Below, in pieces: positions 1 through 64,000 of a stretch of DNA of 64,000 bases. Where the stretch lies: the sequence record MZ501074, one strand, 5' to 3'. This DNA comes from Escherichia phage HildyBeyeler. Under the pieces are notes generated by a model, which was not told the origin of the DNA, ran no database searches, and worked only from the letters and a program-made list of their open reading frames with translations. The translations under genes were made by a program, and so were the position numbers. Numbering within the stretch: the first letter of the stretch is position 1; every line of letters starts with the position of its first letter.

Positions 1-420
1 AGAAATATCAATATCAAACGGAGTTGCCAGGTTCAACTGCTTCATGATAGACTGGATGCCTTTCAGAATAGTAGCCTTGACTTCCATTACTTTCAGTTTG
101 TTATCAGAACGGTCAATAACAAAGGCGATATAGTTTTTCTTCGGTTTCAGCGGAACACGATTACCATCTTTATCCAGCTCTTTCTCGAAGAAGCCCATCT
201 CATGAACCGGATCAGCTTTACCACGAACAAAGCTCTCTTTGTCACGGTTAAAACGGAGACATTCGAAAGGAGCTACGTTACCCTCTTTATTAGTCAGCCA
301 ATAGACATAACGTGGAAGAACACCAGAAACGATACGAACACGAGTGATGCCGTTGTTGAACTTCAGGAATTCGATTTTATCGTTAGAACCGCCAGTAGTT
401 TCGCCCCAAGACTTAGCCAT
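1..420 (-). CDS. hypothetical protein, N-terminal ~140 aa (gene runs past the window start)
   Basis: ATG at 418-420 on the minus strand, preceded by an AGAGGA RBS; frame is open to position 1; N-terminus MAKSWGETTGGSNDKIEF. Confidence 0.6.
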   Translation of the reverse strand, partial: MAKSWGETTGGSNDKIEFLKFNNGITRVRIVSGVLPRYVYWLTNKEGNVAPFECLRFNRDKESFVRGKADPVHEMGFFEKELDKDGNRVPLKPKKNYIAFVIDRSDNKLKVMEVKATILKGIQSIMKQLNLATPFDIDIS

Positions 421-697
421 ATTTTATTTCCTCTTTAAAGATTAATTTCGATTTGTTAATTGCGATTAGTGGGTTAGTGTCGATTACTAAACGTGGTATC
501 CATACTGGAACATATTGTATGTCCAAACTAGGATCGTTTGTAAACTTGTATTCGGCATAATTTCGTAGACTTAAAATTCCTAGATATTCTGCCAGTTGTC
601 TATTAGACAATTTATTTGGATTATCAACTATTGTTGATTCGTTCAAAATGAATGAGGAACCGACCAATAATTGGTGAGCATCAGGCTCTGTAAGCAT
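413..697 (-). CDS. hypothetical protein (94 aa)
   Basis: ORF track; sits downstream of two minus-strand promoters; weak RBS. Confidence 0.35.
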   Translation of the reverse strand: MLTEPDAHQLLVGSSFILNESTIVDNPNKLSNRQLAEYLGILSLRNYAEYKFTNDPSLDIQYVPVWIPRLVIDTNPLIAINKSKLIFKEEIKYG

Positions 698-804
698 TCT
701 TTTGAATAGCTTAATAATTAGGTCGGAATTTCCTCTAGCTAGTAAGTATAGCTTTTCATAATCGAAGAATTTAATTTTTGTTTTCTCCTCGAATTTATGT
801 ATAT

Positions 805-834
805 ATTATACTAGATTTCGAGAGAATTTAGCAA
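805..834 (-). promoter_or_regulatory. sigma70 promoter (TTGCTA, 18 bp, TATAAT)
   Basis: Consensus hexamers with downstream ATAAATTCGAG box. Confidence 0.55.
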
Positions 835-905
835 CTAAAATTTTTATTTTTCTGCTTCGGACTTTCTTATCAATCCGAAACTTTCTCTCTCAAATTTATG
901 TGTAT

Positions 906-934
906 ATTATACATCATTTATAAGCTGTTGCCAA
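906..934 (-). promoter_or_regulatory. sigma70 promoter (TTGGCA, 17 bp, TATAAT) inside the 3' end of the helicase gene
   Basis: Consensus hexamers with the conserved downstream box. Confidence 0.5.
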
Positions 935-2270
935 ATGCAATTTTAGCTAATTGAACTGCTTTCTCCGGAGTCATAGTAATAGTTTTCCACCCGTTGTTAC
1001 GATATACTGCCATACGTCCAGAAGCCTGTCTTAGTCCAGTGCCACCTTTCATAATTAGATCTACAACAATAGGGTCGAGTTTACCATCGACAATACGTTG
1101 AACACGACCTGCAAGCTGTTCAATGAGAGATTCATTATTAATAAGACTCCCAGTTATTAAACAAGACAGCTCGTTAAGTGAAATACCTTCAGAGAAGATG
1201 CTTTGAGCTGCTGCAAGCACACACGGCCCGCCTTTTGCTATATCTTCCTGAATTTTTAATCGGTCATCTAAGTGGGTTGCTCCTATAATTTCATATGTTG
1301 TAACACCACGCTGTGTAAGAGCTTCTAGTACTATTTGGATTAACTCTGTTCTATCACTTACAATGAGTACTTTATGCCCCATATTCACATATAAATGCGC
1401 TAGGTTTATAATAGTCTCTCGATATTCGGGGTGATTATACACATCGTTAGCACGTAATGCCCACGGTACGTTTTGATTTCCTGATAGCTCAACAGGCACG
1501 GAGTACCTATGAATTGTAGGTGCAACAGTATTATTAACAGGCGGGCTAAAGATCTTATATCCAAAGAAATCTTTGAACATAACTTGTAGACCATCTTTAC
1601 GTTTTAATGTTCCAGATAGTCCAATTTTATAGCGCGCACAGGATATTTCTAGGAAATTAGTGAAAGTTGTAGCCACACAATGGTGAACTTCATCAACTAT
1701 AACAGTGCCGAATACTTTAGAAAGATTATTCGCATGTTTATTCACTGTTTGAATATTACTAACTACAATTGGTGGATCAATATTGTATTTCCCAGAACCT
1801 ATGATGCCCGGTTCAAACCCAAACCATTTACGAACTTCTGCCGCCCACATCTCACGAATAGATGTGTTAGTACAAATTACCAGGGTTTTCTGGCCAAATT
1901 TATACGCAAGTGCGAGGGCTAGGATAGTTTTGCCAAATCCAGGCTTACCATTAATAATACAGGTATCATCACACTCTTCATATATTGGGAGCTGGTCTTC
2001 TTCACGCAGCTTGAACTTAGGTTTTGGTATATCTACCGGAGCTAATGTGCGTTTATCGACTAATTCGTATTTTATTCCTTTAGCATCTAATAAGTCCAGA
2101 CGCGTAATAGGAATCCACTTAATCTCTTTGGCAACAACACCACTATTCTTATACATAATAGGGTATTTACTGGTCATTGTCTCTATGTGATAAGTGGTTT
2201 GCTTACTACAATAATCCCAAAGTTCATCATCGGGCTTGAAATAGGCTTTATTAGATATAACAACCTTCAT
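918..2270 (-). CDS. SF2 ATP-dependent DNA helicase (450 aa)
   Basis: Walker A GKPGFGKT, Walker B-like VIVDEVHH, helicase C-terminal motifs. Confidence 0.75.
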   Translation of the reverse strand: MKVVISNKAYFKPDDELWDYCSKQTTYHIETMTSKYPIMYKNSGVVAKEIKWIPITRLDLLDAKGIKYELVDKRTLAPVDIPKPKFKLREEDQLPIYEECDDTCIINGKPGFGKTILALALAYKFGQKTLVICTNTSIREMWAAEVRKWFGFEPGIIGSGKYNIDPPIVVSNIQTVNKHANNLSKVFGTVIVDEVHHCVATTFTNFLEISCARYKIGLSGTLKRKDGLQVMFKDFFGYKIFSPPVNNTVAPTIHRYSVPVELSGNQNVPWALRANDVYNHPEYRETIINLAHLYVNMGHKVLIVSDRTELIQIVLEALTQRGVTTYEIIGATHLDDRLKIQEDIAKGGPCVLAAAQSIFSEGISLNELSCLITGSLINNESLIEQLAGRVQRIVDGKLDPIVVDLIMKGGTGLRQASGRMAVYRNNGWKTITMTPEKAVQLAKIAFGNSL

Positions 2271-2764
2271 AATTTTATTCTAAGTCTAGGAATTTCAGGC
2301 TCCTCTTGATGGACTTGATAAATAACAGGGCTATTATTTACCAGAATATAGCTTATATAAGCTGGAACATAGGATAATACAAATGGATAAGGGACTTTAG
2401 CCACATAGCATTGGTATTTTCCATTATAAATTCTAGCTGAATGCAAAACTTTAGAGGTGACAACATCATAAAACGTAGTTTTCTTCCAATTAATAAGATT
2501 TCCATCAGAATCTATAAACTGGTTACGCTTTGACCCAACTAATTGAGACAACATTGATATTCTACCCCTAATAGGATAGAGCTTGTATGGTAATTCTTTC
2601 CGTTTCTCAAATAGAATAAGCCTACGTTGAGAAAACGTGCCAGGCAACTTCCTGTTATCTAGCACATATTTATTATATCTTGTTGTAATTACGGAATAAT
2701 CACCTTCTTGCTCAATTGATACAAACGCCCGTAACGCATAGACGGGCAATTTGAAATTAAGCAC
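2267..2764 (-). CDS. hypothetical protein (165 aa)
   Basis: ORF coupled by start/stop overlap to the polymerase and helicase genes. Confidence 0.5.
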   Translation of the reverse strand: MLNFKLPVYALRAFVSIEQEGDYSVITTRYNKYVLDNRKLPGTFSQRRLILFEKRKELPYKLYPIRGRISMLSQLVGSKRNQFIDSDGNLINWKKTTFYDVVTSKVLHSARIYNGKYQCYVAKVPYPFVLSYVPAYISYILVNNSPVIYQVHQEEPEIPRLRIKL

Positions 2765-5324
2765 CGAGAATCCTTTTCACGTTATCCAGATCTTTACATA
2801 TAGCAATAAACTTATCGTCCTTGTACTTGCTATGATCTGGATGCTCTTTATCCATTGCAGCTAATTTCTTATACTCGAACTCTGCATCAAGTAATACACC
2901 CTTGACATAGCGAGTATATTCATCATCATCAATACAAGCGATTGATGGGTGCTGTTTCTTCATCTTACCACAAGAATAGTCACGAGAACCTCCAGCTTCA
3001 GAATCTGAATCAATACCAATCGGACAGCCAGGAATACTGATACCACGGTCTTTCTGAATATTACGAATCAGGATTTCATTGTATTGGTCGATTAAGTCTT
3101 CACGAACAATAGCAACTACGGAGTCATGAACCAGCATAACAATCTTCATCTCTTGCTCTAGGCCAAGAGAAATGATCTCATTATCTGCATCTACAGCACC
3201 TAAAAGGAGACTATCAGAAGAAGCAGACTGAATGATTGCGTTAAATCCAGAACGAATTTCTTCCCCCTGAACGCCACGATCTTCAGAATGGATATTATGC
3301 AGACGACGTTTACGACCAAAGTGACTATAGATAAATCCATGATTCTTGATCTGATCGTGGCACTTATCGATCCAACGCTTAAGCTGTGGGAATTGACCAA
3401 AGTAAGTCTCAATGTACTCTTTAGCATCTGCAACAGTACACTCTACAAACGGTTCCCCAGTTTTAGCTGCTTGTTCGAGCAATGCTTCGTTAACAGAATG
3501 TGCTACTTTAGCTGGGCCAGAACCATACAGAATACCAAAGGTGATTGCTTTAGCTGCTTGACGCAGAGCTGGGAATAACTTTTTAACATCACGAGGTTCG
3601 CATTGGAGCTTAAATACCATGTGTGCGATGTTAGAGTGGAAGTCAGGGTATTTATCAGGTTCATTTCTCATGTTGATAAATACTTGTTGCATATTTCTAT
3701 CACCAGATAGAGCAGCAGCATAATAAACTTCCGCAGTTGTTAAGTCCCACGCGATTACACGATACCCAGGAGGAGCTACTACACAACCCTTGATAATAGA
3801 TTCATCACGAGGTAACTGTTGCAGGTTCAGTTTACCAGAAGAACTCAGACGACCAGAAGTGGTCATATGTTCATGGAAACCAGTACGAATGCACCCATCT
3901 GCATCAATACTCAGAAGAATCTTCTCAACATAAGTAGAGATTAGCTTAGTCAGCTTACGAATCTCTAGCAGAGTTTTAGCAATTGGATGCTGCGTAGCCA
4001 GTTCATTCAGAGCTTCTGCATCCGTAGAATCTGCACCAGTATCTGTTAACTTACCAGTTGGAGTCAAACCAACATAATCGAACAGAAGAACACGAAGTTG
4101 TTTAACAGAGTTCGGGTTAAATGCTTCATTCTGATCTTGTTCTAGCTGTTTAACTTCTGGATAAGTGTACAGTTTCTCACGGGCTTTATTCAGGTTATGG
4201 GTTAACTGATACTGAGCTTCTTTCAAACGATCAATAGAGATAGGTACGCCACGATCTTCGACACGTTGTAAGAATACGCAACCAGGCATCAAAACATCGT
4301 AATACAGACTACAAAGTTTTTCATTCTTCTCAATCTTTGGTAAGAAGAAGTTGTGTAAACGTAGGGTAGCATCTGTATCTTTCGCAGCATATGGCCACAT
4401 AATATCAAATGGAATTAAATCATAGGTGAAATCTTCTTTCTTGATTTTATGTGCTTTGCAGTAATCATCTTTGAACTTATCTAGTTCGAAGTCATAGTCA
4501 CCCATATCGGTATACTTCATTGCTAGGGATTTCAAGCCATGAGTACCCCGACGTTCGTCTAGAACATAGTGCTGCAACATGGTATCATGGAGCCTGCGTT
4601 CTTTATGTGCTTTATCAAAAGTAAGCCCCAGATGGTACTTATAAAAGTGCATATCAAACTTTAAGTTGTGAAAAACAATAGTGTGGTTTTCACTATCTAG
4701 AATTTTCTGGAGATAATATACTGCAACCTCTGTGAGACAATCAGAATCGATATATACACCCTGATATTCTTGGTGAGATATAGAAACACCAAGCAGATAA
4801 CCATCTCGACAGTATAGTGCTGAGGTTTCGGAGTCGAATGCGACGGGTCCGATAACCATATTATACACCATCTTGATATATTCTTCCGCCTCGTCAGGGT
4901 CAGTAATAGGACGGTAATCACCAGCTTTTGCAATCTTCTCACGACCATTGATAATATCGTGGATATTCTCTACTGTTGCATCAAAAACTGGTTTCATTTC
5001 AGGCTTAAAGTGTAACTGGGCTGGGCTGATACTCGCAATCCAGTTAGCATATCCATTATATTCTACACGTTTACCAGTATAGTCACCAATGCCTTTCTTA
5101 CCTGCGAAATACAGGAAAGGTTCAGCACCTACTAGTATAACAAAATCATAATCATTCGGATCAAACGGGTTTTCTGGTGTTCCAATAGTAATGTGCTTTT
5201 TAAGCAAACGACCAGATAACTTCTCGTTACACATATGGAATACATCAACTTCCTCGCCGTATAGCTGGAAATGTTTATCGTAACGAGTGTTACTTAGAGC
5301 TTTATCAACTACTGCGATTTTCAA
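2757..5324 (-). CDS. DNA polymerase, family A (855 aa), probable TTG start
   Basis: 3'-5' exonuclease and polymerase motifs (KAITFGILYGSG, LVHDS); 855 aa as in T5 DNA polymerase; GAGGAG RBS. Confidence 0.9.
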   Translation of the reverse strand: MKIAVVDKALSNTRYDKHFQLYGEEVDVFHMCNEKLSGRLLKKHITIGTPENPFDPNDYDFVILVGAEPFLYFAGKKGIGDYTGKRVEYNGYANWIASISPAQLHFKPEMKPVFDATVENIHDIINGREKIAKAGDYRPITDPDEAEEYIKMVYNMVIGPVAFDSETSALYCRDGYLLGVSISHQEYQGVYIDSDCLTEVAVYYLQKILDSENHTIVFHNLKFDMHFYKYHLGLTFDKAHKERRLHDTMLQHYVLDERRGTHGLKSLAMKYTDMGDYDFELDKFKDDYCKAHKIKKEDFTYDLIPFDIMWPYAAKDTDATLRLHNFFLPKIEKNEKLCSLYYDVLMPGCVFLQRVEDRGVPISIDRLKEAQYQLTHNLNKAREKLYTYPEVKQLEQDQNEAFNPNSVKQLRVLLFDYVGLTPTGKLTDTGADSTDAEALNELATQHPIAKTLLEIRKLTKLISTYVEKILLSIDADGCIRTGFHEHMTTSGRLSSSGKLNLQQLPRDESIIKGCVVAPPGYRVIAWDLTTAEVYYAAALSGDRNMQQVFINMRNEPDKYPDFHSNIAHMVFKLQCEPRDVKKLFPALRQAAKAITFGILYGSGPAKVAHSVNEALLEQAAKTGEPFVECTVADAKEYIETYFGQFPQLKRWIDKCHDQIKNHGFIYSHFGRKRRLHNIHSEDRGVQGEEIRSGFNAIIQSASSDSLLLGAVDADNEIISLGLEQEMKIVMLVHDSVVAIVREDLIDQYNEILIRNIQKDRGISIPGCPIGIDSDSEAGGSRDYSCGKMKKQHPSIACIDDDEYTRYVKGVLLDAEFEYKKLAAMDKEHPDHSKYKDDKFIAICKDLDNVKRILGA

Positions 5325-5385
5325 ATTTAATCTCCTCTTGGTAAGTAAGTATAACTTCAGTGTTTCTTCTCTAACTTACCAATAT

Positions 5386-5415
5386 ATTATACCAAATCTT
5401 TAAGCGATTCAGCAA
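5386..5415 (-). promoter_or_regulatory. sigma70 promoter upstream of the DNA polymerase gene (TTGCTG, 18 bp, TATAAT)
   Basis: Hexamers overlap the 3' end of the primase gene. Confidence 0.5.
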
Positions 5416-6277
5416 CTAAAATTTCAATACGTTTTGCTAACATATCAATTTCATCTTTGTTTAAATCACCTGGATCCTTGCCTTCTGGCAGAAGAAAGTT
5501 AGCCACTACAGGTGTTAAACGCGTTTTTGTACGAATTAGCTTGGCCAATGCTTGTGCAGCTTTATTACCAGAAGCATCATTATCTAGTAAGATAACAACA
5601 ACTTTTACACCGGCAATAATATAAGGACTGAACTTATCTGCAATGTTATCCGAAGTAAACTGATGGGTACCAAAGCAGCAAGAAGCATAGTCTATACCAT
5701 TATCCTCTAGGTTCAGCATATCAAAGATGCCTTCAACTAGAATAAGAACTGGAGTATTATATCGTACAGGAAAAATTGGCGGTGAAACTTGTTTTGGTTT
5801 TACTAAGTATTTAGGAGGGGCAGAACTGTTTATAGAACGACCCAAAAATAGGATATTGCGTCCAACAGCATCTGTGATTGGGAATACAATTCTGCCTTCC
5901 CAGCTCTCTTGGTGTTGGAAAGCAAAATATTTCTTCAAGGTCTTAGAACTGATACCTCGGAAATCACCTTCGAAAAGGCAGGCAGACTCAGGTATTGCAA
6001 GATTCATAGATCCATTTCTAATTTCTGAAATCTTTTTTCGTACCTGTGATAGTCTTGGGGACTGTCGGTACTGAGCCTCATTAAAATAATGGTAAATGCT
6101 CGGTATACCTTTACCGAAGCCACAACTCAAGCAGTGCATGACCCCTGACTCGGGGTCAATACGTAGACTTGGATGTTTATCATCATGTTCAGGATTCAGG
6201 CAGCATATAAGAATATCCCCGCCTGTATCCTTGTACTCAATTCCTTTTAGATCAAGTAGTTCTGTTATTCTACTCAT
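5387..6277 (-). CDS. DNA primase, DnaG-like (296 aa)
   Basis: Zinc-binding Cys/His cluster (CLNPEHDDKHP...CLSCGFGKG) and TOPRIM-like EGIFDMLNLED. Confidence 0.75.
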   Translation of the reverse strand: MSRITELLDLKGIEYKDTGGDILICCLNPEHDDKHPSLRIDPESGVMHCLSCGFGKGIPSIYHYFNEAQYRQSPRLSQVRKKISEIRNGSMNLAIPESACLFEGDFRGISSKTLKKYFAFQHQESWEGRIVFPITDAVGRNILFLGRSINSSAPPKYLVKPKQVSPPIFPVRYNTPVLILVEGIFDMLNLEDNGIDYASCCFGTHQFTSDNIADKFSPYIIAGVKVVVILLDNDASGNKAAQALAKLIRTKTRLTPVVANFLLPEGKDPGDLNKDEIDMLAKRIEILVAESLKDLV

Positions 6278-7740
6278 ATATCGCTGGCCTGTTCACCTGT
6301 TGAATTTTCAGTTTTATCTTTCTTAGCACGTTTAGATTGAGCTGGCTTATCCTTTTCAATAGGGATAATGAACTCAGCTTCCATTTGAGATATATCTTCC
6401 ATTGCTAGGTTGGTAGTGTTATCCATCCGCAGAGTTTCCCAGTTCATCTTAGGCATAAACTTCACGCTACCAGAAGAACGGGTCTTAACGAAGTCAAACA
6501 TAATAGCACCTTGACCATTATCAGCTTTTGCAGCATTAAGATTAGCAGCCATGTCTGCGGAATCAAGAATCCCCTTTGACATACGTGTTCTACCATCTTG
6601 ATCGATCTGGTAAGGAGCTACGCCAGCCACGTTATGTTTCTGGCAGATAGATTTGAAAGACGAGCTAACAACCATCTGTTCTTTCCAGTCATACATATCA
6701 ATGGTTTTAGAATCTGGAAGTCGGGTTTGGTTAATATAGTCAAGTAAAGCTACTGTAACCTTATCCCCATATCTAGCAACTAATTTATTTAACTCTACGT
6801 CAACTGTTGTAATAGACAGCTCAGGGTCATAAACAATAATCATAGGAGTATGTAGCTCATATCCTTCTATTAGCTTACTTTCCATATCGTAGAAATCACT
6901 CATCTTAGCCATTGTGTACTGTTTAACGAAGTTATCGAAAAGCTCTTCACCACCATTAAACATTCTAGCTCTAGTTCTGGCTAATCTCAACAGAGCTGCA
7001 CCTTCTAGAGTATTATTACGCATTGCTAATGCTGATACACCAGCTAACATGGCTAGATTACGTCTAAATACTTCATGTTCTTTCATCTCAATTGAGAAGT
7101 ATGGAGCAATATCCCCATTCAAATATTGCTGAACCTGTATGTTTGAACAGATAATGGATTTACCAGTACCACGCCAACCACCAAGCAGTAACGTTTCTGT
7201 GCGAGCTAAACCAATTTGAGCGTCGAACTCATTACAAATACCAAGAGCGATTAAATTCAGTTTGGTATCTTCTTCTCTCTGGAAAATACGCATGTTATCT
7301 GCGTTGAATACTTTCCCAGTATTCGTTACTTTCTCTTCTAATTTTAAGTGAAGGGAGGCAACTCGGTTAAGAATTTCTCCCTGATCCAGCATTGTTAAAT
7401 CTTGAAGCACGTCTGTTTCTAGAAGCTTCAGGAATAAATCCTGTGTATACTCGGCCTCTAGGACTTCAAGTGCCTGTTCCATGCTAACTTCTGGAATTTG
7501 AGTGTTAGCTAAAACGACTAGAGCTTGAGAAAGGCGGGCGTTCCTATTAGCCTCAAGCATCAGTGCGTCAATGGACGGCATTGTGTTATATTTTTTATAA
7601 TAATTCTGGACGGCTTGGTAAATTGAGGAGAAAGCGTCATTAAAATGATCTTTATGCAGTTTTGAGAATGTTTCCAATGCTATTTGCTTCTGTTCGGAAG
7701 CTAGAAGCATCTTCAACACTACAGCTTGCACGTTAAACAT
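6274..7740 (-). CDS. replicative DNA helicase, DnaB-like (488 aa)
   Basis: RecA-like core with P-loop GGWRGTGKS; adjacent and translationally coupled to the primase gene. Confidence 0.65.
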   Translation of the reverse strand: MFNVQAVVLKMLLASEQKQIALETFSKLHKDHFNDAFSSIYQAVQNYYKKYNTMPSIDALMLEANRNARLSQALVVLANTQIPEVSMEQALEVLEAEYTQDLFLKLLETDVLQDLTMLDQGEILNRVASLHLKLEEKVTNTGKVFNADNMRIFQREEDTKLNLIALGICNEFDAQIGLARTETLLLGGWRGTGKSIICSNIQVQQYLNGDIAPYFSIEMKEHEVFRRNLAMLAGVSALAMRNNTLEGAALLRLARTRARMFNGGEELFDNFVKQYTMAKMSDFYDMESKLIEGYELHTPMIIVYDPELSITTVDVELNKLVARYGDKVTVALLDYINQTRLPDSKTIDMYDWKEQMVVSSSFKSICQKHNVAGVAPYQIDQDGRTRMSKGILDSADMAANLNAAKADNGQGAIMFDFVKTRSSGSVKFMPKMNWETLRMDNTTNLAMEDISQMEAEFIIPIEKDKPAQSKRAKKDKTENSTGEQASDI

Positions 7741-8314
7741 TATTTAGCAACTCCTCTGTAAAGTTATCCGCTATATTCTGCGGTTTAACCCTCTCTATAT
7801 CTAGAGCATCTAGGGCTGCGAAATCTCCGTACAAGGCTAAAAGCAGCTTATCTCTATACCACAGAGCTTCTCCTAGAGTTTTTAGGGTTTTTCTAAATAC
7901 TTTGGAGTTTTTAGATATGGTTACTTTAAATGTGTTATTTTTTGTTACTTCTATGTTACGAATGCCTAGCTTGTTACCTATAAAGCTATTAGCGGAATTT
8001 TGAGAGGAAGTAACTTCACGTAAGTTATTCCAAGTATTATCAGTTTTAATTCTATTTTTATGATCAACCTTGTCAGGGATTTCTCCTTCCATATATAGAA
8101 AGGCCCACCTATGCGCTCCCATAGATTTTTGTATACCTGACTCTAAGGTTATCTTTATGTAAATATAGCCTGATGAATGCATATAGCCTGCAGGTTTGTT
8201 AGCGTGCTTAGCATTGAACGCAGGATTATTTTCTCTAGGTAGCCAGTAGAAATTTCCAGTATCAGGCTCATATCTTAATAATGTTTTAAGATACTGCTGG
8301 GTAATCTCCCCCAT
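7733..8314 (-). CDS. HNH homing endonuclease (193 aa)
   Basis: HNH motif VDHKNRIKTDNTWNNLR plus an AP2-like C-terminal segment. Confidence 0.8.
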   Translation of the reverse strand: MGEITQQYLKTLLRYEPDTGNFYWLPRENNPAFNAKHANKPAGYMHSSGYIYIKITLESGIQKSMGAHRWAFLYMEGEIPDKVDHKNRIKTDNTWNNLREVTSSQNSANSFIGNKLGIRNIEVTKNNTFKVTISKNSKVFRKTLKTLGEALWYRDKLLLALYGDFAALDALDIERVKPQNIADNFTEELLNNV

Positions 8315-8373
8315 TATGTAGCCTTCTAATATACAAGAAAGGAGAACCGAAGTTCTCCTTATCTGCCTTCTAA

Positions 8374-9141
8374 TTATTCAGCAGCCGCAGCTTTTGCATC
8401 CAGTTTAGCACGCTTAGCGGCACCATCATAGTCCTTAGCAACCAGACCACGACGAGACAGCATAGATTTAACACCGCGCTCAGACTTACCAGTTTTCTCA
8501 GCGATCTCAGCAACAGTCATGTTAACCAGATCCAGACCTTCTAACAGATCTTCACGAGTTTTAGCACTTGAGGTTTCCTGTACCGGCATAGCAGCGATAC
8601 GACCTTCACGAAGCAGACTCAGAGCTTTACCACGGATCTGTTTGATATTACGACCGAAGTGAGCAGCGATAGCTTCAATAGTAGCCCCAGCAACAACCTG
8701 ATTAACAAAGTCAGTTTCTTCATCCGGAGTGAAGGAACGAACAGCAGCAGTTTTTTCGGTTGGTTTAACAGAAGCGGTCATTTCCAGACTCAGGATCTTA
8801 CCCTGTACCTGTTTAGCACCGAACTGACCACCAGCCACAGCAGCAGCGATTTCAGCATAAGTATACTGACCAGCATGAGCGTTCAGGAAATCAACCAGTT
8901 CAGCTTCCTGCTCAGGAGTCCACGGGGATTTCTGTACTTCGTTAGCTTTCTGTACTTCAAAACCTTCTTTACGCAGTTTAGAGCCAACAGAGCGAGCAGT
9001 AACATCTTTGCCAGTTTCAGCAGCCAGTTCAGCGGCGATAGCAGCTACTTGTTCTTGAGAGATTACATCAACACCCAGAGCAGTGGCTTTTGCTTTCAGA
9101 GACTCGGTTACACCTTCTACGTTCCAGTTCAGTTTAGACAT
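8374..9141 (-). CDS. DNA-binding protein with three tandem HTH-like repeats (255 aa)
   Basis: Three internal repeats of the form TxAEIAxxxGxxxxxxxGKxLSL; Ala-rich. Confidence 0.5.
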   Translation of the reverse strand: MSKLNWNVEGVTESLKAKATALGVDVISQEQVAAIAAELAAETGKDVTARSVGSKLRKEGFEVQKANEVQKSPWTPEQEAELVDFLNAHAGQYTYAEIAAAVAGGQFGAKQVQGKILSLEMTASVKPTEKTAAVRSFTPDEETDFVNQVVAGATIEAIAAHFGRNIKQIRGKALSLLREGRIAAMPVQETSSAKTREDLLEGLDLVNMTVAEIAEKTGKSERGVKSMLSRRGLVAKDYDGAAKRAKLDAKAAAAE

Positions 9142-9916
9142 TATTATTTTTCTCCAATAGTTCTTTAATCGACAGGATTTCTATCCCATTCGTTTCGGCT
9201 TTCTTATAAGATGAGGAAGAACGCTTCGATTCATCCTCACAGATTAGGTATTTGACGTCTTTGGTAACGGATTTCTTAACCGTATATCCTAGACCTTCTA
9301 AATAGTTTGTTGCATCCGTTCTATTTGCAAAATCTTGCAAAGATCCGGTAATACATACCGCGATTCCATTTGGCTGGGCAGCTAATTCATCCGTAGTGAT
9401 AATATTAGCTTTAGTGCCCTTAATACCAGTTGAGAATTTCCACGGTAGTTCGATAACATCCTTGCCTTGTGGGGAATTTAGCCAGGCTTTGTAATTTTCT
9501 CCAGCCTTGCCGTCAGCCTTCACATCATGGAAGCTAGTGCAATTTTGGGATAATTTCTTTGCTGCAACCTCTCCAATTAGAGGGATTCCTAAAGAACCGA
9601 GAACTGAACCAAAGTCAATGTCTCCGCGAACTTTAGTATTTAATTCGCTAGTTAACTTAGCGGCAACCTTGCTACCCACGGCTCTAACCAAATCTTCTTC
9701 GGTTAGGTAAAATAGTTCTGAAATCTTCGTCAGCTCCAGCTTCTCAATAGTTTTTGGGCCAAAGCCCTTTAACTTCATTTTTGAACAGAAGTTCTCAATT
9801 AACTTGCTTGATTGCGCTGGACAGTTGGACTTATTACGACAGAATAATTGTCCGTTGACAAGATCTAGCTTAGAACCACAAGAGGGACATTGTGTTGGAA
9901 TTTCGATTTTCATCAA
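9134..9916 (-). CDS. ligB: NAD-dependent DNA ligase, C-terminal subunit (zinc finger, HhH, BRCT)
   Basis: N-terminal Cys4 zinc finger CPSCGS...CRNKSNC, helix-hairpin-helix region and BRCT-like C-terminus. Confidence 0.8.
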   Translation of the reverse strand: MMKIEIPTQCPSCGSKLDLVNGQLFCRNKSNCPAQSSKLIENFCSKMKLKGFGPKTIEKLELTKISELFYLTEEDLVRAVGSKVAAKLTSELNTKVRGDIDFGSVLGSLGIPLIGEVAAKKLSQNCTSFHDVKADGKAGENYKAWLNSPQGKDVIELPWKFSTGIKGTKANIITTDELAAQPNGIAVCITGSLQDFANRTDATNYLEGLGYTVKKSVTKDVKYLICEDESKRSSSSYKKAETNGIEILSIKELLEKNNNV

Positions 9917-9943
9917 ATTTCTTCCTTATCAATTTATATAAAT

Positions 9944-9972
9944 ATTATAGCAAGTATTTAAGCATTTAGCAA
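9944..9972 (-). promoter_or_regulatory. sigma70 promoter between the two ligase genes (TTGCTA, 17 bp, TATAAT)
   Basis: Consensus hexamers followed by AAGGAAG RBS and the ligB start. Confidence 0.65.
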
Positions 9973-10115
9973 CTACAATTTTAATTAACTTTGCTTACCC
10001 TCGCCATAACTTTCTATCCCTCAACTGAATGATAATAGTATATACCTAAGCGGCGAAAATGTCAATAACCACTTTATAATTCCGATATGGTAGATGGGTA
10101 GCAAAGGGTTATGTA

Positions 10116-11087
10116 TTAATCGTATACTCGCTCTACTATGCACGGGATTACACCACCAGCACGAATCACTCGAATCTGGCAACCGATCTCTAGATCGAGA
10201 GAGTTAATATAATCAACGTTATTAAGAGTTGCTTTAACAATTGTAGCATCATCAATAATTACCGGTTCAAAATAACCAACTGGAGTTACTTTACCCGAAG
10301 CCCCCACCTGCCATTCAACTTTAGTAAGAGTTGTAATCTCGCCTTCTTCATCCTCTTTAATAGCGAATGCTCCACGAGGGAATTTATTAGTCCAGCCTTC
10401 ACGGAAGAATTTGTTGTTATCATTAATACGAACAACTTTACCGTCCGTCGGAATCCATTTAAAGAAGGAACGCACATTAACAACTGTTAAGAAGTTCTCA
10501 TTCTCCAGCCAAAGCATATCTTTTAAGTATGATTCTGTAATACCTACAGATTCAGCAGAACACTGGATACCATATGCAACGAAGATTAAACCACCTTCCC
10601 CAATGCGTTGTACGAAATCATCACTATCTTTGAGGTTAATAGCACCAGAGGCAAAGTTACGTTTATTTTCTACTTCTTTTGTAATTAGAACTTCACCAGT
10701 TATTTGAGTAGGTACTTTTTGGGAAATCTTTTTAGGAATATTCAGCAATCTTACGTTGCTTGTGACATCATTCCCTAGAATACCGTTACCACGAGTTAGT
10801 GCTTGAACAAATTCGCCGTTAATATACAGCAGAGAAATTGCACAACCATCTAACTTATCGGTTTCCACCTGACCTAAAGGATTGAATGGTGGTTTATCAC
10901 CACGGTTATAGTAAACTTTCTGTAAAGAATACATACGATATAGATGTGGAATATCACCCTTAGGCCCGATCTCTTCCTCTAATGGGAAGCGTTTTACCAG
11001 ACGATCATATTCTTCATCAGAGATTAAAGACATTCCCTGGTAATATGCTTCTTGGCAACGTTTAATAAAGTCTTTTACATTAGTCAT
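10116..11087 (-). CDS. ligA: NAD-dependent DNA ligase, N-terminal adenylation/OB subunit
   Basis: Adenylation motif KLDG (TDKLDGCAISLLY), Ia domain and OB fold; lacks the zinc-finger and BRCT parts. Confidence 0.85.
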   Translation of the reverse strand: MTNVKDFIKRCQEAYYQGMSLISDEEYDRLVKRFPLEEEIGPKGDIPHLYRMYSLQKVYYNRGDKPPFNPLGQVETDKLDGCAISLLYINGEFVQALTRGNGILGNDVTSNVRLLNIPKKISQKVPTQITGEVLITKEVENKRNFASGAINLKDSDDFVQRIGEGGLIFVAYGIQCSAESVGITESYLKDMLWLENENFLTVVNVRSFFKWIPTDGKVVRINDNNKFFREGWTNKFPRGAFAIKEDEEGEITTLTKVEWQVGASGKVTPVGYFEPVIIDDATIVKATLNNVDYINSLDLEIGCQIRVIRAGGVIPCIVERVYD

Positions 11088-11360
11088 TTATTCTGCCTCA
11101 TAGTACGTGGGTTGTCTGGTAGATCCGTGCCACGTATAATTTTTGCAAAGATGCAAATATGTAGTTTTTACTAGCCTATCCGATAATGGAGAGTATATTT
11201 CAGCTATTAATACTTCTTTTTCGTAATAAAGTGAAATCAGTTTATACCCAGCTCTAGTTTTAGTATACTTTTCCCCATTAATCTTTTCCTCCCACATGAG
11301 TATGAGAGGCTGTCCGATATATGGAAAAGGTTTAAGTGTACTTATATGTATCTTTTTCAC
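11088..11360 (-). CDS. hypothetical protein (90 aa)
   Basis: ORF directly downstream of minus-strand promoter 11391-11419. Confidence 0.5.
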   Translation of the reverse strand: MKKIHISTLKPFPYIGQPLILMWEEKINGEKYTKTRAGYKLISLYYEKEVLIAEIYSPLSDRLVKTTYLHLCKNYTWHGSTRQPTYYEAE

Positions 11361-11390
11361 TTTGCAACCCTCTCATTAATTTATATAAAT

Positions 11391-11419
11391 ATTATATAAC
11401 AAAACTGAGTTGAAAGCAA
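11391..11419 (-). promoter_or_regulatory. sigma70 promoter (TTGCTT, 17 bp, TATAAT)
   Basis: Consensus hexamers with downstream TAAATTAATGAGAG box. Confidence 0.65.
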
Positions 11420-11446
11420 ATACATTTATAAAGAAAAAGCCAAGAA

Positions 11447-11755
11447 CTAGGCATTCTTGGCTTTGAGTTCTTCAGCTCGTTTCTGTACTTCATGTAAAAC
11501 CTCAGATTCGCTAAGAATCTGTGTAAACGCATAGAAAAGCTGTGATGTTGTTTCTAGGGTGTAAGGAAAAGAGAAGCCAGATTTCGTTGGAAACCATTCA
11601 TCATTAATATCAAGAAGCCAGTAACGAATACCCATGTATAGATTCCCACGAAATTCAGATACTGTTAATCTTACTTGTTCCCCCTCCCTCTCCCAAAGTA
11701 TGATGGACTGGTCATCAACGTGTCCTTCATAGTTTTGATTTACCTGTTCGCTCAT
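11447..11755 (-). CDS. hypothetical protein (102 aa)
   Basis: ORF track; co-oriented early gene. Confidence 0.5.
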   Translation of the reverse strand: MSEQVNQNYEGHVDDQSIILWEREGEQVRLTVSEFRGNLYMGIRYWLLDINDEWFPTKSGFSFPYTLETTSQLFYAFTQILSESEVLHEVQKRAEELKAKNA

Positions 11756-11805
11756 TTACATATCCCAAATACACAAAAAGCCCCATATAGGGGCTAATTG
11801 TTTTC

Positions 11806-12102
11806 TTATCGGCCTACTGGAGAAGCACGATCTAACTCTGATTGGAGGCTAGTCACACGACGAACTTTCTCAACAGGAATAAAACGGAAGCTATCATTAG
11901 TACGAGAGAAGACAAGGATTTCGTCATCTTTTGGTTGACGGATACGTTCGCGTTTAATACGCTCCGCCAGATATTTATCTTGGGCCGGATCAAATTCCAT
12001 TGTACCCTGAAGATATGTGGTTCCTTTCTGACGAAGTTTCTCGTAATGAAGATAAAACTCACCAAATTTTTCACACTGTGCAATAATTTCAGCTTTAGTC
12101 AT
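11806..12102 (-). CDS. hypothetical protein (98 aa)
   Basis: ORF track; co-oriented early gene. Confidence 0.5.
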   Translation of the reverse strand: MTKAEIIAQCEKFGEFYLHYEKLRQKGTTYLQGTMEFDPAQDKYLAERIKRERIRQPKDDEILVFSRTNDSFRFIPVEKVRRVTSLQSELDRASPVGR

Positions 12103-12138
12103 AGCTATAGTTCCTTTTGTTGGTGGATTTATCTAAAA

Positions 12139-12549
12139 TTATTTAGTGATGGCTCGAATTGCTTCTGCCAGATGAGCAGCCGCTTTACCGGTCAGTTTGT
12201 CGATAATTGCATCATCCAGAAAATCTGGTGCTAAGCCAGCGTCAGAGAATGCTGAGCGAAGGTCAGCATGAGCTTGGGCTTTGGAGGTACGAGAACCACC
12301 AGAGGCTTTTTCTGCAGTAGATGCGCTAGATTTAGAAGCAGAGCCAGCAGCTTTCTTGATATACACACCTGCTTTAGTCAGCTTCATACGAAAACCGTTC
12401 GGAGTTACACCATTTTCCTGGGCAATTTCGCTAACAATTTCCATGCTAACATTCGGACGTTCATCCTCTGGGAATTGCTCCATACGAGCAACGTATTCGG
12501 AAGACATTTTTTCGAACAGTTCATCAGTCCACTGAGTTGGAGTAGTCAT
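12139..12549 (-). CDS. hypothetical protein with one HTH-like repeat (136 aa)
   Basis: Segment EIAQENGVTPNGFRMKLTKAG resembles the repeats of the 8374-9141 protein; downstream of promoter 12608-12636. Confidence 0.5.
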   Translation of the reverse strand: MTTPTQWTDELFEKMSSEYVARMEQFPEDERPNVSMEIVSEIAQENGVTPNGFRMKLTKAGVYIKKAAGSASKSSASTAEKASGGSRTSKAQAHADLRSAFSDAGLAPDFLDDAIIDKLTGKAAAHLAEAIRAITK

Positions 12550-12607
12550 ATTTTATATTTCCTTAATTAAGAATTAAACAGAATAGTTCTTTCAAACTAT
12601 GAGAATA

Positions 12608-12636
12608 TTATATCAAGAATTATAGGATTAAGCAAC
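12608..12636 (-). promoter_or_regulatory. sigma70 promoter (TTGCTT, 17 bp, TATAAT)
   Basis: Consensus hexamers upstream of CDS 12139-12549. Confidence 0.65.
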
Positions 12637-12652
12637 TGAAATTTTTAAGTAG

Positions 12653-12928
12653 TTACTCCACCAGGCCAACAGCGAGCATATCATCAATGCTGGCAACCTC
12701 CCAATCGTCCGCAATAGCTTCGCATACTGTTAATGAAACAACCTCGCTATATGGATAGTTACCGGCTACCCAGGTATGCTGAGTAGCTACATCTGAGTCA
12801 GCATCTAAAGTTAATAACACTAAGCCGTTATTATCGTTATCCCAGCTTCTACGATATAGCGTTTTTACTTCCCCATCTTTAAGTAAATCAGTTAGTCTAC
12901 TCACTACGTTTTCCTTTTTCTTTATCAA
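12653..12928 (-). CDS. hypothetical protein (91 aa)
   Basis: ORF track. Confidence 0.45.
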   Translation of the reverse strand: MIKKKENVVSRLTDLLKDGEVKTLYRRSWDNDNNGLVLLTLDADSDVATQHTWVAGNYPYSEVVSLTVCEAIADDWEVASIDDMLAVGLVE

Positions 12929-13601
12929 GTTTCAAGGCAGCCTTAACAGCTTCGTTAATCAGTGTGATAACTTCTTCCCGGGACCATTTATACCCCAGAG
13001 ATTTTACGTCTACCCCCAGCTTTTCCAGATGCTTTACAGAAGCCAATTCATAATTCATATAATGAACGTTCTGTTGTTTGCCTTCTGATAGAAGCCATAC
13101 ACGGTAGCAACCAACAGGATTATCCATTGCTTTTTTGATTTCACCGATACACTGGTATCCAGGAACCCAAACAAGCTCACCTACCTCAAATTCTTCTGCT
13201 ACAGCATCATCAGGAATAATTGGTGGATTCAATGGATCTACAATATCATTCAAACGAAGCAGAGCACCATATCGTTCCAGAACAGATTTAACCATTGCTA
13301 CAGAGCGGTAATTACGATCGGCAATCTCTTCAAAAGAATCGCCAGATAGATACTGTTCAATAACGTTGGCTAACTCAATACCTTCAATGAGTGTACCACG
13401 TTTCTTTTTCTTCATTTCGGCAACTTGAATCTGGCGGTCTTGCCACTCTTCAATCATCCTTTCCATAGTTGGATTGGATGATACACCGAGCATTTCACAT
13501 GCTGCTTTCTTAGTACCACCGTTCTCCAGATGCTCTATAACTTTTTTAAAGACTTCATCCGGGATTTCATGGATGTGTTTCTTTCTGCGAGAACCAGCCA
13601 T
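12897..13601 (-). CDS. hypothetical HTH-containing protein (234 aa), first gene downstream of the PN25-like promoter
   Basis: GAGAGG RBS then ATG at 13601; HTH-like GTKKAACEMLGVSSNPTMERMIEEW. Confidence 0.6.
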   Translation of the reverse strand: MAGSRRKKHIHEIPDEVFKKVIEHLENGGTKKAACEMLGVSSNPTMERMIEEWQDRQIQVAEMKKKKRGTLIEGIELANVIEQYLSGDSFEEIADRNYRSVAMVKSVLERYGALLRLNDIVDPLNPPIIPDDAVAEEFEVGELVWVPGYQCIGEIKKAMDNPVGCYRVWLLSEGKQQNVHYMNYELASVKHLEKLGVDVKSLGYKWSREEVITLINEAVKAALKLDKEKGKRSE

Positions 13602-13632
13602 ATTTAAACTCCTCTCTCAAATTTATGAATCT

Positions 13633-13661
13633 ATTATACAGAAAAATTTTCCTGAAAGCAA
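13633..13661 (-). promoter_or_regulatory. strong sigma70 promoter matching T5 PN25
   Basis: Minus strand reads TTGCTT, 17 bp, TATAAT, then AGATTCATAAATTTGAGAGAGG; the reverse complement of 13611-13680 matches the PN25 sequence from memory. Confidence 0.85.
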
Positions 13662-13670
13662 ATAAATTTT

Positions 13671-13913
13671 TTATGATTCTTTGAGCAAAGAAGAAAGTTC
13701 AGCATATACTTTATCTAACTCAAACCCTATGCGAAGAGATACGTTAGTCCTCCGTTGTTTAAGTAACCACTCGGATATGTTAGGGATGCCAGCTAGTCTA
13801 GCAGGAACCACCCTACATAGCTTCTCCGAAGTATCATAAACAGGGACTTTACGTTCTTTTACTGGAAACTTCCTTGTTTCCCATTTTTTATTCTTCACTG
13901 TCATTTCTAGCAC
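13671..13913 (-). CDS. hypothetical protein (80 aa)
   Basis: ORF track; overlaps the end of the upstream gene. Confidence 0.45.
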   Translation of the reverse strand: MLEMTVKNKKWETRKFPVKERKVPVYDTSEKLCRVVPARLAGIPNISEWLLKQRRTNVSLRIGFELDKVYAELSSLLKES

Positions 13914-16677
13914 CTAGCTCTGACATTGCTTCTTCTGCCATAGCCTTCTCTTCCTCTGTCATGAATTTGAAAGGAATTGGCATACACTCGATTTTACAAT
14001 AGGTTCTGTACCAGTCTACGATATTCTCCGTGTTCATATCTTTACCAATACCCATCATACCAAGATACATTCTAGCATATTTTGGGTTAGCACTCTGGCC
14101 TGTTTTAAGGAAGAAATCCTTTTTCTTACCTTTTAGAGCTTCTATGAATGGTTTAATGGTTACATTTGAACACTTCTTAATGTCTTCCCAGAACATCTCG
14201 TGCATCTTATGAAAGAATGCAGCTCGATCATTTGGTTTATCTTTGATATATTGTTCAACATGCTCAACTGTTACATCTTTAATAGACTCAAGATGATAAT
14301 AGCGAACAATAAGTAGTTTAGCTTCATACGCATCAGCATGACGTGGAGCACAATAATCCGGAGTTGAATGTAGAATAGCTTTGATTCGCTCTTCTGTGTA
14401 CTCTTTACCAGCACCTTCAATAGTTCCCCAGCTTTCACTGAAAATATCAATAGTTGCACCCTGATCAAGCAAGTAATAACGTAAAGTACTAGTATAGTTC
14501 CTAGATTCCAGCTCCCTGCGACGTGCGTATAATTGCTGTGCTAACTCCAGCCAACCCTCATCAATGTTATACTGTTCAGAACCTGCGGAGAATCCACTCG
14601 TAGATTTATCAATAAAATAATAAATGTTCTGAGCGCCACGGTCGCGCCTGATTGCTTGGAAACGCATGTTTGGCGCTTGATTACTGGTTCTAGTAATAAC
14701 AAATACGTTATCAAAATAGTTGAAGTCAACTCCACTCGTTACGGATGGACTACATAATAAGCAATCAATTTGTTGATCAATTAGCTCATTAGTTGTGTAA
14801 TCCAGAATACGTCTAATATCCACATCTGATGTGGAGTTTGAGTGGATTTCCTTAACTAACGCACCAGTATTACGACGTAGTGCCATGCCCTTCTCATTCA
14901 GCTCATCAGGGCCACAATCAGATACTAGAATAGATTTCTCACCCATCTCTAGAGAAGTCTGAAGTGCAACCCAAATACTGGATTCATCGGGGAACTCATA
15001 AGCGTGAGCTTTTGACAGCATTTTACGGTGATGATTATAAAATGCTACTGGTTTATCGAACTCAATCAAAGAACCATATGCTTCAATTGTTTCAGCACTA
15101 ATATCACCATCGGATAGTATAATGATTTTTGCAGTTGCAAGAATATCACGAAGAACCTGAATACACTCGCGACGTTGCTTAACAACTGGGGCGAATAATA
15201 GGTCATTCATTACTGCATCACATTCATCGATAAAGATTGCATCAATTTGACCAATAAAACTCTTAAACTTATGTAAAGAGTGGATAGTTGTGGACATACG
15301 GTCAATAGCACCACGCTTAAAATTAAGCATATCTACAGACTTATCATATTGTCCTGCACTAAATTTCTTGGCATTTGAAGACACCAGTGCCCTAGTATTG
15401 GTAATTGCTAAGAAATTACCTTTAATAACTCCTGAATCTAACCAACGCACAACTGCCGTGGTTTTACCTGTACCTAGACTTGCTTTTACAAAAGTCATAT
15501 AACCTTCTGGTGGTACAGTGTTTAATTTCAAGAAGTTATCAGTTTCTAGAGAATTAGTTTCTAATTTTTTAAGTGGAACACCTTTTAATACTTCTGGGAT
15601 CTCACGCTTAGAGTTATTAACAAAGGCTTTTAATGCCTGTTTTCGACCGTTATTAAAATAATCTTGAATATTACGACTATTATCTTTAGTTGCAATATAC
15701 TCAGATAAAGCTGGGCGGATCTCCTTCTCTAGCCAACCAAAATCTACACCATCCTCTAACGCTCGGTGATATAGCTTTGGAATAATACGTAGATATACAC
15801 CATCCTCAGCCTCTTCTAACTCGCTAATGGTTTCTTCTACTTTATCAGAAGCAATCTTTTTGCCTTTAATTTGATCGAGTAAAGAGTAGAATTCCTCTTT
15901 AAACTCCCCTCTAGTTGTTTCATAGTCAACCAGATTATTAGGTAAATTTACTTTAGAACCCTTAACAAATACCAGACGTGAAGCACCCTCCGCTTTAAAC
16001 GGATCAACTATACCATCAGTAAATAAAGGATCTGCAAAGTAATGGAGCTGTACGGAAGAGTAATAAGCTAAGTCGGCAATATCAAAGCCATACTTTTGTC
16101 TACTACTTTCATTGATAGATGTAAATAAGAACTTGATCTGACCCTGTGTAACTTTAACATTAGATTCTAGTATTAAGTGCATTCGGATACCTGGTTTTAG
16201 TCCAGCCGAAGACGATGCATGAGCAATAAACCCTGCATCAAGAGGAAACATATCCTCACTAATACTATTCAACATTCTAATAATATGACGCGCCATGCCA
16301 ACAAGATCAAACTTGTTACAACCTCCTGTATCTACAATACCATCCACGTCCATTGCAATTATATGACTTGGGTTAGATACATTAAAGTTGTCCTTCTTAC
16401 GCCGCACATTATTTTTAGGTGCAAGACATCGACCTCGTACCGCAACGATATGGGGGTCAGACGTTAAACGTCTCATAAGAGGGAGCATTTCTACTAGGGT
16501 TTGAGGATCAACTTCATCAATTACATCAAACTTGAAGGGCATTGAAGCTGGTTTACCTTCAGGATGCTTTGAGGAAAATCTTTTAGCAAAAAGATAATCT
16601 TCTGCTTTAACTTCTCGCCAATTGCCCGTGGCTAAATCGCGATGAAATCCTGCATGACCTTGTAGGATTGAGAACAC
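13888..16677 (-). CDS. putative replication origin-binding protein / SF2 helicase (~929 aa), GTG start
   Basis: P-loop FVKASLGTGKTTAV and DEAD-like IFIDECDAV; the track ORF extends to 16875, but an AGGAG RBS supports the GTG at 16677. Confidence 0.65.
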   Translation of the reverse strand: MFSILQGHAGFHRDLATGNWREVKAEDYLFAKRFSSKHPEGKPASMPFKFDVIDEVDPQTLVEMLPLMRRLTSDPHIVAVRGRCLAPKNNVRRKKDNFNVSNPSHIIAMDVDGIVDTGGCNKFDLVGMARHIIRMLNSISEDMFPLDAGFIAHASSSAGLKPGIRMHLILESNVKVTQGQIKFLFTSINESSRQKYGFDIADLAYYSSVQLHYFADPLFTDGIVDPFKAEGASRLVFVKGSKVNLPNNLVDYETTRGEFKEEFYSLLDQIKGKKIASDKVEETISELEEAEDGVYLRIIPKLYHRALEDGVDFGWLEKEIRPALSEYIATKDNSRNIQDYFNNGRKQALKAFVNNSKREIPEVLKGVPLKKLETNSLETDNFLKLNTVPPEGYMTFVKASLGTGKTTAVVRWLDSGVIKGNFLAITNTRALVSSNAKKFSAGQYDKSVDMLNFKRGAIDRMSTTIHSLHKFKSFIGQIDAIFIDECDAVMNDLLFAPVVKQRRECIQVLRDILATAKIIILSDGDISAETIEAYGSLIEFDKPVAFYNHHRKMLSKAHAYEFPDESSIWVALQTSLEMGEKSILVSDCGPDELNEKGMALRRNTGALVKEIHSNSTSDVDIRRILDYTTNELIDQQIDCLLCSPSVTSGVDFNYFDNVFVITRTSNQAPNMRFQAIRRDRGAQNIYYFIDKSTSGFSAGSEQYNIDEGWLELAQQLYARRRELESRNYTSTLRYYLLDQGATIDIFSESWGTIEGAGKEYTEERIKAILHSTPDYCAPRHADAYEAKLLIVRYYHLESIKDVTVEHVEQYIKDKPNDRAAFFHKMHEMFWEDIKKCSNVTIKPFIEALKGKKKDFFLKTGQSANPKYARMYLGMMGIGKDMNTENIVDWYRTYCKIECMPIPFKFMTEEEKAMAEEAMSELGARNDSEE

Positions 16678-17273
16678 AACAATACTCCTGTGTTGGAAAT
16701 GAAATAAGTTTTCTTTAGGACTATTCAGAAAGAATAGAACAACTGTTACTGTCAATTTCTCAACAATTAATCGCAAATACTGAAGTGGGGTGGCAACTTC
16801 CACTTTCACGCTGCGCTGCTGCCTCATTATACCGCACAAATCCTTGAGGATGGCCGCTAAGCCGGATTTGCTCACCTAATGCTTCATATACTAGCTCATA
16901 CTAGATGCAATATAACTTACAGAATCACGTCTCGGTAGTTTTTCACTCCTCCCATCTCACTTCACAACCACCTCATACTAGGTTGCTTCGAGGCCTTACC
17001 AGGGTTCCTATGGGACGCAGATCGCTAAGTATTCTATTAACTATTTGTTTAAAAACTAACACGTAACAGTTAAAACAACCCTTAATGGGGCAGCCTAACT
17101 GTTCCGTATCGCGGATTGTAAACAAGAAAAAACTTTTTCGTAAAGCTCTAGCAACGTACCTTATGCAGCTATTTACGGGTCATCGATTCCTCTCGCCGTA
17201 AATCCATTGTCAGCTTCACTAAGAAAAATTAGCAAAATCAATTTTTACTAATGTCTCTCAATTCAATATAAAT

Positions 17274-17302
17274 ATTATAGCAAGATTTTGAGCATCATGC
17301 AA
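17274..17302 (-). promoter_or_regulatory. sigma70 promoter (TTGCAT, 17 bp, TATAAT)
   Basis: Consensus hexamers with the conserved downstream box TTGAATTGAGAGAC. Confidence 0.6.
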
Positions 17303-17378
17303 GTAAATTTTTAAGGAGAATGCTATCAGTGTCTTTGAGCACAGTGAAAACCGAGCCAAAATGACTCGGTTATGTGGA

Positions 17379-17573
17379 TTAGACACTTAAAATACTTCTA
17401 ATCTCTTCTATATACTTATCTACTTTTTTAGCATCTATTTTACTTAGTTTTCCTATATCAAAATCAGGATCAGTCAAATATCTTGCCATAAATTTTACTT
17501 GTTTAGCTGAAAGTTGACCCTTATTCCACTTTTTAATTTTACCATAACATACCCAATATTCTTTATTCATCAT
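17379..17573 (-). CDS. hypothetical protein (64 aa)
   Basis: ORF track. Confidence 0.4.
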   Translation of the reverse strand: MMNKEYWVCYGKIKKWNKGQLSAKQVKFMARYLTDPDFDIGKLSKIDAKKVDKYIEEIRSILSV

Positions 17574-17955
17574 TTAGTCCCGAAACATAAATCCCAACAC
17601 GGTTTAATTGTTCTTTGGCTTCTTTGAGAATATCTGGAGTGTACTCCCAAATATCATCTTCCACCTGTAAAAGATGGGGCGAACAACCGTCATCGGGCAC
17701 ACGACATATGGCCAAACCACGTGGATGGAACAAAGAGAAATTTAGTGCAACAATTAAACCCATAGCAGACAACTCATTCCAATCCAATTCCCATTCCCTA
17801 GCGTAGCCTGATAGGAAAACACCAATACAGGGATCGTCTATTTGCTGCTCCGGAAAAGTAAAGGAGGCTTGTCTTACCCCCAACCAACGTTGTAGCAGCT
17901 TCTCCGCACGCTTCACCAAACTAGGATCAATCTGACGCCAATATACTTGTTCCAT
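17563..17955 (-). CDS. hypothetical protein (130 aa), paralog of 17965-18393
   Basis: Shares CIG...W.EL...MGL..ALN..LF.P with the neighbouring gene. Confidence 0.55.
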   Translation of the reverse strand: MEQVYWRQIDPSLVKRAEKLLQRWLGVRQASFTFPEQQIDDPCIGVFLSGYAREWELDWNELSAMGLIVALNFSLFHPRGLAICRVPDDGCSPHLLQVEDDIWEYTPDILKEAKEQLNRVGIYVSGLNDE

Positions 17956-17964
17956 TGTGCCACC

Positions 17965-18393
17965 TTAGGCAGTTAAACCAGGAATTTGATAACCAAAACG
18001 ACGAAGTTTCTGGATACCATCATTTACTTCTTCCGGTGAGTAAGACCAACCGTAATGTTCATCAACTTGAAAGCCAGGAGATTCACTGGTTTTATAGTTA
18101 ACAACAATACGGTGTTTATTGGGCATAAATAGCTTATAGTTTAATGCAAAAACCAACCCCATTTCATCCAGCTCTTTCCAGCCGACAATCTCTTCCAGAC
18201 CATCCTCTACCTGCACAACTAGACCAATACACGGGGCCTCATCAATATCATCTTTAAAAGCAAAGGAGATTTCATTATTTTCACACCATATTTTCAAGGA
18301 GTTAATAGTCTCATTATACAGGCTAGCTGGGAGAGTACGCCAGAAGTTAACCAAAATTGGATTAGCTTCTTTAGAGAATACATTATTGAACAT
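17965..18393 (-). CDS. hypothetical protein (142 aa), paralog of 17563-17955
   Basis: Shares a conserved central block with the adjacent gene. Confidence 0.55.
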   Translation of the reverse strand: MFNNVFSKEANPILVNFWRTLPASLYNETINSLKIWCENNEISFAFKDDIDEAPCIGLVVQVEDGLEEIVGWKELDEMGLVFALNYKLFMPNKHRIVVNYKTSESPGFQVDEHYGWSYSPEEVNDGIQKLRRFGYQIPGLTA

Positions 18394-18395
18394 AT

Positions 18396-18902
18396 TTACA
18401 CCTTAAGTTGTTGTAGGGCTTTACACATTTCAAGATCTGGACTAAATTCTAGCATATAGCTAACAGCCATTAAATCTTGAAGGTTTATTCCAGTTCTACC
18501 GTTGACTATAACCGTTGGATACTGGTACATCATAGCACCAGCGTCATCCAGCACACACCAATGTTTGAGCTTATGCTTTTCAACGAAGCGAAGAACAGAA
18601 TTACCCCTAGATAGCCCACCACCAGTAAAATCCGTTGTACCAAGAAAACGATCAATAAGATCTAATCTGGTCATAATCTGAACGTTCTCCATCTCATTCC
18701 TGACAGAGAACCATGAAGATACCCCAACAATCATTATTGGAGAAGGACGAATAAAGTCCTGAAAAGCCTTGAGAAGCGGCTTAAAAACCCAGTCACTTCC
18801 AAAGAAAATCTTTTCATCATCAGGTGCATGATGGTGGGAGATGCTCGAATTAAGCACCCCATCGATGTCTAGAAAAATAATTGGAGTATTACTTATTTCC
18901 AT
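18396..18902 (-). CDS. HAD-superfamily phosphatase-like protein (168 aa)
   Basis: N-terminal HAD motif I IIFLDIDGVL and a downstream VLDD motif. Confidence 0.6.
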   Translation of the reverse strand: MEISNTPIIFLDIDGVLNSSISHHHAPDDEKIFFGSDWVFKPLLKAFQDFIRPSPIMIVGVSSWFSVRNEMENVQIMTRLDLIDRFLGTTDFTGGGLSRGNSVLRFVEKHKLKHWCVLDDAGAMMYQYPTVIVNGRTGINLQDLMAVSYMLEFSPDLEMCKALQQLKV

Positions 18903-19071
18903 TTCTGTTCCTTTCTAAGAACGTATCATACTCAACCGTATCAACATATATGACACCATAGTCATCGGATTTATAGTCCATTTCCCATAGCTCACATCGA
19001 TAGCACCAACTACCATCCGCCCATACAAATATATCATCGGGATGTGTATACACAGATTTAACTATGGACAT
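18889..19071 (-). CDS. hypothetical protein (60 aa)
   Basis: ORF track. Confidence 0.35.
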   Translation of the reverse strand: MSIVKSVYTHPDDIFVWADGSWCYRCELWEMDYKSDDYGVIYVDTVEYDTFLERNRNGNK

Positions 19072-19886
19072 ATTTGTTTTCCCGGCATATAAGGTCTACC
19101 CTCTAGATGAGCTTCTACACGAGCAATAAAACCAGGATCACTGAAAGCATCTACTGCACCTTTACTCCAGTAAGGAATACCACGATCTTCCAGTTGGTAC
19201 ATATCACTACGAGTCATACCTTGATAGCCTGGTTTCGACGCTAGGGCACTATCATAGTAGTTAACTACCATAAGTTTCGCAGCAGTCCGATTAAGAACAG
19301 GGAATAGTTCCCAGTAGAAGTTAATTACTTGGTTAGAGCAACCAACTACAACGATCATATCTTGACTGGTAATACCATCAAAAATATTGTACATTTCTGC
19401 GTACGCTGGAGCATGCTCACCAAAAAAGATTACATTAGGTTTAACCCATTTATAATCATCTGGGTCAATAGAGTTATACCCAACATCAATAACCCGTTTA
19501 TTACTACTATTGTAGCTATCAGCTACAACAACCTCTTTTAAATATCCGTGAATGTGCAGAATATCACTATGTGGAACGCCAGCACGCTCAATAAGGTCAT
19601 CAACGTTGGTAGTCAAGTTTACTACTTGACCCGGATATTTCTTATACCATTCACCAATACGCAAGTGTGCAAGATTAGGTTCAACAGTTTCTAACTCTTC
19701 ACGCCGCTTGTTGTAAAACATATGGGTTTTATGATAAAAGTTACCACGAAAGGCGTGAATATTACATACTTCTTCTAGATCATAATCATCCCACAGTGCT
19801 TTACCACTAGCAGTATCGGTACGAAAAGCTCGTACACCACTTTCAACGCTCAAACCTGCACCGCTAATAATAATTAATCTACGCAC
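19062..19886 (-). CDS. Sir2-family (sirtuin-like) NAD-binding protein (274 aa)
   Basis: GAGLSVESGVRAFR (compare Sir2 GAGIS..SGIP.FR), NVDDLIERAG and catalytic-His context ILHIHGY. Confidence 0.65.
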   Translation of the reverse strand: MRRLIIISGAGLSVESGVRAFRTDTASGKALWDDYDLEEVCNIHAFRGNFYHKTHMFYNKRREELETVEPNLAHLRIGEWYKKYPGQVVNLTTNVDDLIERAGVPHSDILHIHGYLKEVVVADSYNSSNKRVIDVGYNSIDPDDYKWVKPNVIFFGEHAPAYAEMYNIFDGITSQDMIVVVGCSNQVINFYWELFPVLNRTAAKLMVVNYYDSALASKPGYQGMTRSDMYQLEDRGIPYWSKGAVDAFSDPGFIARVEAHLEGRPYMPGKQICP

Positions 19887-20080
19887 TATACGATTCCTCG
19901 CTTAAATCCTTCGATAATATTTCGGAGTAAAATTGCTTCCTCCGGGCGTACCTTCTCTTGCTTAATAAGCATATCCAATCCAGCAATACAACTAGTTACA
20001 CCAGCATTATAACCAGAGTTCCATTGCTCAATGAGCATGTTTTCTAGATTACTTTTTAGATTCTGATTCAAGAAGTCCAT
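19886..20080 (-). CDS. hypothetical protein (64 aa)
   Basis: ORF track. Confidence 0.4.
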   Translation of the reverse strand: MDFLNQNLKSNLENMLIEQWNSGYNAGVTSCIAGLDMLIKQEKVRPEEAILLRNIIEGFKRGIV

Positions 20081-20255
20081 AAAGTTTCTCCTCTAGTCCC
20101 ATAATACGATTTTCATAAGAAGCACGCAACTTTTCAATTGCCAGCGCACGCACTGTAACCTCATTAGAATTAATAGCTAACTGGGCCAGATCTTCTGTTT
20201 CCATACGTCCGTTGTAAATTAAGCGATATTTAAGGTGTTTCACATTCTTGGTCAT
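20049..20255 (-). CDS. hypothetical protein (~68 aa)
   Basis: ORF track, start moved to the internal ATG at 20255, which has a GGAG RBS. Confidence 0.4.
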   Translation of the reverse strand: MTKNVKHLKYRLIYNGRMETEDLAQLAINSNEVTVRALAIEKLRASYENRIMGLEEKLYGLLESESKK

Positions 20256-20628
20256 TATTAAACTCCACTGCAACTGTTTCTAGGTCTTCGTCAAAAAAAC
20301 TAGAGTATGTATCTTTAAGATACTGTTTAATACTCCAAGTAATATCTTCGTATCCATCTGGACTACGTTGGTATACTTTTAACACTCTATTATACACAAA
20401 TTCAAGATTACATTTTACTTCATCTCTGTCTTCATCAAACAAGCAATATGGGTTATATGGCGATACATCTAGATTTGTTTCCACCCAATCACCAATAACG
20501 GTGGGGTATCCAGCACCATCTATATGAGAGTAATCACCTGTGGCAGCAAAGACAGCCTCAGCAATATCATCCACGCCCAGATGGAAATCACCACATGTAG
20601 ATTCAACTATATAGGGCTTTAATTCCAT
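20230..20628 (-). CDS. hypothetical acidic protein (132 aa)
   Basis: ORF downstream of promoter 20657-20685; no radical-SAM CxxxCxxC motif, so not NrdG. Confidence 0.5.
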   Translation of the reverse strand: MELKPYIVESTCGDFHLGVDDIAEAVFAATGDYSHIDGAGYPTVIGDWVETNLDVSPYNPYCLFDEDRDEVKCNLEFVYNRVLKVYQRSPDGYEDITWSIKQYLKDTYSSFFDEDLETVAVEFNNDQECETP

Positions 20629-20656
20629 ATCTTTCTCCTCTCAAATTTATAAATCT

Positions 20657-20685
20657 ATTATACATAAATTTTTAGCTGAAAGCAA
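20657..20685 (-). promoter_or_regulatory. strong sigma70 promoter, PN25-family
   Basis: TTGCTT, 17 bp, TATAAT on the minus strand with ATAAATTTGAGAGGAG downstream box. Confidence 0.75.
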
Positions 20686-20727
20686 ATAAAATAAAAGCCA
20701 GGTCGACTAGCAACCCGGCTGATTAGC

Positions 20728-22554
20728 TTACTTAAGATTTAAGTGTTTTACTCTACCAAGAACTTCTTTTTGTTTCCCAGAATTGAAAGGCCTACTGCTA
20801 GGGGATCCCAAGTACCCGCAAACCCTACGTGTAACCTCTATTTCTTCAGACCCACAACTCGGACATACAAACCCACGTTCAGAGGCAACAGATTCACCCA
20901 TATACCCACAGTTGAAGCACTCATCAATTGGTATATTAACACCAATATAATGGCTACATTCTAGCCCCTTATCCACCACATACTCAAGAGCTTTGTGGAA
21001 CTTTTTCATTTGAGGTAGTTCCACAAATGATATATTACCACCATTAGCTATTTTGGTAAAATGAGCCTCGTACTCAAATTTAGTATCTGGGGCTACCTTC
21101 TCTCTTACGTCCAAATGGTGACTATTAGTGAGATAGCCTTTATCTGTTAGCCAAGAATACTCTGGGAATCTACGTTCTAGTAATTTATTAAAACGATTAC
21201 ATAGAGACTCACTAGGAGTAGCGTATAAGCTAAATCCAAGATTAGTCTCATTAGCTTTAACTTCGCAACGATTTTTTAGGTGAGTAAGAACTTCTTCTGT
21301 AAATTCAATACAATCCCTATGGGTTTGTGGTAGACCAAACATTATTTGGCACATCTCATAGACCCCAATGTATCCAAGAGATACAGAAGATCTACCCTCA
21401 AAAATAGGCCATACATACTCTTCCCCATCTAAACGCACACCAAAACCACCGTGCATATAAAGAATAGGGGCTTGTTTAGCCTTAACTTTCTTCAGTCTGT
21501 TTAAGAAGAAGTCATGCGCTTCAAAAGCCTCATCCACATATTTGTCTAGAATATCCCAGAAATCTTCAAAAACCCCATCTGCCTCAGCAGCAACCATAGG
21601 TAGATTAATAGACACTACACCTAAATTATTGCGCCCTGCAATTTCTCCGGAGGGGATAGCAGATAAAAAGCTACGACAACCCATAGGTGCTTTAAAATCA
21701 CCAGTAACAGCTACAACTTTCTCATAGCTTAAATAGTCCGGGTACATACGGGTAGCAGAACACTCAAGTGCTAGCTGTTTTATATCGTAGTTAGGATCGC
21801 CTGGATTTTTATTTAACCCTTCTTTAACTGAGAATACTAGTTTAGGGAAGATAGGGGTTGACTCAGCAGCACCTAAACCTTTAATACGGTTTTGGAGGAT
21901 GGCTTTCTGAATCATCCTTTCCTCCCACTCCTGTCCTAGCCCAAAGCCAAGCGTAACAAAAGGAGTCTGTCCATTAGAGTTAAATAATGAATTAGTTTCA
22001 TACTCTAGGGCTTGGAATGCGTCATAACACTCTTTTTCAGTGAGTTCAGTAGCATATACAGCAGCTTTCCTTTCATCCTTGAGCCAACGTAGACCACGAC
22101 CCAGGTGCTTATCATAAGACTTTCTGACATAAGGGGCTAAAACCTCATCGATACGATCAATAGAAGTGCCACCATACTGAGCACCAGATACTTGGGCAAT
22201 AATCTGAGCAGTGATTGCACATGCAGTAGTTATGGATTTAGGAGTTTCAATATTTGCATTACCAATTTTAGTACCATTCTTCAGCATGCCACCAAGGTCT
22301 ACTAAACAACAGTTAGTGTATCCCTGTGCCCTGTAATCCATATCATGGATGTGTATTTTACCTAGATTATGGGAGTCTAATAGATGTTTAGGTAATTCTT
22401 GTGCTACTAAATACTTGTTGATTTCTCCAGCTAATAAGTCTCTTTGGGTATGGAACATCTCACTAGGCTTATTAGCATTATTATGTTGTAAGTCCTTATC
22501 AGCAGTTAGAGTGAGCAGGCCTTTGCAATTCTCAATTAATTCATTCTCTGTCAT
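20728..22554 (-). CDS. nrdD: anaerobic ribonucleoside-triphosphate reductase (class III RNR), 608 aa
   Basis: C-terminal zinc ribbon CFNCG...CPSCG and glycyl-radical motif RVCGYLG. Confidence 0.9.
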   Translation of the reverse strand: MTENELIENCKGLLTLTADKDLQHNNANKPSEMFHTQRDLLAGEINKYLVAQELPKHLLDSHNLGKIHIHDMDYRAQGYTNCCLVDLGGMLKNGTKIGNANIETPKSITTACAITAQIIAQVSGAQYGGTSIDRIDEVLAPYVRKSYDKHLGRGLRWLKDERKAAVYATELTEKECYDAFQALEYETNSLFNSNGQTPFVTLGFGLGQEWEERMIQKAILQNRIKGLGAAESTPIFPKLVFSVKEGLNKNPGDPNYDIKQLALECSATRMYPDYLSYEKVVAVTGDFKAPMGCRSFLSAIPSGEIAGRNNLGVVSINLPMVAAEADGVFEDFWDILDKYVDEAFEAHDFFLNRLKKVKAKQAPILYMHGGFGVRLDGEEYVWPIFEGRSSVSLGYIGVYEMCQIMFGLPQTHRDCIEFTEEVLTHLKNRCEVKANETNLGFSLYATPSESLCNRFNKLLERRFPEYSWLTDKGYLTNSHHLDVREKVAPDTKFEYEAHFTKIANGGNISFVELPQMKKFHKALEYVVDKGLECSHYIGVNIPIDECFNCGYMGESVASERGFVCPSCGSEEIEVTRRVCGYLGSPSSRPFNSGKQKEVLGRVKHLNLK

Positions 22555-22744
22555 TGATTATTTCCTCAATAAACTTTATAGCTACTTTTGGTTCAATATT
22601 GAAGAATTCCGTAGCGCCGTCAAAATCTTTGTACTGGCAATTCTGCTCTTTAAAGTAGTTATGGGCTAATTTTTCTATTCGAACTGCACTACTATATTCT
22701 CCAATTTCAAATACTTTAATTTTTTCGGCATTACTCTTCTCCAC
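22541..22744 (-). CDS. hypothetical protein (67 aa)
   Basis: ORF directly downstream of minus-strand promoter 22760-22788. Confidence 0.4.
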   Translation of the reverse strand: MEKSNAEKIKVFEIGEYSSAVRIEKLAHNYFKEQNCQYKDFDGATEFFNIEPKVAIKFIEEIINDRE

Positions 22745-22759
22745 AGAATTTTCACACCT

Positions 22760-22788
22760 ATTATACTAAACATTATCCACTATGTCAA
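22760..22788 (-). promoter_or_regulatory. sigma70 promoter (TTGACA, 17 bp, TATAAT), divergent from the phoH promoter
   Basis: Consensus hexamers on the minus strand upstream of 22541-22744 and nrdD. Confidence 0.6.
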
Positions 22789-22925
22789 TTAAAATTTTCT
22801 TTCGCCACCTAATACTGTAATATTCCGCGTATAAATAAATGATTATCTAATACCATACATTTCCCGTTAAAAGCAAGCAAATTTTTTATTTAAATGCAAT
22901 ATCATAGGCTTATTTAAAATTGTAG

Positions 22926-22954
22926 TTGCTTTTTACTGCATATACTGGTATAAT
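22926..22954 (+). promoter_or_regulatory. sigma70 promoter (TTGCTT, 17 bp, TATAAT) for phoH and nrd genes
   Basis: Consensus hexamers with A/T-rich upstream region. Confidence 0.65.
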
Positions 22955-23030
22955 ATATTTGTAAGTTGATAAACAAGATCTCTTTGTTGATCCTCTGTTA
23001 GAAGCGAAGTACACTATAGGAGTGTTATGT

Positions 23031-23783
23031 ATGGGAAAAGCACGTCAAAAAAGAGAGAACCGCAATGGTTCAAGAAAGCGTGGCAACAAATATGAGAATA
23101 ACGTAATTCAGGCTGATTTTTCTAATGATTACGCTAACCCAGTTGCTAAATCCCTAGTAGGTAAAAACCGAGAGCAAAAATCATATATCAATATGATCAA
23201 GAACAACACAGTGACTGTGGGTATCGGTGAGCCAGGTACAGGTAAAACCTTTATCCCGTCTGTTCTTGCAGCTCAGGAACTCGTAGACATTCACTCAGAT
23301 ATTGAGCAAGTGATCCTCGTACGTCCTAATGAACCTCTAGGTAAGTCTCTTGGTATGCTTCCTGGTGATCTAGCAGAAAAGCTAGAGCCTTGGTTGGAGC
23401 CAATAGCTGATGGTATGAAATGGGCCATCGGTGATCATGCCTATAGGGGATACGTCGAACGTCAGAAAATTAAATTTTTGGCTATCGAACATGCTCGTGG
23501 CAGAACTTTCAACAACTCCTATGTAATTGTCGATGAAGCTCAGAATATTTCCGTTGAGGCAATGATTTGTCTCCTAACTCGTGTAGGACAAGACTGCCGT
23601 TTAATTATCTGCGGAGATATAGCTCAGAAAGACATTAAAGGTGACTCAGGTCTAGCACTCCTTATGGAAGTCTATGAGAAATACGAAAATGCCCCCTTCT
23701 CAATGATCGAATTGATTGATAACGTTCGTTCTGCTGAGTCTAAAGCATTCTACGATATTTTTAAAGACATGGGGAAGGTGTAA
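23031..23783 (+). CDS. phoH: PhoH-like ATPase (250 aa)
   Basis: Walker A GIGEPGTGKTF, Walker B VIVDEAQN; AGGAG RBS before the ATG at 23031. Confidence 0.8.
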   Translation: MGKARQKRENRNGSRKRGNKYENNVIQADFSNDYANPVAKSLVGKNREQKSYINMIKNNTVTVGIGEPGTGKTFIPSVLAAQELVDIHSDIEQVILVRPNEPLGKSLGMLPGDLAEKLEPWLEPIADGMKWAIGDHAYRGYVERQKIKFLAIEHARGRTFNNSYVIVDEAQNISVEAMICLLTRVGQDCRLIICGDIAQKDIKGDSGLALLMEVYEKYENAPFSMIELIDNVRSAESKAFYDIFKDMGKV

Positions 23784-23784
23784 T

Positions 23785-23982
23785 ATGGGAGACGTTGTAC
23801 ATCTACACCGAAAAACTAAAATACATCGTACTTCACTGAGTGCTGCTAATATGATTACACGTAAGGAAGGGGAAGAAAGTCCTAAGACTACCCTAGCGTG
23901 GAAAATTGTAACCTCAAATCCAAATCGGCCCTTCAATTATAACGAACTAAGTACCTCAATAGATATTCTGCTGAGAACTTAA
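23785..23982 (+). CDS. hypothetical protein (65 aa)
   Basis: ATG overlaps the phoH stop (TAATATGG); GAAGG RBS. Confidence 0.45.
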   Translation: MGDVVHLHRKTKIHRTSLSAANMITRKEGEESPKTTLAWKIVTSNPNRPFNYNELSTSIDILLRT

Positions 23983-24126
23983 GTGGCCAAAAACTAGACT
24001 GACAACACAGAAGGCCTGGGTATGAAAGTACTCGGGCCTTTTCTATCAGAAAATTTTATTTGCCAAATGACTGAGAATAAAGTAAACTATTTCCTAAATC
24101 CTGATAACTATAAAAAGGAAAGCCAA

Positions 24127-26460
24127 ATGAGCCATCGCATTGAAAAGGTAATTAAACGTGACGGTACTGTAGAAGACTTTGCTCCTGAAAAACTCAATGG
24201 TTGGGCAGAGTATGGTTGCAAAACAGTTGATGTAAGTTGGTCTGCCATTACTATGGCTGCTCAAAAAACTCTGCCTAAAGGGGTTGTAGATTCCGACACT
24301 CTGATGGATGCGTTAATTAAAGCTGCTGAAAGTCTTATCAAAGATAATCCAGCATACGACGTGCCAGCAAAGGAATTACGTCTTGCGCAGATGCGTAAAC
24401 GCCTTTATGATTCCTTTGAACCACCTTCTCTACGCTTCTTCCACGATCATATGGTTAGTGTAGGTGCATGGGAAGACATGAGTGCATGGATTACCGATGA
24501 GCAATTTGAAGCTCTGAATCAGGTTATCGACCATGATCGTGACCGTCTTTTCACTAGTGGAGGACTGAAACAATTCTTTGATAAGTATTCCCGTCGTAAC
24601 ATAGCCACCGGTGAAATTTATGAAACCCCGCAGTTTGCCTACATGGGTATGGCAATGGCGATGCTATCTCAACCTAACTGGACAATTCTCGATGCAATCG
24701 ACCTATACAACGCAATGTCACTCCACAAAATCAACGTTCCTACGCCGCCACTGGTTGGTCTGCGCTCTAGTGATCGTGGATTTGCTAGTTGTTGCCTCGT
24801 TGATTCCACTGACACATTGGATTCAATCGACACAGCCGAGCACATCGTTTTTAAAATGGTCGCAGCCAGAGCGGGAATCGGGTATCATCTTGAAAGCAGA
24901 TCAATTGCTGATCCGGTGCGAAATGGGGCATTCCCGCATTCCGGAAAACTGCCATATTATCGACACATTGACCGCTCAGTAAAGGCCAACACTCAGCAAA
25001 CTCGTGGTGGTTCTGCTACAGTGTCTTATCCATACTTTGATCCTGAAATCATTCAGTTGATGCAGGTTAAGCAACAACGTGCTACAGACGAGAATAAAAT
25101 CGATAAGATGGATTATTCTCTGAGCTTCAACAATCTTTTGTTAAAACGTTATCTTAAAAATGAAGATATTACGCTAATGTCATACTTCTATGCTCCGGAA
25201 GTTCATGAAGCGTTTTATAGTGATGACGAGGCTAAATTTGAAGAAATCTATGTGGCAGCGGAGAAACGTGTGGCATCTCTTACAAAGATCGACCACGAAG
25301 GAAAAACAGTTCCAGCAGCTCCTAAAGTCTCTGCAAAAGAAATCCTAGATACTTGGCTGCGTATCCGAATGGAAACAGGACGTATGTATGCCCACCACAT
25401 TGGGGAATCTAATCGTCACGGTAACTTCCTTGATCCGATCCGTATGACAAACCTTTGTGTTGAAATTACTCAGCCTACACGCCCGTTCCATCATATCACG
25501 GAACTGTATAAAACGAAAGAGCAGCTTGACCAAATGAAGCCGGAGGATATTGGGGAAGTATCTCTATGTAACTTAGGTGGTGTTGTACTAGGACGCATGG
25601 AATCTCTAGCTGAGTGGGAAAAAACTTGCTACATCCTCCTGAAATTCGTTGATACAATTATTGAAATTCAGGATTATCCGTTCCCAACTATGGAATATAC
25701 GGCTAAGAAACGTCGTAATGTTGGTATTGGCCTGATGAACGCAGCAGGTGCAATGGCAGCAGAAGGTCTGGCTTATGAAGGTATTGAAGCCCGTAACTGG
25801 ATTCACCGTGAGGCTGAAAAACTGTCTTACTTCCTGCATAAAGCCTCTGTACGCCTAGCTAAAGAACAGGGTGCATGTGAGTGGTTTGATCGTACTAAAC
25901 CATCTAAAGGAATTCTGGTAATCGACACATACAAGAAAACTGTTGATGAGCTGGTATCCGTAGGTCTAGAAATGGATTGGGAATCTCTGCGTGCAGATAT
26001 TCTGAAATACGGTATGCGTAACTCTGTTCTGACTGCGCAGATGCCTGGAGAAAGTTCCTCTGTACTATTGGGTGTTACCAACTCAATTGAGCCACCTCGT
26101 AGGATTGTATCTATCAAGGGTAGTGCAGTGAATAAAGTAATTGCAATTGCTCCGGGTGCAACTGATTGGGATACTCTCATGAGCTATAAACTGGCCTATG
26201 ATATTGATCGCACTGAGTGGATCAAATGGAACGCCGTTTACCAAAAATTCTTGAGCCAGTCATCAAGTTTCCAGATGTATTATGATTACTCTAAATTCGA
26301 GAATGAAATCATTCCTGGCCCAGTAGTAGTTCGTGACTTTATGACTGCGGTTAAGTATGGTATAAAGACCTGGTATTATGCTAACTTTAACACTGCGAAT
26401 GGTGGAGGAGCTGGTGAAGAGGCGGCAACAGGTTGTGCATCAGGCGGTTGTCAGTTATAA
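24127..26460 (+). CDS. nrdA: ribonucleotide reductase large subunit (class Ia), ~777 aa
   Basis: ATP-cone N-terminus (MSHRIEKVIKRDGTVEDF), catalytic core, C-terminal Cys pair; AAGGAAAG RBS before 24127. Confidence 0.9.
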   Translation: MSHRIEKVIKRDGTVEDFAPEKLNGWAEYGCKTVDVSWSAITMAAQKTLPKGVVDSDTLMDALIKAAESLIKDNPAYDVPAKELRLAQMRKRLYDSFEPPSLRFFHDHMVSVGAWEDMSAWITDEQFEALNQVIDHDRDRLFTSGGLKQFFDKYSRRNIATGEIYETPQFAYMGMAMAMLSQPNWTILDAIDLYNAMSLHKINVPTPPLVGLRSSDRGFASCCLVDSTDTLDSIDTAEHIVFKMVAARAGIGYHLESRSIADPVRNGAFPHSGKLPYYRHIDRSVKANTQQTRGGSATVSYPYFDPEIIQLMQVKQQRATDENKIDKMDYSLSFNNLLLKRYLKNEDITLMSYFYAPEVHEAFYSDDEAKFEEIYVAAEKRVASLTKIDHEGKTVPAAPKVSAKEILDTWLRIRMETGRMYAHHIGESNRHGNFLDPIRMTNLCVEITQPTRPFHHITELYKTKEQLDQMKPEDIGEVSLCNLGGVVLGRMESLAEWEKTCYILLKFVDTIIEIQDYPFPTMEYTAKKRRNVGIGLMNAAGAMAAEGLAYEGIEARNWIHREAEKLSYFLHKASVRLAKEQGACEWFDRTKPSKGILVIDTYKKTVDELVSVGLEMDWESLRADILKYGMRNSVLTAQMPGESSSVLLGVTNSIEPPRRIVSIKGSAVNKVIAIAPGATDWDTLMSYKLAYDIDRTEWIKWNAVYQKFLSQSSSFQMYYDYSKFENEIIPGPVVVRDFMTAVKYGIKTWYYANFNTANGGGAGEEAATGCASGGCQL

Positions 26461-26469
26461 TAAAAACAA

Positions 26470-26496
26470 GGAGATCTTCGGGTCTCCTTTTTCTTT
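26470..26496 (+). terminator. intrinsic terminator after nrdA
   Basis: GGAGATC-TTCG-GGTCTCC hairpin followed by TTTTTCTTT. Confidence 0.7.
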
Positions 26497-26506
26497 GAAA
26501 TTTTAC

Positions 26507-26535
26507 TTGCTAATCGCTACCAGATTTGCTATAAT
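26507..26535 (+). promoter_or_regulatory. sigma70 promoter (TTGCTA, 17 bp, TATAAT)
   Basis: Directly follows terminator 26470-26496; precedes the HNH gene. Confidence 0.6.
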
Positions 26536-26561
26536 ATCTCCATTAGTTAAGGAGATTAGTT

Positions 26562-27077
26562 TTGATAACACAAGATGAATTAAAAAGGATTCTGGAGTAT
26601 AATCCAGATGAAGGAACATTTACTTGGTTAAATAACCAGGAAGTACACAATAAAGTAAGGGGACTACCTGCTGGCTGTTTAAAACCCCACTCAGTAGATC
26701 CTAACCGAAAAGACTTAGTAATACAAATCAAGGGTAAGAAGTATCCCGCACAAAATATTGCTTTCCTGTACATGACAGGAAACTTACCTAAAGTTATGGT
26801 TGACCATATAGATGGAGATTCACTAAACTATAAGTGGGCTAATCTAAGAGAAGCAGACTGGCAGTTAAATAGTCAAAATAGAAAAACTAGTAAAAACAAT
26901 ATATTGGGTACTAAGAATATTCGGAAGAAAGGGTCTGGATTTCAAGTTAGAAAATCCATTAACGGAAAAGAATATGTGAAAACTCTCCCAACTCTAGAAG
27001 AGGCGATAGAGTATCGAGATTCTTTAATCCTCTCTATAACCAAAGATCCAACACTACTTAGAAACACAGATAAATAG
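26562..27077 (+). CDS. HNH homing endonuclease (171 aa), TTG start
   Basis: HNH motif VDHIDGDSLNYKWANLR with AP2-like C-terminus; inserted between nrdA and nrdB with its own promoter. Confidence 0.75.
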   Translation: MITQDELKRILEYNPDEGTFTWLNNQEVHNKVRGLPAGCLKPHSVDPNRKDLVIQIKGKKYPAQNIAFLYMTGNLPKVMVDHIDGDSLNYKWANLREADWQLNSQNRKTSKNNILGTKNIRKKGSGFQVRKSINGKEYVKTLPTLEEAIEYRDSLILSITKDPTLLRNTDK

Positions 27078-27085
27078 GAGAACTA

Positions 27086-28231
27086 ATGACAACTTTACTT
27101 AACTTAAACTGGGATCATACCAATAAAGATCTATTTCTCGGTGATTCTCTTGGTATTGCAGATTATGTACGAGTAGCCCATCCAGAGCTGGAAAGGCTGG
27201 CGTTATTAGCTCGCTCTCAATTCTGGACTGAAACTGAAATCAGTCTGGAAGCAGATAAGAAACAATGGCCTAATCTCCCACGAGAAATTCAGGAAATTAC
27301 CCTCCTGAATTTAGCATGGCAGACTCAAACTGATTCCTTTATCAGTCGAGCGCCTGAAGCAGCTATTATGCCACTTGTAAGTCGTCCAGAATTGGAAGGT
27401 ATGCTAAAGCAGTGGAGCTACTTCGAAGACCTGCATAGTCGCGCCTATAGCAATATTATTCGTAATGTGCTGACTGATCCAGCAGAATTTATTGATTCTG
27501 TAACCAAAAACCAGGAAGCATTCGCACGCATCGCTGATTCTGTTGAACTGTTCGATGAACTGTATCAGTTAGGTCAGTATTTCCTCGCAGTACGCGATCA
27601 TCGTGGTGACAATACATATCCAGAAACTGAGTTCCCTGAAGTTAAACGTGAAACTCAGGCTAAACTATTAGACGCTTACTTTGCGATCTATGGTCTGGAA
27701 GCAATGCAGTTTTACGCATCCTTTGCATGTACTTTTGCTCTAGCAGAGAACGATATTCTGCAAGGTATTGCTAAGAACCTGCAATTAATCGCTAAAGATG
27801 AGGCTCTGCACACCCAGATGTCTAAAGCAATCATCCAGATTATGTTCCAGCAGTTTGACAAAGATCTGGTAGATGAAGCAGTGGCTAAAGCACCAGCACA
27901 GCTCCTGAAAACTCTGAAAACTGAAATTGAATGGGGTCATTTCATTTTCAAAGGTCGTAGTCTGATTGGCTTGAATGCAGAACTTCTAGAAGAATATCTG
28001 TACTTTGTGGGGCGTAATGCATTTATGCACATCGGTGTAGAATGGCCTAGTCATTTACCAGTAATCACTAAGAACCCCATTCCGTGGATCATGAACTGGC
28101 TGGATACCACTTCTTTACAGCCTGCTCCACAAGAAATCCAGATTGGTGCAGCCTACCGTGTAGGTCAGGTAACTGAGACCTCTACTGATACTCTGAAAGA
28201 TCTGGGTAATGAATTTGGAGATTTCTTATGA
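27086..28231 (+). CDS. nrdB: ribonucleotide reductase small subunit (381 aa)
   Basis: Di-iron ligand and ferritin-like motifs; follows nrdA. Confidence 0.85.
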   Translation: MTTLLNLNWDHTNKDLFLGDSLGIADYVRVAHPELERLALLARSQFWTETEISLEADKKQWPNLPREIQEITLLNLAWQTQTDSFISRAPEAAIMPLVSRPELEGMLKQWSYFEDLHSRAYSNIIRNVLTDPAEFIDSVTKNQEAFARIADSVELFDELYQLGQYFLAVRDHRGDNTYPETEFPEVKRETQAKLLDAYFAIYGLEAMQFYASFACTFALAENDILQGIAKNLQLIAKDEALHTQMSKAIIQIMFQQFDKDLVDEAVAKAPAQLLKTLKTEIEWGHFIFKGRSLIGLNAELLEEYLYFVGRNAFMHIGVEWPSHLPVITKNPIPWIMNWLDTTSLQPAPQEIQIGAAYRVGQVTETSTDTLKDLGNEFGDFL

Positions 28232-28758
28232 TTACAGCAATGTATGCAGTTGGGCCGAATGGAGAGTTCGGCCTCCGAGGTAAACTTCCCTGGGGTTCCT
28301 TCAAAGAAGAGTTAGATGCTTTCTATTCTCAACTGGACGTGTTGAATCCAGATAACATCATCATTGGTGCGGGTACTTATTTAGCACTTCCAGAAGTTGT
28401 TAGGCAACGTATGATTGGAGAATCCGACCTCTTTATTCGTGCTGACCGACCTCTGGCTGATAGCATCAAAGAAACTTACACTGCCATATCAAGGATAGGT
28501 GATACACTACCTACTTTCCTAAAAGATCAGCAAACAGTAGTTCTAGGCGGAGCTAATCTTCTCCTAGAAATGTATCAGCATGGGCATATAGAAAGTGCTT
28601 TTGTATCTACAATCTTTAGTGAGCAGAAGCTAGAGGCAGATACATACCTAGATAGTATGATACTGGATTATAACTATGAATCCACTCGATTAGTCTATGC
28701 AGTTGGCGCAAACAGTGATAACAGCCTGCGATTTGTACAGGAATTGGTTACTTATTAA
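28228..28758 (+). CDS. frd: dihydrofolate reductase (176 aa)
   Basis: DHFR-like N-terminus with GKLPW; translationally coupled between nrdB and thyA. Confidence 0.65.
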   Translation: MITAMYAVGPNGEFGLRGKLPWGSFKEELDAFYSQLDVLNPDNIIIGAGTYLALPEVVRQRMIGESDLFIRADRPLADSIKETYTAISRIGDTLPTFLKDQQTVVLGGANLLLEMYQHGHIESAFVSTIFSEQKLEADTYLDSMILDYNYESTRLVYAVGANSDNSLRFVQELVTY

Positions 28759-29597
28759 TGCAACAATACTTAAAAATTTTGACAGATGTAATTTTACTAG
28801 GTGAACCCCGTAATGACCGTACAGGAACAGGCACAGTTTCAATTTTTGATTCCTATGCTAAGTTCGATCTACGTGAGGGATTCCCTGCCGTAACCACTAA
28901 ACGTCTAGCCTGGAAATCAGTAGTAGGAGAACTTTTATGGTTCTTGTCTGGTTCCACAAATCTTCATGATCTACGTGTATTCACATTTGGGCGTGACGAA
29001 GGACAGTGGACCATCTGGACTCCAAATTATGAAGACCAAGCTATAAGTATGGGGTATGATAAGGGTAATCTAGGACCGGTATATGGTAAACAGTGGCGTA
29101 ACTTTGGTGGGCGAGATCAGATTCTAGAACTTATTGAAGGACTCAAGAATAATCCTCATGGCCGCAGACATCTAGTTTCTGCATGGAACGTAGCTGAACT
29201 TGATAAAATGGCATTACCGCCCTGCCACTACGGCTTCCAGTGCTATGTAAGTAACGATGGATACCTAGATCTTAAATGGACACAACGTTCTGTAGATTGT
29301 TTCCTCGGTTTACCCTTCAATATTGCTAGTTATGCTTTATTAACGCATATATTAGCAAAACTGACAGGATTAAAACCTCGTTATCTCATCTTTAGTGGTG
29401 GAGATACTCATATCTATAATGACCACATGGAACAGGTAGAAGAACAGGTAAAACGCAAGCCACGCCCTCTACCAACTCTAGTAATGCCAGAGTTTGTAGA
29501 TCTTTACGATTTATTAGAAAATAATACGGCAGCTTGGTCCTTCCAGCTTGAAGGATATGATCCGCATCCGGCTCTTAAAGCTAAAATGTCTTCCTAA
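28758..29597 (+). CDS. thyA: thymidylate synthase (279 aa)
   Basis: Active-site motif ALPPCHYGFQCYV and TS fold signatures. Confidence 0.9.
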   Translation: MQQYLKILTDVILLGEPRNDRTGTGTVSIFDSYAKFDLREGFPAVTTKRLAWKSVVGELLWFLSGSTNLHDLRVFTFGRDEGQWTIWTPNYEDQAISMGYDKGNLGPVYGKQWRNFGGRDQILELIEGLKNNPHGRRHLVSAWNVAELDKMALPPCHYGFQCYVSNDGYLDLKWTQRSVDCFLGLPFNIASYALLTHILAKLTGLKPRYLIFSGGDTHIYNDHMEQVEEQVKRKPRPLPTLVMPEFVDLYDLLENNTAAWSFQLEGYDPHPALKAKMSS

Positions 29598-29603
29598 CTC
29601 AAA

Positions 29604-29630
29604 TAGCCCTTCGGGGCTATTATATTTAAA
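29604..29630 (+). terminator. intrinsic terminator after thyA
   Basis: TAGCCC-TTCG-GGGCTA hairpin followed by a T-rich tract. Confidence 0.65.
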
Positions 29631-29636
29631 TTTCAT

Positions 29637-29665
29637 TTGCTTATTTAGTGAAATTTAAATATAAT
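29637..29665 (+). promoter_or_regulatory. sigma70 promoter (TTGCTT, 17 bp, TATAAT)
   Basis: Follows the thyA terminator. Confidence 0.65.
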
Positions 29666-29690
29666 ATATTTTATAAATTGGAGGTATATA

Positions 29691-29972
29691 ATGATTTCAG
29701 CCAAAGAAGCTCAAGAACTTGCAGGATTAACAGAAGTACCCGCATTCCTAAAGTTTATAGAAGAAAAGATTGTAGAAGCTGCTAAGTCTGGAAATACAGA
29801 AGTAATTATTCGAGATAATCCTTACGCTAGGTGGCTATATAATCCTAGAGAAATGCCAGGAGCAGCTAAATCGGTACTAAAAACCTTATCGGATAAGGGG
29901 TATCACCTCTCACAATACTACCGAGAAGCCGCCTTTGTAGACATGGGTCTTAAAATTAGTTGGGAGGTATAA
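29691..29972 (+). CDS. hypothetical protein (93 aa)
   Basis: GGAGG RBS; follows terminator and promoter. Confidence 0.55.
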   Translation: MISAKEAQELAGLTEVPAFLKFIEEKIVEAAKSGNTEVIIRDNPYARWLYNPREMPGAAKSVLKTLSDKGYHLSQYYREAAFVDMGLKISWEV

Positions 29973-30448
29973 TGTCGGTTTTCCACATTTACACAGATGG
30001 TGCTTGTAAGTCTAACCCAGGTCCAGGTGCTTGGGGTTTTATTGTCTATAATGATAACGACGATCGTTTAGGTTCTAAATCTGGTTATAATCCTAAAACT
30101 ACAAATAATGAGATGGAACTCACAGCTATTGTAGAAGCTCTACGTTGGTCTGTTAAAAAAGATAATAGACCAATTGCTATCTATACTGATTCTGCTTATT
30201 GCAAAAATGGCATGGAAAGTTGGATGTTTTCTTGGCAAAGGAAAGGCTGGAAGAAAGCAGATGGTGAAGTTCCCCTTAATCTAGAACTTTGGCAGGAAGC
30301 ATTTAAATTAACACAGCAGTATATCAACTTTCATAATATTAACCCTACTTTTATTAAGGTTAAAGGACATTCTGGTATTAGTGGTAATGAAGCTGTAGAC
30401 GCCTTATGTAACACAGTTATTACTGAGCAAGAACTTGCCGAGATGTGA
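29972..30448 (+). CDS. rnh: ribonuclease H (~158 aa)
   Basis: RNase H1 signature HIYTDGACKSNPGPGAWG and downstream DSAY/GHSG motifs; GGGAGG RBS. Confidence 0.8.
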   Translation: MSVFHIYTDGACKSNPGPGAWGFIVYNDNDDRLGSKSGYNPKTTNNEMELTAIVEALRWSVKKDNRPIAIYTDSAYCKNGMESWMFSWQRKGWKKADGEVPLNLELWQEAFKLTQQYINFHNINPTFIKVKGHSGISGNEAVDALCNTVITEQELAEM

Positions 30449-30469
30449 TAAGTAAATTAAAAATTCAAT

Positions 30470-30498
30470 TGCTTAAAGCCCTCTAATTTAGTATAATA
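30470..30498 (+). promoter_or_regulatory. sigma70 promoter (TTGCTT, 17 bp, TATAAT)
   Basis: Consensus hexamers with A-tract upstream. Confidence 0.65.
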
Positions 30499-30524
30499 TT
30501 CGTATTGAAAGTGAGGAGGGCTTT

Positions 30525-30809
30525 ATGAGAATTTATAACTCAAATTCATTAGGATTTAAACCATTGAGAAAACGTGCACAATCACCTCGTCAAATAAGAA
30601 AGGCTAATATTGGTGAACCAGAAACACGTCTTCCACCTCCTCCAGAACAACGTTTAGTTTATCTGGACGAAGAATTAGCGGAACGCGAAAGAAAAGCTCA
30701 AGAAGAGATTAAGCATAAGAAAATGTGTACTGCTCCAGCCTACTCCAAAGGGGCTTATCAATATATCTATACAGCCGAGGAGGCTAAAGATGCGGGGCGT
30801 AAAAAATGA
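30525..30809 (+). CDS. hypothetical protein (94 aa)
   Basis: GAGGAGG RBS; own promoter. Confidence 0.5.
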   Translation: MRIYNSNSLGFKPLRKRAQSPRQIRKANIGEPETRLPPPPEQRLVYLDEELAERERKAQEEIKHKKMCTAPAYSKGAYQYIYTAEEAKDAGRKK

Positions 30810-31255
30810 AGATTACTGAATTTAAAGGTACTTATAGTTTTTTATCTAACTTTTATTTATCACCAATTACTTTCGAATATCTAAATGAGATATGGCATGC
30901 TGATACTGTAGAACATGCTTTTCAGGCTATGAAATCCGACCAAAAAGATGATGTAGCTCATGTGCTGCGCTCCCTAAATGCAGGAGTTGCCAAACGTAGA
31001 GGACGTAAATTAACTCTGCGCTCTGACTGGGATAAGGTAAAAGATGATGTAATGTTAGAGCTTTTACGGTTAAAGTTTGCAATCCCTGATTTGAGGGACA
31101 AACTGTTAGCAACAAAAAATGCAACTTTGATCGAAGGAAATACCTGGGGAGATACATACTGGGGTGTTTGCCGAGGCATCGGGGATAATACTTTAGGAGT
31201 TCTTTTGATGCAGGTAAGGTCTGAAATTAAAAGAAGTTTACAGTTAATAAATTAA
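30806..31255 (+). CDS. NADAR-domain (YbiA-like) protein (149 aa)
   Basis: FLSNFY...EHAFQAMK signature of the NADAR/DUF1768 family. Confidence 0.65.
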   Translation: MKITEFKGTYSFLSNFYLSPITFEYLNEIWHADTVEHAFQAMKSDQKDDVAHVLRSLNAGVAKRRGRKLTLRSDWDKVKDDVMLELLRLKFAIPDLRDKLLATKNATLIEGNTWGDTYWGVCRGIGDNTLGVLLMQVRSEIKRSLQLIN

Positions 31256-31263
31256 AAATTCAT

Positions 31264-31292
31264 TTGCTAAACGCTTCAAATTCTAGTATAAT
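31264..31292 (+). promoter_or_regulatory. sigma70 promoter (TTGCTA, 17 bp, TATAAT)
   Basis: Consensus hexamers plus ACTTCATAAATTGA downstream box. Confidence 0.7.
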
Positions 31293-31330
31293 ATACTTCA
31301 TAAATTGATAAACAAAAAGGAAAATAAATA

Positions 31331-31846
31331 ATGGCTAAGCAGAAAAACGCAAAAACTCAAGCAGCAACTACAGTTAAAACTTTCCCTCAGACTGAGGCTA
31401 ACCGCAAAGCTCGTCTGGAACGCCACCTGCGCAAGCATCCTACTGATGCTCAAGCTGCACAGGCACTGAATCGTCCGGCTCCGATTCGTCAAAAGCCGAA
31501 GGCTAAGAATGCTACTCGTTCTGTAACCCGCCTTGTGACCTATGTACAGGGTTATGGCCACAAATCTGTTCCAGTAACACTGAGTTTCAATGCTGGAGCT
31601 GAATTGTTCCCTCGTAATGGCATGGCCATGAAAGATTACGAGAAAGCAGTTAACCAGAAACGCAAGCCAACGGCAGATGTGCTTCGTGACACTCATGGAC
31701 AGTTTGGCTCTGTTAAGCCAAATATCTTTGGCGTAGAGTATAGTAAAGATAGTGTTCGTGCTCTGTGTTACGGTGTAGGCATTAAGTTCACTGGTGATTC
31801 TGCTCGTAAATCTGCTAAACCAGCTCGTAAACGTAAAGCGAAGTAA
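31331..31846 (+). CDS. hypothetical basic protein (171 aa)
   Basis: Lys/Arg-rich; own promoter; terminator follows. Confidence 0.5.
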   Translation: MAKQKNAKTQAATTVKTFPQTEANRKARLERHLRKHPTDAQAAQALNRPAPIRQKPKAKNATRSVTRLVTYVQGYGHKSVPVTLSFNAGAELFPRNGMAMKDYEKAVNQKRKPTADVLRDTHGQFGSVKPNIFGVEYSKDSVRALCYGVGIKFTGDSARKSAKPARKRKAK

Positions 31847-31857
31847 TAGATAGGAGG

Positions 31858-31884
31858 GGCGAAAGCCCCTCATATTTTGGAGAA
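31858..31884 (+). terminator. probable intrinsic terminator
   Basis: AGGGGC-GAAA-GCCCCT hairpin followed by CATATTTT. Confidence 0.5.
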
Positions 31885-31887
31885 ACT

Positions 31888-32124
31888 ATGCGTAATTTTG
31901 TAGTAAAGAATGATTTTAACCGTGCTAGCACCCATAAGTCCGCTAGAGATTATACACGACTTTCTAGTCATGAGGTAATGGATACCTGTTATGAAGAGCT
32001 GGAAGATAACTGGAATGAATGGCCAGACTTTTCTATGGAAGAAAACTGGGATGTTAGTGAAGATATGCTTCCTGGTTTTAAAGACCCCAAGAAGTGGGAG
32101 TCTATTAAAGAGACAGCTCTTTAA
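31888..32124 (+). CDS. hypothetical acidic protein (78 aa)
   Basis: ORF with RBS. Confidence 0.45.
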   Translation: MRNFVVKNDFNRASTHKSARDYTRLSSHEVMDTCYEELEDNWNEWPDFSMEENWDVSEDMLPGFKDPKKWESIKETAL

Positions 32125-32152
32125 TAGTTTTCTACACAATAAAGGATAAGTT

Positions 32153-32854
32153 ATGAAAGTAAAACCATTTGGTATGCTAGATATTGAATCTCTAGGAACT
32201 CCGGGGGATTGTGGTACTACTCATATCGCAATGCCTTCTTTCGCTTTTGTGGCTATGCATGGGATTGATAAAGACCCTGACTTAGTATTTGCTACTTTGG
32301 ATGTGCAGGATCAGCTTAATTCTGGTGCCAAAGTTACAGCATCTACTCTAGCATTCTGGATGGATCAAGCTAAAAATAGCCCGTCTGCTATTCACATTAT
32401 GGAAGCTATGAAGGAACGTAATCCAAAACTGATTGCCTTCCAAAATGGTAAACATCATTGCACTACTAAATTAGGCTCAAACTATGCTGCCTTCTCTATG
32501 GCTCAAAATATTATGGAGTTGGCTCTAGGCGAAAATGCTTTGTATTATGGCAATGGCCCAGAGTTTGATATGACTATCTACTCTGCAAACACGTTCCATG
32601 CTGGAACCAATGAAGAGGTAGTTCCGTGGAAATTCTGGAATTTAGGCAATGTTCGATCTCTTCGTAATCTCTGGATGCAAGCGGGTTATAGTTACAAAGA
32701 TCTAGAGGCTGAAGGTATTAGCTGGGCAAAAGCTAAAATGGAGAAGATGGACACCATTCGTTATGGGATCTATCCGGTTAAGCACGACCCAGCATTCGAT
32801 GCCCTAGTTGAGGGCTATTGTGTTGCAGCTATGATCGAAAAAATGAAAATTTGA
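32153..32854 (+). CDS. hypothetical protein (233 aa)
   Basis: AAAGGA RBS. Confidence 0.55.
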   Translation: MKVKPFGMLDIESLGTPGDCGTTHIAMPSFAFVAMHGIDKDPDLVFATLDVQDQLNSGAKVTASTLAFWMDQAKNSPSAIHIMEAMKERNPKLIAFQNGKHHCTTKLGSNYAAFSMAQNIMELALGENALYYGNGPEFDMTIYSANTFHAGTNEEVVPWKFWNLGNVRSLRNLWMQAGYSYKDLEAEGISWAKAKMEKMDTIRYGIYPVKHDPAFDALVEGYCVAAMIEKMKI

Positions 32855-32855
32855 T

Positions 32856-32884
32856 TTGCTTCCGGCTCCAAAATTCTGTATAAT
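32856..32884 (+). promoter_or_regulatory. sigma70 promoter (TTGCTT, 17 bp, TATAAT)
   Basis: Consensus hexamers plus ATTTATAAATTTGAGA box. Confidence 0.7.
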
Positions 32885-32925
32885 ATATTTATAAATTTGA
32901 GAAAACAATAAAAGGAAAAACAAAT

Positions 32926-33108
32926 ATGCCAGTATCTAAAAATGTTCGTAAAAATGGTAAGAAAGCTACTCGTAATCTGGGTATCCGTCGTATGGCCGAA
33001 CGTCAATCAGGTGTCCAGAAAATCTTTGATCTGTTAAATCGTGCTAATCCTAAAATTGATAACAGTAATGATACTGTTCTGCGCACTCTGCTGGCAATTG
33101 GTCTGTAA
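32926..33108 (+). CDS. hypothetical basic protein (60 aa)
   Basis: Own promoter and RBS. Confidence 0.45.
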   Translation: MPVSKNVRKNGKKATRNLGIRRMAERQSGVQKIFDLLNRANPKIDNSNDTVLRTLLAIGL

Positions 33109-33161
33109 TAGATCAAATTTAAACAAATTCAAATCTCAAACTTCATATAAGGAAGCAAATA

Positions 33162-33800
33162 ATGACTACTCGTATTTCTAAAACTCGCGCTCTGGCAACT
33201 ATCAAATCTCTGGAAGCTAAAATCCGTAAAGCTGCTGAACAGCAGGTTCTGATCGCTGTTGGTGAAGGTAAGGATAAAAATAAGGTTGTAGTTGGCGCTG
33301 CAATCGAAGTAGACGATCTGTCCGCCCGTATTAAGGCAGATTTCCAATCTCTCCTGGATATGATGTCCCAGCGTGATCGTATCAAAGCTGCTCTGATTAA
33401 GAGCAATGCGGAAACAATCGTTGAGATTGGCTCTCGTAAGATGACTGTTGCGGAAGCAATTGAAGCTAAGCGTTCTATGGAACTTAAAGCCCAACTGCTG
33501 GCTAACATGCGTAAGCAGTTCCAAGCCGCTACGGCTAAGTTTAATACGCAGAAAGCACAGTTTGATGCTAAATATGAGCGTTTGCAGGATAGCATGGCTA
33601 CCCGCGATAAGAAAACTTCCGAAGATGAAGTTAAAATGCAGCTCAACCTGCTGGAACTCAAGAATACTCCATTCTTGATTGATCCGCTGGAACTGGAGAA
33701 GCTGATTAAGCAGCATGACGAGGAATACCAGGACTTTGCAACAAATGTTGACTTTGTTCTGTCCGAGTCTAACGCCTCTACCTTCATTGAAGTAGAGTAA
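33162..33800 (+). CDS. hypothetical coiled-coil protein (212 aa)
   Basis: AAGGAAG RBS; preferred over the antisense ORFs covering the same span. Confidence 0.55.
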   Translation: MTTRISKTRALATIKSLEAKIRKAAEQQVLIAVGEGKDKNKVVVGAAIEVDDLSARIKADFQSLLDMMSQRDRIKAALIKSNAETIVEIGSRKMTVAEAIEAKRSMELKAQLLANMRKQFQAATAKFNTQKAQFDAKYERLQDSMATRDKKTSEDEVKMQLNLLELKNTPFLIDPLELEKLIKQHDEEYQDFATNVDFVLSESNASTFIEVE

Positions 33801-34183
33801 TAATTTAAAAGCTAGTAAATCGGTAGACGAAAGCCCAAGCATCTTACCTCGCAGCAGCGGTTGAAATACGAGGTTAAATAAGACCGCTGACCATACTATA
33901 AAGTATAATCTATTGGAGATTATGTTTATTACATCAGACATTTAATCTGACACGTAAAAACAAAGCGTCGTTGATATTACCGACACAACTTCAAAGATCA
34001 ACATTTAAGTATGAAAGCTGAAAAGTTTAAAGAACTCAAACTTCTAAACTTCTAAAGCTAAAAGATGCAAAGTATTCGTTGATGATTCAAACCCTAGATC
34101 AAAGGTACATGGCTCATAAGATATGGCCTGTGGCGCCTCTAGGCTGTTTATCGGTTTACTAGTTTCACAATTTAAAAATGTAT

Positions 34184-34212
34184 TTGCTAATTTATTAAGT
34201 TATCTGTATAAT
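34184..34212 (+). promoter_or_regulatory. sigma70 promoter (TTGCTA, 17 bp, TATAAT)
   Basis: Precedes HNH gene 34243-35064. Confidence 0.65.
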
Positions 34213-34242
34213 ATATTTTTAAATTGATGAAACGAGGCTATT

Positions 34243-35064
34243 ATGGGTAAATTACAAAAACAAATACTACCATATATAGATTATATCCGAGAAATTATAG
34301 AGTATAATCCCTATACTGGTAAATTATTCTATAAGCCTAATAAATATAAGAATAAAACTTGGCATACTTTATATGCTGGGAGAGAAATATGTAGTAAGAA
34401 CTCTGATGGGTACATCAGAGTTAGTTTGCTCTTAGATAATAAACCCACAATTATTTATGGACACCGAATAGCGTGGCTCCTTCACTATGGGGAGGAACCA
34501 CCTGCTATGATTGATCATATAAATACTATACCGTGGGATAATAGAATTATTAACCTAAGAGAGACAAATTTTAAGTTAAACAGACTTAATACTAACAAAA
34601 CGGTAGGTGTAGAGCTGCTGCCAGAAGGATTTGTGTACAGCATTACATTAGGTGAAAAGTTTTTTGTATCCCCCGGCTTCCCCACTTTCGAACAAGCTAA
34701 AGTGGAAAGAGAAAAACTAGTAAATGGTTTATGTAATGCAGAAATTGGGAAGCAGACCAATATTCTAATAGACGATGTTAGAGATTTACCTGAAATGTCC
34801 ATTATTTGTCGTACAGTTATAGGTGCGCTGGAACTATCAGATGTGTTTAGTTTCACAGGATCCTATTTATTTATGGACTCAGATTTAGGAGATTCAGAGG
34901 TACAAGGAAAAGATTTATTAGATCATATACTATTATTAGGTCAAAGACCCCTAAAAGTGATTCTAGTAACATCTAATCCTGTTGACGCAGAGTACATGAG
35001 AGGTACTCTTACGTCTTATGGATACCGAGAAAATCCCAATAGATTAGAATATGATCTATTTTAA
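34243..35064 (+). CDS. HNH homing endonuclease (273 aa)
   Basis: HNH motif IDHINTIPWDNRIINLRETN; own promoter. Confidence 0.8.
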   Translation: MGKLQKQILPYIDYIREIIEYNPYTGKLFYKPNKYKNKTWHTLYAGREICSKNSDGYIRVSLLLDNKPTIIYGHRIAWLLHYGEEPPAMIDHINTIPWDNRIINLRETNFKLNRLNTNKTVGVELLPEGFVYSITLGEKFFVSPGFPTFEQAKVEREKLVNGLCNAEIGKQTNILIDDVRDLPEMSIICRTVIGALELSDVFSFTGSYLFMDSDLGDSEVQGKDLLDHILLLGQRPLKVILVTSNPVDAEYMRGTLTSYGYRENPNRLEYDLF

Positions 35065-35076
35065 GGAGTAAAAAGA

Positions 35077-35526
35077 ATGAAGGCAGCTTTGCTTTTAGTA
35101 GCTGCCCTTACCTTCAGCTTCAATAGTCATGCGACCTACGACTCAAAGCAGATTGATTGCATTGCAAAAAATATCTACTTCGAAGCACGAGGTGAGGGCA
35201 TAAAGGGAATGACGGCGATTGCACACGTTACTAAAAACCGTGTTAACTCTGGTACTTTTCCTGATTCTTACTGTAAAGTAGTATATCAGTCTAACCAGTT
35301 CTCTTGGGTATCTAAGAGACCAAAAGTTGATAAAACTGATGAGGCTTGGAAAACCGCCAAGAATTTAGCTAGAGTGATATACTACGTTGATTCACCACAA
35401 GATCCTACACATGGAGCGTTATACTTCCATAGTGGTAAAGATAAACCGCGCTGGACAAAGAAGTTTAAGAAAACAACTAAGATTGAGGGACATACATTTT
35501 ATAAGCCTGTTGTCACTAAAACTTAA
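35077..35526 (+). CDS. secreted cell-wall hydrolase, SleB/CwlJ-like (149 aa)
   Basis: Signal peptide MKAALLLVAALTFSFNSHA; NIYFEARGE...KNR block. Confidence 0.55.
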   Translation: MKAALLLVAALTFSFNSHATYDSKQIDCIAKNIYFEARGEGIKGMTAIAHVTKNRVNSGTFPDSYCKVVYQSNQFSWVSKRPKVDKTDEAWKTAKNLARVIYYVDSPQDPTHGALYFHSGKDKPRWTKKFKKTTKIEGHTFYKPVVTKT

Positions 35527-35534
35527 AAATTTAT

Positions 35535-35563
35535 TTGCTTAAATACTTAAACTTCTGTATAAT
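35535..35563 (+). promoter_or_regulatory. sigma70 promoter (TTGCTT, 17 bp, TATAAT)
   Basis: Consensus hexamers plus CTTTCATAAATTAATGAGAGG box. Confidence 0.7.
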
Positions 35564-35594
35564 ACTTTCATAAATTAATGAGAGGAAGCGAAAT

Positions 35595-35765
35595 ATGAAA
35601 AACTTGATCGTCATTGGTGTTAACACTCGCGGTATTCGTACTACGAAAACTGTTAAAACTTCTAACGTTGCTGAGATCACTACGAACCCTAAAAAGTTTG
35701 ATTTCGCCAAAGTCTCAGCAGTTATGACAGAACAATCTTTTAACCAAGCGTTAGGAATGAAATAA
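35595..35765 (+). CDS. hypothetical small protein (56 aa)
   Basis: Promoter and GAGAGGAAG RBS; ATG overlaps next gene (TAATG); below the ORF-track cutoff. Confidence 0.5.
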   Translation: MKNLIVIGVNTRGIRTTKTVKTSNVAEITTNPKKFDFAKVSAVMTEQSFNQALGMK

Positions 35766-36208
35766 TGGGAGAGAATATTTTAGATGTTTTGCGTAGAGCT
35801 TTGCAGGATTCTAAGTTTAATGGTTCTGATAAAGAAGTCGCTAAAAGCTATCAGACCATAATCGGGGATCTTCAGCGTATTGATAAAGATTTCATCACTT
35901 CTGAACAATTTGTGTCTTATCTCAAAGCTCAACTAAAAAGCATTAACCAGATGAAAGCTAAACTTCATGGTCAAGATCTTGATAGTTATAGCTTGCAGTC
36001 CGCTCAGTATGAATACATTCTAAATAAGTGGTTGCAGGAGTATCTGCCTCCTCAGTTATCTGATACTGAGATTCGTAAATACTTTGCAGAATTAGTTAAG
36101 CTAAACCCTGGAATTACAAAAGGTATGCTGATGAAAGCGATTAAGGAAGAATTTCCTGGGCGTTATGATGGTGGTACTGCTGCTCAGATTGCTGGCGAAT
36201 TTAATTAA
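35765..36208 (+). CDS. GatB/YqeY-domain-like protein (147 aa)
   Basis: C-terminal KGMLMKAIKEEFPGRYDGGTAAQIAGEF resembles the YqeY domain. Confidence 0.45.
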   Translation: MGENILDVLRRALQDSKFNGSDKEVAKSYQTIIGDLQRIDKDFITSEQFVSYLKAQLKSINQMKAKLHGQDLDSYSLQSAQYEYILNKWLQEYLPPQLSDTEIRKYFAELVKLNPGITKGMLMKAIKEEFPGRYDGGTAAQIAGEFN

Positions 36209-36216
36209 AAATTTAT

Positions 36217-36245
36217 TTGCTAAATGCCTATAAATTCTGTATAAT
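36217..36245 (+). promoter_or_regulatory. sigma70 promoter (TTGCTA, 17 bp, TATAAT) at the head of the tRNA cluster
   Basis: Consensus hexamers plus ATTAATAAATTAGAGAA box; no ORF follows for about 900 nt. Confidence 0.7.
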
Positions 36246-36468
36246 ATATTAATAAATTAGAGAACAGCGGGCCGATTACGCTGAGTGCAGAATCCAAACC
36301 GGAGTGCATTGAATAGAGTCGGTGGGTTAGTTGTAAAACTAGTACACAGTGGGCGGCAATCCCGGTTAGTGGCTAGAACGTGTAAAATGGGGCGTCTGAA
36401 ACCTCTCCCCTAAACTCTTCTCTAGTTTATAAATAGTGGGGTGTGGAAATCACTTATGTAGTAACACT

Positions 36469-36540
36469 GCCGATCTAGTATAAACGGTATTATCAAGCCG
36501 TAACTGGTGGAAGATGTAGGTTCGAATCCTACGATCGGTA
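36469..36540 (+). other. tRNA-like minihelix element (7-bp acceptor-like stem plus T-arm; no anticodon arm found)
   Basis: GCCGATC at 36469-75 pairs with GATCGGT at 36533-39; GTAGG-TTCGAAT-CCTAC T-arm at 36516-32; interior does not fold into D and anticodon arms. Confidence 0.3.
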
Positions 36541-37041
36541 AGAACTGGATAACTGGTGCTTTTAACGTAAAAGCTTCCGAGGTTAGTTGCGCACTGCCTA
36601 AACCACGCGGTAGTTGGTTCCAGACTAACCAACCAGTCTGCTGAATAGTTTTATTACGATTTAACTATGTCCAGGCTAAAGAAGAACTTTAGAAGGTATT
36701 CTAGGTGGTGAAGTTTTTCCTCCATATCGGAGTAGTTTTTCAAGCTACCAACAAAGTGGGAAATGCTGACATGAGAGATGTCACTAATGGTGCACAATAG
36801 CACAGGTAATTCGCGATAACTCCTGTTGAGTAGCAGCAAAAGGCGGGAAGTCATGACCCCAAGCCTAACCGAGTCCTCAATATACCGCAGGACATAACCA
36901 CTAAGTCACCCTGACTTAAACTGGAAAATAATAGACGTTACTGTATTTTGTCTTGAAATACTTAATGAGTGAGACTTATGACTCTCCCGGTATCGTCTGT
37001 ATTTTTAAGAGTTTTTACGAGAGTTCTTAAAAATACTTAAA

Positions 37042-37116
37042 CGGGGTGTAGTCTAAGGGAGAGGCAGGAGTCTTCTAAATTCCTTTATGCAGGTTCGAAT
37101 CCTGTCACCTCGGCCA
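37042..37116 (+). tRNA. tRNA-Arg (anticodon UCU), CCA encoded
   Basis: Hand fold: acceptor CGGGGTG/CACCTCG, D-arm, anticodon loop CU-UCU-AA, T-arm GCAGG-TTCGAAT-CCTGT, G73, CCA. Confidence 0.75.
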
Positions 37117-37150
37117 ATTTTATTAACTGTAACTAAAACAAAGGAAATAT

Positions 37151-38098
37151 ATGTTTAATACTAAAAATATGAAAGAACTGACTTCTGAGCAAAAAGTAAT
37201 TCGCACTATTAAACGTTGGGGTATTGGTTCTGTAGTTGGTTTAGCAGGTTTAATCCTAGCTTTTAATTCATATACTATTGTTTCTGATGGTACAGTTAAA
37301 ACCCAAACATTTCTGGGTAAAGTAGATCCTAACCCAGTATTACCTGGTTTCCATCTTGTAAACCCATTTGCATCTTTCGATACTTTTAGTACAAAAGATA
37401 TTGCTGTAAAATTAGATAAACTTCAGGTTCCTAGCCAGGATAAGTTTAAATCCACTGTTGACCTGACTGTTATGTTGCAGTTTGATGGTTCTAAGGCACC
37501 GATCAACCGTATTAATGCAGGTACTCAGGATCAGGCGTTAGACAAATATGTTACTGAAAAATTACTGTCTACCATCCGTGAGTTTGGTAAGTCTGTACCT
37601 AAAGCACAAGATTTGTTTGATGCTAAAATTCAAGCACAATTACAAACTGCAATTCAACAGGAAGTTGAAGAGTATGCACGCCCTTATGGTTACACAGTTA
37701 AGCAAGTGTTCCTTCAGGATATTACATTGCCACCGGTAATTATGGAACAGGTACAGAATACCAAAGTTCGTGAAGAACAAGTTAATGCTGCGAAAGCTGA
37801 ATTGGCTCGTGTTGAACAAGAAGCACAGCAGAAGGTTAAACAAGCAGAAGCAGATCGTGAAGCTCGTAACAACCAAGCTATTGCAAACGAACGTGATGCA
37901 GATGCTAAACTGTATGCAGCTAAGAAAGAAGCCGAAGCTAACGCCGCTCTGCAACGTACTATTACTCCTGAGATGATTCGCTGGAAACAACTAGAAGTTG
38001 AAATGACTCGTGCTCAGAAGTATCAAGGTGGTGTGCCTCAGACTGTAGTAGGTACTGGTTACGATGGTCAAATGATCATGGATATGCGTAACAAGTAA
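37151..38098 (+). CDS. SPFH/band-7 (stomatin/prohibitin-like) membrane protein (315 aa)
   Basis: N-terminal TM helix, SPFH core, long Ala/Glu-rich coiled coil; terminator follows. Confidence 0.65.
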   Translation: MFNTKNMKELTSEQKVIRTIKRWGIGSVVGLAGLILAFNSYTIVSDGTVKTQTFLGKVDPNPVLPGFHLVNPFASFDTFSTKDIAVKLDKLQVPSQDKFKSTVDLTVMLQFDGSKAPINRINAGTQDQALDKYVTEKLLSTIREFGKSVPKAQDLFDAKIQAQLQTAIQQEVEEYARPYGYTVKQVFLQDITLPPVIMEQVQNTKVREEQVNAAKAELARVEQEAQQKVKQAEADREARNNQAIANERDADAKLYAAKKEAEANAALQRTITPEMIRWKQLEVEMTRAQKYQGGVPQTVVGTGYDGQMIMDMRNK

Positions 38099-38121
38099 TA
38101 GTTACACGTAATCTTCGAAGT

Positions 38122-38161
38122 AAGCCCTGTGTTCCCTGGAGAGCGCAGGGCTTTTCTGTTT
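38122..38161 (+). terminator. intrinsic terminator after the SPFH gene
   Basis: AGCCCTG...CAGGGCT stem followed by TTTCTGTTTT. Confidence 0.6.
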
Positions 38162-38324
38162 TAAGGTAGAGGATAAGTGTGTCTCTTTGGTCACTCAGCT
38201 ATGACAAATACTTTACACTATATCACATTGAAAATCAAGTGGGGATAACAATTTTGGGGTCTATCCACTTACCTGCTACCCTTAAGCATCCTGTTATTTT
38301 CCTCTAAAAAGTTAAAAAATTCAA

Positions 38325-38353
38325 TTGCTTGAATGCTAAATTCTCTGTATAAT
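38325..38353 (+). promoter_or_regulatory. sigma70 promoter (TTGCTT, 17 bp, TATAAT)
   Basis: Consensus hexamers plus ACTTATAAATTTGAGAGAGAGG box. Confidence 0.7.
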
Positions 38354-38385
38354 ATACTTATAAATTTGAGAGAGAGGAATCTAGT

Positions 38386-38904
38386 ATGACTGTTGATGAA
38401 CTAACAGAACATCTCTTATCTAGAGGGTTTGATACAGATAAGTATCATTGCTGGTTAAGTCCGGAAGGATGGCTAACAGTCCCGTTGTATGACTTCTCTG
38501 GGATGTTGAGAGGCTATCAGACTTATAATCCTTCTGCTCCAAAAGGTCATGGTAAGTGCCCCTTTGAAGCTAAATATTTTACTTATTCAACTACACAGTG
38601 TGTATGGGGATTAGAAACTCTCAATGGAGATGAAAAAGTAGTATTGATTGCTGAATCTGTATTTAAGGCAGTTGCGTTACATAACGCTGGTTATCCAGCC
38701 CTGGCAATGTTGGGTTCTTCCCCCGGAAAAGCATTGTTAAAGCAATTGAAATTATTACCTTTTAAATTGGTAGCTGTCGGAGATAATGATCCTGCGGGTG
38801 AAAAATTTGCTAGAAAATTAAACGGCTTTGTTTCTCCTGTAGATGTAGATGAGATGTCTACCGAAAACTTGAAAAATTTTCTTGCTATGAAGCTAAATTT
38901 CTAA
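38386..38904 (+). CDS. hypothetical protein, possible Toprim-like domain (172 aa)
   Basis: VVLIAESVFKAVAL...LVAVGDNDPAGEKFARKL; 3' end overlaps promoter 38882-38910. Confidence 0.4.
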   Translation: MTVDELTEHLLSRGFDTDKYHCWLSPEGWLTVPLYDFSGMLRGYQTYNPSAPKGHGKCPFEAKYFTYSTTQCVWGLETLNGDEKVVLIAESVFKAVALHNAGYPALAMLGSSPGKALLKQLKLLPFKLVAVGDNDPAGEKFARKLNGFVSPVDVDEMSTENLKNFLAMKLNF

Positions 38905-38910
38905 TATAAT
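38882..38910 (+). promoter_or_regulatory. sigma70 promoter (TTGCTA, 17 bp, TATAAT) overlapping the 3' end of CDS 38386-38904
   Basis: Consensus hexamers directly upstream of tRNA-Ser. Confidence 0.6.
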
Positions 38911-38924
38911 ATATTTATAAATTC

Positions 38925-39013
38925 GGAAGAATAGCATAACGGTATTGCAGCAGATTGCTAATCTGTCGGTTTGAAATATAGCCTTGTGGGTTCGATTCCC
39001 ACTTCTTCCGCCA
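38925..39013 (+). tRNA. tRNA-Ser (anticodon GCU), long variable arm, CCA encoded
   Basis: Acceptor GGAAGAA/TTCTTCC, anticodon loop UU-GCU-AA, long extra arm, T-arm GTGGG-TTCGATT-CCCAC. Confidence 0.75.
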
Positions 39014-39019
39014 AATTCT

Positions 39020-39097
39020 GGTTCTCAAGCTCATATGGTATGAGCACCCAGCTCATAACTGGAAGGTACGTAGGTTCGAATCCTCGGGGAGCCACCA
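39020..39097 (+). tRNA. tRNA-Met or Ile2 (anticodon CAU), CCA encoded
   Basis: Acceptor GGTTCTC/GGGAGCC with G-U pairs, D-stem GCTC/GAGC, anticodon loop CU-CAU-AA, TTCGAAT T-loop; T-stem imperfect. Confidence 0.6.
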
Positions 39098-39116
39098 AAT
39101 TAAATAAGGACAACTA

Positions 39117-39305
39117 ATGGAATTATTCATAGTTTCTGTTAAATTTGCACAAGATAGAGAACGTTCGGATGAGTTTAAACAAGGGTACAGACTAGTAAAG
39201 GCTACATCTGAACTCCATGCTATGGACAAAGTAGTAGACTATATGTATAATGTAGAAGATGTTTACTACGTCAATGCTTTAGAAGCCTCAAAAGTAATTG
39301 ACTAA
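39117..39305 (+). CDS. hypothetical protein (62 aa)
   Basis: AAGGA RBS. Confidence 0.45.
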   Translation: MELFIVSVKFAQDRERSDEFKQGYRLVKATSELHAMDKVVDYMYNVEDVYYVNALEASKVID

Positions 39306-39314
39306 GGAGACTAT

Positions 39315-39500
39315 ATGTCTAAGTTTCAAGAACTCAAGCAAGAGCTAGAAGAATGTGCCTGCCCTGAGTGTAGAGGAATTGGTGAAAGTTCTGATGCAGA
39401 AGCAGTGGATACTTTTTGCAATATCTGGGTTTGCCCAAATTGCAAGGGTACAGGTATTAATCCTAACTGTGGTATTTCTCTAGATATTGAAAGAGGATAA
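39315..39500 (+). CDS. small zinc-ribbon protein (61 aa)
   Basis: Two CxxC pairs (CACPEC, CPNCKG); AAGGAG RBS. Confidence 0.5.
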   Translation: MSKFQELKQELEECACPECRGIGESSDAEAVDTFCNIWVCPNCKGTGINPNCGISLDIERG

Positions 39501-39505
39501 TACCT

Positions 39506-39595
39506 GTGAAACTAAAAGATTATTATATTGGTTGGTTTGTGGGACTAGTAGTAGGATTTTCACTAGGCTATAATATGTATCAACTAATAAACTGA
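39506..39595 (+). CDS. small hydrophobic peptide (29 aa), GTG start
   Basis: AGAGGA RBS 7 nt before the GTG; predicted single TM helix; ends 7 nt before a tRNA. Confidence 0.35.
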   Translation: MKLKDYYIGWFVGLVVGFSLGYNMYQLIN

Positions 39596-39601
39596 TTACA
39601 T

Positions 39602-39678
39602 GGGGGTGTAATCGAATTGGCATAGGTACTGTACTTAAAATTCAGGTTTTGTGGGTTCGAATCCCACCACCCCTACCA
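39602..39678 (+). tRNA. tRNA with anticodon UAA (Leu-type) but short variable arm, CCA encoded
   Basis: Acceptor GGGGGTG/CACCCCT, anticodon arm CTGTA-CUUAAAA-TTCAG, T-arm GTGGG-TTCGAAT-CCCAC, A73. Confidence 0.55.
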
Positions 39679-39693
39679 AATTAAGGAAATAAG

Positions 39694-39861
39694 ATGTATA
39701 GACATCCACCTCCGCCAACACGTCGTTCTAGAGAAGTTATTCTCATGGAATTGACGAAAAACTTCAAGGCAACCCTTGAGGATAGAGACTTAGGTACAGA
39801 TGAAGACGTTGATTTTATCTGTAAACTATTAAAAATGAAACTGGAGAAGCAACATGGCTAA
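39694..39861 (+). CDS. hypothetical small protein (55 aa)
   Basis: AAGGAAATAAG RBS; stop overlaps the next start; below the ORF-track cutoff. Confidence 0.45.
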   Translation: MYRHPPPPTRRSREVILMELTKNFKATLEDRDLGTDEDVDFICKLLKMKLEKQHG

Positions 39862-40060
39862 TCCTGAAATTACCATGCAACGACTCATGACTAAAGGTAT
39901 GATATCCGAGGCAGGCATTGAACAAGAAGTAAAAAGTTATTACGAACAGATTAAGGGTATTATAGACTCTGCTAAAAACACAGGAGAAAAAGAACACGGT
40001 GCAGCAATTATGGCTATAACTCTTATTAGTCTAGACTTGGCAGAAGAATCTGGAGTTTAG
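39854..40060 (+). CDS. hypothetical protein (68 aa)
   Basis: ORF track. Confidence 0.45.
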   Translation: MANPEITMQRLMTKGMISEAGIEQEVKSYYEQIKGIIDSAKNTGEKEHGAAIMAITLISLDLAEESGV

Positions 40061-40090
40061 CTCCTCCAAACAGAATTTTTAAAAATGTAC

Positions 40091-40120
40091 TTGCCTTTTG
40101 CTTTAAATTTCTGGTATAAT
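40091..40120 (+). promoter_or_regulatory. sigma70 promoter (TTGCCT, 18 bp, TATAAT)
   Basis: Hexamers plus AGTTATATAAATTGATGAAGGAG box. Confidence 0.6.
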
Positions 40121-40150
40121 AGTTATATAAATTGATGAAGGAGTTAACGA

Positions 40151-40426
40151 ATGCAAAATCGTGTTATAGCAACTGGTATTGAAAGTGCAATCTGTAAATC
40201 CTGGGAAGGCTGGGAAGGTGAGATTGAATGGCTTTATTTCTACGATGTAGAACTTCTGCCGGAAATTAAAGCTAAATGTGTTGAAGCTGGCATGGCTCCA
40301 GATGCAAAAGCTGATATTGATATTTCAATGTCTGAACTTAAAGGTCGTGTAGTTACCGTTAGTAATGAGGGCGAAGAAGTTTTTGAACTTCCGTTCTCCT
40401 TAGCTGTCACTCCTAAGTTCGACTAA
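40151..40426 (+). CDS. hypothetical protein (91 aa)
   Basis: Promoter 40091-40120 and GAAGGAG RBS. Confidence 0.5.
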   Translation: MQNRVIATGIESAICKSWEGWEGEIEWLYFYDVELLPEIKAKCVEAGMAPDAKADIDISMSELKGRVVTVSNEGEEVFELPFSLAVTPKFD

Positions 40427-40434
40427 CTAATACA

Positions 40435-40473
40435 GCACTGAGCAAGTCCTTTAAAATTTGACTTGCTCAGTGC
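40435..40473 (+). repeat. perfect 14-bp inverted repeat (GCACTGAGCAAGTC / GACTTGCTCAGTGC) with an 11-nt spacer
   Basis: Arms at 40435-48 and 40460-73 are exact reverse complements; the 3' arm contains the -35 of promoter 40463-91. Confidence 0.8.
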
Positions 40474-40491
40474 CTTAAAACTTGGTATAAT
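40463..40491 (+). promoter_or_regulatory. sigma70 promoter (TTGCTC, 17 bp, TATAAT); -35 lies in the 3' arm of a 14-bp palindrome
   Basis: Hexamers at 40463-68 and 40486-91. Confidence 0.6.
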
Positions 40492-40625
40492 AGTTATCTA
40501 ATTTGGAAAGTTCTTTTTAAGGTAGTTCTTACTTTAGCAGAGTAAACTTTCGGCAGATGGTGGCAGCCACTTTACCGATATTCCATAGTCAGTGCCGCAA
40601 ACACTGGCTACCTTAAAGAGAATTT

Positions 40626-40713
40626 GGGCGTTTATTCCGTAAGTGGTAGCGGAGGGGATTGTAAATCCCTGGTCATTGCGACTCGAGTGGTTCGACTCCA
40701 TTAACGCCCACCA
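40626..40713 (+). tRNA. tRNA-Tyr (anticodon GUA), long variable arm, CCA encoded
   Basis: Acceptor GGGCGTT/AACGCCC, anticodon arm GGGGA-UUGUAAA-TCCCT, extra arm, TTCGACT T-loop. Confidence 0.65.
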
Positions 40714-40721
40714 AATTTAAT

Positions 40722-40796
40722 GCACCTATCGTCTAATGGCTAGGACATCAGGATTTCAATCTGAGAATCGGAGTTCAATTCTCCGTGGGTGTACCA
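40722..40796 (+). tRNA. tRNA-Glu (anticodon UUC), CCA encoded
   Basis: Acceptor GCACCTA/TGGGTGT, anticodon arm TCAGG-AUUUCAA-TCTGA, T-arm CGGAG-TTCAATT-CTCCG. Confidence 0.7.
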
Positions 40797-40804
40797 ATTT
40801 CTGC

Positions 40805-40881
40805 ATTCCTAGAGTGTTACTGGACAGCATGTCGGTCTCCAAAACCGTACGGTCTAGGTTCGAGTCCTAGTAGGTTTGCCA
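40805..40881 (+). tRNA. probable tRNA-Trp (anticodon CCA), CCA encoded; 5' boundary uncertain
   Basis: Anticodon arm TCGGT-CUCCAAA-ACCGT, T-arm CTAGG-TTCGAGT-CCTAG, 3' G-CCA; acceptor has U-U mismatches. Confidence 0.5.
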
Positions 40882-40887
40882 AAATTT

Positions 40888-40962
40888 GCACCTTTAGCTG
40901 AGATGGATTAGCGCTTGCCTGAAGAGCTTGAGAGGTTGGATCGTTACCAACGGGGTGCACCA
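40888..40962 (+). tRNA. possible tRNA-Phe (anticodon GAA), CCA encoded; non-canonical T-loop
   Basis: Acceptor GCACCTT/GGGGTGC and D-stem GCTG/TAGC are clean; anticodon stem has two U-U mismatches; T-loop AUCGUUA. Confidence 0.4.
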
Positions 40963-40978
40963 AATTGAAGGAGCTGCT

Positions 40979-41252
40979 GATGCATCCTGAAAACTTCTTT
41001 ATTTACTGCGCGGATAAGTCGCTGAAACGTAGAATTAACAAAGTCTATCATTATCGTGCTAGTCAACAGCCTTATGTATACGCTTTTGACGGTGATCACA
41101 TTCCACTAGAACAATTATCTTGTGATTACATGATATTGAAGAACTTTGACGAGACGAAGATCTCAAGCGTTTATAATCGACAGAATCCATTAACGTGGAA
41201 ATATAAGAAGAAAAAGAAAGGCATCAAATTCTTAAAAAATATAGTTGCTTAG
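40979..41252 (+). CDS. hypothetical protein (~90 aa)
   Basis: GAAGGAG RBS 5 nt before the ATG at 40979; the track ORF starts at an upstream TTG. Confidence 0.45.
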
Positions 41253-41273
41253 TTTCCAAAAGTTCTGTATAAT
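41245..41273 (+). promoter_or_regulatory. sigma70 promoter (TTGCTT, 17 bp, TATAAT)
   Basis: Hexamers plus AATTACATAAATTGAACTGGAG box; precedes tRNA-Cys. Confidence 0.65.
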
Positions 41274-41321
41274 AATTACATAAATTGAACTGGAGAAGCA
41301 ACATGATAGAACAAGATAAAT

Positions 41322-41397
41322 CGACCGTTGGCTGAATGGCTTAGGCGAAGGATTGCAAATCCTTTTTATGTGAGTTCAAATCTCATGCGGTCGTCCA
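41322..41397 (+). tRNA. tRNA-Cys (anticodon GCA), CCA encoded
   Basis: Acceptor CGACCGT/GCGGTCG, anticodon arm AAGGA-UUGCAAA-TCCTT, T-loop TTCAAAT. Confidence 0.75.
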
Positions 41398-41399
41398 AT

Positions 41400-41540
41400 T
41401 TGCTGAAAGAATTGTTAAATCAATTCAGGCACGCGTAGGAACACTGTCTCCGTAATTGAAAGATGAGGCACGGTTTGGAGAGGTATGCCGCTACACGCTA
41501 CGGTGCTAACTCCGTCTAGGTGAAAATCCTAGTCAGCAAT
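41400..41540 (+). ncRNA. candidate structured RNA (141 nt) with tRNA-like termini
   Basis: TTGCTGA at 41400-06 pairs perfectly with TCAGCAA at 41533-39; CTAGG-TGAAAAT-CCTAG hairpin sits just before the 3' strand; D-arm-like GAAT/ATTC near the 5' end; no ORF. Confidence 0.35.
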
Positions 41541-41549
41541 GTAAATTTA

Positions 41550-41635
41550 GGGTCGTTGGCTGAACGGTTTAAGCGCCGGACTGTTAATCCGTATCCGCAA
41601 GGATAAAGTAGGTTCAACTCCTACACGGCCCGCCA
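41550..41635 (+). tRNA. tRNA with anticodon GUU (Asn-type) but a long variable arm, CCA encoded
   Basis: Acceptor GGGTCGT/ACGGCCC, 3-bp D-stem, anticodon loop CU-GUU-AA, 15-nt extra arm with GCAA loop, T-arm GTAGG-TTCAACT-CCTAC, G73. Confidence 0.55.
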
Positions 41636-41737
41636 AATTCTGTGTAGAGTTAAGTAAACCGGTAGCCAACCAGCTATCATTGCTGACATCGAATTCAGCC
41701 ACAGATACCATTTTCATTAATAACTAAGGAAACAAGC

Positions 41738-41923
41738 ATGTCCAAGAATGTGATTGCGCAGCTAGAAGTTCATCGTGATAGCACTATCAACAATATTAAG
41801 TGCCGACAAAAAGATATTGAAGCTCAAAAGGCTGATCTTTTAATGAGTATTCGAGAGCTTAATGTACGAAAAGAGTTTCTTAAAGAACTTAATGCAGCTA
41901 TTGAAAAACTCAAAGCTGAGTAA
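41738..41923 (+). CDS. hypothetical coiled-coil protein (61 aa)
   Basis: AAGGAAACAAG RBS. Confidence 0.45.
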   Translation: MSKNVIAQLEVHRDSTINNIKCRQKDIEAQKADLLMSIRELNVRKEFLKELNAAIEKLKAE

Positions 41924-41932
41924 ATGAATTAT

Positions 41933-42009
41933 GCGACCGGGGCTGGCTTGGTAATGGTACTCCCCTGTCACGGGAGGGAATGTGGGTTCAAATCCCATCG
42001 GTCGCGCCA
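41933..42009 (+). tRNA. tRNA-Asp (anticodon GUC), CCA encoded
   Basis: Acceptor GCGACCG/CGGTCGC, anticodon arm CTCCC-CUGUCAC-GGGAG, T-loop TTCAAAT. Confidence 0.7.
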
Positions 42010-42026
42010 GATAAGGTAGGTTAGCT

Positions 42027-42185
42027 ATGGAACGTAGGGAGTTTACTCCAGAAGAGATAGAGCAGATAAAAGAATCTGCTATGAAAAATGCTAGAATATC
42101 TCTGTCACTGGAAGGTATCATTATTAGTGATGTAAACTTTGAAAAAATCAAAGCCATAGCTGATGAACTGGAAAAAGTAATTTAA
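42027..42185 (+). CDS. hypothetical small protein (52 aa) between tRNA-Asp and tRNA-Lys
   Basis: AAGGTAGG RBS; sequence MERREFTPEEIEQIKESAMKNARISLSLEG...; below the ORF-track cutoff. Confidence 0.4.
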   Translation: MERREFTPEEIEQIKESAMKNARISLSLEGIIISDVNFEKIKAIADELEKVI

Positions 42186-42186
42186 T

Positions 42187-42262
42187 ACATCCATAGCTCA
42201 ATGGTTAGAGCTACCGCCTCTTAAGCGGAGGGTTCTAGGTTCAAGTCCTAGTGGGTGTACCA
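42187..42262 (+). tRNA. tRNA-Lys (anticodon CUU), CCA encoded
   Basis: Acceptor ACATCCA/TGGGTGT, D-stem GCTC/GAGC, anticodon loop CU-CUU-AA, T-arm CTAGG-TTCAAGT-CCTAG. Confidence 0.7.
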
Positions 42263-42292
42263 AACAAACTAAACTAGCACGAGAAATATGCT

Positions 42293-42640
42293 ATGATTAA
42301 TGCTAAAGAAGAATTGTTACTTGCCCTAAAGAATACTAATTCTGAAGTTAAGTGTATTAAGATAGAATTCGGTTATTATGGGGACAAAGAAGTTTTGGTA
42401 TTACCCATAGGTTACACAGAAAAAGATATTGAAGATTTTCTAAATAATCTAGACTTTAAATATGATTCTGGTTTCGGTGGACAATTGCTTTATGGTAACG
42501 TATGGTTTACTGATGGAACTTGGTTAGAACGTGGTGAATATGATGGTTCTGAATGGTGGGAATATAAGACTACACCAGCAATTCCAGAGGAATGCCGAAC
42601 AATTAATGGTGAAGTAGATCGTACTTTACTATTAAATTAA
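42293..42640 (+). CDS. hypothetical protein (115 aa)
   Basis: ORF track. Confidence 0.5.
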   Translation: MINAKEELLLALKNTNSEVKCIKIEFGYYGDKEVLVLPIGYTEKDIEDFLNNLDFKYDSGFGGQLLYGNVWFTDGTWLERGEYDGSEWWEYKTTPAIPEECRTINGEVDRTLLLN

Positions 42641-42762
42641 CAAAATCTCAGTGCAGAACACGGAGCTAGCAATTCGGAAATGCTGACTCATGATAAGCTG
42701 CCTATGTACTTGCGAAGCGGTCGTGTCCAAGACTCGGACTCTTGCACTGAAAACAATCAAAC

Positions 42763-42883
42763 ATTCTAGCGTGGTTGATGGGGAAACCAGCTTGGCTAGG
42801 GCAGAAGCTCGTTCGATTCGAGTGAAAGAATGGTTCTCGTAAGTCCGCACAAGTGATAACAGGTTCGAGTCCTGTCTAGAATG
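42763..42883 (+). ncRNA. candidate structured RNA (121 nt) with tRNA-like termini
   Basis: ATTCTAG at 42763-69 pairs perfectly with CTAGAAT at 42876-82; T-arm-like ACAGG-TTCGAGT-CCTGT before the 3' strand; internal GCTCG-TTCGATT-CGAGT hairpin. Confidence 0.35.
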
Positions 42884-42897
42884 ACACTATAAAGTTT

Positions 42898-43012
42898 ACT
42901 TATTATGTAGGTTCCGATAGACCGGCGGGTCTATTCTGGCATTTAAGAGAGGTCTCGCAAACTTCTTTGTCAGCCGTGGGGTTGATAGCCCCCAGGTGGC
43001 CTACACAATAAG
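42898..43012 (+). repeat. 14-bp inverted repeat (13 of 14 pairs) enclosing about 87 nt of hairpin-rich sequence
   Basis: ACTTATTATGTAGG at 42898-911 pairs with CCTACACAATAAGT at 42999-43012; internal hairpins ATAGACC/GGTCTAT and GGGG/CCCC. Confidence 0.65.
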
Positions 43013-43032
43013 TAAATTTATGAAAAATGTAG

Positions 43033-43061
43033 TTGCTATTTAGCTTAATTCTCTGTATAAT
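43033..43061 (+). promoter_or_regulatory. sigma70 promoter (TTGCTA, 17 bp, TATAAT)
   Basis: Precedes HNH gene 43094-43669. Confidence 0.65.
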
Positions 43062-43093
43062 ATATTCTATAAAGTGAAGAGAAGGAAAGCAAA

Positions 43094-43669
43094 ATGGAAG
43101 GATTTAAACCAATACCCGAGTATCCAGAATACTTAGTATCTGAGAAGGGAGAAATATACTCCACTATCAGTAATAAATATTTAAAACCTACCATAAACGG
43201 GAGCGGCTATTACCACTTTGCAGTACGTGAAGATACTAATGAGTATAGATGGCTTCTGCTGCACAGAGTTATATGCAGGGTTTATGGTAATCTCCCCTCT
43301 TTAGATAGTGAAATGGAAGTAGATCATAATGATTGTAATAGGCTTAATATACTCCCTAGTAATTTAGTTGCCAGAGAGAAGAAAGATCATTACGATAAAA
43401 CTACACTGGAGAGAGGAAAAACTATAGGGGGCACTAGATGTATAGTCTGTAATAAGAGGATACACTCTGGTCGAGAATACTGCATAAATTGCAGTCCAGT
43501 TAAACAGACTAAATCCCCAGAGATTACCGCAGAACAGATAGAATATTGGGTATCAAAGTATTCCTGGACTAGAGCTGCAAAAGAGTTAAATTTATCTGAT
43601 AATGGTCTACGAAAACGGTATACTAAATTAACAGGTAAATCCCCAAAAGAAATTAAAAAATCAGGGTAA
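43094..43669 (+). CDS. HNH homing endonuclease (191 aa)
   Basis: HNH motif EVDHNDCNRLNILPSNL and zinc-ribbon CIVCNKRIHSGREYCINC; last 8 nt overlap the 5' end of tRNA-Pro. Confidence 0.75.
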   Translation: MEGFKPIPEYPEYLVSEKGEIYSTISNKYLKPTINGSGYYHFAVREDTNEYRWLLLHRVICRVYGNLPSLDSEMEVDHNDCNRLNILPSNLVAREKKDHYDKTTLERGKTIGGTRCIVCNKRIHSGREYCINCSPVKQTKSPEITAEQIEYWVSKYSWTRAAKELNLSDNGLRKRYTKLTGKSPKEIKKSG

Positions 43670-43739
43670 GGGCGATAAGGTACGCCACCTCGTTTGGGGC
43701 GAGGAAATCTTTAGAGTTCGAATCTCTATACCCTGACCA
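43662..43739 (+). tRNA. tRNA-Pro (anticodon UGG), CCA encoded
   Basis: Acceptor CAGGGTA/TACCCTG, D-stem GGCG/CGCC, anticodon arm CCTCG-UUUGGGG-CGAGG, T-loop TTCGAAT. Confidence 0.75.
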
Positions 43740-43745
43740 AACAAT

Positions 43746-43821
43746 TGCGGGTGGGAGGCATAGAGTTCTTCTTAGTCTCATAAGCTAAGTAAGTCCAGGG
43801 CAGTACTGGAACCCGCTACCA
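43746..43821 (+). tRNA. tRNA with anticodon CAU (Met/fMet/Ile2-type), non-canonical T-loop, CCA encoded
   Basis: Anticodon arm TTAGT-CUCAUAA-GCTAA, T-arm TCCAG-GGCAGTA-CTGGA, acceptor 6 bp with a U1-U72 mismatch. Confidence 0.45.
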
Positions 43822-43839
43822 ATTTCAAGAAAAACGCAG

Positions 43840-43868
43840 TTGCTTAATGCTTAATTTCTTGTTATAAT
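43840..43868 (+). promoter_or_regulatory. sigma70 promoter (TTGCTT, 17 bp, TATAAT)
   Basis: Hexamers plus ATTTATATAAATTGATG box; followed by about 330 nt with no ORF. Confidence 0.65.
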
Positions 43869-44204
43869 ATTTATATAAATTGATGCGAAAATAGCTGCCT
43901 AGATACCAGGTGTATGACGTCTACACTAGCAGAGCTACCGAAAAAGAGATCCCCAGGATAAACGTCGTAGCAAAATTAGTCTGGTATCCATCAATTTAGT
44001 TCACTAAGGTATTAGCTCGACCTAGGACTGGCTGCCAAAAAGCACGATCCCTACGATTCGGGAGAAGTTCTAGATTAGTCCACTAGATTCAGCGGCAACT
44101 GAATAGTGTATTGGGTTTGCGAGATGACGCAGTTCCTTCCGCTCGAAGCGAAGGTGCTGTAGTTACGCCGAGCTAATAGCCTTAGTAAACTAGAAGGAAT
44201 ATCT

Positions 44205-44468
44205 ATGTTTGATCTGAAAGATATGGCTAAAAAGTTAATGTCGCAACGCTATCAACAAAGAACACTCCATAAACGAGTTTCCGATATGAAAAAACGTTGC
44301 AATAATGCTAAATATTATAATAGTCTTAATAAACTATCTGATGCAGATCTTGTTAAAACTGAAGCAATATATAATCACTTAGCAGTAGAGTATGATATAG
44401 TGAATAAAGATATTGCTAGGCTAGAAGCTCAGATTGTAGCAACTGTACTTGACATGTACAGGGAATAA
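44205..44468 (+). CDS. hypothetical protein (87 aa)
   Basis: GAAGGA RBS. Confidence 0.5.
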   Translation: MFDLKDMAKKLMSQRYQQRTLHKRVSDMKKRCNNAKYYNSLNKLSDADLVKTEAIYNHLAVEYDIVNKDIARLEAQIVATVLDMYRE

Positions 44469-44479
44469 ATAAAGAATTT

Positions 44480-44558
44480 GGGGGATGGGTCTGCTGGGAG
44501 TGGACACCTCGCTTGCACCGAGGACATCAGAACGATTCGAATTCGTTATCCTCCACCA
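44480..44558 (+). tRNA. tRNA-Ala (anticodon UGC), CCA encoded
   Basis: Acceptor GGGGGAT/ATCCTCC with G3-U70, anticodon arm CCTCG-CUUGCAC-CGAGG, T-loop TTCGAAT. Confidence 0.7.
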
Positions 44559-44563
44559 AATAC

Positions 44564-44640
44564 GCGTGATTGATGGAATTGGCATACATACCGTCCTTAG
44601 AAGTCGGGTTTTGAGGGTTCGAATCCCTTGTCACGCACCA
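44564..44640 (+). tRNA. tRNA with anticodon UAG (Leu-type) but short variable arm, CCA encoded
   Basis: Acceptor GCGTGAT/GTCACGC, anticodon loop CU-UAG-AA, T-arm GAGGG-TTCGAAT-CCCTT, A73. Confidence 0.55.
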
Positions 44641-44764
44641 AATTTGATGGTCAGAGTAAATTAAACCTACTATCTCGGTTGAGCTGTTTTAATGGGTTCG
44701 AATCCCAGCGAGGCGTAACTGCCTGGTGTGATAGAGGCATCATTCCACTAATATTGGAAAACTA

Positions 44765-44995
44765 ATGAAACGAAAATTAAAAAAATCTTATATAATTAAG
44801 ATAAATAAGCTAAGAAGTAGGGCAAAAGGATGGCCACTTCGGATATTAATTGCGGATAACCATATTAGATACCATGCGGAACAACGTCATTATAAACAGT
44901 GGGAGTCATACTGCCGCTCAAAAGCAGGTCGTTTAGATGGATCTTATGAGTTTCTATTTGGTAAGAAGCCTACTAGAGTAGCTTTAGGTAATTAA
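44765..44995 (+). CDS. hypothetical basic protein (76 aa)
   Basis: ORF track. Confidence 0.4.
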   Translation: MKRKLKKSYIIKINKLRSRAKGWPLRILIADNHIRYHAEQRHYKQWESYCRSKAGRLDGSYEFLFGKKPTRVALGN

Positions 44996-45000
44996 TACTT

Positions 45001-45091
45001 GGAAGAGCAAATCGAATTGGCGACGAAAACCGCTTGGAAAGTGGCTGACCGGTAAAACGGCTTGAGAGTTCAAATCTCTCCTCTTCCGCCA
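45001..45091 (+). tRNA. tRNA-Ser (anticodon GGA), long variable arm, CCA encoded
   Basis: Acceptor GGAAGAG/CTCTTCC, anticodon loop UU-GGA-AA, 18-nt extra arm, T-arm GAGAG-TTCAAAT-CTCTC, G73. Confidence 0.65.
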
Positions 45092-45103
45092 AACAATTTA
45101 TAT

Positions 45104-45198
45104 GGTAGGTCAATCCAACGGCTGGCGCTGGACTCCGACTTGAAATCGGTTGATCGTAGTGATACGGTGTAAGGGTTCGATCCCCTTACCTACCTCCA
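45104..45198 (+). tRNA. tRNA-Ser (anticodon UGA), long variable arm, CCA encoded
   Basis: Acceptor GGTAGGT/ACCTACC, anticodon arm CCGA-CUUGAAA-TCGG, long extra arm, T-arm AAGGG-TTCGATC-CCCTT. Confidence 0.6.
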
Positions 45199-45450
45199 AA
45201 TCTTGAAGTATGCCGGAATCGGTAGACGGGGCTGCCTAAAAGGTTTATAGGGAACATCCACTCCCTGCAACATACCTCATAAAGCGGCTGAGATAAATGG
45301 TCTATCTCGTGAAGGTTCAAGTCCTTCTGCTTCTTGATACATCTATGGCTCAAAGTGTAACGGTGCTATTTGATGCTCTTGGTAAGACTTCCCCGACATG
45401 CGTTCGGGAGTAAGCTGCTAAGACTAGAGTAGAAGAGTTTCTGAGAGCCG

Positions 45451-45568
45451 CCACAATTGAAAATTCGTACTCGTCTTGAGCTGCGTGCAATAGGAGATAA
45501 CTTGATTAGTATTCTAGAACATGCTAATTGAGGATGGTTTCGCTAACCCTGCGAGTTTTCAATTGTGG
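45451..45568 (+). repeat. 13-bp perfect inverted repeat (CCACAATTGAAAA / TTTTCAATTGTGG) enclosing about 92 nt
   Basis: Arms at 45451-63 and 45556-68; the 3' arm runs into the acceptor stem of tRNA-His. Confidence 0.75.
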
Positions 45569-45641
45569 CTATATCATAATTGGTTAATGATCCTGATTGT
45601 GAATCAGGCCTATGTGGATTCGAATTCCACTAGCCACCCCA
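45565..45641 (+). tRNA. tRNA-His (anticodon GUG), CCA encoded
   Basis: Acceptor GTGGCTA/TAGCCAC, D-stem TCAT/ATGA, anticodon arm CCTGA-UUGUGAA-TCAGG, T-loop TTCGAAT. Confidence 0.75.
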
Positions 45642-45666
45642 AATTAACTTAAATAGGAAATAAAAT

Positions 45667-45864
45667 ATGGCTGATTTCTGCAAACAATGCTCCATTGATA
45701 TGTGGGGCAGAGATACTGGTGATCTTTCTGGTTTGATTACAGAAGCCGAAGTCAAAGAAGGTTATGGTGCAGTTGTGGTTTGCGAAGGATGCGGAGTTAT
45801 TCGAGTAGATCATGAAGGCAAACGTTTAGAAGAACCGGAAAATTTAGGAGAAACAAATGAGTAA
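45667..45864 (+). CDS. hypothetical Cys-containing protein (65 aa)
   Basis: ATAGGAAATAAA RBS. Confidence 0.45.
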   Translation: MADFCKQCSIDMWGRDTGDLSGLITEAEVKEGYGAVVVCEGCGVIRVDHEGKRLEEPENLGETNE

Positions 45865-46093
45865 TGCTTTAATTAGTGAAATTATGTTAACACGTCTTGC
45901 AGAACTGCAAACTCTTCGAGATGAATCTCAGAATAACTTATCCTACCATAAACAGATGGTAGATACTCTTACTACTCGTATTGAAACTTACGAGCGTGAT
46001 ATTGCAGCATTACAAGCTCTTTTCTCCGTATCAGCACCAGATACGTTAGAACAGCCTGCTGTATCTCAGCCAGTAGAGACAGCATCTAGTTAA
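45857..46093 (+). CDS. hypothetical protein (78 aa)
   Basis: GGAG RBS; coupled to the upstream ORF. Confidence 0.45.
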   Translation: MSNALISEIMLTRLAELQTLRDESQNNLSYHKQMVDTLTTRIETYERDIAALQALFSVSAPDTLEQPAVSQPVETASS

Positions 46094-46102
46094 TAGCATT
46101 TT

Positions 46103-46178
46103 TGGAGTGTAGATCAATTGGCAGATCGTCGGCCTCTGACTCCGAAGGTTCCTGGTTCGATCCCAGGCACTCCAGCCA
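46103..46178 (+). tRNA. tRNA-Gln (anticodon CUG), CCA encoded
   Basis: Acceptor TGGAGTG/CACTCCA, D-stem GATC/GATC, anticodon loop CU-CUG-AC, T-arm CCTGG-TTCGATC-CCAGG. Confidence 0.7.
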
Positions 46179-46184
46179 AATAAT

Positions 46185-46260
46185 TGGAGAGTAGTGTAAC
46201 GGTTAGCACAACGGCCTTTGACTCCGTTAATGGTAGGTTCGATTCCTCCTTCTCCAGCCA
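46185..46260 (+). tRNA. tRNA-Gln (anticodon UUG), CCA encoded
   Basis: Acceptor TGGAGAG/TTCTCCA, D-stem GTGT/GCAC, anticodon loop CU-UUG-AC, T-loop TTCGATT. Confidence 0.7.
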
Positions 46261-46267
46261 AAATAAT

Positions 46268-46342
46268 GCGTGATTAGTTCAGTGGCTAGAACAACTGGCT
46301 TCCAACCAGTAGACACGAGTTCGACTCTCGTATCCCGCACCA
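46268..46342 (+). tRNA. tRNA-Gly (anticodon UCC), CCA encoded
   Basis: Acceptor GCGTGAT/ATCCCGC (one mismatch), D-stem GTTC/GAAC, anticodon arm ACTGG-CUUCCAA-CCAGT, T-arm ACGAG-TTCGACT-CTCGT. Confidence 0.7.
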
Positions 46343-46356
46343 AATAAGGAATCTCT

Positions 46357-46608
46357 ATGCACGTTTTTGAGTTTCGTAATAAAAGTACCAATAAACGAGT
46401 TATTGTTATTGGGGAAACATATCGAGCATATGAACAAACTGACGGCTCTGTTATCTTGAATGATGAGAAAGGGGGTTTTAGCTTTTATCCAGAAGAACCT
46501 TATGAAGAGTTTCGAAAACAATTTAACCTAGACTGGAGAAAGCATTTAAACACTGTTGCTTCATCTGTAGTACTGCCAACTACCAGTACTGTACTATCTA
46601 ATGGCTGA
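46357..46608 (+). CDS. hypothetical protein (83 aa)
   Basis: AAGGAAT RBS. Confidence 0.5.
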   Translation: MHVFEFRNKSTNKRVIVIGETYRAYEQTDGSVILNDEKGGFSFYPEEPYEEFRKQFNLDWRKHLNTVASSVVLPTTSTVLSNG

Positions 46609-46765
46609 TAACCTAAAAGTCAAGATCGACAAACAAAAGAAACGTGTAGAAGTAGAGATTGGTGAAGAACGTGTAGCCTTCACCTTTGAATTTCTACAAC
46701 AAATGGCAATGACAGTTATGACTGATAAGTCTCCTGTTATTGAAAAAGAAATCCCGTTGAAATAA
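46601..46765 (+). CDS. hypothetical small protein (54 aa)
   Basis: ATG overlaps the upstream stop (ATGGCTGA); hairpin follows; below the ORF-track cutoff. Confidence 0.4.
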   Translation: MADNLKVKIDKQKKRVEVEIGEERVAFTFEFLQQMAMTVMTDKSPVIEKEIPLK

Positions 46766-46773
46766 CGGGTTCT

Positions 46774-46860
46774 GCTGGGTTGGCAGAATGGTTGAATGCA
46801 CCTGATTTGTAATCAGGAGGAGTAATCCCGTTGCAGGTTCGAATCCTGTGCCCAGCACCA
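46774..46860 (+). tRNA. tRNA with anticodon UGU (Thr-type) but a long variable arm, CCA encoded
   Basis: Acceptor GCTGGGT/GCCCAGC, 3-bp D-stem, anticodon arm CCTGA-UUUGUAA-TCAGG, 15-nt extra arm with GTAA loop, T-arm GCAGG-TTCGAAT-CCTGT, A73. Confidence 0.55.
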
Positions 46861-46874
46861 ATTTAAGGACTATT

Positions 46875-47042
46875 ATGTTTAAACTGTTAGTAGTTATCTG
46901 GTATAGTCAATCAAATAGAGCGAATACCTCCCACGTTATAGACTTTACTACTAAAAATGAAGCTGAAAAAGCATATGCTAATTTAATAGAACGCAATAAA
47001 GAATCTCGTAGTATAGTTTATGAAGTGACTAAACTTTATTAA
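46875..47042 (+). CDS. hypothetical small membrane protein (~55 aa)
   Basis: AAGGA RBS before the ATG at 46875; the track ORF began inside the preceding tRNA. Confidence 0.45.
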   Translation: MFKLLVVIWYSQSNRANTSHVIDFTTKNEAEKAYANLIERNKESRSIVYEVTKLY

Positions 47043-47050
47043 AAATTCAT

Positions 47051-47079
47051 TTGCTTTCCCTCTTATTTATTGTTATAAT
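47051..47079 (+). promoter_or_regulatory. sigma70 promoter (TTGCTT, 17 bp, TATAAT)
   Basis: Hexamers plus ATTTATATAAATTAATGAGAGGG box. Confidence 0.7.
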
Positions 47080-47109
47080 ATTTATATAAATTAATGAGAG
47101 GGAAACCAA

Positions 47110-47400
47110 ATGAAACGTTATCTTTCTGTTATGTTCCAAACCGGCGGCCAAAGATACACCTATGAATTTCCACCTTCCTGGAAAATCAGGGAAGGTGATC
47201 AAATAGTTGTGTTGACACCGCGTGAAGAATATAAAGTAGTGACGGTTAAACAAGTATTTCCAAAAGATCATGAACCAGCTATAGGCATCCGATATAAGAT
47301 GATTCATGGCGTGGTTCGTCAAGTACCACGAACTGAGGTAGAAGTAGATAATACTGGAGAAACTAAATTCCATTATACTTCTTACTTAGACAGTGTGTGA
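47110..47400 (+). CDS. hypothetical protein (96 aa)
   Basis: Promoter 47051-47079 and GAGAGGG RBS. Confidence 0.55.
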   Translation: MKRYLSVMFQTGGQRYTYEFPPSWKIREGDQIVVLTPREEYKVVTVKQVFPKDHEPAIGIRYKMIHGVVRQVPRTEVEVDNTGETKFHYTSYLDSV

Positions 47401-47415
47401 TGTAAATATTTTAAT

Positions 47416-47491
47416 GCTTCGGTAGCTTAGCGATCTAAAGCACTCGGCTGATAACCGAGAGATCAGGGGTTTAAATCCCTCCCGGAGTACC
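47416..47491 (+). tRNA. tRNA-Ile (anticodon GAU), CCA encoded
   Basis: Acceptor GCTTCGG/CCGGAGT, D-stem GCTT/AAGC, anticodon arm CTCGG-CUGAUAA-CCGAG, T-loop TTTAAAT. Confidence 0.7.
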
Positions 47492-47510
47492 AAATCTAGG
47501 AATTAAGACT

Positions 47511-47594
47511 ATGCGTCCAGGAAAGTTTAAAAAAGCTAGTTGGTCTAAAGAGTACAAAGAATACTTACTTAGCCTAGTAAAACGTAATAGTTAG
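47511..47594 (+). CDS. hypothetical small peptide (27 aa) between tRNA-Ile and tRNA-Met
   Basis: AGGA RBS; 3' end overlaps the tRNA-Met 5' end by 2 nt. Confidence 0.25.
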
Positions 47595-47664
47595 TTGGCA
47601 GAGTGGTTATGCGCCTCCTTCATACGGAGCGACTACAGTGGTTCAAATCCACTACTAACTACCA
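47593..47664 (+). tRNA. tRNA-Met or Ile2 (anticodon CAU), CCA encoded
   Basis: Acceptor AGTTGGC/ACTAACT (one mismatch), anticodon loop UU-CAU-AC, T-arm AGTGG-TTCAAAT-CCACT; short D-arm. Confidence 0.55.
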
Positions 47665-47677
47665 AACAGGAGATCTA

Positions 47678-48046
47678 ATGAAAGCGTATCAAAATCTTAA
47701 ATCTGGCGTAATTAATATTGTTCATAATAATCAGATTATTCAACTGTACTCTAAAGATGGTGAACTTAAACAAAAGGTTCTAGTTGAAGATCTAGATGGT
47801 ATCACACCTCATTTTGACCCAGAATCCTTTCGTGAAGTCAAAGTGGAAGTCGCCCCTCAAATTGAAGGTGGTCAACACCTAAATGTCAATGTGTTAAGTC
47901 GTGATCAGCTTTTGGATGCGCAGAAACATCCTGAAAAATACCCTCAATTAACTATCCGTGTTTCAGGGTACGCTGTGCGTTTTAACGCACTGACGCGTGA
48001 ACAGCAGAACGACGTTATTAGTCGTACATTTACTCAGGCGATGTAA
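47678..48046 (+). CDS. grcA: autonomous glycyl-radical cofactor (GrcA/YfiD-like), ~122 aa
   Basis: C-terminal glycyl-radical motif [31 protein letters not shown]; AGGAG RBS before 47678. Confidence 0.75.
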
Positions 48047-48127
48047 TGGGGCTTGGATACGGTTTCTACGAACTACGTAAGGTAGTCGAGCAAACTCCAT
48101 TTATCTCCCAAGTTTTAGGAGAAATGT

Positions 48128-48442
48128 GTGGATCGAGCATTAAGACGTCATCACCGGCAACGTGTAAAGAACAACCGCAAGAAGTATTGGACAGTCTTCC
48201 CACATGAAGAAAGCCCTAAACGGTTAGGTATTATCACTACTACTCCTTGTATCTGTTCTTGTTGGATGTGCGGGAACCCTCGCAAACACTTTAAGAATAG
48301 TAAAGCAGGGATGAAAACCTCGGAGATTAGGAAAATGGAAGCAATGATTACGGATATTTCAAATGATGAATTTGATGGCTTCGTAGGATTCGGGGAAGAT
48401 ATTAGCTCGGACTGTTTCGAAGATGAGCTCCCAGGTCTATGA
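48128..48442 (+). CDS. hypothetical Cys-rich protein (104 aa), GTG start
   Basis: AGGAG RBS 7 nt before the GTG; terminator follows. Confidence 0.45.
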   Translation: MDRALRRHHRQRVKNNRKKYWTVFPHEESPKRLGIITTTPCICSCWMCGNPRKHFKNSKAGMKTSEIRKMEAMITDISNDEFDGFVGFGEDISSDCFEDELPGL

Positions 48443-48450
48443 TTAATAAC

Positions 48451-48488
48451 AAACCCCAGCTATTGAATAAGTAGTCTGGGGTTTTTCT
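48451..48488 (+). terminator. intrinsic terminator
   Basis: AACCCCAG...CTGGGGTT stem followed by TTTCTG. Confidence 0.6.
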
Positions 48489-48563
48489 GTATACAGGTAG
48501 ATAATTTATGTATAATAAAATTCATCCACATTAGGTTAATTCAAAAGACTTAATGGAGGTAAT

Positions 48564-48911
48564 ATGAGCCGTACTTATCGTAGACAAACTGGTGATCAGT
48601 GGTGGAAGTCTAAAGCTAATTACACCCAGGGATATACTTTCCTCAAAGCAAGTGACTACTACATTCGTGTTACTTATGCTAAATCCTGGGATGAGGTAGA
48701 ACAGGAAATGGAAGAAGCAACCATTCGTAATGAGAAAAAGGATGGTTATAGCTGGAATTCTGTTAGTAAGAATGTTAAGTGGCATTCTAATAAAATGGTT
48801 CGTCAAGGAAATCGTCAAGAACTCCACCGCGTGATGAAAGACCCAGAAAATTACGACTATAATCGCGATCATGACATGCGTAAGCGTGGGTTACGGTGGT
48901 GCTATGACTAA
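48564..48911 (+). CDS. hypothetical protein (115 aa)
   Basis: GGAGG RBS. Confidence 0.5.
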   Translation: MSRTYRRQTGDQWWKSKANYTQGYTFLKASDYYIRVTYAKSWDEVEQEMEEATIRNEKKDGYSWNSVSKNVKWHSNKMVRQGNRQELHRVMKDPENYDYNRDHDMRKRGLRWCYD

Positions 48912-48928
48912 ATTCTGAAATAATTCAT

Positions 48929-48957
48929 TTGCTAAACCTCTCTTTTCTTGCTATAAT
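48929..48957 (+). promoter_or_regulatory. sigma70 promoter (TTGCTA, 17 bp, TATAAT)
   Basis: Hexamers plus ATTTATAAATTGATGAGAGAGG box. Confidence 0.7.
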
Positions 48958-48987
48958 ATATTTATAAATTGATGAGAGAGGTTTGAA

Positions 48988-49269
48988 ATGAAAACTCGTC
49001 TAGACTGTGCTGTTCATGTTCTTGAACATGATGTTGTGGGAACCTGTATGTCTTATCACGAAGCAGGTCGTTTAATTAAAGAACGTGTGGCAGATGTATG
49101 TGGGTTGAAGATTACTGCTGAGGAAGCTGATGATCTTCTAGACCAGGCACTGGGGAAAACAGAAATATTCCTCTGCGATTCCTGCTCCTGGTGGTGTGAA
49201 GCTCACGAACATTCCTTCAACGATTATGATGTATGCCGTGACTGTAATGAGGGGGACCATGATGAATAA
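48988..49269 (+). CDS. hypothetical Cys-rich protein (93 aa)
   Basis: Promoter 48929-48957 and GAGAGAGG RBS. Confidence 0.5.
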   Translation: MKTRLDCAVHVLEHDVVGTCMSYHEAGRLIKERVADVCGLKITAEEADDLLDQALGKTEIFLCDSCSWWCEAHEHSFNDYDVCRDCNEGDHDE

Positions 49270-49561
49270 GTTTATTGTTGCACTGATGGTTTCAGCAGTT
49301 AGTTTCGGTTCTCTAGCATCTACCAAAGTTTTTATGAAAAACGGTAATGTTAGGGTACAACAGAATGGTATTATTACCGAGTATGGTAAAGTGCGTGATA
49401 TTAAAGAACGTAATGGCAAAGTAGAAATATATACTAATAAAAACTTCTCTACTCCAGCCGTTACTGTTAGCAAACGCGGTGAAATAACCACTCAACGTAC
49501 TAATAGCTCTAGTTCTTTTACTTGTCGTTATGATTGCGACTTTGAAGGTGAAGATGAATAA
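49258..49561 (+). CDS. hypothetical secreted protein (~100 aa)
   Basis: Signal-peptide-like MMNKFIVALMVSAVSFGSLAS; start overlaps the upstream stop. Confidence 0.45.
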
Positions 49562-49904
49562 TTTAGATCCTAGAATTAAATTTGCAATTACAGAAATCCA
49601 AGATCAAATTGATGAAGACTTCACTGTTTGGTCAAGGTCCGGTAACGGGGAATACTGCCAGCTTTATAGCATGAAAATGGGTATCTCAATTGAGCTTAAT
49701 ATCAACTCTGAAGGTAGAGTAGAAGCCCAACCCATGTTCAGTGTTCCAGGCTTCTCTGGATTTGTTGCAGGTATGAAATTGTGTCTACCAAATAACCATC
49801 TTCATCGAGTTATTTGTCAACTAGAGACTATTAAACACTTCTTGCCAGAAGGTAATATTAATGACTACTACCATGAAGTTGTAGCAGCTCATATGATGAA
49901 ATAA
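49554..49904 (+). CDS. hypothetical protein (~116 aa)
   Basis: GAAGG RBS; ATG overlaps the upstream stop (ATGAATAA). Confidence 0.45.
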   Translation: MNNLDPRIKFAITEIQDQIDEDFTVWSRSGNGEYCQLYSMKMGISIELNINSEGRVEAQPMFSVPGFSGFVAGMKLCLPNNHLHRVICQLETIKHFLPEGNINDYYHEVVAAHMMK

Positions 49905-49926
49905 TGCAAACGTCGGAGAGAAGAAC

Positions 49927-50223
49927 GTGAAAAGACTAAACATCAACAGCACAGTGCAGATTCCAGCAACTAAGGATATTTTAACCTTCCTACGGAGTGA
50001 AAACGCTCAGTTTTGGCATGATCATGTTGTAAAGAACGGTAGTACTCCAGATGTAGTTGCCTTTGCTAAAAAACGTATCGAGGAGTACAAAGATCCAGAG
50101 ATTAAAGATGGTATGATTACTATGCAGTTGTGGGTAGCTATGCAAACCTTTGGCCCCACCATGTGTTTAGGAAATACTCCATTATTTACAAATATTTTAA
50201 TTAATGAAAAGGATTTGAAATGA
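49927..50223 (+). CDS. hypothetical protein (98 aa)
   Basis: ORF track. Confidence 0.45.
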   Translation: MKRLNINSTVQIPATKDILTFLRSENAQFWHDHVVKNGSTPDVVAFAKKRIEEYKDPEIKDGMITMQLWVAMQTFGPTMCLGNTPLFTNILINEKDLK

Positions 50224-50504
50224 TTGTTTCTCCATTTGCTCTTTGGTTCGTCATTGGGTCTATAGTTGCTATTTATAGTCTAATAGATGATTTATTCATC
50301 TCCAAGAATAAAGATGTGTTCTTATATGTTGCACACAAAACACGCCCATCAGACCTAGCACCTCTTGATGATAAAACGCTACTAAGATGTGCTAGAGCTG
50401 CAATATTTATTATGGATATTCTGCTAGGACCAGCATCTGTATTTTTCTATTACCGAAAAACTCGTAATATGAAAAAATTTAAAGCAGAAATGCAGAATAA
50501 CTAA
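50220..50504 (+). CDS. hypothetical membrane protein (94 aa)
   Basis: Hydrophobic N-terminus; ATGA start/stop overlap. Confidence 0.45.
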   Translation: MIVSPFALWFVIGSIVAIYSLIDDLFISKNKDVFLYVAHKTRPSDLAPLDDKTLLRCARAAIFIMDILLGPASVFFYYRKTRNMKKFKAEMQNN

Positions 50505-50614
50505 AGAACTCGCGTAGGACCGAGTTGCGTCACCTGCAACTGTTACGGATAAGGGAGTCGTGCCCCTTAGTGCGGTAAGTGGTGAGTTGGTCGCTGACCC
50601 TAACTGGAGATGAT

Positions 50615-50959
50615 ATGACTATATTACTAATTCTTGTTACTACCTGGTTTTTAATCGGTGCTGGATATGCAATAGCTATTATTAGACATTTGGATGAACA
50701 TTCTGCTGAATGGTTTGTTAAATATCTACGTATAGACAACAAGGATCACGAGTTTAAAGATGAAAAGCAGAAAAAAGCAGTTGAAGAAATGACAGGCGAA
50801 GAATGTTTATTCTATATGCGTGCAATAGGATTCTTAGGATTATTTAGTGCTGGCCCACTAGGTTTTACCATAGCTCCTTATAAAGAAACAGTAGACGATA
50901 TTAAGTTATGGAGAAATGCAGGGGTACTACGCAAAGCTAGAGAAACTAATATTACATAA
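50615..50959 (+). CDS. hypothetical membrane protein (~114 aa)
   Basis: GGAGA RBS before the ATG at 50615; two predicted TM helices. Confidence 0.45.
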   Translation: MTILLILVTTWFLIGAGYAIAIIRHLDEHSAEWFVKYLRIDNKDHEFKDEKQKKAVEEMTGEECLFYMRAIGFLGLFSAGPLGFTIAPYKETVDDIKLWRNAGVLRKARETNIT

Positions 50960-51003
50960 GATTGACACTAAGTCAGCTTACTAGCAAAAGCAAATAATGA
51001 CAA

Positions 51004-51038
51004 AGCCCAGCCTGCACTTTTGCAACTGGGCTATTTTT
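51004..51038 (+). terminator. intrinsic terminator
   Basis: AGCCCAG...CTGGGCT stem followed by ATTTTTAT. Confidence 0.6.
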
Positions 51039-51053
51039 ATAATAAAATTTTAG

Positions 51054-51082
51054 TTGCTTAGATGCCCAAACTTTTGTATAAT
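51054..51082 (+). promoter_or_regulatory. sigma70 promoter (TTGCTT, 17 bp, TATAAT)
   Basis: Follows terminator 51004-51038; downstream GTTTATAGATTGAGG box. Confidence 0.7.
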
Positions 51083-51113
51083 ATGTTTATAGATTGAGGC
51101 AAGAGGATTAAAT

Positions 51114-51794
51114 ATGAGGATTATTTCTAAGTTCGCCGATGTGTATGATCTGCAGAACAGTTTGTTTGACCCAGATCGTGTGTGGGAACGTAAAACTGAA
51201 GAGCTAACAATAAAAGCCCCAGATGATGACAACTATACGATCATGCAAGAACGTAGGATTGCTCGTATTGAGGGAAAGATTGGTTACTTTAAAATTTTGC
51301 CTTTCTTCCTAGCTGGGGAGATTTACTGGTTATACCACATTGATGTACTGGATACCCAAGTAAAAACCTTCAGTTTGGACGAGGCGTTAGAAATTTTGGA
51401 GGAGAAGGGATGGTCAACAGGGTTTTCTTTGCTAGACATAAATAGGGGGAAGCCAAAAGAGTCTATCTTAGCATGGCAAGAAGAAGTTACCCCCAAAGCT
51501 AAAGAAGCCTTAACTGAGTTAAGAGTACCCTTAGCAATTCTAGACTCAGTAGTTCCAAATGATAAAGATAACAATAAATACTTCAAGGTTATAACTAATC
51601 CACGCCTACACCTATCAGGAATACCGTGGCAGAGTGTGGAACCTAACTTATATCGACTGCACCAAAGAATCGAGCAGTATATTTGGGGTGTACTAGGAAC
51701 TGGTGAGCCTGATATGATTACTGTGTCAGATAAAGACCGCCTAGCAGCACATGGATTTGATACGGTTACGTCATTCAGGAATATGAAAAGATGA
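51114..51794 (+). CDS. hypothetical protein (226 aa)
   Basis: Promoter 51054-51082 and GAGGA RBS. Confidence 0.55.
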   Translation: MRIISKFADVYDLQNSLFDPDRVWERKTEELTIKAPDDDNYTIMQERRIARIEGKIGYFKILPFFLAGEIYWLYHIDVLDTQVKTFSLDEALEILEEKGWSTGFSLLDINRGKPKESILAWQEEVTPKAKEALTELRVPLAILDSVVPNDKDNNKYFKVITNPRLHLSGIPWQSVEPNLYRLHQRIEQYIWGVLGTGEPDMITVSDKDRLAAHGFDTVTSFRNMKR

Positions 51795-52234
51795 TAAAAA
51801 ACTTTATTAGTTCTCTATGGCAAGGTAAATGGTATATCCTGGGAGCAGGTCTAGCGATAGGCATCGGATTCGGTGCTTATCACTTAGTAGATAAAGTGGA
51901 GACTTTAGCAGGAGATCTTGCGGTAGCTACTAAAAAGATTTCTTCCCTAGAAACTTCCCTCAATAAGGTGAAAGCTGAAAGCGAACTTCGTGAGACTAGA
52001 ATGAATCAGTATTTCACAATGAATAATATTTCGCAAGCAGATCTAGACAAAAAGATTAAGCAGTTAGATAAAGCTCTTAGTCGCCAAGATATTATAGCTG
52101 CAAAGCCTGGATTGGTAACATTAATTGCTAAAAAGCAGAGTAAAGAATTTGAGGAGAGATTAGCATGTCTTTCTGGAAGTGTGGAATACTGCTCGCAGCC
52201 GCAATCACAATCACAGGCTGTGCACAAGAAATAA
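51791..52234 (+). CDS. membrane-anchored coiled-coil protein, candidate i-spanin (147 aa)
   Basis: N-terminal TM helix followed by a coiled coil; 3' end overlapped out of frame by a lipoprotein gene. Confidence 0.4.
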   Translation: MIKNFISSLWQGKWYILGAGLAIGIGFGAYHLVDKVETLAGDLAVATKKISSLETSLNKVKAESELRETRMNQYFTMNNISQADLDKKIKQLDKALSRQDIIAAKPGLVTLIAKKQSKEFEERLACLSGSVEYCSQPQSQSQAVHKK

Positions 52235-52518
52235 AGCCAGAGCCCTCTCATGAGCTACCAACAGCTCACGTAGATTGGCCTAAAGGACTTCAACCTTGTA
52301 GCTTTGACTTTAAGTTTGAAAAGAAAGTAGCTACAAATGGAGAAGAGGGCGTAGTAGTTGTTGTACCATATAAAGATTGGAATATGTTGGCAAAATGCCG
52401 TGAGGCAGAATATTCCTTTATTTCACGACTGACTAGTATGGTTTGCTTCTATCGCCAAGATTTACAAGAAAAACGTTGCTTAATTTACTATCCACCCATT
52501 AACAGTAGGAAAGATTAA
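52165..52518 (+). CDS. lipoprotein, candidate o-spanin (117 aa)
   Basis: Signal peptide with lipobox (AAAITITGC); GAGGAGAG RBS; starts inside the upstream gene in another frame. Confidence 0.4.
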   Translation: MSFWKCGILLAAAITITGCAQEIKPEPSHELPTAHVDWPKGLQPCSFDFKFEKKVATNGEEGVVVVVPYKDWNMLAKCREAEYSFISRLTSMVCFYRQDLQEKRCLIYYPPINSRKD

Positions 52519-53270
52519 TGTCAGTATTAGTAGGTTTACATGGCGAGGCAGGTGCAGGAAAAGATACCGTTGCAAAATTAATTATCGATTGGTGTAATGA
52601 CACGTATCCAACGTGTTTACCACGTCGTTACAGTTTTGCTAAACCAGTTTATGAGCTTGCATCCGTAATCCTCGGGGTAACTCCAGAGTTTCTAGGAGAG
52701 CGCAGGGGAAAAGAAATTGACCAATGGTTTACGGTCACACAATCTCAATTGGAGCGAGCTAGAGACGTATGGTTTAAATATGGTATCGATAAGTTTGAAG
52801 ACTTCTCGTACGTTTGGCCGATTTTTGAGGAAAAATATCTTAATCCTCAACAACTTATCTCAGAGAATAAAGAAGACGGACTTTATAGTTTATTTATTTC
52901 TCCGAGAAAAATGTTACAGCTCGTAGGAACAGAGCTAGGAAGGCAGCTGGTACATGAACGCATTTGGCTCATAATTCTGGAGCAATCCATCGCTAAAGAC
53001 GACCCAGATGTCGCCGTAATAACAGATGTGAGATTCCCCAATGAAGGAGAGTTACTCAGAGAAACGAACCATTTAGATATGGATTCTTTACTAATAAATG
53101 TAGTGCCCGCTGAGCAGAAGTTCACTATTAAATCAGATCATCCATCTGAAAGTGGTATTCCTACAAAATATATCACTCACGAATTAGTTAATAAATTCGA
53201 TGGTATCAATAACCTTAAACTAGAAGTGTATAACTTCTGTGACTTAGAGCTAGAACCACTAGTTGGATAA
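52518..53270 (+). CDS. dnk: deoxynucleoside monophosphate kinase (250 aa)
   Basis: P-loop GLHGEAGAGKDT; size matches my recollection of T5 dNMP kinase. Confidence 0.65.
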   Translation: MSVLVGLHGEAGAGKDTVAKLIIDWCNDTYPTCLPRRYSFAKPVYELASVILGVTPEFLGERRGKEIDQWFTVTQSQLERARDVWFKYGIDKFEDFSYVWPIFEEKYLNPQQLISENKEDGLYSLFISPRKMLQLVGTELGRQLVHERIWLIILEQSIAKDDPDVAVITDVRFPNEGELLRETNHLDMDSLLINVVPAEQKFTIKSDHPSESGIPTKYITHELVNKFDGINNLKLEVYNFCDLELEPLVG

Positions 53271-53282
53271 TCAAGGATTGCT

Positions 53283-53876
53283 ATGGCTAATAAAAAAGAA
53301 GAAAAGACTAACCTGTTTCACTCCATTCGCCAATCTAACGAGTATACCTTTTTCTTTGATGAAGAACTTGGTCCGCCTGATGAATACCGTGATTTATCAA
53401 TGGTACTTATGCAGGCAAATGAGGACGACGAAATTAATCTGATGATTAATGGCCCTGGTGGCTATGTTGATACCGCTGCACAGTTATCTAACTTAATTGC
53501 CAATTGCCGTGGAACAGTTATAGGACATCTGATTGGTCCTAGTGCTTCTGCTTATTGCACAATTTTCCTATCCTGTCATAGATGGGTAGTACATCCACAT
53601 GCTACGCTAATGGGACACACGTTCTCTGGCGGATTCTGTGAGAAAGGTCAAGAAATCAAGAAAGCCTATGAATCTTACAACAAGTTTGTAGAAGATATGA
53701 TGCTAGATGTCTACTATCCGTTCTTCTCAATAGATGAAATCGACGAGATGGTAAAAGACAACAAAAATATCTATCTAGATAGCAAGGAAATTCATAAGCG
53801 TATTGAAATCTTGGCAAAATATCGATCTGAGCAATATAATAAAGCCCAGTTACCTCAATCCTGGGGGCACAACTAA
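53283..53876 (+). CDS. ClpP-like serine peptidase (197 aa)
   Basis: INGPGGYV...GHLIGPSASAYCTIF resembles the ClpP/S14 core; terminator follows. Confidence 0.5.
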   Translation: MANKKEEKTNLFHSIRQSNEYTFFFDEELGPPDEYRDLSMVLMQANEDDEINLMINGPGGYVDTAAQLSNLIANCRGTVIGHLIGPSASAYCTIFLSCHRWVVHPHATLMGHTFSGGFCEKGQEIKKAYESYNKFVEDMMLDVYYPFFSIDEIDEMVKDNKNIYLDSKEIHKRIEILAKYRSEQYNKAQLPQSWGHN

Positions 53877-53892
53877 GAGTAAGTAGTTTTAA

Positions 53893-53925
53893 GCCAGGGT
53901 TTAACGACCCTGGCCTTTCTTTTAT
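53893..53925 (+). terminator. intrinsic terminator after the ClpP-like gene
   Basis: GCCAGGGT-TTAACG-ACCCTGGC hairpin followed by CTTTCTTTT. Confidence 0.7.
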
Positions 53926-53986
53926 CTAAAATTCTTCTTGACAACGACATAATTTTGTGCTCCAAGTGTAACGTTTAAAAACCAAT

Positions 53987-54015
53987 TGAAATTTTCCTCC
54001 AAAATTAGTATAATG
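53987..54015 (+). promoter_or_regulatory. sigma70 promoter (TTGAAA, 17 bp, TATAAT) for the lysis genes
   Basis: Follows terminator 53893-53925; precedes the holin start. Confidence 0.55.
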
Positions 54016-54039
54016 GTACTGGTTAGAGGAGGTTACAAA

Positions 54040-54696
54040 TTGGAAAAGTTCTTACAATTATTAACAGTACTGCTCCAAGAAGCGAAAGACCCAGCATCGC
54101 TTCTTAAACGTCTGCTAACTATCTTAGTTGCTGTCATTATTTTCTTATTTGTTAGTAATACTAGTGAGGTGATGTCATTCTTAAAGACTTTCTCCACGTC
54201 TGCGGTTCTACAGGATGTTCAAACTCAAAGGATAAGTAATTTTCCTAACGTAGCTAGAGAAAAGAGCATGGTGCTTTTTTCCCAAACGGGTGCGGATGCT
54301 GTTTTTGTAGTCAAGTATAAACCCGATGCCATTAATGATTATTCTAACATTATTGCATGGGAAAGCAATGCGCAATTAGATAGGGCTGACTTGGCTGATA
54401 AAGCGGTAAATAAGACGTCTGAGCTATATAGACGTCACTTAGACGGCTTTAACTACGCATCGGATTTAAGTGTAAAAGTAAATAAATACATGGGGTTAAA
54501 TATACCTGCGTTTAAGAACGTTACTTTTAATTACATATACACTTGTCCGTATTTCAATCTAAACAATATCTATGCTGGATATATTGGTATTGCTTGGAAA
54601 GATAATCCTGTAGATACAGCTGATTCTGAACAGTTCAAGGAATATTTAGCAAAGCTCTGTTCCCCACAACAGAGATCTTTAGGTAGGTCAATATGA
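54040..54696 (+). CDS. hol: putative holin (~218 aa), TTG start
   Basis: AGGAGG RBS 7 nt before the TTG; N-terminal TM segment; immediately upstream of and coupled to the endolysin gene. Confidence 0.5.
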   Translation: MEKFLQLLTVLLQEAKDPASLLKRLLTILVAVIIFLFVSNTSEVMSFLKTFSTSAVLQDVQTQRISNFPNVAREKSMVLFSQTGADAVFVVKYKPDAINDYSNIIAWESNAQLDRADLADKAVNKTSELYRRHLDGFNYASDLSVKVNKYMGLNIPAFKNVTFNYIYTCPYFNLNNIYAGYIGIAWKDNPVDTADSEQFKEYLAKLCSPQQRSLGRSI

Positions 54697-55106
54697 GTTT
54701 TAAATTTAGTAAAAGAAGTTTAGATAGATTAAAGGGTGTTCATCCAGATTTAGTAAAAGTAACTCATAGAGCTTTAGAATTAAGCCCATATGATTTTACT
54801 ATTACAGAAGGATTACGTTCCTTAGAACAAAGCGCCCAAAATATTAAGAATGGAACCTCGTTTTTAAAAGACCCGAGCAAGTCAAAACACGTACAAGGGC
54901 TGGCTGTTGACTTTGCTCCTCTTAAAAATGGGGAGATTGATTGGAATGATTTAGAATCATTCAAATTAGTGGCAGATGCCTTCTTTAAGGCAGCAGAAGA
55001 GCTAGGAGTAAAGATTAGATGGGGTGGTGATTGGAACCAGAACGGAAGTTATAAGGATGAAATCCAACGTGGTACTTTTGATGGCCCACATATAGAATTG
55101 ATTTAA
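54693..55106 (+). CDS. lys: endolysin, L-alanyl-D-glutamate peptidase (137 aa)
   Basis: M15-family zinc-peptidase signature (HVQGLAVDF, WGGDW); 137 aa as in T5 endolysin. Confidence 0.75.
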   Translation: MSFKFSKRSLDRLKGVHPDLVKVTHRALELSPYDFTITEGLRSLEQSAQNIKNGTSFLKDPSKSKHVQGLAVDFAPLKNGEIDWNDLESFKLVADAFFKAAEELGVKIRWGGDWNQNGSYKDEIQRGTFDGPHIELI

Positions 55107-55181
55107 GTAAAATACGGCGGGAATACTCCCGCCTTTTTAGGCAAAGGGGGCTTTAATAACTTTTGAAGATAGGAGAAAGCC

Positions 55182-55598
55182 ATGTTTGCAGAACTATTCA
55201 CTACGATGCTGCTAGGTATCTGGAAAATAAGTCTAGTAGTATTCGTTTTAATAATAGTCTTTACTATCCTTGCACTAACTACCAGAAATATCTTATTAAT
55301 AAAGATTACTCATGGACTAGAGTATATAATTATGGGTTCATTCGGCGTTTGTAAATGCAATTGCCATAGAGATACGAAATATTGTTGGTTATGGATGGAA
55401 CTAGAGAATCCTATATCCATAGCTTTGGCTGTTTCATTCGGTATGATTCTTATGGCCCTTACTCTAGCATTAATACCTTTGATGTTAGCTGGGGGAGTTA
55501 CAGCGTATTTCACCCTTTTATCCCCGATACTTATGTACTCAATTTACCCAATAACTATGTATCTAGTTAGGAAAAGATTTATACATGCAGTAGATTAA
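55182..55598 (+). CDS. hypothetical multi-pass membrane protein (138 aa)
   Basis: AGGAGAAAG RBS; several hydrophobic helices. Confidence 0.5.
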   Translation: MFAELFTTMLLGIWKISLVVFVLIIVFTILALTTRNILLIKITHGLEYIIMGSFGVCKCNCHRDTKYCWLWMELENPISIALAVSFGMILMALTLALIPLMLAGGVTAYFTLLSPILMYSIYPITMYLVRKRFIHAVD

Positions 55599-55611
55599 GA
55601 TAAAAAAGTAG

Positions 55612-55640
55612 TTGACTTTTAGCCCTAGTTATTATATAAT
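55612..55640 (+). promoter_or_regulatory. sigma70 promoter (TTGACT, 17 bp, TATAAT)
   Basis: Hexamers plus ATATACATAAATTAGTTAAGAGAGG box. Confidence 0.65.
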
Positions 55641-55673
55641 ATATACATAAATTAGTTAAGAGAGGTATATATT

Positions 55674-56081
55674 ATGTCTGATCGTTTCTATACTCAAATG
55701 GCGGAACATTATAACATGGCTCCATATGAGTTGAACATCGCATTACGTGACCTCGATTCACCAGAGCGTAAAAAACTTGAGAAGAAGGCAGGAACTACTA
55801 TGTCTAAAGGCAAAAAGTTAACTCGTCTTGATCTTAATAAAATTTTAACTGAACTTTTGGGTACTGATATTGAAGGTGCTAAATTACCGCTTCTTGTACT
55901 AGAGACTATGATTAAAAAGGTCAAAAATAAAGAATATAAGAAGGTAGAAGTCCCAGAAGGCAGATTAAAGGCTCCTTATCAGGAAGCATTAACCGAGTGT
56001 TTGGGTGTAAATCTTGATCTGAGCACCGCAACCGTAAAAACTATGAAAAACTTCTTAGAGGCCATTAATAACTATGAGTAA
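55674..56081 (+). CDS. hypothetical protein (135 aa)
   Basis: Promoter 55612-55640 and GAGAGG RBS. Confidence 0.55.
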   Translation: MSDRFYTQMAEHYNMAPYELNIALRDLDSPERKKLEKKAGTTMSKGKKLTRLDLNKILTELLGTDIEGAKLPLLVLETMIKKVKNKEYKKVEVPEGRLKAPYQEALTECLGVNLDLSTATVKTMKNFLEAINNYE

Positions 56082-56364
56082 ATTAGTATATCTATTAAAA
56101 GGTTCCACGTGTCGTCCTTGTGCTCTTTTCGAGCCAGTATTTGATAAAGTAGTCAATGAGTATAATTTGGAAGTCCATAAAGAGACTGATAATACAGAAT
56201 TAATGCAGAAATTTGGCGTACGCCAAGTTCCTGTAGTAGTTCTGGCGGATCGCTTACCTAATGGTCGAGTAGAAGCTAATCATATTTTGATTGGACGTCA
56301 GCTTCGTAAAGAAACTATGCACGAAGCTATTAAAAATTTCCTGGATGATAATCCAGAAGGTTAA
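56074..56364 (+). CDS. thioredoxin-fold protein (96 aa)
   Basis: CxxC redox motif STCRPCALF; terminator follows. Confidence 0.5.
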   Translation: MSKLVYLLKGSTCRPCALFEPVFDKVVNEYNLEVHKETDNTELMQKFGVRQVPVVVLADRLPNGRVEANHILIGRQLRKETMHEAIKNFLDDNPEG

Positions 56365-56370
56365 TAAACC

Positions 56371-56403
56371 AAGCCTGATCTTAGCGGATCAGGCTTTTAT
56401 TTT
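56371..56403 (+). terminator. intrinsic terminator after the thioredoxin-fold gene
   Basis: AGCCTGATC-TTAGCG-GATCAGGCT hairpin followed by TTTATTTT. Confidence 0.7.
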
Positions 56404-56405
56404 AC

Positions 56406-56434
56406 TTGCTTTTTGCTAAAAATTTTGGTATAAT
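56406..56434 (+). promoter_or_regulatory. sigma70 promoter (TTGCTT, 17 bp, TATAAT)
   Basis: Follows terminator 56371-56403; downstream ACTTATATAAATTGATAAGAAGG box. Confidence 0.65.
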
Positions 56435-56491
56435 ACTTATATAAATTGATAAGAAGGCTATCTACGCACTACAAAAAATAGGAGTATTCCA

Positions 56492-56869
56492 ATGAACTAT
56501 GCATATCTAATTATTAATAATAACGTAGTTTGTGGTACTCGCGCTGTTGAGATGGGTATTACAGAAGAAGAGTATAAGTCACTTCCAGAAAAGGAACAAC
56601 AATATTATGTTGAAGAAGCTGCTTGGGAGTATGCTGAGGTTTATCCCGAACAACGTGAAGATCGCGTTACTATTGTTGTTTCTTTGGGGCTGGTTGGCTG
56701 TGATACCGAAGTTGATACAGACCTAGAGACTTTAGAGGAGTGGGAAGAGTTAGATATTTCAGCTAAAAACTCCTTAATCCGTGAAGCCTTTTGGGAAGCT
56801 GTAGATTGCCACGTAGTATTTGAGCCTAATGATGAAGAGGCTGAAAAACATACTAACCATTGGAGATAA
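56492..56869 (+). CDS. hypothetical acidic protein (125 aa)
   Basis: Promoter and AGGAG RBS. Confidence 0.5.
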   Translation: MNYAYLIINNNVVCGTRAVEMGITEEEYKSLPEKEQQYYVEEAAWEYAEVYPEQREDRVTIVVSLGLVGCDTEVDTDLETLEEWEELDISAKNSLIREAFWEAVDCHVVFEPNDEEAEKHTNHWR

Positions 56870-56873
56870 TTAA

Positions 56874-57119
56874 ATGTTAGCAGAGCGAGCAAAACGTTTA
56901 GCTAGGGTTAATAGAGCTGCTCTTCTCAAGAGCAGGAAGAAATCATATAAGTATGTTAAAAGACGGATTATAGCTTCTGTAGAGGCTGGAGGTTCTTATG
57001 TGCAGTTTAACCGTGACGAAATTAGTTATGAAGCTATAAAAGCCCTCAATAAAGATGGTTATACTCTCAAACTATCTAATGAGTATGGCACAACTATTTT
57101 AACTGTTATTTGGGAATAA
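56874..57119 (+). CDS. hypothetical protein (81 aa)
   Basis: ORF track. Confidence 0.45.
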   Translation: MLAERAKRLARVNRAALLKSRKKSYKYVKRRIIASVEAGGSYVQFNRDEISYEAIKALNKDGYTLKLSNEYGTTILTVIWE

Positions 57120-57121
57120 TT

Positions 57122-57973
57122 ATGAAAAAAGAATTTAATGTACATAAAACTCTAGTAGTGCCAGATGATGCCAACTTGTTTTTCGTTGGTGATATTCATG
57201 GGTGCAACGATTTGCTAGAAGATGCACTACAATTAGCTGGCTATAACGGCAAGAAAGATTGCGTTGTATGCGTAGGGGATTTAATTGACCGAGGCACGCA
57301 GAACCTACAAGTTTTAGCCAAATTCCTGTATAATCCACGCTTTATCAGTGTCCGTGGTAATCATGACCAATTTATGATTGTGGGAGATTGGGCTAACTGG
57401 ATGTATAACGGTGGTATGTGGGCTATGAATGAACTAGATGCAGATACCATTAAAAATATTGCCGAAGACATGGCTGAAAAAATGCCAGTATTCCTAACTG
57501 TTAAACATCGTGGCAAGAAGTATGGTGTTGTTCACGGTGCGGTTCCCTACAGGCATAAAGGGGATAATAACATATCTAAAATCCCAAATTGGGACACTCT
57601 TATTCTGGAGGCAGAGCAGGCCAAAGGGCTTGATTTAGCAGATATTATAGACGATGCTCTATGGGATAGGGATGTGATCCAAGATGTATTTTCCCATATG
57701 TCTGAGGATGCTGACCACCCGTATTTTCAAAGATATGCTGGACTTCCAGAAAACTTAATTAATCACATTCCTAAGGTAGAAGGAGTAGAATTCGTATTTC
57801 ACGGGCATACTGGAGTTCCTTACCCAATATTATATAAGAACCGTGTCTATCTTGATACTGGCGGTGTTTTCAACGGGCAGTTGACGGTTGCGCAGGTTAA
57901 TGATGAAACTGGCAAAATCACCACATTTACCACAGACAAAAATGATAGCTGCGGTGTACAGAGGGTTCTTTAA
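57122..57973 (+). CDS. Ser/Thr protein phosphatase, calcineurin-like (~283 aa)
   Basis: Metallophosphoesterase motifs GDIHG, GDLIDRG, GNHD. Confidence 0.75.
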   Translation: MKKEFNVHKTLVVPDDANLFFVGDIHGCNDLLEDALQLAGYNGKKDCVVCVGDLIDRGTQNLQVLAKFLYNPRFISVRGNHDQFMIVGDWANWMYNGGMWAMNELDADTIKNIAEDMAEKMPVFLTVKHRGKKYGVVHGAVPYRHKGDNNISKIPNWDTLILEAEQAKGLDLADIIDDALWDRDVIQDVFSHMSEDADHPYFQRYAGLPENLINHIPKVEGVEFVFHGHTGVPYPILYKNRVYLDTGGVFNGQLTVAQVNDETGKITTFTTDKNDSCGVQRVL

Positions 57974-58260
57974 TGAATGATAGAATGAAAGAAGTACAAG
58001 AAGAGTTACGAGCAATGCGTATTGATGCCCTTCGTTGGAGGGCATTAGTTAATGCTTTCGTAAAAGGAGATACCGGAGTAATATATTCTGGAATAGCAGT
58101 CAATTTTTGTTTTAATTCTCCTGCTGAAATAGAGATAGAAACAAGGCTTACTACCTTCCTTAATGAGGTAGACCTTAAGGAAGGAGAGACTCCCGAGGAG
58201 TTTAAAACTAGAGTATTAACTACCTGGGTTGATAATTTAATACAAAAAAGGAGTAAGTGA
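57973..58260 (+). CDS. hypothetical protein (95 aa)
   Basis: ORF track; coupled to flanking genes. Confidence 0.45.
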   Translation: MNDRMKEVQEELRAMRIDALRWRALVNAFVKGDTGVIYSGIAVNFCFNSPAEIEIETRLTTFLNEVDLKEGETPEEFKTRVLTTWVDNLIQKRSK

Positions 58261-58850
58261 TGAGGGTTAAATTCTGGTCAGACTTGCACTTAGACCACCC
58301 TGGAGCACTACGTTTCCGTCCGTGGTTTAAGAACATGAAAGAGCACGATGAGTATATTCTAGATACTTTGTCCAAGCATATTGGTAAACGAACAAAACTT
58401 ATTTTGCTAGGAGATATTGCAGTAGGTCGTGAAGGTCTGGCCAAATTAAAGTCGGTTATCCACAATGTCCCTAATCAACTCATTATGGGTAATCATGATG
58501 CGGAGCGTCAAGGACTGAGTATTAGGGACTTAGCGGAAGTTTATGACGATATTCAAGCTCTAGGCAAACAGACTGGAGGTGGCAAAAAGTTTTGGCTATC
58601 TCATTGCCCTTTGCACCCCAATGAGCTTCGGGGCAAATTAAATATTCACGGACACGTACATGCTACTTCTATACGTGACCCTCGTTACATCAATGTCTCA
58701 TTTGAAATGAGCAAAACTCCTATTCCTCTAGAAGATATTGTATCAGGTAAGTTTACTAGCTATGATAGAGTAGTTAATTGTACTACTGGCGAAGTATTAC
58801 AAATAGGGGAAGATGTAGCTGCTGTATTACGTGGCGATATAAATGTCTAA
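58260..58850 (+). CDS. calcineurin-like metallophosphoesterase (~196 aa)
   Basis: DLHLDHPG, LGDIAVG, GNHD motifs; AGGAG RBS before the ATG at 58260. Confidence 0.6.
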   Translation: MRVKFWSDLHLDHPGALRFRPWFKNMKEHDEYILDTLSKHIGKRTKLILLGDIAVGREGLAKLKSVIHNVPNQLIMGNHDAERQGLSIRDLAEVYDDIQALGKQTGGGKKFWLSHCPLHPNELRGKLNIHGHVHATSIRDPRYINVSFEMSKTPIPLEDIVSGKFTSYDRVVNCTTGEVLQIGEDVAAVLRGDINV

Positions 58851-58965
58851 GTATATAGCTGGGGCTATAATTAAACGAGTCATACAAGCAGTAGCAATAC
58901 TTATAATCATTTGTATTGCTATTGGTACAGGACTAGGCATTTTAATTAAAAGTTTTATTTGCTAA
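58843..58965 (+). CDS. small hydrophobic peptide (40 aa)
   Basis: ATG overlaps the upstream stop; predicted single TM helix; 3' end overlaps the -35 of promoter 58959-58987. Confidence 0.3.
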   Translation: MSKYIAGAIIKRVIQAVAILIIICIAIGTGLGILIKSFIC

Positions 58966-58987
58966 AATGCCTAAGTTTCTGTATAAT
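58959..58987 (+). promoter_or_regulatory. sigma70 promoter (TTGCTA, 17 bp, TATAAT)
   Basis: Hexamers plus TACTTTATAAATTGATGAGAGGG box. Confidence 0.7.
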
Positions 58988-59017
58988 TACTTTATAAATT
59001 GATGAGAGGGAAACAAA

Positions 59018-59449
59018 ATGAACAAAGTAGATAAAGCTCTAGTTTTTGCAGCAGCAGATAAGTTTGAACAAGTTAAAGCTACTTTCCGAACCCTGTTCCA
59101 GTCTTACGTTCAGGATAAGTCTAATCCTATTTCTGAACGCTTGATGGTTTGGGAGTGTCATGCTTGCAATGCCTTGCTAATTGCTGATTACCGTAGTGAT
59201 ATAGATAAAGATCTTTGTGAAATCCTTATCCCCGAGGAAGCAGAACGTTATCAGTTAATCTCTTTTCAAGATTTAGCAGAACAGATCATCCCTGATGATC
59301 TTTGGGACAAGTATTATGGTGATCCTGAAGACGAAGGAATGACTCCAGAAGCATGTATTGAACTGATCTGCAAAGATCATCCTGAAATTGCAGAAAAATT
59401 TGAGAAAGTTTTTGTTTCTGAGTTCTCCGGTGTTGTTAACGATTGGTAA
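59018..59449 (+). CDS. hypothetical acidic protein (143 aa)
   Basis: Promoter 58959-58987 and GAGAGGGA RBS. Confidence 0.55.
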   Translation: MNKVDKALVFAAADKFEQVKATFRTLFQSYVQDKSNPISERLMVWECHACNALLIADYRSDIDKDLCEILIPEEAERYQLISFQDLAEQIIPDDLWDKYYGDPEDEGMTPEACIELICKDHPEIAEKFEKVFVSEFSGVVNDW

Positions 59450-59466
59450 GTAATTAAAAAATTCAG

Positions 59467-59495
59467 TTGCTTCAAGCCTTAAAATTCTGTATAAT
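59467..59495 (+). promoter_or_regulatory. sigma70 promoter (TTGCTT, 17 bp, TATAAT)
   Basis: Hexamers plus AGTTCATAAATTAATGAGAGAGG box. Confidence 0.7.
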
Positions 59496-59527
59496 AAGTT
59501 CATAAATTAATGAGAGAGGAAATTCTA

Positions 59528-59806
59528 ATGGAAAACATGACTAAAGACTTCGACGCCTCTAACCTTACCAAGACTGAAATGGCCAATGTATTAGCAATTC
59601 TCCTCGACATGCAAGGATTTGAGGGGCAACTGATGAAAATGTCTATTCCGGCGATGAAGAAGATGTATGATTCTCTTAACAAGAACGCCATGGCCTTTAA
59701 CTTAGCAAAACAAGAGGCACGCTTTGCTAAGGAGCACCAAGCAGTGGCAGAACGCCGAGCAGCTAGCTTTGAGCGTGAAGTTAAGCAATTAAAGAAAAAA
59801 TGCTAA
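59528..59806 (+). CDS. hypothetical protein (~92 aa)
   Basis: GAGAGAGGA RBS before the ATG at 59528; the track start at 59510 lies inside the conserved promoter box. Confidence 0.5.
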   Translation: MENMTKDFDASNLTKTEMANVLAILLDMQGFEGQLMKMSIPAMKKMYDSLNKNAMAFNLAKQEARFAKEHQAVAERRAASFEREVKQLKKKC

Positions 59807-60336
59807 CACAAGAAAGATTAAAAGAGCTATTTGAATACCGCCCGGAAACGGGCGAGTTTATTAGATTAGTAAGTATAGGTAATCAAAAAGCTGGTAGTAC
59901 TGCTGGCTGTCTAAGAAAGACTGGGTATATAGAAATAAGAGTAGATAAAGTAGGCTACAAAGCACATCGACTAGCCTTCCTCTATATGGAAGGTTATATT
60001 CCCGAAGTAATAGACCACGTAAATCGTATACGGAGTGATAATAGGTGGGCTAACCTTAGAGAATCTAATAACCAAGAAAATTCTAGAAATAGAACAGCAA
60101 GGAGCAAATCATGGTATTTGGGAATCTTTTGGCATAAACAAAAGCAAAAATGGGAAGTAAGGGTTGTAGATTCGTACAAAAAGTTAGTGCATGGTGGGTA
60201 TTTTGATTTTCTAGATCTAGAATTAGCGGTTCAAAGAGCTAATGAACTACGTTTAGAACTACATGGGCCTAACGCTGTTATAGAAACTTTTGATCATACA
60301 AAACCCTTACCTACTTTAGAGGAATTAAATAAATGA
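59800..60336 (+). CDS. HNH homing endonuclease (178 aa)
   Basis: HNH motif IDHVNRIRSDNRWANLR and AP2-like GIFWHKQKQKWEVRV. Confidence 0.8.
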   Translation: MLTQERLKELFEYRPETGEFIRLVSIGNQKAGSTAGCLRKTGYIEIRVDKVGYKAHRLAFLYMEGYIPEVIDHVNRIRSDNRWANLRESNNQENSRNRTARSKSWYLGIFWHKQKQKWEVRVVDSYKKLVHGGYFDFLDLELAVQRANELRLELHGPNAVIETFDHTKPLPTLEELNK

Positions 60337-60614
60337 TTACAGAAATTCTTATTGGGTTACTAGTTCTTACTACACTAGTAGCGATTGGCGGAGTTATTGG
60401 GATTGTGAATGCACGAAAAAACATGGAAAATATGCTCATTACTAATGATGGGCTACACCACCGCTTGCTAGAGCAAGAGCAGGATATTGAACTAGCACAG
60501 AGACGCTCAGATATTCTTAAAGAAAAATTAAATAATATAGAAGCAATAGTTGGGAATAATAAATTACCTGCTAAAGTAATGCGTACACAGATAATTACGG
60601 AGATTAAAAAATGA
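60333..60614 (+). CDS. hypothetical membrane protein (93 aa)
   Basis: N-terminal TM helix; ATGA overlap with the upstream gene. Confidence 0.45.
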   Translation: MITEILIGLLVLTTLVAIGGVIGIVNARKNMENMLITNDGLHHRLLEQEQDIELAQRRSDILKEKLNNIEAIVGNNKLPAKVMRTQIITEIKK

Positions 60615-60853
60615 TGTTTATTCTAGCGTTTTATTTGATTGTGGTAGGAGTTCTGGTTACTAAGTACCATACATGGGCACCAAAGAATGTAGCTAAGGTA
60701 GCACTATTTGTTATCCCAGTTCCACTTATTATACTTTCTATGTTACTGGTGATGTTAATCGGTAAAGTGACGAAGACCGATATTAAGCGCATTGCTGACG
60801 AATTGCAACAGTCCTGTGATATGATTGAGGATATTATTAAAGATGAAACTTAA
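60611..60853 (+). CDS. hypothetical membrane protein (80 aa)
   Basis: Two hydrophobic helices; coupled start. Confidence 0.45.
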   Translation: MMFILAFYLIVVGVLVTKYHTWAPKNVAKVALFVIPVPLIILSMLLVMLIGKVTKTDIKRIADELQQSCDMIEDIIKDET

Positions 60854-61169
60854 TTTCAATGAGTTAAATACCTTGCATGAGCTGTTACAGTTTGTAAATA
60901 ATAATATTAGTATTCCAGCTGACACACTAGAAGTTCTCACGGTAATCGAGAAAAAGGTAGGAATTGAAATTGAGGACTCTTGGAAACCACTTTCTGTATT
61001 AACGCCACTCAATATGAAAGTGATTGTTAAAAATATCAATACCGGAGAAGAACGTGAGATGGTTCGTACAGAACTGGCTGATAGTTACTCTCCAACGTCT
61101 GTAGTGATGCAACATGATGGTGTTTCTGAAGTTCTACAGACAGCTAATTACGTATGGCGTCTCCCATGA
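60843..61169 (+). CDS. hypothetical protein (~108 aa)
   Basis: ATG at 60843 overlaps the upstream stop; the track ORF began at 60825. Confidence 0.45.
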   Translation: MKLNFNELNTLHELLQFVNNNISIPADTLEVLTVIEKKVGIEIEDSWKPLSVLTPLNMKVIVKNINTGEEREMVRTELADSYSPTSVVMQHDGVSEVLQTANYVWRLP

Positions 61170-61268
61170 TTGATCTAGTACCAATTACTGCGGGACTAAT
61201 AGCACTATTAGTGCTCGCAGTTTTCATTATTGTGGAGCAGGCCAAAGTAATAAGGAGACTTAAAAACA

Positions 61269-61469
61269 ATGATAAAACGTCTTGTTTATCAGACACCAAA
61301 GATTGTAACTGAGTATTTTGTATTACTGCCTCAAATTGTATTTCTAACAGCATTATTTAATATACTTTTTCGACATCTAGGAATAACAGAAAATATATTC
61401 TATACTTCTGGGTTACTTCCTTTTATGTACGAAGGCATCATTATGGCGATTAACGGGGTTCGTAAATGA
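61269..61469 (+). CDS. hypothetical membrane protein (66 aa)
   Basis: GGAGA RBS. Confidence 0.4.
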   Translation: MIKRLVYQTPKIVTEYFVLLPQIVFLTALFNILFRHLGITENIFYTSGLLPFMYEGIIMAINGVRK

Positions 61470-61933
61470 CAGCGCTACAACAACTACAGAATTACTGGTT
61501 TGATAACCAATTTAACGATCTTTTCATCCAGTTGTTTGTCGAAACGAACGGACGCTTCAACTACCGATTCTTTAATAAGTTTCATGAAACAAAATTCTCA
61601 CATACAGAAATTAATGCAGCGATCCAAGACCTAACTGGTTCTAAAGTAATTCAATATCGCGAAGTAGACTTTACACCAGATTGTTTTGGGTTTGAATTGT
61701 TTAAGAAAGCATATAAGTTTGGTAAGTTTGAAGATGCTCGTCAATGGGTTCACGATTTTTGGTATAACACCGATATTGTTCCTAGTCGCGTGCTGATTCT
61801 TAACTGGATTGCTAAGCAACATCCACCTAAAATGCAATCATCCTTCTTACCGACTGCCACAGGAAACCTCTACCATGACAGAAAAGAAGAATCCATTATT
61901 GGAGCAGATGAAGGAGTGGGAGAGCAATATTGA
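61466..61933 (+). CDS. hypothetical protein (155 aa)
   Basis: ATGA coupling with the upstream gene. Confidence 0.5.
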   Translation: MTALQQLQNYWFDNQFNDLFIQLFVETNGRFNYRFFNKFHETKFSHTEINAAIQDLTGSKVIQYREVDFTPDCFGFELFKKAYKFGKFEDARQWVHDFWYNTDIVPSRVLILNWIAKQHPPKMQSSFLPTATGNLYHDRKEESIIGADEGVGEQY

Positions 61934-62246
61934 ATCTGGTCTAATAGACGGTGAAGATATTGTTAATTCCATGTTAGAAGTAACAGTAGATAATATTAAT
62001 CCTATTTTGGAGGGAGAAACCTCAGATCTTATAGGACTCTCTAGCACATTTGATTCTTTGGCTAAATTAGCTTTAGACGATGAAGAGATAACCAAAGAAG
62101 ATCTCGCTACAGCTATGAATATGGCTATTAATGCTTACATCGGTAAACGTACTGATGAACTTGGTAAACAGATCAAAAAGCGTGATGCTACGCTAGGTCT
62201 TATGGAAACGGCCACTATGTTACGAAGTGGTAAACAACTTCATTAA
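61875..62246 (+). CDS. hypothetical acidic protein (~123 aa; start uncertain, 61875 or 61908)
   Basis: Track ORF trimmed to the first in-frame ATG; terminator at 62256-62290. Confidence 0.4.
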   Translation: MTEKKNPLLEQMKEWESNIESGLIDGEDIVNSMLEVTVDNINPILEGETSDLIGLSSTFDSLAKLALDDEEITKEDLATAMNMAINAYIGKRTDELGKQIKKRDATLGLMETATMLRSGKQLH

Positions 62247-62255
62247 TTTTAGGGG

Positions 62256-62290
62256 GCCAGGGCTTAACTGTTCTGGCCTTTTATGTTTTC
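62256..62290 (+). terminator. intrinsic terminator
   Basis: GGCCAG...CTGGCC stem followed by TTTTATGTTTT. Confidence 0.65.
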
Positions 62291-62302
62291 AAGGAAATTC
62301 AA

Positions 62303-62506
62303 ATGCAAGTATATGTCCTTACTAGAGATATAAATGAGTATAATCAGGATGGTGAGTATTTTGTAAAAGTATTCGCTGAAAAGCCAAGTAAACAACAATT
62401 ATTAGATGTTGGAGTACCGGAAGACCAGGCTAAGTGTTTATTACAGGATAAAGAGTTTACTGGAGATGCTTACGAATGTTTCCACCTTAGCTGTGAGACT
62501 ATTTAG
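62303..62506 (+). CDS. hypothetical protein (67 aa)
   Basis: AAGGAAAT RBS. Confidence 0.45.
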   Translation: MQVYVLTRDINEYNQDGEYFVKVFAEKPSKQQLLDVGVPEDQAKCLLQDKEFTGDAYECFHLSCETI

Positions 62507-62507
62507 T

Positions 62508-62954
62508 ATGAGAGAAAAAGTAAATGAATTATTAATCGAGGAAGCTAACAACTTTCCAATAAATAGGTTCGTCAAATCAGATGGGTCTATTAATAGAACT
62601 AAGATTAAGCAGCTACACCCCGACTTCCAGCAAGAAGCGCTAAACCTTATCTTTATCAAGAAAGCCATTGCAGCTCACGGGGCTTTCTTTGGGTATGAGC
62701 GTGTAAATTATAAAACAATGCAGCAGCAAGTCGAGATCTATTGTCCAGACCATGATGGTTATTACTGGCAAACTGCTAGATCTCATTTAGAAGGGCATGG
62801 ATGTCGACTGTGCGCACACAAGGTTGTGCAGCGTGTCACGGATTATGGAACTTATACCGTACCAGCATGTTACCATAAATTTGTAATTGACGATAATCAC
62901 ATAGTTTGGTATAATAAGTTTTCAAAGTTAAGAATGGAGATAAGTAGTGAGTAG
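62508..62954 (+). CDS. hypothetical Cys/His-containing protein (~148 aa)
   Basis: Track ORF trimmed to the ATG at 62508, just after the upstream stop. Confidence 0.45.
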   Translation: MREKVNELLIEEANNFPINRFVKSDGSINRTKIKQLHPDFQQEALNLIFIKKAIAAHGAFFGYERVNYKTMQQQVEIYCPDHDGYYWQTARSHLEGHGCRLCAHKVVQRVTDYGTYTVPACYHKFVIDDNHIVWYNKFSKLRMEISSE

Positions 62955-63237
62955 CTATATTGTATGGTCAAACCCACTAGCAGCACTTAGTAACAAACTA
63001 TTTAAAACAACGTGGGGGTATAATGAAATAGACTTAGGTAGTCACCCAATACCAAACAAACATCCCTTAGTTCCAGAGCTGTATAGGGTAGTGATAAATG
63101 GCGCGGAGTATTTGGTTGATAAATTTGACAGAAAACGTTTACTAGAGGGTATCTACGATAATTCTACATCAATAAATGAATTAGTAGAACATGCCCAAAT
63201 ATATGATAAAAGCTGGATGTTAATATGGAGATCATAG
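62947..63237 (+). CDS. hypothetical protein (96 aa), GTG start
   Basis: GGAGA RBS before the GTG. Confidence 0.4.
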   Translation: MSSYIVWSNPLAALSNKLFKTTWGYNEIDLGSHPIPNKHPLVPELYRVVINGAEYLVDKFDRKRLLEGIYDNSTSINELVEHAQIYDKSWMLIWRS

Positions 63238-63449
63238 TAATTATTTTAGCAGTTATGTTGTTTATTGTAACATTTGTATCATTTGCTATTATGCGCAGAG
63301 CTAGAGAACTAGCGGAAGATATAACAAAATTACGTGGTGAGTTGGCTGCCCTTAAACTACAGCGCGAGGCTTTAAAGTTATTTGTGGTTCAAGTAGCGTG
63401 GAGCATACAACAGAAGACTTCATCACGTATCTCAAACATTACATGGTAA
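63225..63449 (+). CDS. hypothetical membrane protein (74 aa)
   Basis: N-terminal TM helix; coupled start. Confidence 0.45.
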   Translation: MEIIVIILAVMLFIVTFVSFAIMRRARELAEDITKLRGELAALKLQREALKLFVVQVAWSIQQKTSSRISNITW

Positions 63450-63456
63450 TTAAATA

Positions 63457-63642
63457 ATGGAAACTCTTTTTCTTTTAATGCTTGTAGGTTCCCTGCTAGT
63501 CATATTAGCACTTCTACTAATCTGCAATATTCTTAATAATAAGAATTTAGAGTTAAAGTGTGAGAACCAAATCCTTAATCGTGAACTTAAACAATATAAT
63601 CTAGCAGCTCATAAACTGCTAGACAAACTGGAGAATAAATAA
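63457..63642 (+). CDS. hypothetical membrane protein (61 aa)
   Basis: N-terminal TM helix. Confidence 0.45.
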   Translation: METLFLLMLVGSLLVILALLLICNILNNKNLELKCENQILNRELKQYNLAAHKLLDKLENK

Positions 63643-64000
63643 TGTTTACACAACAACCTATTCAAGTAGTACCAGATCATGAACTGAATACATGGGATTA
63701 TAGCTTTAAAGATTTAACTGCTACTGTACAATTCAAATCTATGAAGCTAACCTTTGCACACACTAATATTAAAGCATGTAAAGATTTTGAAGGTAGGCTC
63801 AACAACGCTCGTAAGATTTTTGGTACGGCTCGGATTCCAGCTGATAACCTTATTAACGCATTAATAGATGCGGGCTATAAACTCGTGAAGGCTGAGGTGA
63901 ACCGCCCTAGTACTCCAGTAACTGTTAGTGATCCGTGGCAGTCAGGGCCAATTATAAGGTGGAACAGTCCTAAAATAACGTCGGATTTGCACAATGTTCC
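63642..64000 (+). CDS. hypothetical protein, N-terminal part (gene runs past the window end)
   Basis: ATG at 63642 overlaps the upstream stop; frame is open to the window edge. Confidence 0.5.
   Translation, partial: MFTQQPIQVVPDHELNTWDYSFKDLTATVQFKSMKLTFAHTNIKACKDFEGRLNNARKIFGTARIPADNLINALIDAGYKLVKAEVNRPSTPVTVSDPWQSGPIIRWNSPKITSDLHNV

What the first reader, a model, noticed from the sequence alone, without database searches (positions are those of the whole stretch)
17563..19886. A Sir2-like, HAD-phosphatase and duplicated-gene block that may act on NAD
A sirtuin-family protein (19062-19886), a HAD-type phosphatase (18396-18902) and two tandem paralogous genes (17563-18393) are co-transcribed in the early region. 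Sir2 domains bind or consume NAD. Together with the NAD-dependent ligase and the NADAR protein at 30806-31255 (a family that acts on ADP-ribose adducts), this suggests the phage manipulates NAD or ADP-ribose metabolism. Possible roles include countering NAD-depleting or ADP-ribosylating host defences, or supplying the ligase. This is speculative.
Basis: inference. Interest (0 to 1): 0.55.

Follow-up and report, generated by a model that had tools for sequence, protein, structure and literature searches.

The report
T5 phage sirtuin–phosphatase early operon
This is the long-annotated but never tested sirtuin plus HAD-phosphatase early operon of a T5-like phage; it very probably uses NAD, the pairing was already published as a predicted RNA-repair module, and the two duplicated genes beside it show no link to NAD.

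Summary
The window is a T5-like phage (94% identical to T5 here). The described genes are real. 19062-19886 is a Sir2-family protein, 18396-18902 a HAD_SAK_2 phosphatase, and 17965-18393 and 17563-17955 are two DUF7415 paralogues (31% identical). All lie in one nine-gene early operon (T5.100-T5.107) between nrdD and the origin-binding protein gene.

The sirtuin keeps every NAD-binding and catalytic motif and the class III Y-x-x-R motif. It has lost the zinc cysteines and scores far below the CobB equivalog cut-offs. The HAD keeps all four catalytic motifs and is a capless type.

The Sir2-HAD pairing was already described by Iyer et al. 2022, who predicted NAD-dependent, KptA-like RNA repair. 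It has not been tested.

My added evidence concerns HAD orthologues. They sit inside NARP1 NAD-rebuilding operons of rV5-like Serratia phages. They also sit beside Sir2, ADP-ribosylglycohydrolase or NADAR genes in bacterial clusters. This ties the phosphatase to ADP-ribose chemistry.

DUF7415 has no known fold relative. Elsewhere it flanks the P2 replication gene A, or nrdD/nrdG, or rnlA, so its inclusion in an NAD module is unsupported.

The window has no NARP1 or NARP3 genes and no Rnl1-type RNA ligase. One T5-like phage has naturally deleted Sir2 and the 5' part of the HAD gene.

Verdict: known feature, function still open.

The parts
20657..20685 (-). Sigma-70-type early promoter of the operon (TTGCTT, 17 nt, TATAAT, with TG just upstream of the -10 hexamer)
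   Evidence: Read from the sequence. T5 records annotate an early promoter at the equivalent place. Not listed by the consensus scan.
20230..20628 (-). First ORF of the operon, 132 aa, acidic, function unknown (T5.100, PHROG 11748)
   Evidence: A homologue lies between HAD and Sir2 in the rearranged T5-like contig L017 (E 5.6e-15). My1_096 is also homologous.
20049..20273 (-). Small ORF, 74 aa from a TTG start, function unknown (PHROG 5236)
19886..20080 (-). Small ORF, 64 aa, function unknown (PHROG 5827); its stop abuts the Sir2 start
19062..19886 (-). Sir2-family protein of the phage sirtuin clade (T5.102). It is zinc-less, CobB-like, and keeps the class III Y-x-x-R motif.
   Evidence: - Pfam SIR2, E 1.5e-24.
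- Best solved relative is E. coli CobB 1S5P, E 1.3e-17.
- Invariant across the phage clade and CobB: GAGxSxxSG, FYNxRR, TxNxD, HG, FGE. The zinc cysteines are absent.
- Scores below the CobB equivalog cut-offs.
18889..19071 (-). 60-aa ORF overlapping both the Sir2 stop and the HAD start (PHROG 5116). It is conserved directly after Sir2 in several T5-like lineages.
   Evidence: (motif DGSWCYR...SDDY shared with Sugarlandvirus, Epseptimavirus and L015).
18396..18902 (-). Capless HAD phosphatase of the HAD_SAK_2 family (T5.105)
   Evidence: - Pfam E 1.2e-20.
- Invariant D12/D14, S63 (S62 nearly invariant), R99 and D119/D120.
- AF2 model pLDDT 94.
17965..18393 (-). DUF7415 paralogue A, 142 aa (T5.106), function unknown
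   Evidence: Pfam E 6.6e-34. 31% identical to paralogue B.
17563..17955 (-). DUF7415 paralogue B, 130 aa (T5.107), function unknown
   Evidence: - Pfam E 1.2e-31.
- AF2 model pLDDT 95.8.
- BFVD matches with E <= 0.001 are named DUF7415 or carry no name; none has an assigned function.
- The C-terminal half (residues 57-116) equals the 77-81 aa single-domain phage proteins.
17379..17573 (-). Last ORF of the operon, 64 aa (PHROG 29527). It is not annotated in the two T5 records examined.
17347..17370 (-). Putative intrinsic terminator (CCGAGTC / GGCTCGG stem followed by TTTT)
   Evidence: Read from the sequence. It was not flagged by the scan. T5 records annotate a terminator right after T5.107.

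Best explanation
The Sir2 and HAD genes form a two-enzyme, NAD-consuming accessory module that is expressed early.

Most likely mechanism:
1. The zinc-less sirtuin transfers ADP-ribose from NAD onto an anionic oxygen acceptor and releases nicotinamide. Iyer et al. 2022 predict that the acceptor is an RNA 2'-phosphate left after cleavage by host anticodon or other metal-independent RNases, by analogy with KptA/Tpt1.
2. The second step expels a phosphorylated ADP-ribose (ADPR 1'',2''-cyclic phosphate, which opens to ADPR-1''-phosphate).
3. The capless HAD then removes a phosphate. My preferred substrate is the phospho-ADP-ribose by-product, giving plain ADP-ribose. The alternative is the RNA end.

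Shown here: the family memberships, the intact catalytic motifs, the operon structure and the recurrent gene linkage.
Inferred: every substrate and the order of the steps.

The two DUF7415 genes and the small ORFs are co-transcribed passengers or partners of unknown role. I do not count them as part of the NAD chemistry.
For: 1. The sirtuin keeps GAGxSxxSG, TxNxD, the catalytic HG and FGE.
2. It also keeps the class III FYNxRR motif. In CobB and SIRT5 the Tyr and Arg bind an anionic acyl group (my knowledge), so the motif suits an anionic acceptor such as phosphate (inference).
3. All zinc cysteines are lost across the whole phage clade, and the protein scores 101 bits against a cut-off of 243 for the CobB-type models. 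This argues against an ordinary CobB function.
4. All four HAD catalytic motifs are invariant, and the fold is confirmed.
5. Sir2 and HAD stay linked in different gene orders. The order is Sir2-small-HAD in T5, Epseptimavirus and My1. It is HAD-x-Sir2 in contigs L015 and L017.
6. Orthologous sirtuins (57-62% identical) in rV5-like phages sit beside a T4-type RNA ligase, a small gene annotated ATPase or 3'-phosphatase/5'-polynucleotide kinase, a phosphoesterase and a DNA ligase.
7. HAD orthologues (35-43% identical) lie in the NARP1 operon of rV5-like phages, with the HAD stop overlapping the Adps start in L013. The 595-aa partner matches the Namat structures 9W5X/9W5W at 1e-115, against 1e-48 for Nampt.
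8. Bacterial clusters pair HAD_SAK_2 with Sir2 + ADP-ribosylglycohydrolase (L155), with NADAR (L162) or with Sir2 (L189).
9. Iyer et al. 2022 (PMC9503650, section 3.7.3) describe this sirtuin-HAD neighbourhood in SP15-type (T5-like) phages and propose the KptA-like role.
10. A Macro-domain ADPR-1''-phosphate phosphatase is a proven NARP1 partner (bioRxiv 10.64898/2026.01.28.702374). This is a precedent for a phosphatase in that operon position.
Against: - No Rnl1-type RNA ligase or polynucleotide kinase was found in the 64-kb window with my seeds. An RNA-repair pathway would therefore be incomplete or rely on host enzymes.
- The nearest structural relatives of the HAD (MDP-1, CTD phosphatases) act on phosphoproteins.
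- The Y-x-x-R motif fits a desuccinylase-type protein deacylase equally well.
- Linkage within T5-like phages is largely inherited synteny, not independent events.
- Sugarlandvirus keeps Sir2 but has no HAD.
- The immediate neighbours of distant HAD_SAK_2 homologues are heterogeneous.
- The HAD-NARP1 link was seen in only one small phage group. Three contigs were read, plus two further GenBank records at 80-90% identity.
- No biochemical or genetic data exist for any member.
Confidence: 0.4

Rival explanations
1. Counter-defence by metabolite processing, without RNA. The HAD dephosphorylates phospho-ADP-ribose made by host NAD-phosphorolysing defences (RES/aRES type) or other phosphorylated ADPR signals. 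The sirtuin handles NAD or ADPR derivatives, for example by base exchange or signal destruction.
For: - HAD orthologues sit in NARP1 operons, upstream of Adps rather than between Adps and Namat where the Macro phosphatase Adpp sits in Vibrio phage Gary.
- HAD_SAK_2 is found with NADAR and with ADP-ribosylglycohydrolase in bacterial clusters.
- The genes are in an early operon.
- A T5-like phage has naturally deleted them, as expected for an accessory function.
Against: - The window has no Adps/Namat and no PnuC/NadR to use the ADPR produced.
- A sirtuin consumes NAD rather than restoring it.
- No defence phenotype has been reported. The Osterman papers do not mention a HAD.
Confidence: 0.2
2. 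Host takeover by erasing protein modifications. The sirtuin is a class III lysine deacylase (desuccinylase or deacetylase) and the capless HAD is a phosphoprotein phosphatase. Both reset host or phage proteins early in infection.
For: - The closest solved relatives are CobB and SIRT5 deacylases, and the Y-x-x-R motif is conserved.
- The closest structural relatives of the HAD are MDP-1, Scp1/Fcp1 and UBLCP1, which are protein phosphatases.
Against: - The zinc module that helps form the peptide cleft is lost.
- The protein is far below the CobB equivalog cut-offs.
- This reading does not explain linkage of the same HAD family to NARP1, NADAR and ADP-ribosylglycohydrolase. It also does not explain linkage of the sirtuin clade to RNA ligase and kinase genes.
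Confidence: 0.15
3. There is no functional module. The genes are independent accessory early genes that sit together only through inherited synteny of the nrdD-to-origin-binding-protein region of Demerecviridae.
For: - Sugarlandvirus lacks the HAD.
- L015 and L017 show no called DUF7415 gene.
- DUF7415 has quite different neighbours elsewhere.
- Neighbours of distant HAD homologues are heterogeneous.
Against: - The Sir2-HAD pair persists despite gene-order inversion.
- It recurs in unrelated bacterial clusters. About 0.1 such case would be expected by chance among 43 loci if there is one sirtuin per genome; this is my rough estimate.
- The stop/start overlaps Sir2/60-aa ORF/HAD suggest translational coupling.
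Confidence: 0.15

Closest known systems
Phage sirtuin-centred predicted RNA-repair neighbourhoods, type 3 (sirtuin + 'Swiss-army-knife-like' HAD, prototype Escherichia phage SP15); Iyer, Burroughs, Anantharaman & Aravind 2022, PMC9503650
   Same: It is the same gene pair in the same phage group. SP15 proteins are among the direct homologues found here, and the paper describes the same neighbourhood.
   Different: Nothing essential differs. The paper's text does not mention the DUF7415 pair, the 60-aa ORF or the 132-aa ORF. It is a computational prediction only.
KptA/Tpt1 RNA 2'-phosphotransferase
   Same: The proposed chemistry is the same: NAD-dependent removal of a phosphate through an ADP-ribosyl intermediate that yields ADPR-cyclic phosphate (analogy from PMC9503650).
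   Different: The fold is unrelated (ART versus Sir2 Rossmann). No activity has been shown for the phage sirtuin. No ligase partner was found in this window.
E. coli CobB / human SIRT5 (class III sirtuins)
   Same: CobB is the best solved sequence relative. About 31-33% identity to the solved CobB fragment; all NAD-binding and catalytic motifs and Y-x-x-R are shared.
   Different: The four zinc cysteines are lost. The protein has an extra C-terminal region and fails the NCBIfam CobB equivalog cut-offs.
NARP1-AP (Adps + Namat + Macro-domain ADPR-1''-phosphate phosphatase Adpp); Osterman et al. 2026 preprint
   Same: A phosphatase gene is embedded in a NARP1 operon. HAD_SAK_2 orthologues have that kind of position in rV5-like Serratia phages.
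   Different: The fold differs (HAD, not Macro). The T5-like window has no Adps or Namat. The substrate of the HAD is unknown.
Capless (C0) HAD phosphatases: MDP-1, Scp1/Fcp1 CTD phosphatases, T4 Pnkp phosphatase domain

Membership tests
Sir2/sirtuin family (PF02146) | Profile score above the curated cut-off | tested here: met
   87.3 bits against a cut-off of 24, E 1.5e-24.
Sir2/sirtuin family (PF02146) | NAD-binding GAGxSxxSG, TxNxD, catalytic His of HG, and the FGE motif | tested here: met
   G9-A10-G11, S13, S16-G17, T92, N94, D96, H113-G114 and F155-G156-E157 are invariant across the phage clade and CobB.
Sir2/sirtuin family (PF02146) | Four-cysteine zinc module of canonical sirtuins | tested here: not met
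   The CobB cysteines (C...CxCC) align to a cysteine-free segment in all eight phage sequences.
CobB-type NAD-dependent protein deacylase (NCBIfam equivalogs) | Score above the equivalog cut-off | tested here: not met
   NF001753 (a subfamily model) scores 101 bits against 243. The equivalog NF040867 scores 91 against 320.
Class III sirtuins | Y-x-x-R motif that binds acidic acyl groups | tested here: met
   FYNKRR aligns with CobB FYNARR. Y58, R61 and R62 are invariant. The role of the motif is from my own knowledge.
Sirtuin enzymatic activity | NAD-dependent deacylation, ADP-ribosyl transfer or NAD hydrolysis | not testable with these tools
   Needs a biochemical assay.
HAD superfamily / HAD_SAK_2 (PF18143) | Profile score above the cut-off and a HAD Rossmannoid fold | tested here: met
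HAD superfamily / HAD_SAK_2 (PF18143) | Four catalytic motifs: DxD nucleophile and acid, S/T, K/R, DD | tested here: met
   D12, D14, S63, R99, D119 and D120 are invariant in 16 sequences down to 37% identity; S62 is nearly invariant.
Phage sirtuin-HAD RNA-repair neighbourhood (Iyer et al. 2022, type 3) | Phage-clade sirtuin adjacent to a SAK-like HAD | tested here: met
   The two genes are separated only by a 60-aa ORF, with overlapping stops and starts.
Phage sirtuin-HAD RNA-repair neighbourhood (Iyer et al. 2022, type 3) | An RNA ligase and end-healing kinase available to complete the repair | tested here: not met
   No Rnl1-type ligase or PNK-like kinase in the window by tblastn with three ligase seeds and one kinase seed. 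Other ligase families and the rest of the genome were not examined.
Phage sirtuin-HAD RNA-repair neighbourhood (Iyer et al. 2022, type 3) | RNA 2'-phosphotransferase activity of the sirtuin | not testable with these tools
   This is a prediction in the literature only.
NARP1 / NARP1-AP | Adps (PRPP-synthetase-like) and Namat genes | tested here: not met
   No hit in the window with Adps-like and Namat-like seeds.
NARP3 | PnuC-like transporter + NadR-like enzyme (Bas30_86/87) | tested here: not met
   No tblastn hit in the window. The neighbouring gene bas30_85 is present at 37151-38095.
DUF7415 (PF24187) | Profile score above the cut-off | tested here: met
   116 and 109 bits against a cut-off of 27.

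The most novel reading that the evidence does not exclude
HAD_SAK_2 is a previously unrecognised, non-Macro phosphatase for phosphorylated ADP-ribose (ADPR-1''-phosphate or the product of ADPR-cyclic phosphate). In rV5-like phages it would feed NARP1 and so counter RES-type NAD phosphorolysis. In T5-like phages it would work with a zinc-less sirtuin that uses NAD to strip phosphates from RNA or another acceptor. That would be a sirtuin acting as a phosphotransferase rather than a deacylase.
Probability: 0.2. Interest if true: 0.7.

Novelty: already known. Interest (0 to 1): 0.35.

Why it matters
T5 is a classic model phage, yet its sirtuin has no tested function. If the KptA-like prediction holds, it would be the first sirtuin shown to act on a phosphate acceptor. 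It would also be a second, convergent NAD-dependent route of RNA end healing.

The link found here between the same HAD family and NARP1 operons gives a concrete, cheap experiment: test HAD activity on ADPR-1''-phosphate, and test HAD + NARP1 against aRES. That experiment could add a new enzyme to the current NAD-centred phage-bacterium arms race.

As it stands, the block in the window is an ordinary, conserved and dispensable part of T5-like genomes.

Tried and rejected
1. NARP3 (PnuC + NadR of the T5-like phage Bas30) as part of an NAD theme in this window. It is absent.
2. NARP1, Rnl1 ligase or PNK-like kinase in the window. They are absent.
3. A function for DUF7415 from structure.
   - The AF2 model is excellent (pLDDT 95.8).
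   - BFVD matches with E <= 0.001 are named DUF7415 or carry no name.
   - The afdb50 library was unavailable.
4. A DUF7415 link to NAD or RNA repair from context.
   - Single-domain members mostly flank P2-type gene A.
   - Only the Aeh1-type phages place it after rnlA.
   - I rejected it as part of the NAD module.
5. Internal duplication of DUF7415. Pfam reports two matched stretches per protein. An HMM of single-domain members hits only the C-terminal halves, and N-half versus C-half BLAST gives nothing. This is unresolved.
6. General neighbourhood enrichment for distant HAD_SAK_2 homologues in viral contigs (114 neighbours scanned). The result is heterogeneous, with one NADAR and one cREC.
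7. The 140-aa gene upstream of HAD in the NARP1 phages. It has no Pfam family above its cut-off (only a sub-threshold TrmB hit) and no homologue in the T5 block.
8. The first related-loci run with alignment A4 failed because no stretch was conserved enough. I repeated it with A8.
9. The Burroughs & Aravind 2016 RNA-repair paper, which defined the SAK HAD, is not held in the library.
10. Literature searches for DUF7415 (0 papers) and for an experimental study of a T5 sirtuin found none.
Full report
**What the window is.** Megablast of 17000-20700 against GenBank phages finds 448 records. They are nearly all T5-like phages of Salmonella and Escherichia. The best is Salmonella phage Tennessee at 98.7% identity, and T5 itself is 94% identical. 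The T5 records show that the block is T5.100-T5.107. It lies on the minus strand between nrdD and the replication origin-binding protein gene. An annotated early promoter lies upstream and a terminator downstream.

**Checking the observation.** All four ORFs exist at the stated coordinates. Pfam gives these assignments:
- 19062-19886: SIR2, E 1.5e-24.
- 18396-18902: HAD_SAK_2, 'HAD domain in Swiss Army Knife RNA repair proteins', E 1.2e-20.
- 17965-18393 and 17563-17955: DUF7415 for both.

The two DUF7415 proteins are 31% identical.

The sequence shows the operon signals:
- The nrdD terminator is at 20696-20720.
- A TTGCTT-17 nt-TATAAT promoter with an upstream TG follows at 20657-20685, then a Shine-Dalgarno sequence and the ATG at 20628.
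- A hairpin with a T-run lies at about 17347-17370, after a ninth small ORF at 17379-17573.

The operon therefore has nine ORFs. Several have overlapping stops and starts, for example Sir2 / 60-aa ORF / HAD.

The NADAR domain at 30806-31255 is confirmed. The split NAD-dependent ligase is at 9137-9913 and 10119-11087 (names).

**The sirtuin.**
- Its closest solved relative is E. coli CobB (1S5P, E 1.3e-17), followed by Sir2Af and SIRT5.
- I aligned eight phage sirtuins with CobB: T5-like, Epseptimavirus, My1, Sugarlandvirus, two divergent T5-like contigs and two rV5-like phages.
- The NAD-binding GAGxSxxSG, TxNxD, the catalytic HG and FGE are invariant. So is the class III FYNxRR motif.
- The four zinc cysteines of CobB align to a cysteine-free segment in every phage sequence.
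- Against NCBIfam the protein reaches 101 bits where the CobB-type models require 221-395.
- It is therefore a genuine sirtuin with an intact active site, but not a CobB equivalog.
- The clade is widespread: 996 phage records include T5-like, rV5-like, jumbo and Vibrio myophages. Identity between T5-like and rV5-like members is 57-62%.

**The HAD.**
- In 16 homologues down to 37% identity, D12 and D14 (FLDIDGVLN), S63, R99 and D119-D120 are invariant; S62 is nearly invariant.
- The AF2 model is confident (pLDDT 94).
- There is no sequence-level PDB relative.

**The DUF7415 pair.**
- The AF2 model of paralogue B has pLDDT 95.8.
- In BFVD, matches with E <= 0.001 are named DUF7415 or carry no name.
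- The C-terminal half is homologous to 77-81 aa single-domain proteins.
- These single-domain proteins lie between nrdD and nrdG in Klebsiella T4-like phages. They lie immediately after rnlA in Aeh1-type phages. In P2-like prophages they lie directly beside replication gene A, sometimes fused to ASCH/DUF3850 or Cox domains.
- None of these contexts involves NAD. I therefore do not treat these genes as part of an NAD module.

**Is Sir2-HAD a functional pair?** Evidence for:
- Fourteen T5-like IMG/VR loci have nrdD-Sir2-HAD-DUF7415-DUF7415, and thirteen of them also show the 60-aa ORF.
- My1 has Sir2-small-HAD-x-DUF7415.
- Two divergent T5-like contigs have the inverted order HAD-x-Sir2 and no called DUF7415 gene. 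In one of them, x is homologous to the first ORF of this operon.
- In bacteria, a Prevotellaceae MAG has MoxR-vWA-HAD_SAK_2-Metallophos-x-Sir2 (also with the four CobB zinc cysteines not conserved, one Cys remaining)-ADP-ribosylglycohydrolase. Another MAG has Sir2-SDR-HAD_SAK_2. A Desulfovibrionaceae element has HAD_SAK_2 with three phosphoesterases and NADAR.

Evidence against:
- Sugarlandvirus keeps Sir2 and both DUF7415 genes but lacks the HAD.
- One T5-like phage (L036) has a natural 1.35-kb deletion equal to window 18714-20066. It removes Sir2, two small ORFs and the 5' part of the HAD gene. The genes are therefore dispensable.

**A link to NAD rebuilding.**
- The closest non-T5 relatives of the HAD (35-43% identity) are in roughly 150-kb rV5-like phages: Serratia phage ChuuTotoro and two metagenomic contigs.
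- There the HAD gene is the first recognisable enzyme of an operon. A PRPP-synthetase-like gene and a 595-aa NAPRTase-family gene follow it.
- The 595-aa protein matches the Namat crystal structures 9W5X/9W5W at 1e-115, against 1e-48 for ordinary Nampt (PDB identities from PMC12774641). This is a NARP1 operon.
- Osterman et al. (2026 preprint) showed that a Macro-domain ADPR-1''-phosphate phosphatase inside NARP1 operons overcomes the RES-type defence aRES. They do not mention a HAD.
- The HAD-NARP1 association is, as far as I could find, not described. In GenBank it is confined to a small phage group.

**What the literature already says.** Iyer, Burroughs, Anantharaman and Aravind (2022, PMC9503650) state that most viral sirtuins form a distinct clade predicted to act in RNA repair. 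They list three neighbourhood types:
1. Jumbo phages, with 2H, Nudix, cREC and PIN.
2. V5/Mydo-type phages, with a T4-like tRNA ligase, cREC, kinase, MazG and calcineurin-like phosphoesterase.
3. [quoted passage not shown]

SP15 is a T5-like phage, so type 3 is exactly this block. They propose that the sirtuin acts like KptA, removing RNA 2'-phosphates with NAD. The phosphoesterases would either prepare the RNA end or process the ADPR>P by-product. My contexts for the rV5-like sirtuins agree with type 2. I found no experimental study.

**Interpretation.**
- I commit, at 0.4, to an NAD-consuming sirtuin-plus-phosphatase module of the kind predicted by Iyer et al. My refinement, from the NARP1, NADAR and ARH contexts, is that the HAD more likely dephosphorylates a phospho-ADP-ribose than an RNA end.
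- The main weakness is that the window has no Rnl1-type RNA ligase or PNK-like kinase.
- The rivals are a purely metabolite-level counter-defence (0.2), a deacylase plus protein-phosphatase pair for host takeover (0.15) and no functional coupling (0.15).
The window lacks NARP1 and NARP3, and sirtuins consume NAD.
- NADAR lies 11 kb away on the other strand. T4 needs its NADAR protein AdfN to grow on a DarTG1 host.

**Verdict.** The feature has been annotated in T5 since 2004-2005, and its Sir2-HAD linkage was published in 2022, so it is already known. Its residual interest lies in the untested function and in the new, testable HAD-NARP1 lead.

Noticed in passing
L013:6001-9217, L014:6001-9569, L016:6001-9519: In rV5-like phages of about 150 kb (Serratia phage ChuuTotoro and two metagenomic contigs), a HAD_SAK_2 gene 35-43% identical to the T5 one heads a NARP1 operon (HAD, optional 99-116 aa ORF, Adps-like, Namat-like). 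The NARP1 papers I read do not mention this phosphatase.
   Followed up: partly
L155:1891-8611: A Prevotellaceae MAG carries a co-directional cluster of MoxR AAA+, vWA, HAD_SAK_2, calcineurin-like phosphoesterase, a 219-aa protein, a sirtuin lacking the four CobB zinc cysteines (one Cys remains) and an ADP-ribosylglycohydrolase. It looks like a MoxR-vWA conflict system with an NAD/ADP-ribose effector set.
   Followed up: partly
L036:7468-8001 (equivalent to window 18714-20066): One T5-like phage genome (108,050 bp) has a natural deletion of about 1.35 kb. It removes the 64-aa ORF, Sir2, the 60-aa ORF and the first 63 codons of the HAD gene. The genes are therefore dispensable for a viable phage.
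   Followed up: yes
window 18396-18902 and 17563-18393: There is systematic misannotation in public records. PHROG 18062, named 'Sir2 (NAD-dependent deacetylase)', actually matches the C-terminal half of the HAD (E 1.5e-55), so many genomes list 'Sir2 x2'. The DUF7415 genes are variously labelled 'tail protein', 'tail tube protein' or 'exonuclease'.
   Followed up: partly
window 30806-31255: A NADAR-domain protein (Pfam E 6e-22) lies on the plus strand. It scores below the cut-offs of both NCBIfam NADAR models. T4 needs its NADAR protein AdfN to grow on a DarTG1 host, while T5 is reported as sensitive to DarTG2. No equivalent gene was identified in the T5 annotation I looked at.
   Followed up: partly
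window 37151-38095: This is a homologue (91% identity) of bas30_85, the gene next to the NARP3 pair (NadR-like + PnuC) in phage TrudiRoth. The two NARP3 genes themselves are absent from this window. The NARP3 cassette is therefore a variable insertion among T5-like phages.
   Followed up: partly
L071-L150 (e.g. L098:5688-6161, L120:5659-6216): In P2-like prophages the DUF7415 domain lies immediately upstream or downstream of replication gene A. It often sits in longer ORFs of 140-185 aa, some with an ASCH/DUF3850 N-terminal domain. In T5 the DUF7415 pair likewise precedes the origin-binding protein gene. A replication-related role is conceivable but was not examined.
   Followed up: no
window 17379-17573: A 64-aa ORF (PHROG 29527) lies between DUF7415 paralogue B and the terminator. 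It has no annotated counterpart in the two T5 records, where the terminator follows T5.107 directly.
   Followed up: no
window 17563-18393: Pfam reports two matched stretches of the 53-position DUF7415 model in each paralogue, with the best one in the N-terminal half. An HMM built from single-domain members matches only the C-terminal halves. Whether each gene is an internal duplication is unresolved.
   Followed up: partly

What the first reader, a model, noticed from the sequence alone, without database searches (positions are those of the whole stretch)
17563..18393. Tandem paralogous genes
The 130-aa and 142-aa products share a conserved core (CIG..., W.EL...MGL..ALN..LF.P), which indicates a tandem duplication and divergence.
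Basis: seen in the sequence. Interest (0 to 1): 0.35.

Follow-up and report, generated by a model that had tools for sequence, protein, structure and literature searches.

The report
Tandem DUF7415 paralogs in T5-like phage

Summary
Confirmed. The minus-strand genes at 17563-17955 (130 aa, A) and 17965-18393 (142 aa, B) are full-length paralogs: BLASTP E=5e-18, 31% identity, shuffle z=26. The window is a Tequintavirus. A and B are the orthologs of T5.107 and T5.106, and the pair recurs in more than 400 T5-like genomes. Both are Pfam DUF7415 / phrog_2502, with no function known and no literature found.

The duplication is old. Both copies also stand in Klebsiella Sugarlandvirus, whereas Serratia phage Slocum has one copy. 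Both are under purifying selection (dN/dS 0.06-0.22).

Divergence is complementary. A keeps the canonical DUF7415 core motif. B has lost it but keeps the ancestral N-lobe and C-terminal tail.

Each protein has two lobes. The C-lobe is the widespread about 50-aa DUF7415 unit. The N-lobe is probably a much older, faded copy (weak evidence).

Both proteins are acidic (pI 4.6), so the "exonuclease" and "tail tube" labels in GenBank are unsupported.

Domain fusions (MazG-like, PF04447, dTMP kinase, ASCH, Lar) and NrdD/NrdG neighbourhoods suggest a binding module of the early nucleotide-metabolism or counter-defence programme. That part is inference.

The parts
17965..18393 (-). Gene B, 142 aa. Ortholog of T5.106. 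Two-lobed DUF7415 protein whose core motif has degenerated.
   Evidence: ORF. Pfam DUF7415 116.3 bits. phrog_2502. 93-94% identical to proteins of T5-like phages. T5.106 position. dN/dS 0.06-0.16.
17563..17955 (-). Gene A, 130 aa. Ortholog of T5.107. Two-lobed DUF7415 protein with the canonical core motif.
   Evidence: ORF. Pfam DUF7415 109.1 bits. phrog_2502. 92-96% identical to proteins of T5-like phages. T5.107 position. dN/dS 0.12-0.22. AlphaFold model pLDDT 91.7.
17641..17787 (-). A core (aa 57-105): the canonical DUF7415 unit, LDWNELSAMGLIVALNFSLFHPRGLAICRVPDDGCSPHLLQVEDDIWEY.
   Evidence: 68-70 bits against an HMM built only from 116 distant single-domain homologs. hhalign probability 99.9%.
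17797..17955 (-). A N-lobe (aa 1-53): strand-helix-strand-strand, probably a strongly diverged DUF7415 copy.
   Evidence: On its own it scores 59 bits against Pfam DUF7415. The single-domain HMM does not detect it. With a diverse profile, hhalign gives an in-register 52-column alignment, P=2.3e-4, probability 44%. It has the same order of secondary-structure elements as the C-lobe.
17566..17640 (-). A C-terminal tail (aa 106-130): a helix followed by the ...GIYVSGLNDE end.
   Evidence: Helix at 107-120 in the model. The tail diverged from the single-copy type (26% identity, against 43% for B).
18043..18189 (-). B core (aa 69-117): degenerate DUF7415 unit. His-Pro became Met-Pro, G-L-A became K-H-R, and R-D-P-x-T-G was lost.
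   Evidence: Only 31-32 bits against the single-domain HMM, compared with 68-70 for A. Alignments.
18199..18393 (-). B N-lobe (aa 1-65).
   Evidence: 67 bits against Pfam DUF7415 on its own. Closer than A to the single-copy type (29% against 20%).
17968..18042 (-). B C-terminal tail (aa 118-142), ...LRRFGYQIPGLTA.
   Evidence: Conserved from Sugarlandvirus B (RRFGFQVEGLT) to the single-copy Slocum type (FGFQIPEL).
17960..17966 (-). Shine-Dalgarno AAGGTGG for gene A. It overlaps the stop codon of gene B, and the intergenic gap is 9 nt.
   Evidence: Read directly from the sequence.
18399..18404 (-). Shine-Dalgarno AAGGTG for gene B, inside the end of the upstream HAD_SAK_2 gene. Two nt separate that gene's stop from the ATG of B.
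   Evidence: Read directly from the sequence. The upstream gene is Pfam HAD_SAK_2.

Best explanation
SHOWN.
- The two genes are ancient tandem paralogs, the T5.106 and T5.107 orthologs of a Tequintavirus.
- They lie at the end of an early operon: nrdD, terminator/promoter, small ORFs, Sir2-like, HAD_SAK_2, B, A. Their ribosome-binding sites are tightly coupled to the preceding genes.
- Each encodes an acidic (pI 4.6), compact, two-lobed alpha/beta protein.
- The C-lobe is the about 50-residue DUF7415 unit. This unit also occurs as a stand-alone or fused domain in T4-like, P2-like, lambdoid-type and marine phages.
- The duplication predates the split between Markadamsvirinae and Sugarlandvirus. 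A single-copy form survives in Serratia phage Slocum.
- Both copies are under purifying selection.
- They diverged in a complementary way. A kept the canonical polar core motif (W-N-E-x-S...N...H-P-x-G-L-A...R-x-P...G-x-S-P...W-E-Y) but changed its N-lobe and tail. B kept the ancestral N-lobe and tail but lost the core motif.

INFERRED.
- The ancestral protein had two interaction surfaces that are now split between A and B (subfunctionalisation). A and B are made together and possibly act as a heteromer.
- They are non-enzymatic binding modules, not nucleases.
- My first choice (about 0.3) is that the DUF7415 core binds a nucleotide-type ligand or a nucleotide-pool enzyme. This rests on its repeated fusion to NTP pyrophosphohydrolases and dTMP kinase, and on its position next to NrdD/NrdG.
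- A close second (about 0.25) is binding and inhibition of a host defence protein.
For: Paralogy.

Identity of the phage and the genes.

Operon and coupling.

Age of the duplication:
- Both copies are in IME260. The B copy is annotated too short there.
- Slocum has a single copy.
- The tree shows A and B clades.

Constraint: dN/dS.

Complementary divergence:
- Single-copy type against A and B, in percent identity: N-lobe 20 and 29, core 55 and 34, tail 26 and 43.
- Core HMM scores: A 68, Slocum 65, IME260-A 51, B 31, IME260-B 12 bits.

Fold:
- Models with pLDDT 91.7 and 88.7.
- Only family members in BFVD.

Acidity.

Fusions and contexts:
- PF04447 and thymidylate kinase.
- DUF3850/ASCH, Cox, DUF551.
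- MazG-like N-terminal domains in about 14 IMG/VR loci.
- Lar_restr_allev.
- Position between NrdD and NrdG in Klebsiella T4-like phages.
- Position after gene A in P2-like phages, with Dam-like and Dcm neighbours.
Against: - No experiment, no characterised homolog and no literature were found, so the mechanism is inference only.
- Fusion partners are heterogeneous. This may only reflect that small genes at the end of early operons fuse with whatever lies next to them.
- Slocum and Sugarlandvirus keep the genes without HAD, and Slocum also lacks nrdD nearby. No single neighbour other than Sir2 is therefore constant within the family.
- If each two-lobed protein is already an internal pseudo-dimer, A and B may act separately.
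- The single-copy status of the three metagenomic 'S-type' proteins was not checked. It was checked only for Slocum.
Confidence: 0.6

Rival explanations
1. Counter-defence proteins. A and B are acidic early proteins that bind and inhibit a host immunity protein, such as a restriction enzyme or another nucleic-acid-binding or nucleotide-binding effector, in the manner of small acidic anti-restriction or anti-CRISPR proteins.
For: - pI 4.6 and net charge -9; the family median pI is 4.6-4.9.
- Early-operon position.
- DUF7415 is fused to the Lar restriction-alleviation zinc ribbon (P0104 has the opposite domain order).
- In P2-like prophages it sits next to orphan Dam-like and Dcm methyltransferases, at the accessory-gene hot spot after gene A where P2 carries tin/old.
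- It is scattered across unrelated phage families.
Against: - Lar fusions are few: 3 of 63 loci.
- NTP pyrophosphohydrolase fusions are more frequent.
- No PADLOC or defence-related sequence match was found.
- dN/dS of 0.06-0.2 shows no sign of arms-race diversification.
Confidence: 0.25
2. Exonucleases, as annotated in several GenBank records ('exonuclease', 'Phage exonuclease (ACLAME 70)').
For: Only the database labels themselves.
Against: - No nuclease family matched in Pfam, NCBIfam or PHROGs.
- No PDB sequence match and no fold match.
- The proteins are strongly acidic.
- B has lost most of the conserved polar residues of the family, yet it is the more constrained copy.
Confidence: 0.03
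3. Not an in-situ duplication. The second copy was acquired from another phage by recombination next to a resident homolog, so the two are xenologs rather than tandem duplicates.
For: - Phage genomes are mosaic.
- 31% identity means that any DNA trace of a duplication is gone.
- DUF7415 genes circulate in many phage groups.
Against: - Both copies share the same two-lobe-plus-tail architecture, which is specific to T5-like phages. Other phage groups carry single-lobe forms.
- Order and adjacency are constant over three genera.
- The single-copy Slocum form combines features of A and B, as expected for an ancestor.
Confidence: 0.1
4. The similarity is due to chance or to composition, and the ORFs are not related.
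For: None.
Against: E=5e-18, z=26, the same Pfam and PHROG family, and a full-length alignment.
Confidence: 0.01

Closest known systems
T5.106 (YP_006934) and T5.107 (YP_006935) of Escherichia phage T5, and their orthologs in Markadamsvirinae
   Same: Direct orthologs: 92-96% protein identity, and the same order, spacing and operon.
   Different: Nothing material. Downstream, the window has a 64-aa ORF where T5 is annotated with a terminator.
Pfam DUF7415 (PF24187) single-domain phage proteins of 70-110 aa, found in T4-like Klebsiella, Cronobacter and Aeromonas phages, in marine prophages and in metagenomes
   Same: The C-lobe of A aligns with them over about 55 residues and shares the motif IDWNELSxxGLIxRINxEILHPLGLAxxRDPxTGxSPGxLVxxDGxWEY. 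They have the same acidic character.
   Different: They have one lobe, whereas the T5-like proteins have an extra N-lobe and a specific C-terminal tail. B has lost the motif.
Orf91-position proteins of P2-like phages (DUF3850/ASCH + DUF7415, e.g. Yersinia phage vB_YpM_50 gp02)
   Same: They carry the same DUF7415 core, lie at the end of the early replication operon, and are cited in the T5 record as similar to T5.106.
   Different: They are fused to an ASCH-like domain and have a single DUF7415 lobe. P2 Orf91 itself lacks the DUF7415 part.
MazG-like or PF04447 NTP pyrophosphohydrolase + DUF7415 fusion proteins of enterobacterial prophages
   Same: A C-terminal DUF7415 core with the same motif.
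   Different: They contain an enzymatic domain. A and B have none.

Membership tests
Pfam DUF7415 (PF24187) | Whole-protein score above the gathering cut-off of 27 bits. | tested here: met
   A scores 109.1 bits and B 116.3 bits, with two stretches each. Each half scored alone gives 53-67 bits.
Pfam DUF7415 (PF24187) | Conserved core motif of the family (W-N-E-x-S, G-L, I-N, H-P-x-G-L-A, G-x-S, W-x-Y), judged against homologs that were not used to find A and B. | tested here: met
   Met for A: 68-70 bits against an HMM of 116 single-domain proteins. Only partly met for B: 31-32 bits, with the His, the G-L-A and the R-D-P lost.
PHROG phrog_2502 | Full-length match to the profile. | tested here: met
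   E=6.8e-61 and 2.5e-61, covering 4-134 and 2-134 of 134 profile positions.
Internal tandem repeat of DUF7415 within each protein | The N-lobe is homologous to the C-lobe. | tested here: inconclusive
   For: the Pfam model matches both halves; both lobes have the strand-helix-strand-strand order; hhalign of a diverse N-lobe profile against the single-domain profile is in register, P=2.3e-4, probability 44%. Against: the single-domain HMM gives about 0 bits on N-lobes, and a narrow profile-profile test failed.
Exonuclease (GenBank/RAST label 'Phage exonuclease ACLAME 70') | A recognisable nuclease domain or fold. | tested here: not met
Exonuclease (GenBank/RAST label) | Nuclease activity. | not testable with these tools
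   Requires biochemistry.
Lar restriction-alleviation family (PF14354) | A Cys4 zinc ribbon with a C-terminal W-N-x-R. | tested here: not met
   Absent from A and B. Present only as a fusion partner of DUF7415 in some P2-like prophages.
Tail tube protein (label on Escherichia phage JLBYU43 and Salmonella phage STG2 orthologs) | Tail-tube fold or family match, and a position in the structural module. | tested here: not met
   No such match. The gene lies in the early replication and nucleotide region.

The most novel reading that the evidence does not exclude
DUF7415 is a new small alpha/beta fold that binds a nucleotide or nucleotide-derived signal, or a nucleotide-pool or defence enzyme. Phages attach it to NTP pyrophosphohydrolases, dTMP kinase, ASCH and Lar domains. 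In T5-like phages it has become a subfunctionalised A/B pair acting with the neighbouring phage Sir2-like protein. That would be a previously unrecognised class of phage sponge, adaptor or inhibitor.
Probability: 0.2. Interest if true: 0.6.

Novelty: already known. Interest (0 to 1): 0.27.

Why it matters
The pair itself is ordinary. It consists of conserved hypothetical early genes already present in hundreds of T5-like genomes and already grouped in one Pfam and one PHROG family.

Its modest value has three parts.
- It corrects misleading database labels: exonuclease, tail tube, a mis-called start in IME260, and the neighbouring HAD gene labelled Sir2.
- It is a clean small example of duplication followed by complementary degeneration in a phage.
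- It points to DUF7415 as a widespread, structurally unmatched, experimentally untouched phage domain whose fusion partners make it an inexpensive target for functional work.

Tried and rejected
- Sequence search of the PDB with two profiles found nothing.
- Foldseek against BFVD returned only family members. The afdb50 library was unavailable.
- PADLOC and NCBIfam gave nothing.
- Literature searches for DUF7415, T5.106/T5.107, the protein accessions, orf91, and T5 with Sir2 returned nothing relevant.
- A first regex attempt to extract domains failed.
- hhalign of the N-half against the C-half of the narrow T5-like alignment gave an out-of-register, non-significant match. Pairwise self-alignment of the halves gave z of 0.4-2.2. 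The internal repeat therefore rests only on Pfam and on the broader profile comparison.
- A third database search, run for informative source names, returned only 'hypothetical' or 'DUF7415' labels.
- Gene-neighbourhood look-ups in metagenomes mostly showed arrays of unannotated small ORFs.
- I considered that the single-copy Slocum gene is a B gene whose core was converted from an A-type sequence. I rejected this as less parsimonious than retention of the ancestral state, because the same canonical core is found across the whole single-domain family.

Full report
**1. What is there**

On the minus strand the window carries two ORFs: 17965..18393 (142 aa, here B) and 17563..17955 (130 aa, here A). 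They are separated by 9 nt. An AAGGTGG Shine-Dalgarno sequence for A overlaps the stop codon of B. An AAGGTG sequence for B lies inside the end of the upstream gene, whose stop is 2 nt from the ATG of B.

**2. Is the similarity real?**

Yes.
- BLASTP aligns 124 residues with one gap: 31% identity, E=5e-18.
- The Smith-Waterman score is 148, against 27.6 +/- 4.6 for 2000 shuffles, z=26.
- Both proteins match Pfam DUF7415, at 109 and 116 bits against a cut-off of 27.
- Both match phrog_2502 at E about 1e-61.
- A six-frame HMM scan finds no third copy in the window.

**3. Where the window comes from**

The region is 92-98% identical to T5-like phages of Escherichia and Salmonella. There are 443 records with a match, mostly Tequintavirus.

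In phage T5 the genes are T5.106 (B) and T5.107 (A), both annotated as hypothetical proteins. They are the last genes of an early transcription unit: promoter, T5.100, T5.101, T5.102 (Sir2-like), T5.103, T5.104, T5.105, T5.106, T5.107, terminator. This unit lies between nrdD and the replication-origin-binding/primase gene T5.108.

In the window the same neighbours are present. Sir2 is at 19062..19886 and a HAD_SAK_2 phosphatase-family gene at 18396..18902.

Some GenBank records call A and B 'exonuclease'. This derives from the RAST label 'Phage exonuclease (ACLAME 70)'. One ortholog is called 'tail tube protein'.

**4. Age of the duplication**

The B-then-A pair is present in three genera:
- Tequintavirus;
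- Epseptimavirus;
- Klebsiella Sugarlandvirus IME260, where the B gene is a 133-aa ORF annotated too short at 95 aa.

A neighbour-joining tree of two-lobed homologs separates an A clade and a B clade. The Sugarlandvirus copies fall one in each clade.

Serratia phage Slocum belongs to the same family, Demerecviridae. It has one copy only, directly after Sir2 and before the terminator and the primase gene.

The duplication therefore predates the split between Markadamsvirinae and Sugarlandvirus.

**5. Both copies are functional**

Nei-Gojobori dN/dS among Markadamsvirinae is 0.12-0.22 for A and 0.06-0.16 for B, with dS up to more than 1.

**6. Complementary divergence**

I compared the single-copy type (Slocum plus three metagenomic relatives) with A and B region by region.

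| Region | Identity to A | Identity to B |
|---|---|---|
| N-lobe | 20% | 29% |
| Core | 55% | 34% |
| C-terminal tail | 26% | 43% |

Scores against an HMM built only from 116 distant single-domain homologs tell the same story: A 68 bits, Slocum 65, IME260-A 51, B 31, IME260-B 12.

So A kept the canonical core and changed its N-lobe and tail. B kept the N-lobe and tail and lost the core motif: His-Pro became Met-Pro, G-L-A became K-H-R, and R-D-P-x-T-G is gone. This is the pattern expected from duplication, degeneration and complementation.

Only Slocum was verified to be single-copy.

**7. Architecture and fold**

AlphaFold2 on a 16-sequence alignment gives a confident model of A, with pLDDT 91.7 and pTM 0.85. 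The order of elements is strand, helix, strand, strand; then strand, helix, strand, strand; then a C-terminal helix.

The C-lobe is the unit shared with distant homologs.

The N-lobe has mixed evidence:
- On its own it scores 59-67 bits on Pfam DUF7415.
- The independent single-domain HMM gives about 0 bits.
- A narrow profile-profile test failed.
- A broader N-lobe profile (32 sequences) aligns in register with the single-domain profile over 52 columns, P=2.3e-4, probability 44%.

I regard an older internal duplication as probable but not established. If it is real, the locus is a nested duplication with four DUF7415-type units.

**8. The wider family**

An exhaustive profile search of 1.84 billion representative proteins finds only 158 hits. 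Most are short proteins carrying a single copy of the core, with the consensus IDWNELSelGLIeRINrEILHPLGLAiaRDPeTGtSpGaLVadDGkWEY.

In annotated phages the domain occurs in these places:
- in T5-like phages;
- in many Klebsiella, Cronobacter, Citrobacter and Aeromonas T4-like phages, in one large group exactly between nrdD and nrdG;
- in P2-like phages, directly after replication gene A and fused to DUF3850/ASCH. P2 Orf91 itself lacks the DUF7415 part.

Fusion partners seen here:
- PF04447 dATP/dGTP pyrophosphohydrolase and thymidylate kinase;
- DUF3850/ASCH, Cox and DUF551;
- a MazG-like N-terminal domain in about 14 of 63 IMG/VR loci (the MazG assignment rests on the EEVGE-type motif, read by eye);
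- Lar_restr_allev, at 28.8 bits against a cut-off of 28.6.

In P2-like prophages the neighbours are gpA, a Dam-like methyltransferase (weak match) and a Dcm methyltransferase.

No source gives any member a functional name, and no paper mentions the family.

**9. How it probably works**

The following facts are shown:
- early, co-transcribed, translationally coupled expression;
- small, acidic proteins (pI 4.6, net charge -9; the whole family has a median pI of 4.6-4.9);
- a dense set of conserved polar and aromatic residues in a 50-residue unit;
- no enzyme signature.

From these I infer non-catalytic binding modules.

The most frequent associations are with enzymes acting on (d)NTP pools: MazG-like, PF04447, dTMP kinase, NrdD/NrdG, and a Nudix gene nearby. 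My first choice, at about 0.3, is therefore that the core binds a nucleotide-type ligand or docks onto such enzymes.

A close second, at about 0.25, is inhibition of a host defence protein. It is supported by the acidity, the Lar fusions, the orphan-methyltransferase neighbourhoods and the accessory-gene position in P2-like phages.

After duplication A would retain the core-mediated interaction and B the interaction mediated by the N-lobe and tail. Whether they form a heteromer is untested.

The exonuclease label is very unlikely to be correct.

**10. Verdict**

The feature is already catalogued as the T5.106/T5.107 orthologs, DUF7415 and phrog_2502, and it is ordinary for a phage genome. What remains unknown, and mildly interesting, is the function of DUF7415.

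Noticed in passing
window 17379..17573 (-): A 64-aa ORF overlaps the end of gene A by 11 nt and matches phrog_29527 at E=2e-40. It is annotated in ESCO40 but not in T5 or IrisVonRoten. In T5 this position is annotated as a rho-independent terminator. No terminator-like site was found here by the scan.
   Followed up: partly
window 18396..18902 (-): This 168-aa gene is Pfam HAD_SAK_2, the HAD phosphatase domain of 'Swiss Army Knife' RNA-repair proteins (E=1e-20). Its T5 ortholog T5.105 and phrog_18062 are labelled 'Sir2 (NAD-dependent deacetylase)', which looks like a propagated mis-annotation. The gene is absent from Sugarlandvirus IME260 and Serratia phage Slocum.
   Followed up: partly
window 16876..17378, and 13888..16875 (-): About 0.5 kb without a convincing ORF lies between the end of the operon and the primase/origin-binding gene. 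T5 annotates a terminator and a promoter here. The 995-aa ORF from GTG listed by the ORF tool is probably over-extended at its 5' end, because T5.108 and its IME260 ortholog are 929 aa.
   Followed up: no
window 22760..22788 (-), and 20696..20720 (-): A perfect sigma-70 consensus promoter (TTGACA-17-TATAAT) lies upstream of what should be nrdD. A strong terminator-like hairpin (10-bp stem, T-run) lies just upstream of the 132-aa T5.100 homolog. Together they match the T5 layout of nrdD, terminator, then the start of the operon.
   Followed up: no
L003 (Klebsiella phage IME260) 3588..3989: The B-type paralog is a 133-aa ORF, but the RefSeq CDS (gp118) starts at 3702 and covers only 95 aa. This made a tblastn search report a single copy in Sugarlandvirus.
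   Followed up: yes
L011 (phage P2) 3317..3646, compared with L006 (Yersinia phage vB_YpM_50) 2240..2695: P2 Orf91 has the DUF3850/ASCH domain, but its C-terminal part is unrelated to the DUF7415 domain found in other P2-like phages. The break lies next to the tin/old accessory genes, which suggests that their insertion truncated the fusion protein.
   Followed up: partly
window 18889..19071 (-): A 60-aa ORF (MSIVKSVYTHPDDIFVWADGSWCYRCEL...; phrog_5116) lies between Sir2 and HAD. It is also conserved in Sugarlandvirus IME260 (L003 3410..3601). Its function is unknown.
   Followed up: no
one search hits P0054, P0074, P0121, P0123, P0163 and others (718-4520 aa, 4-13 stretches): Very long repeat proteins match only profile positions of about 98-130, the tail helix. 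These are almost certainly spurious repeat or low-complexity matches. One of them (P0191) carries Calx-beta domains.
   Followed up: no
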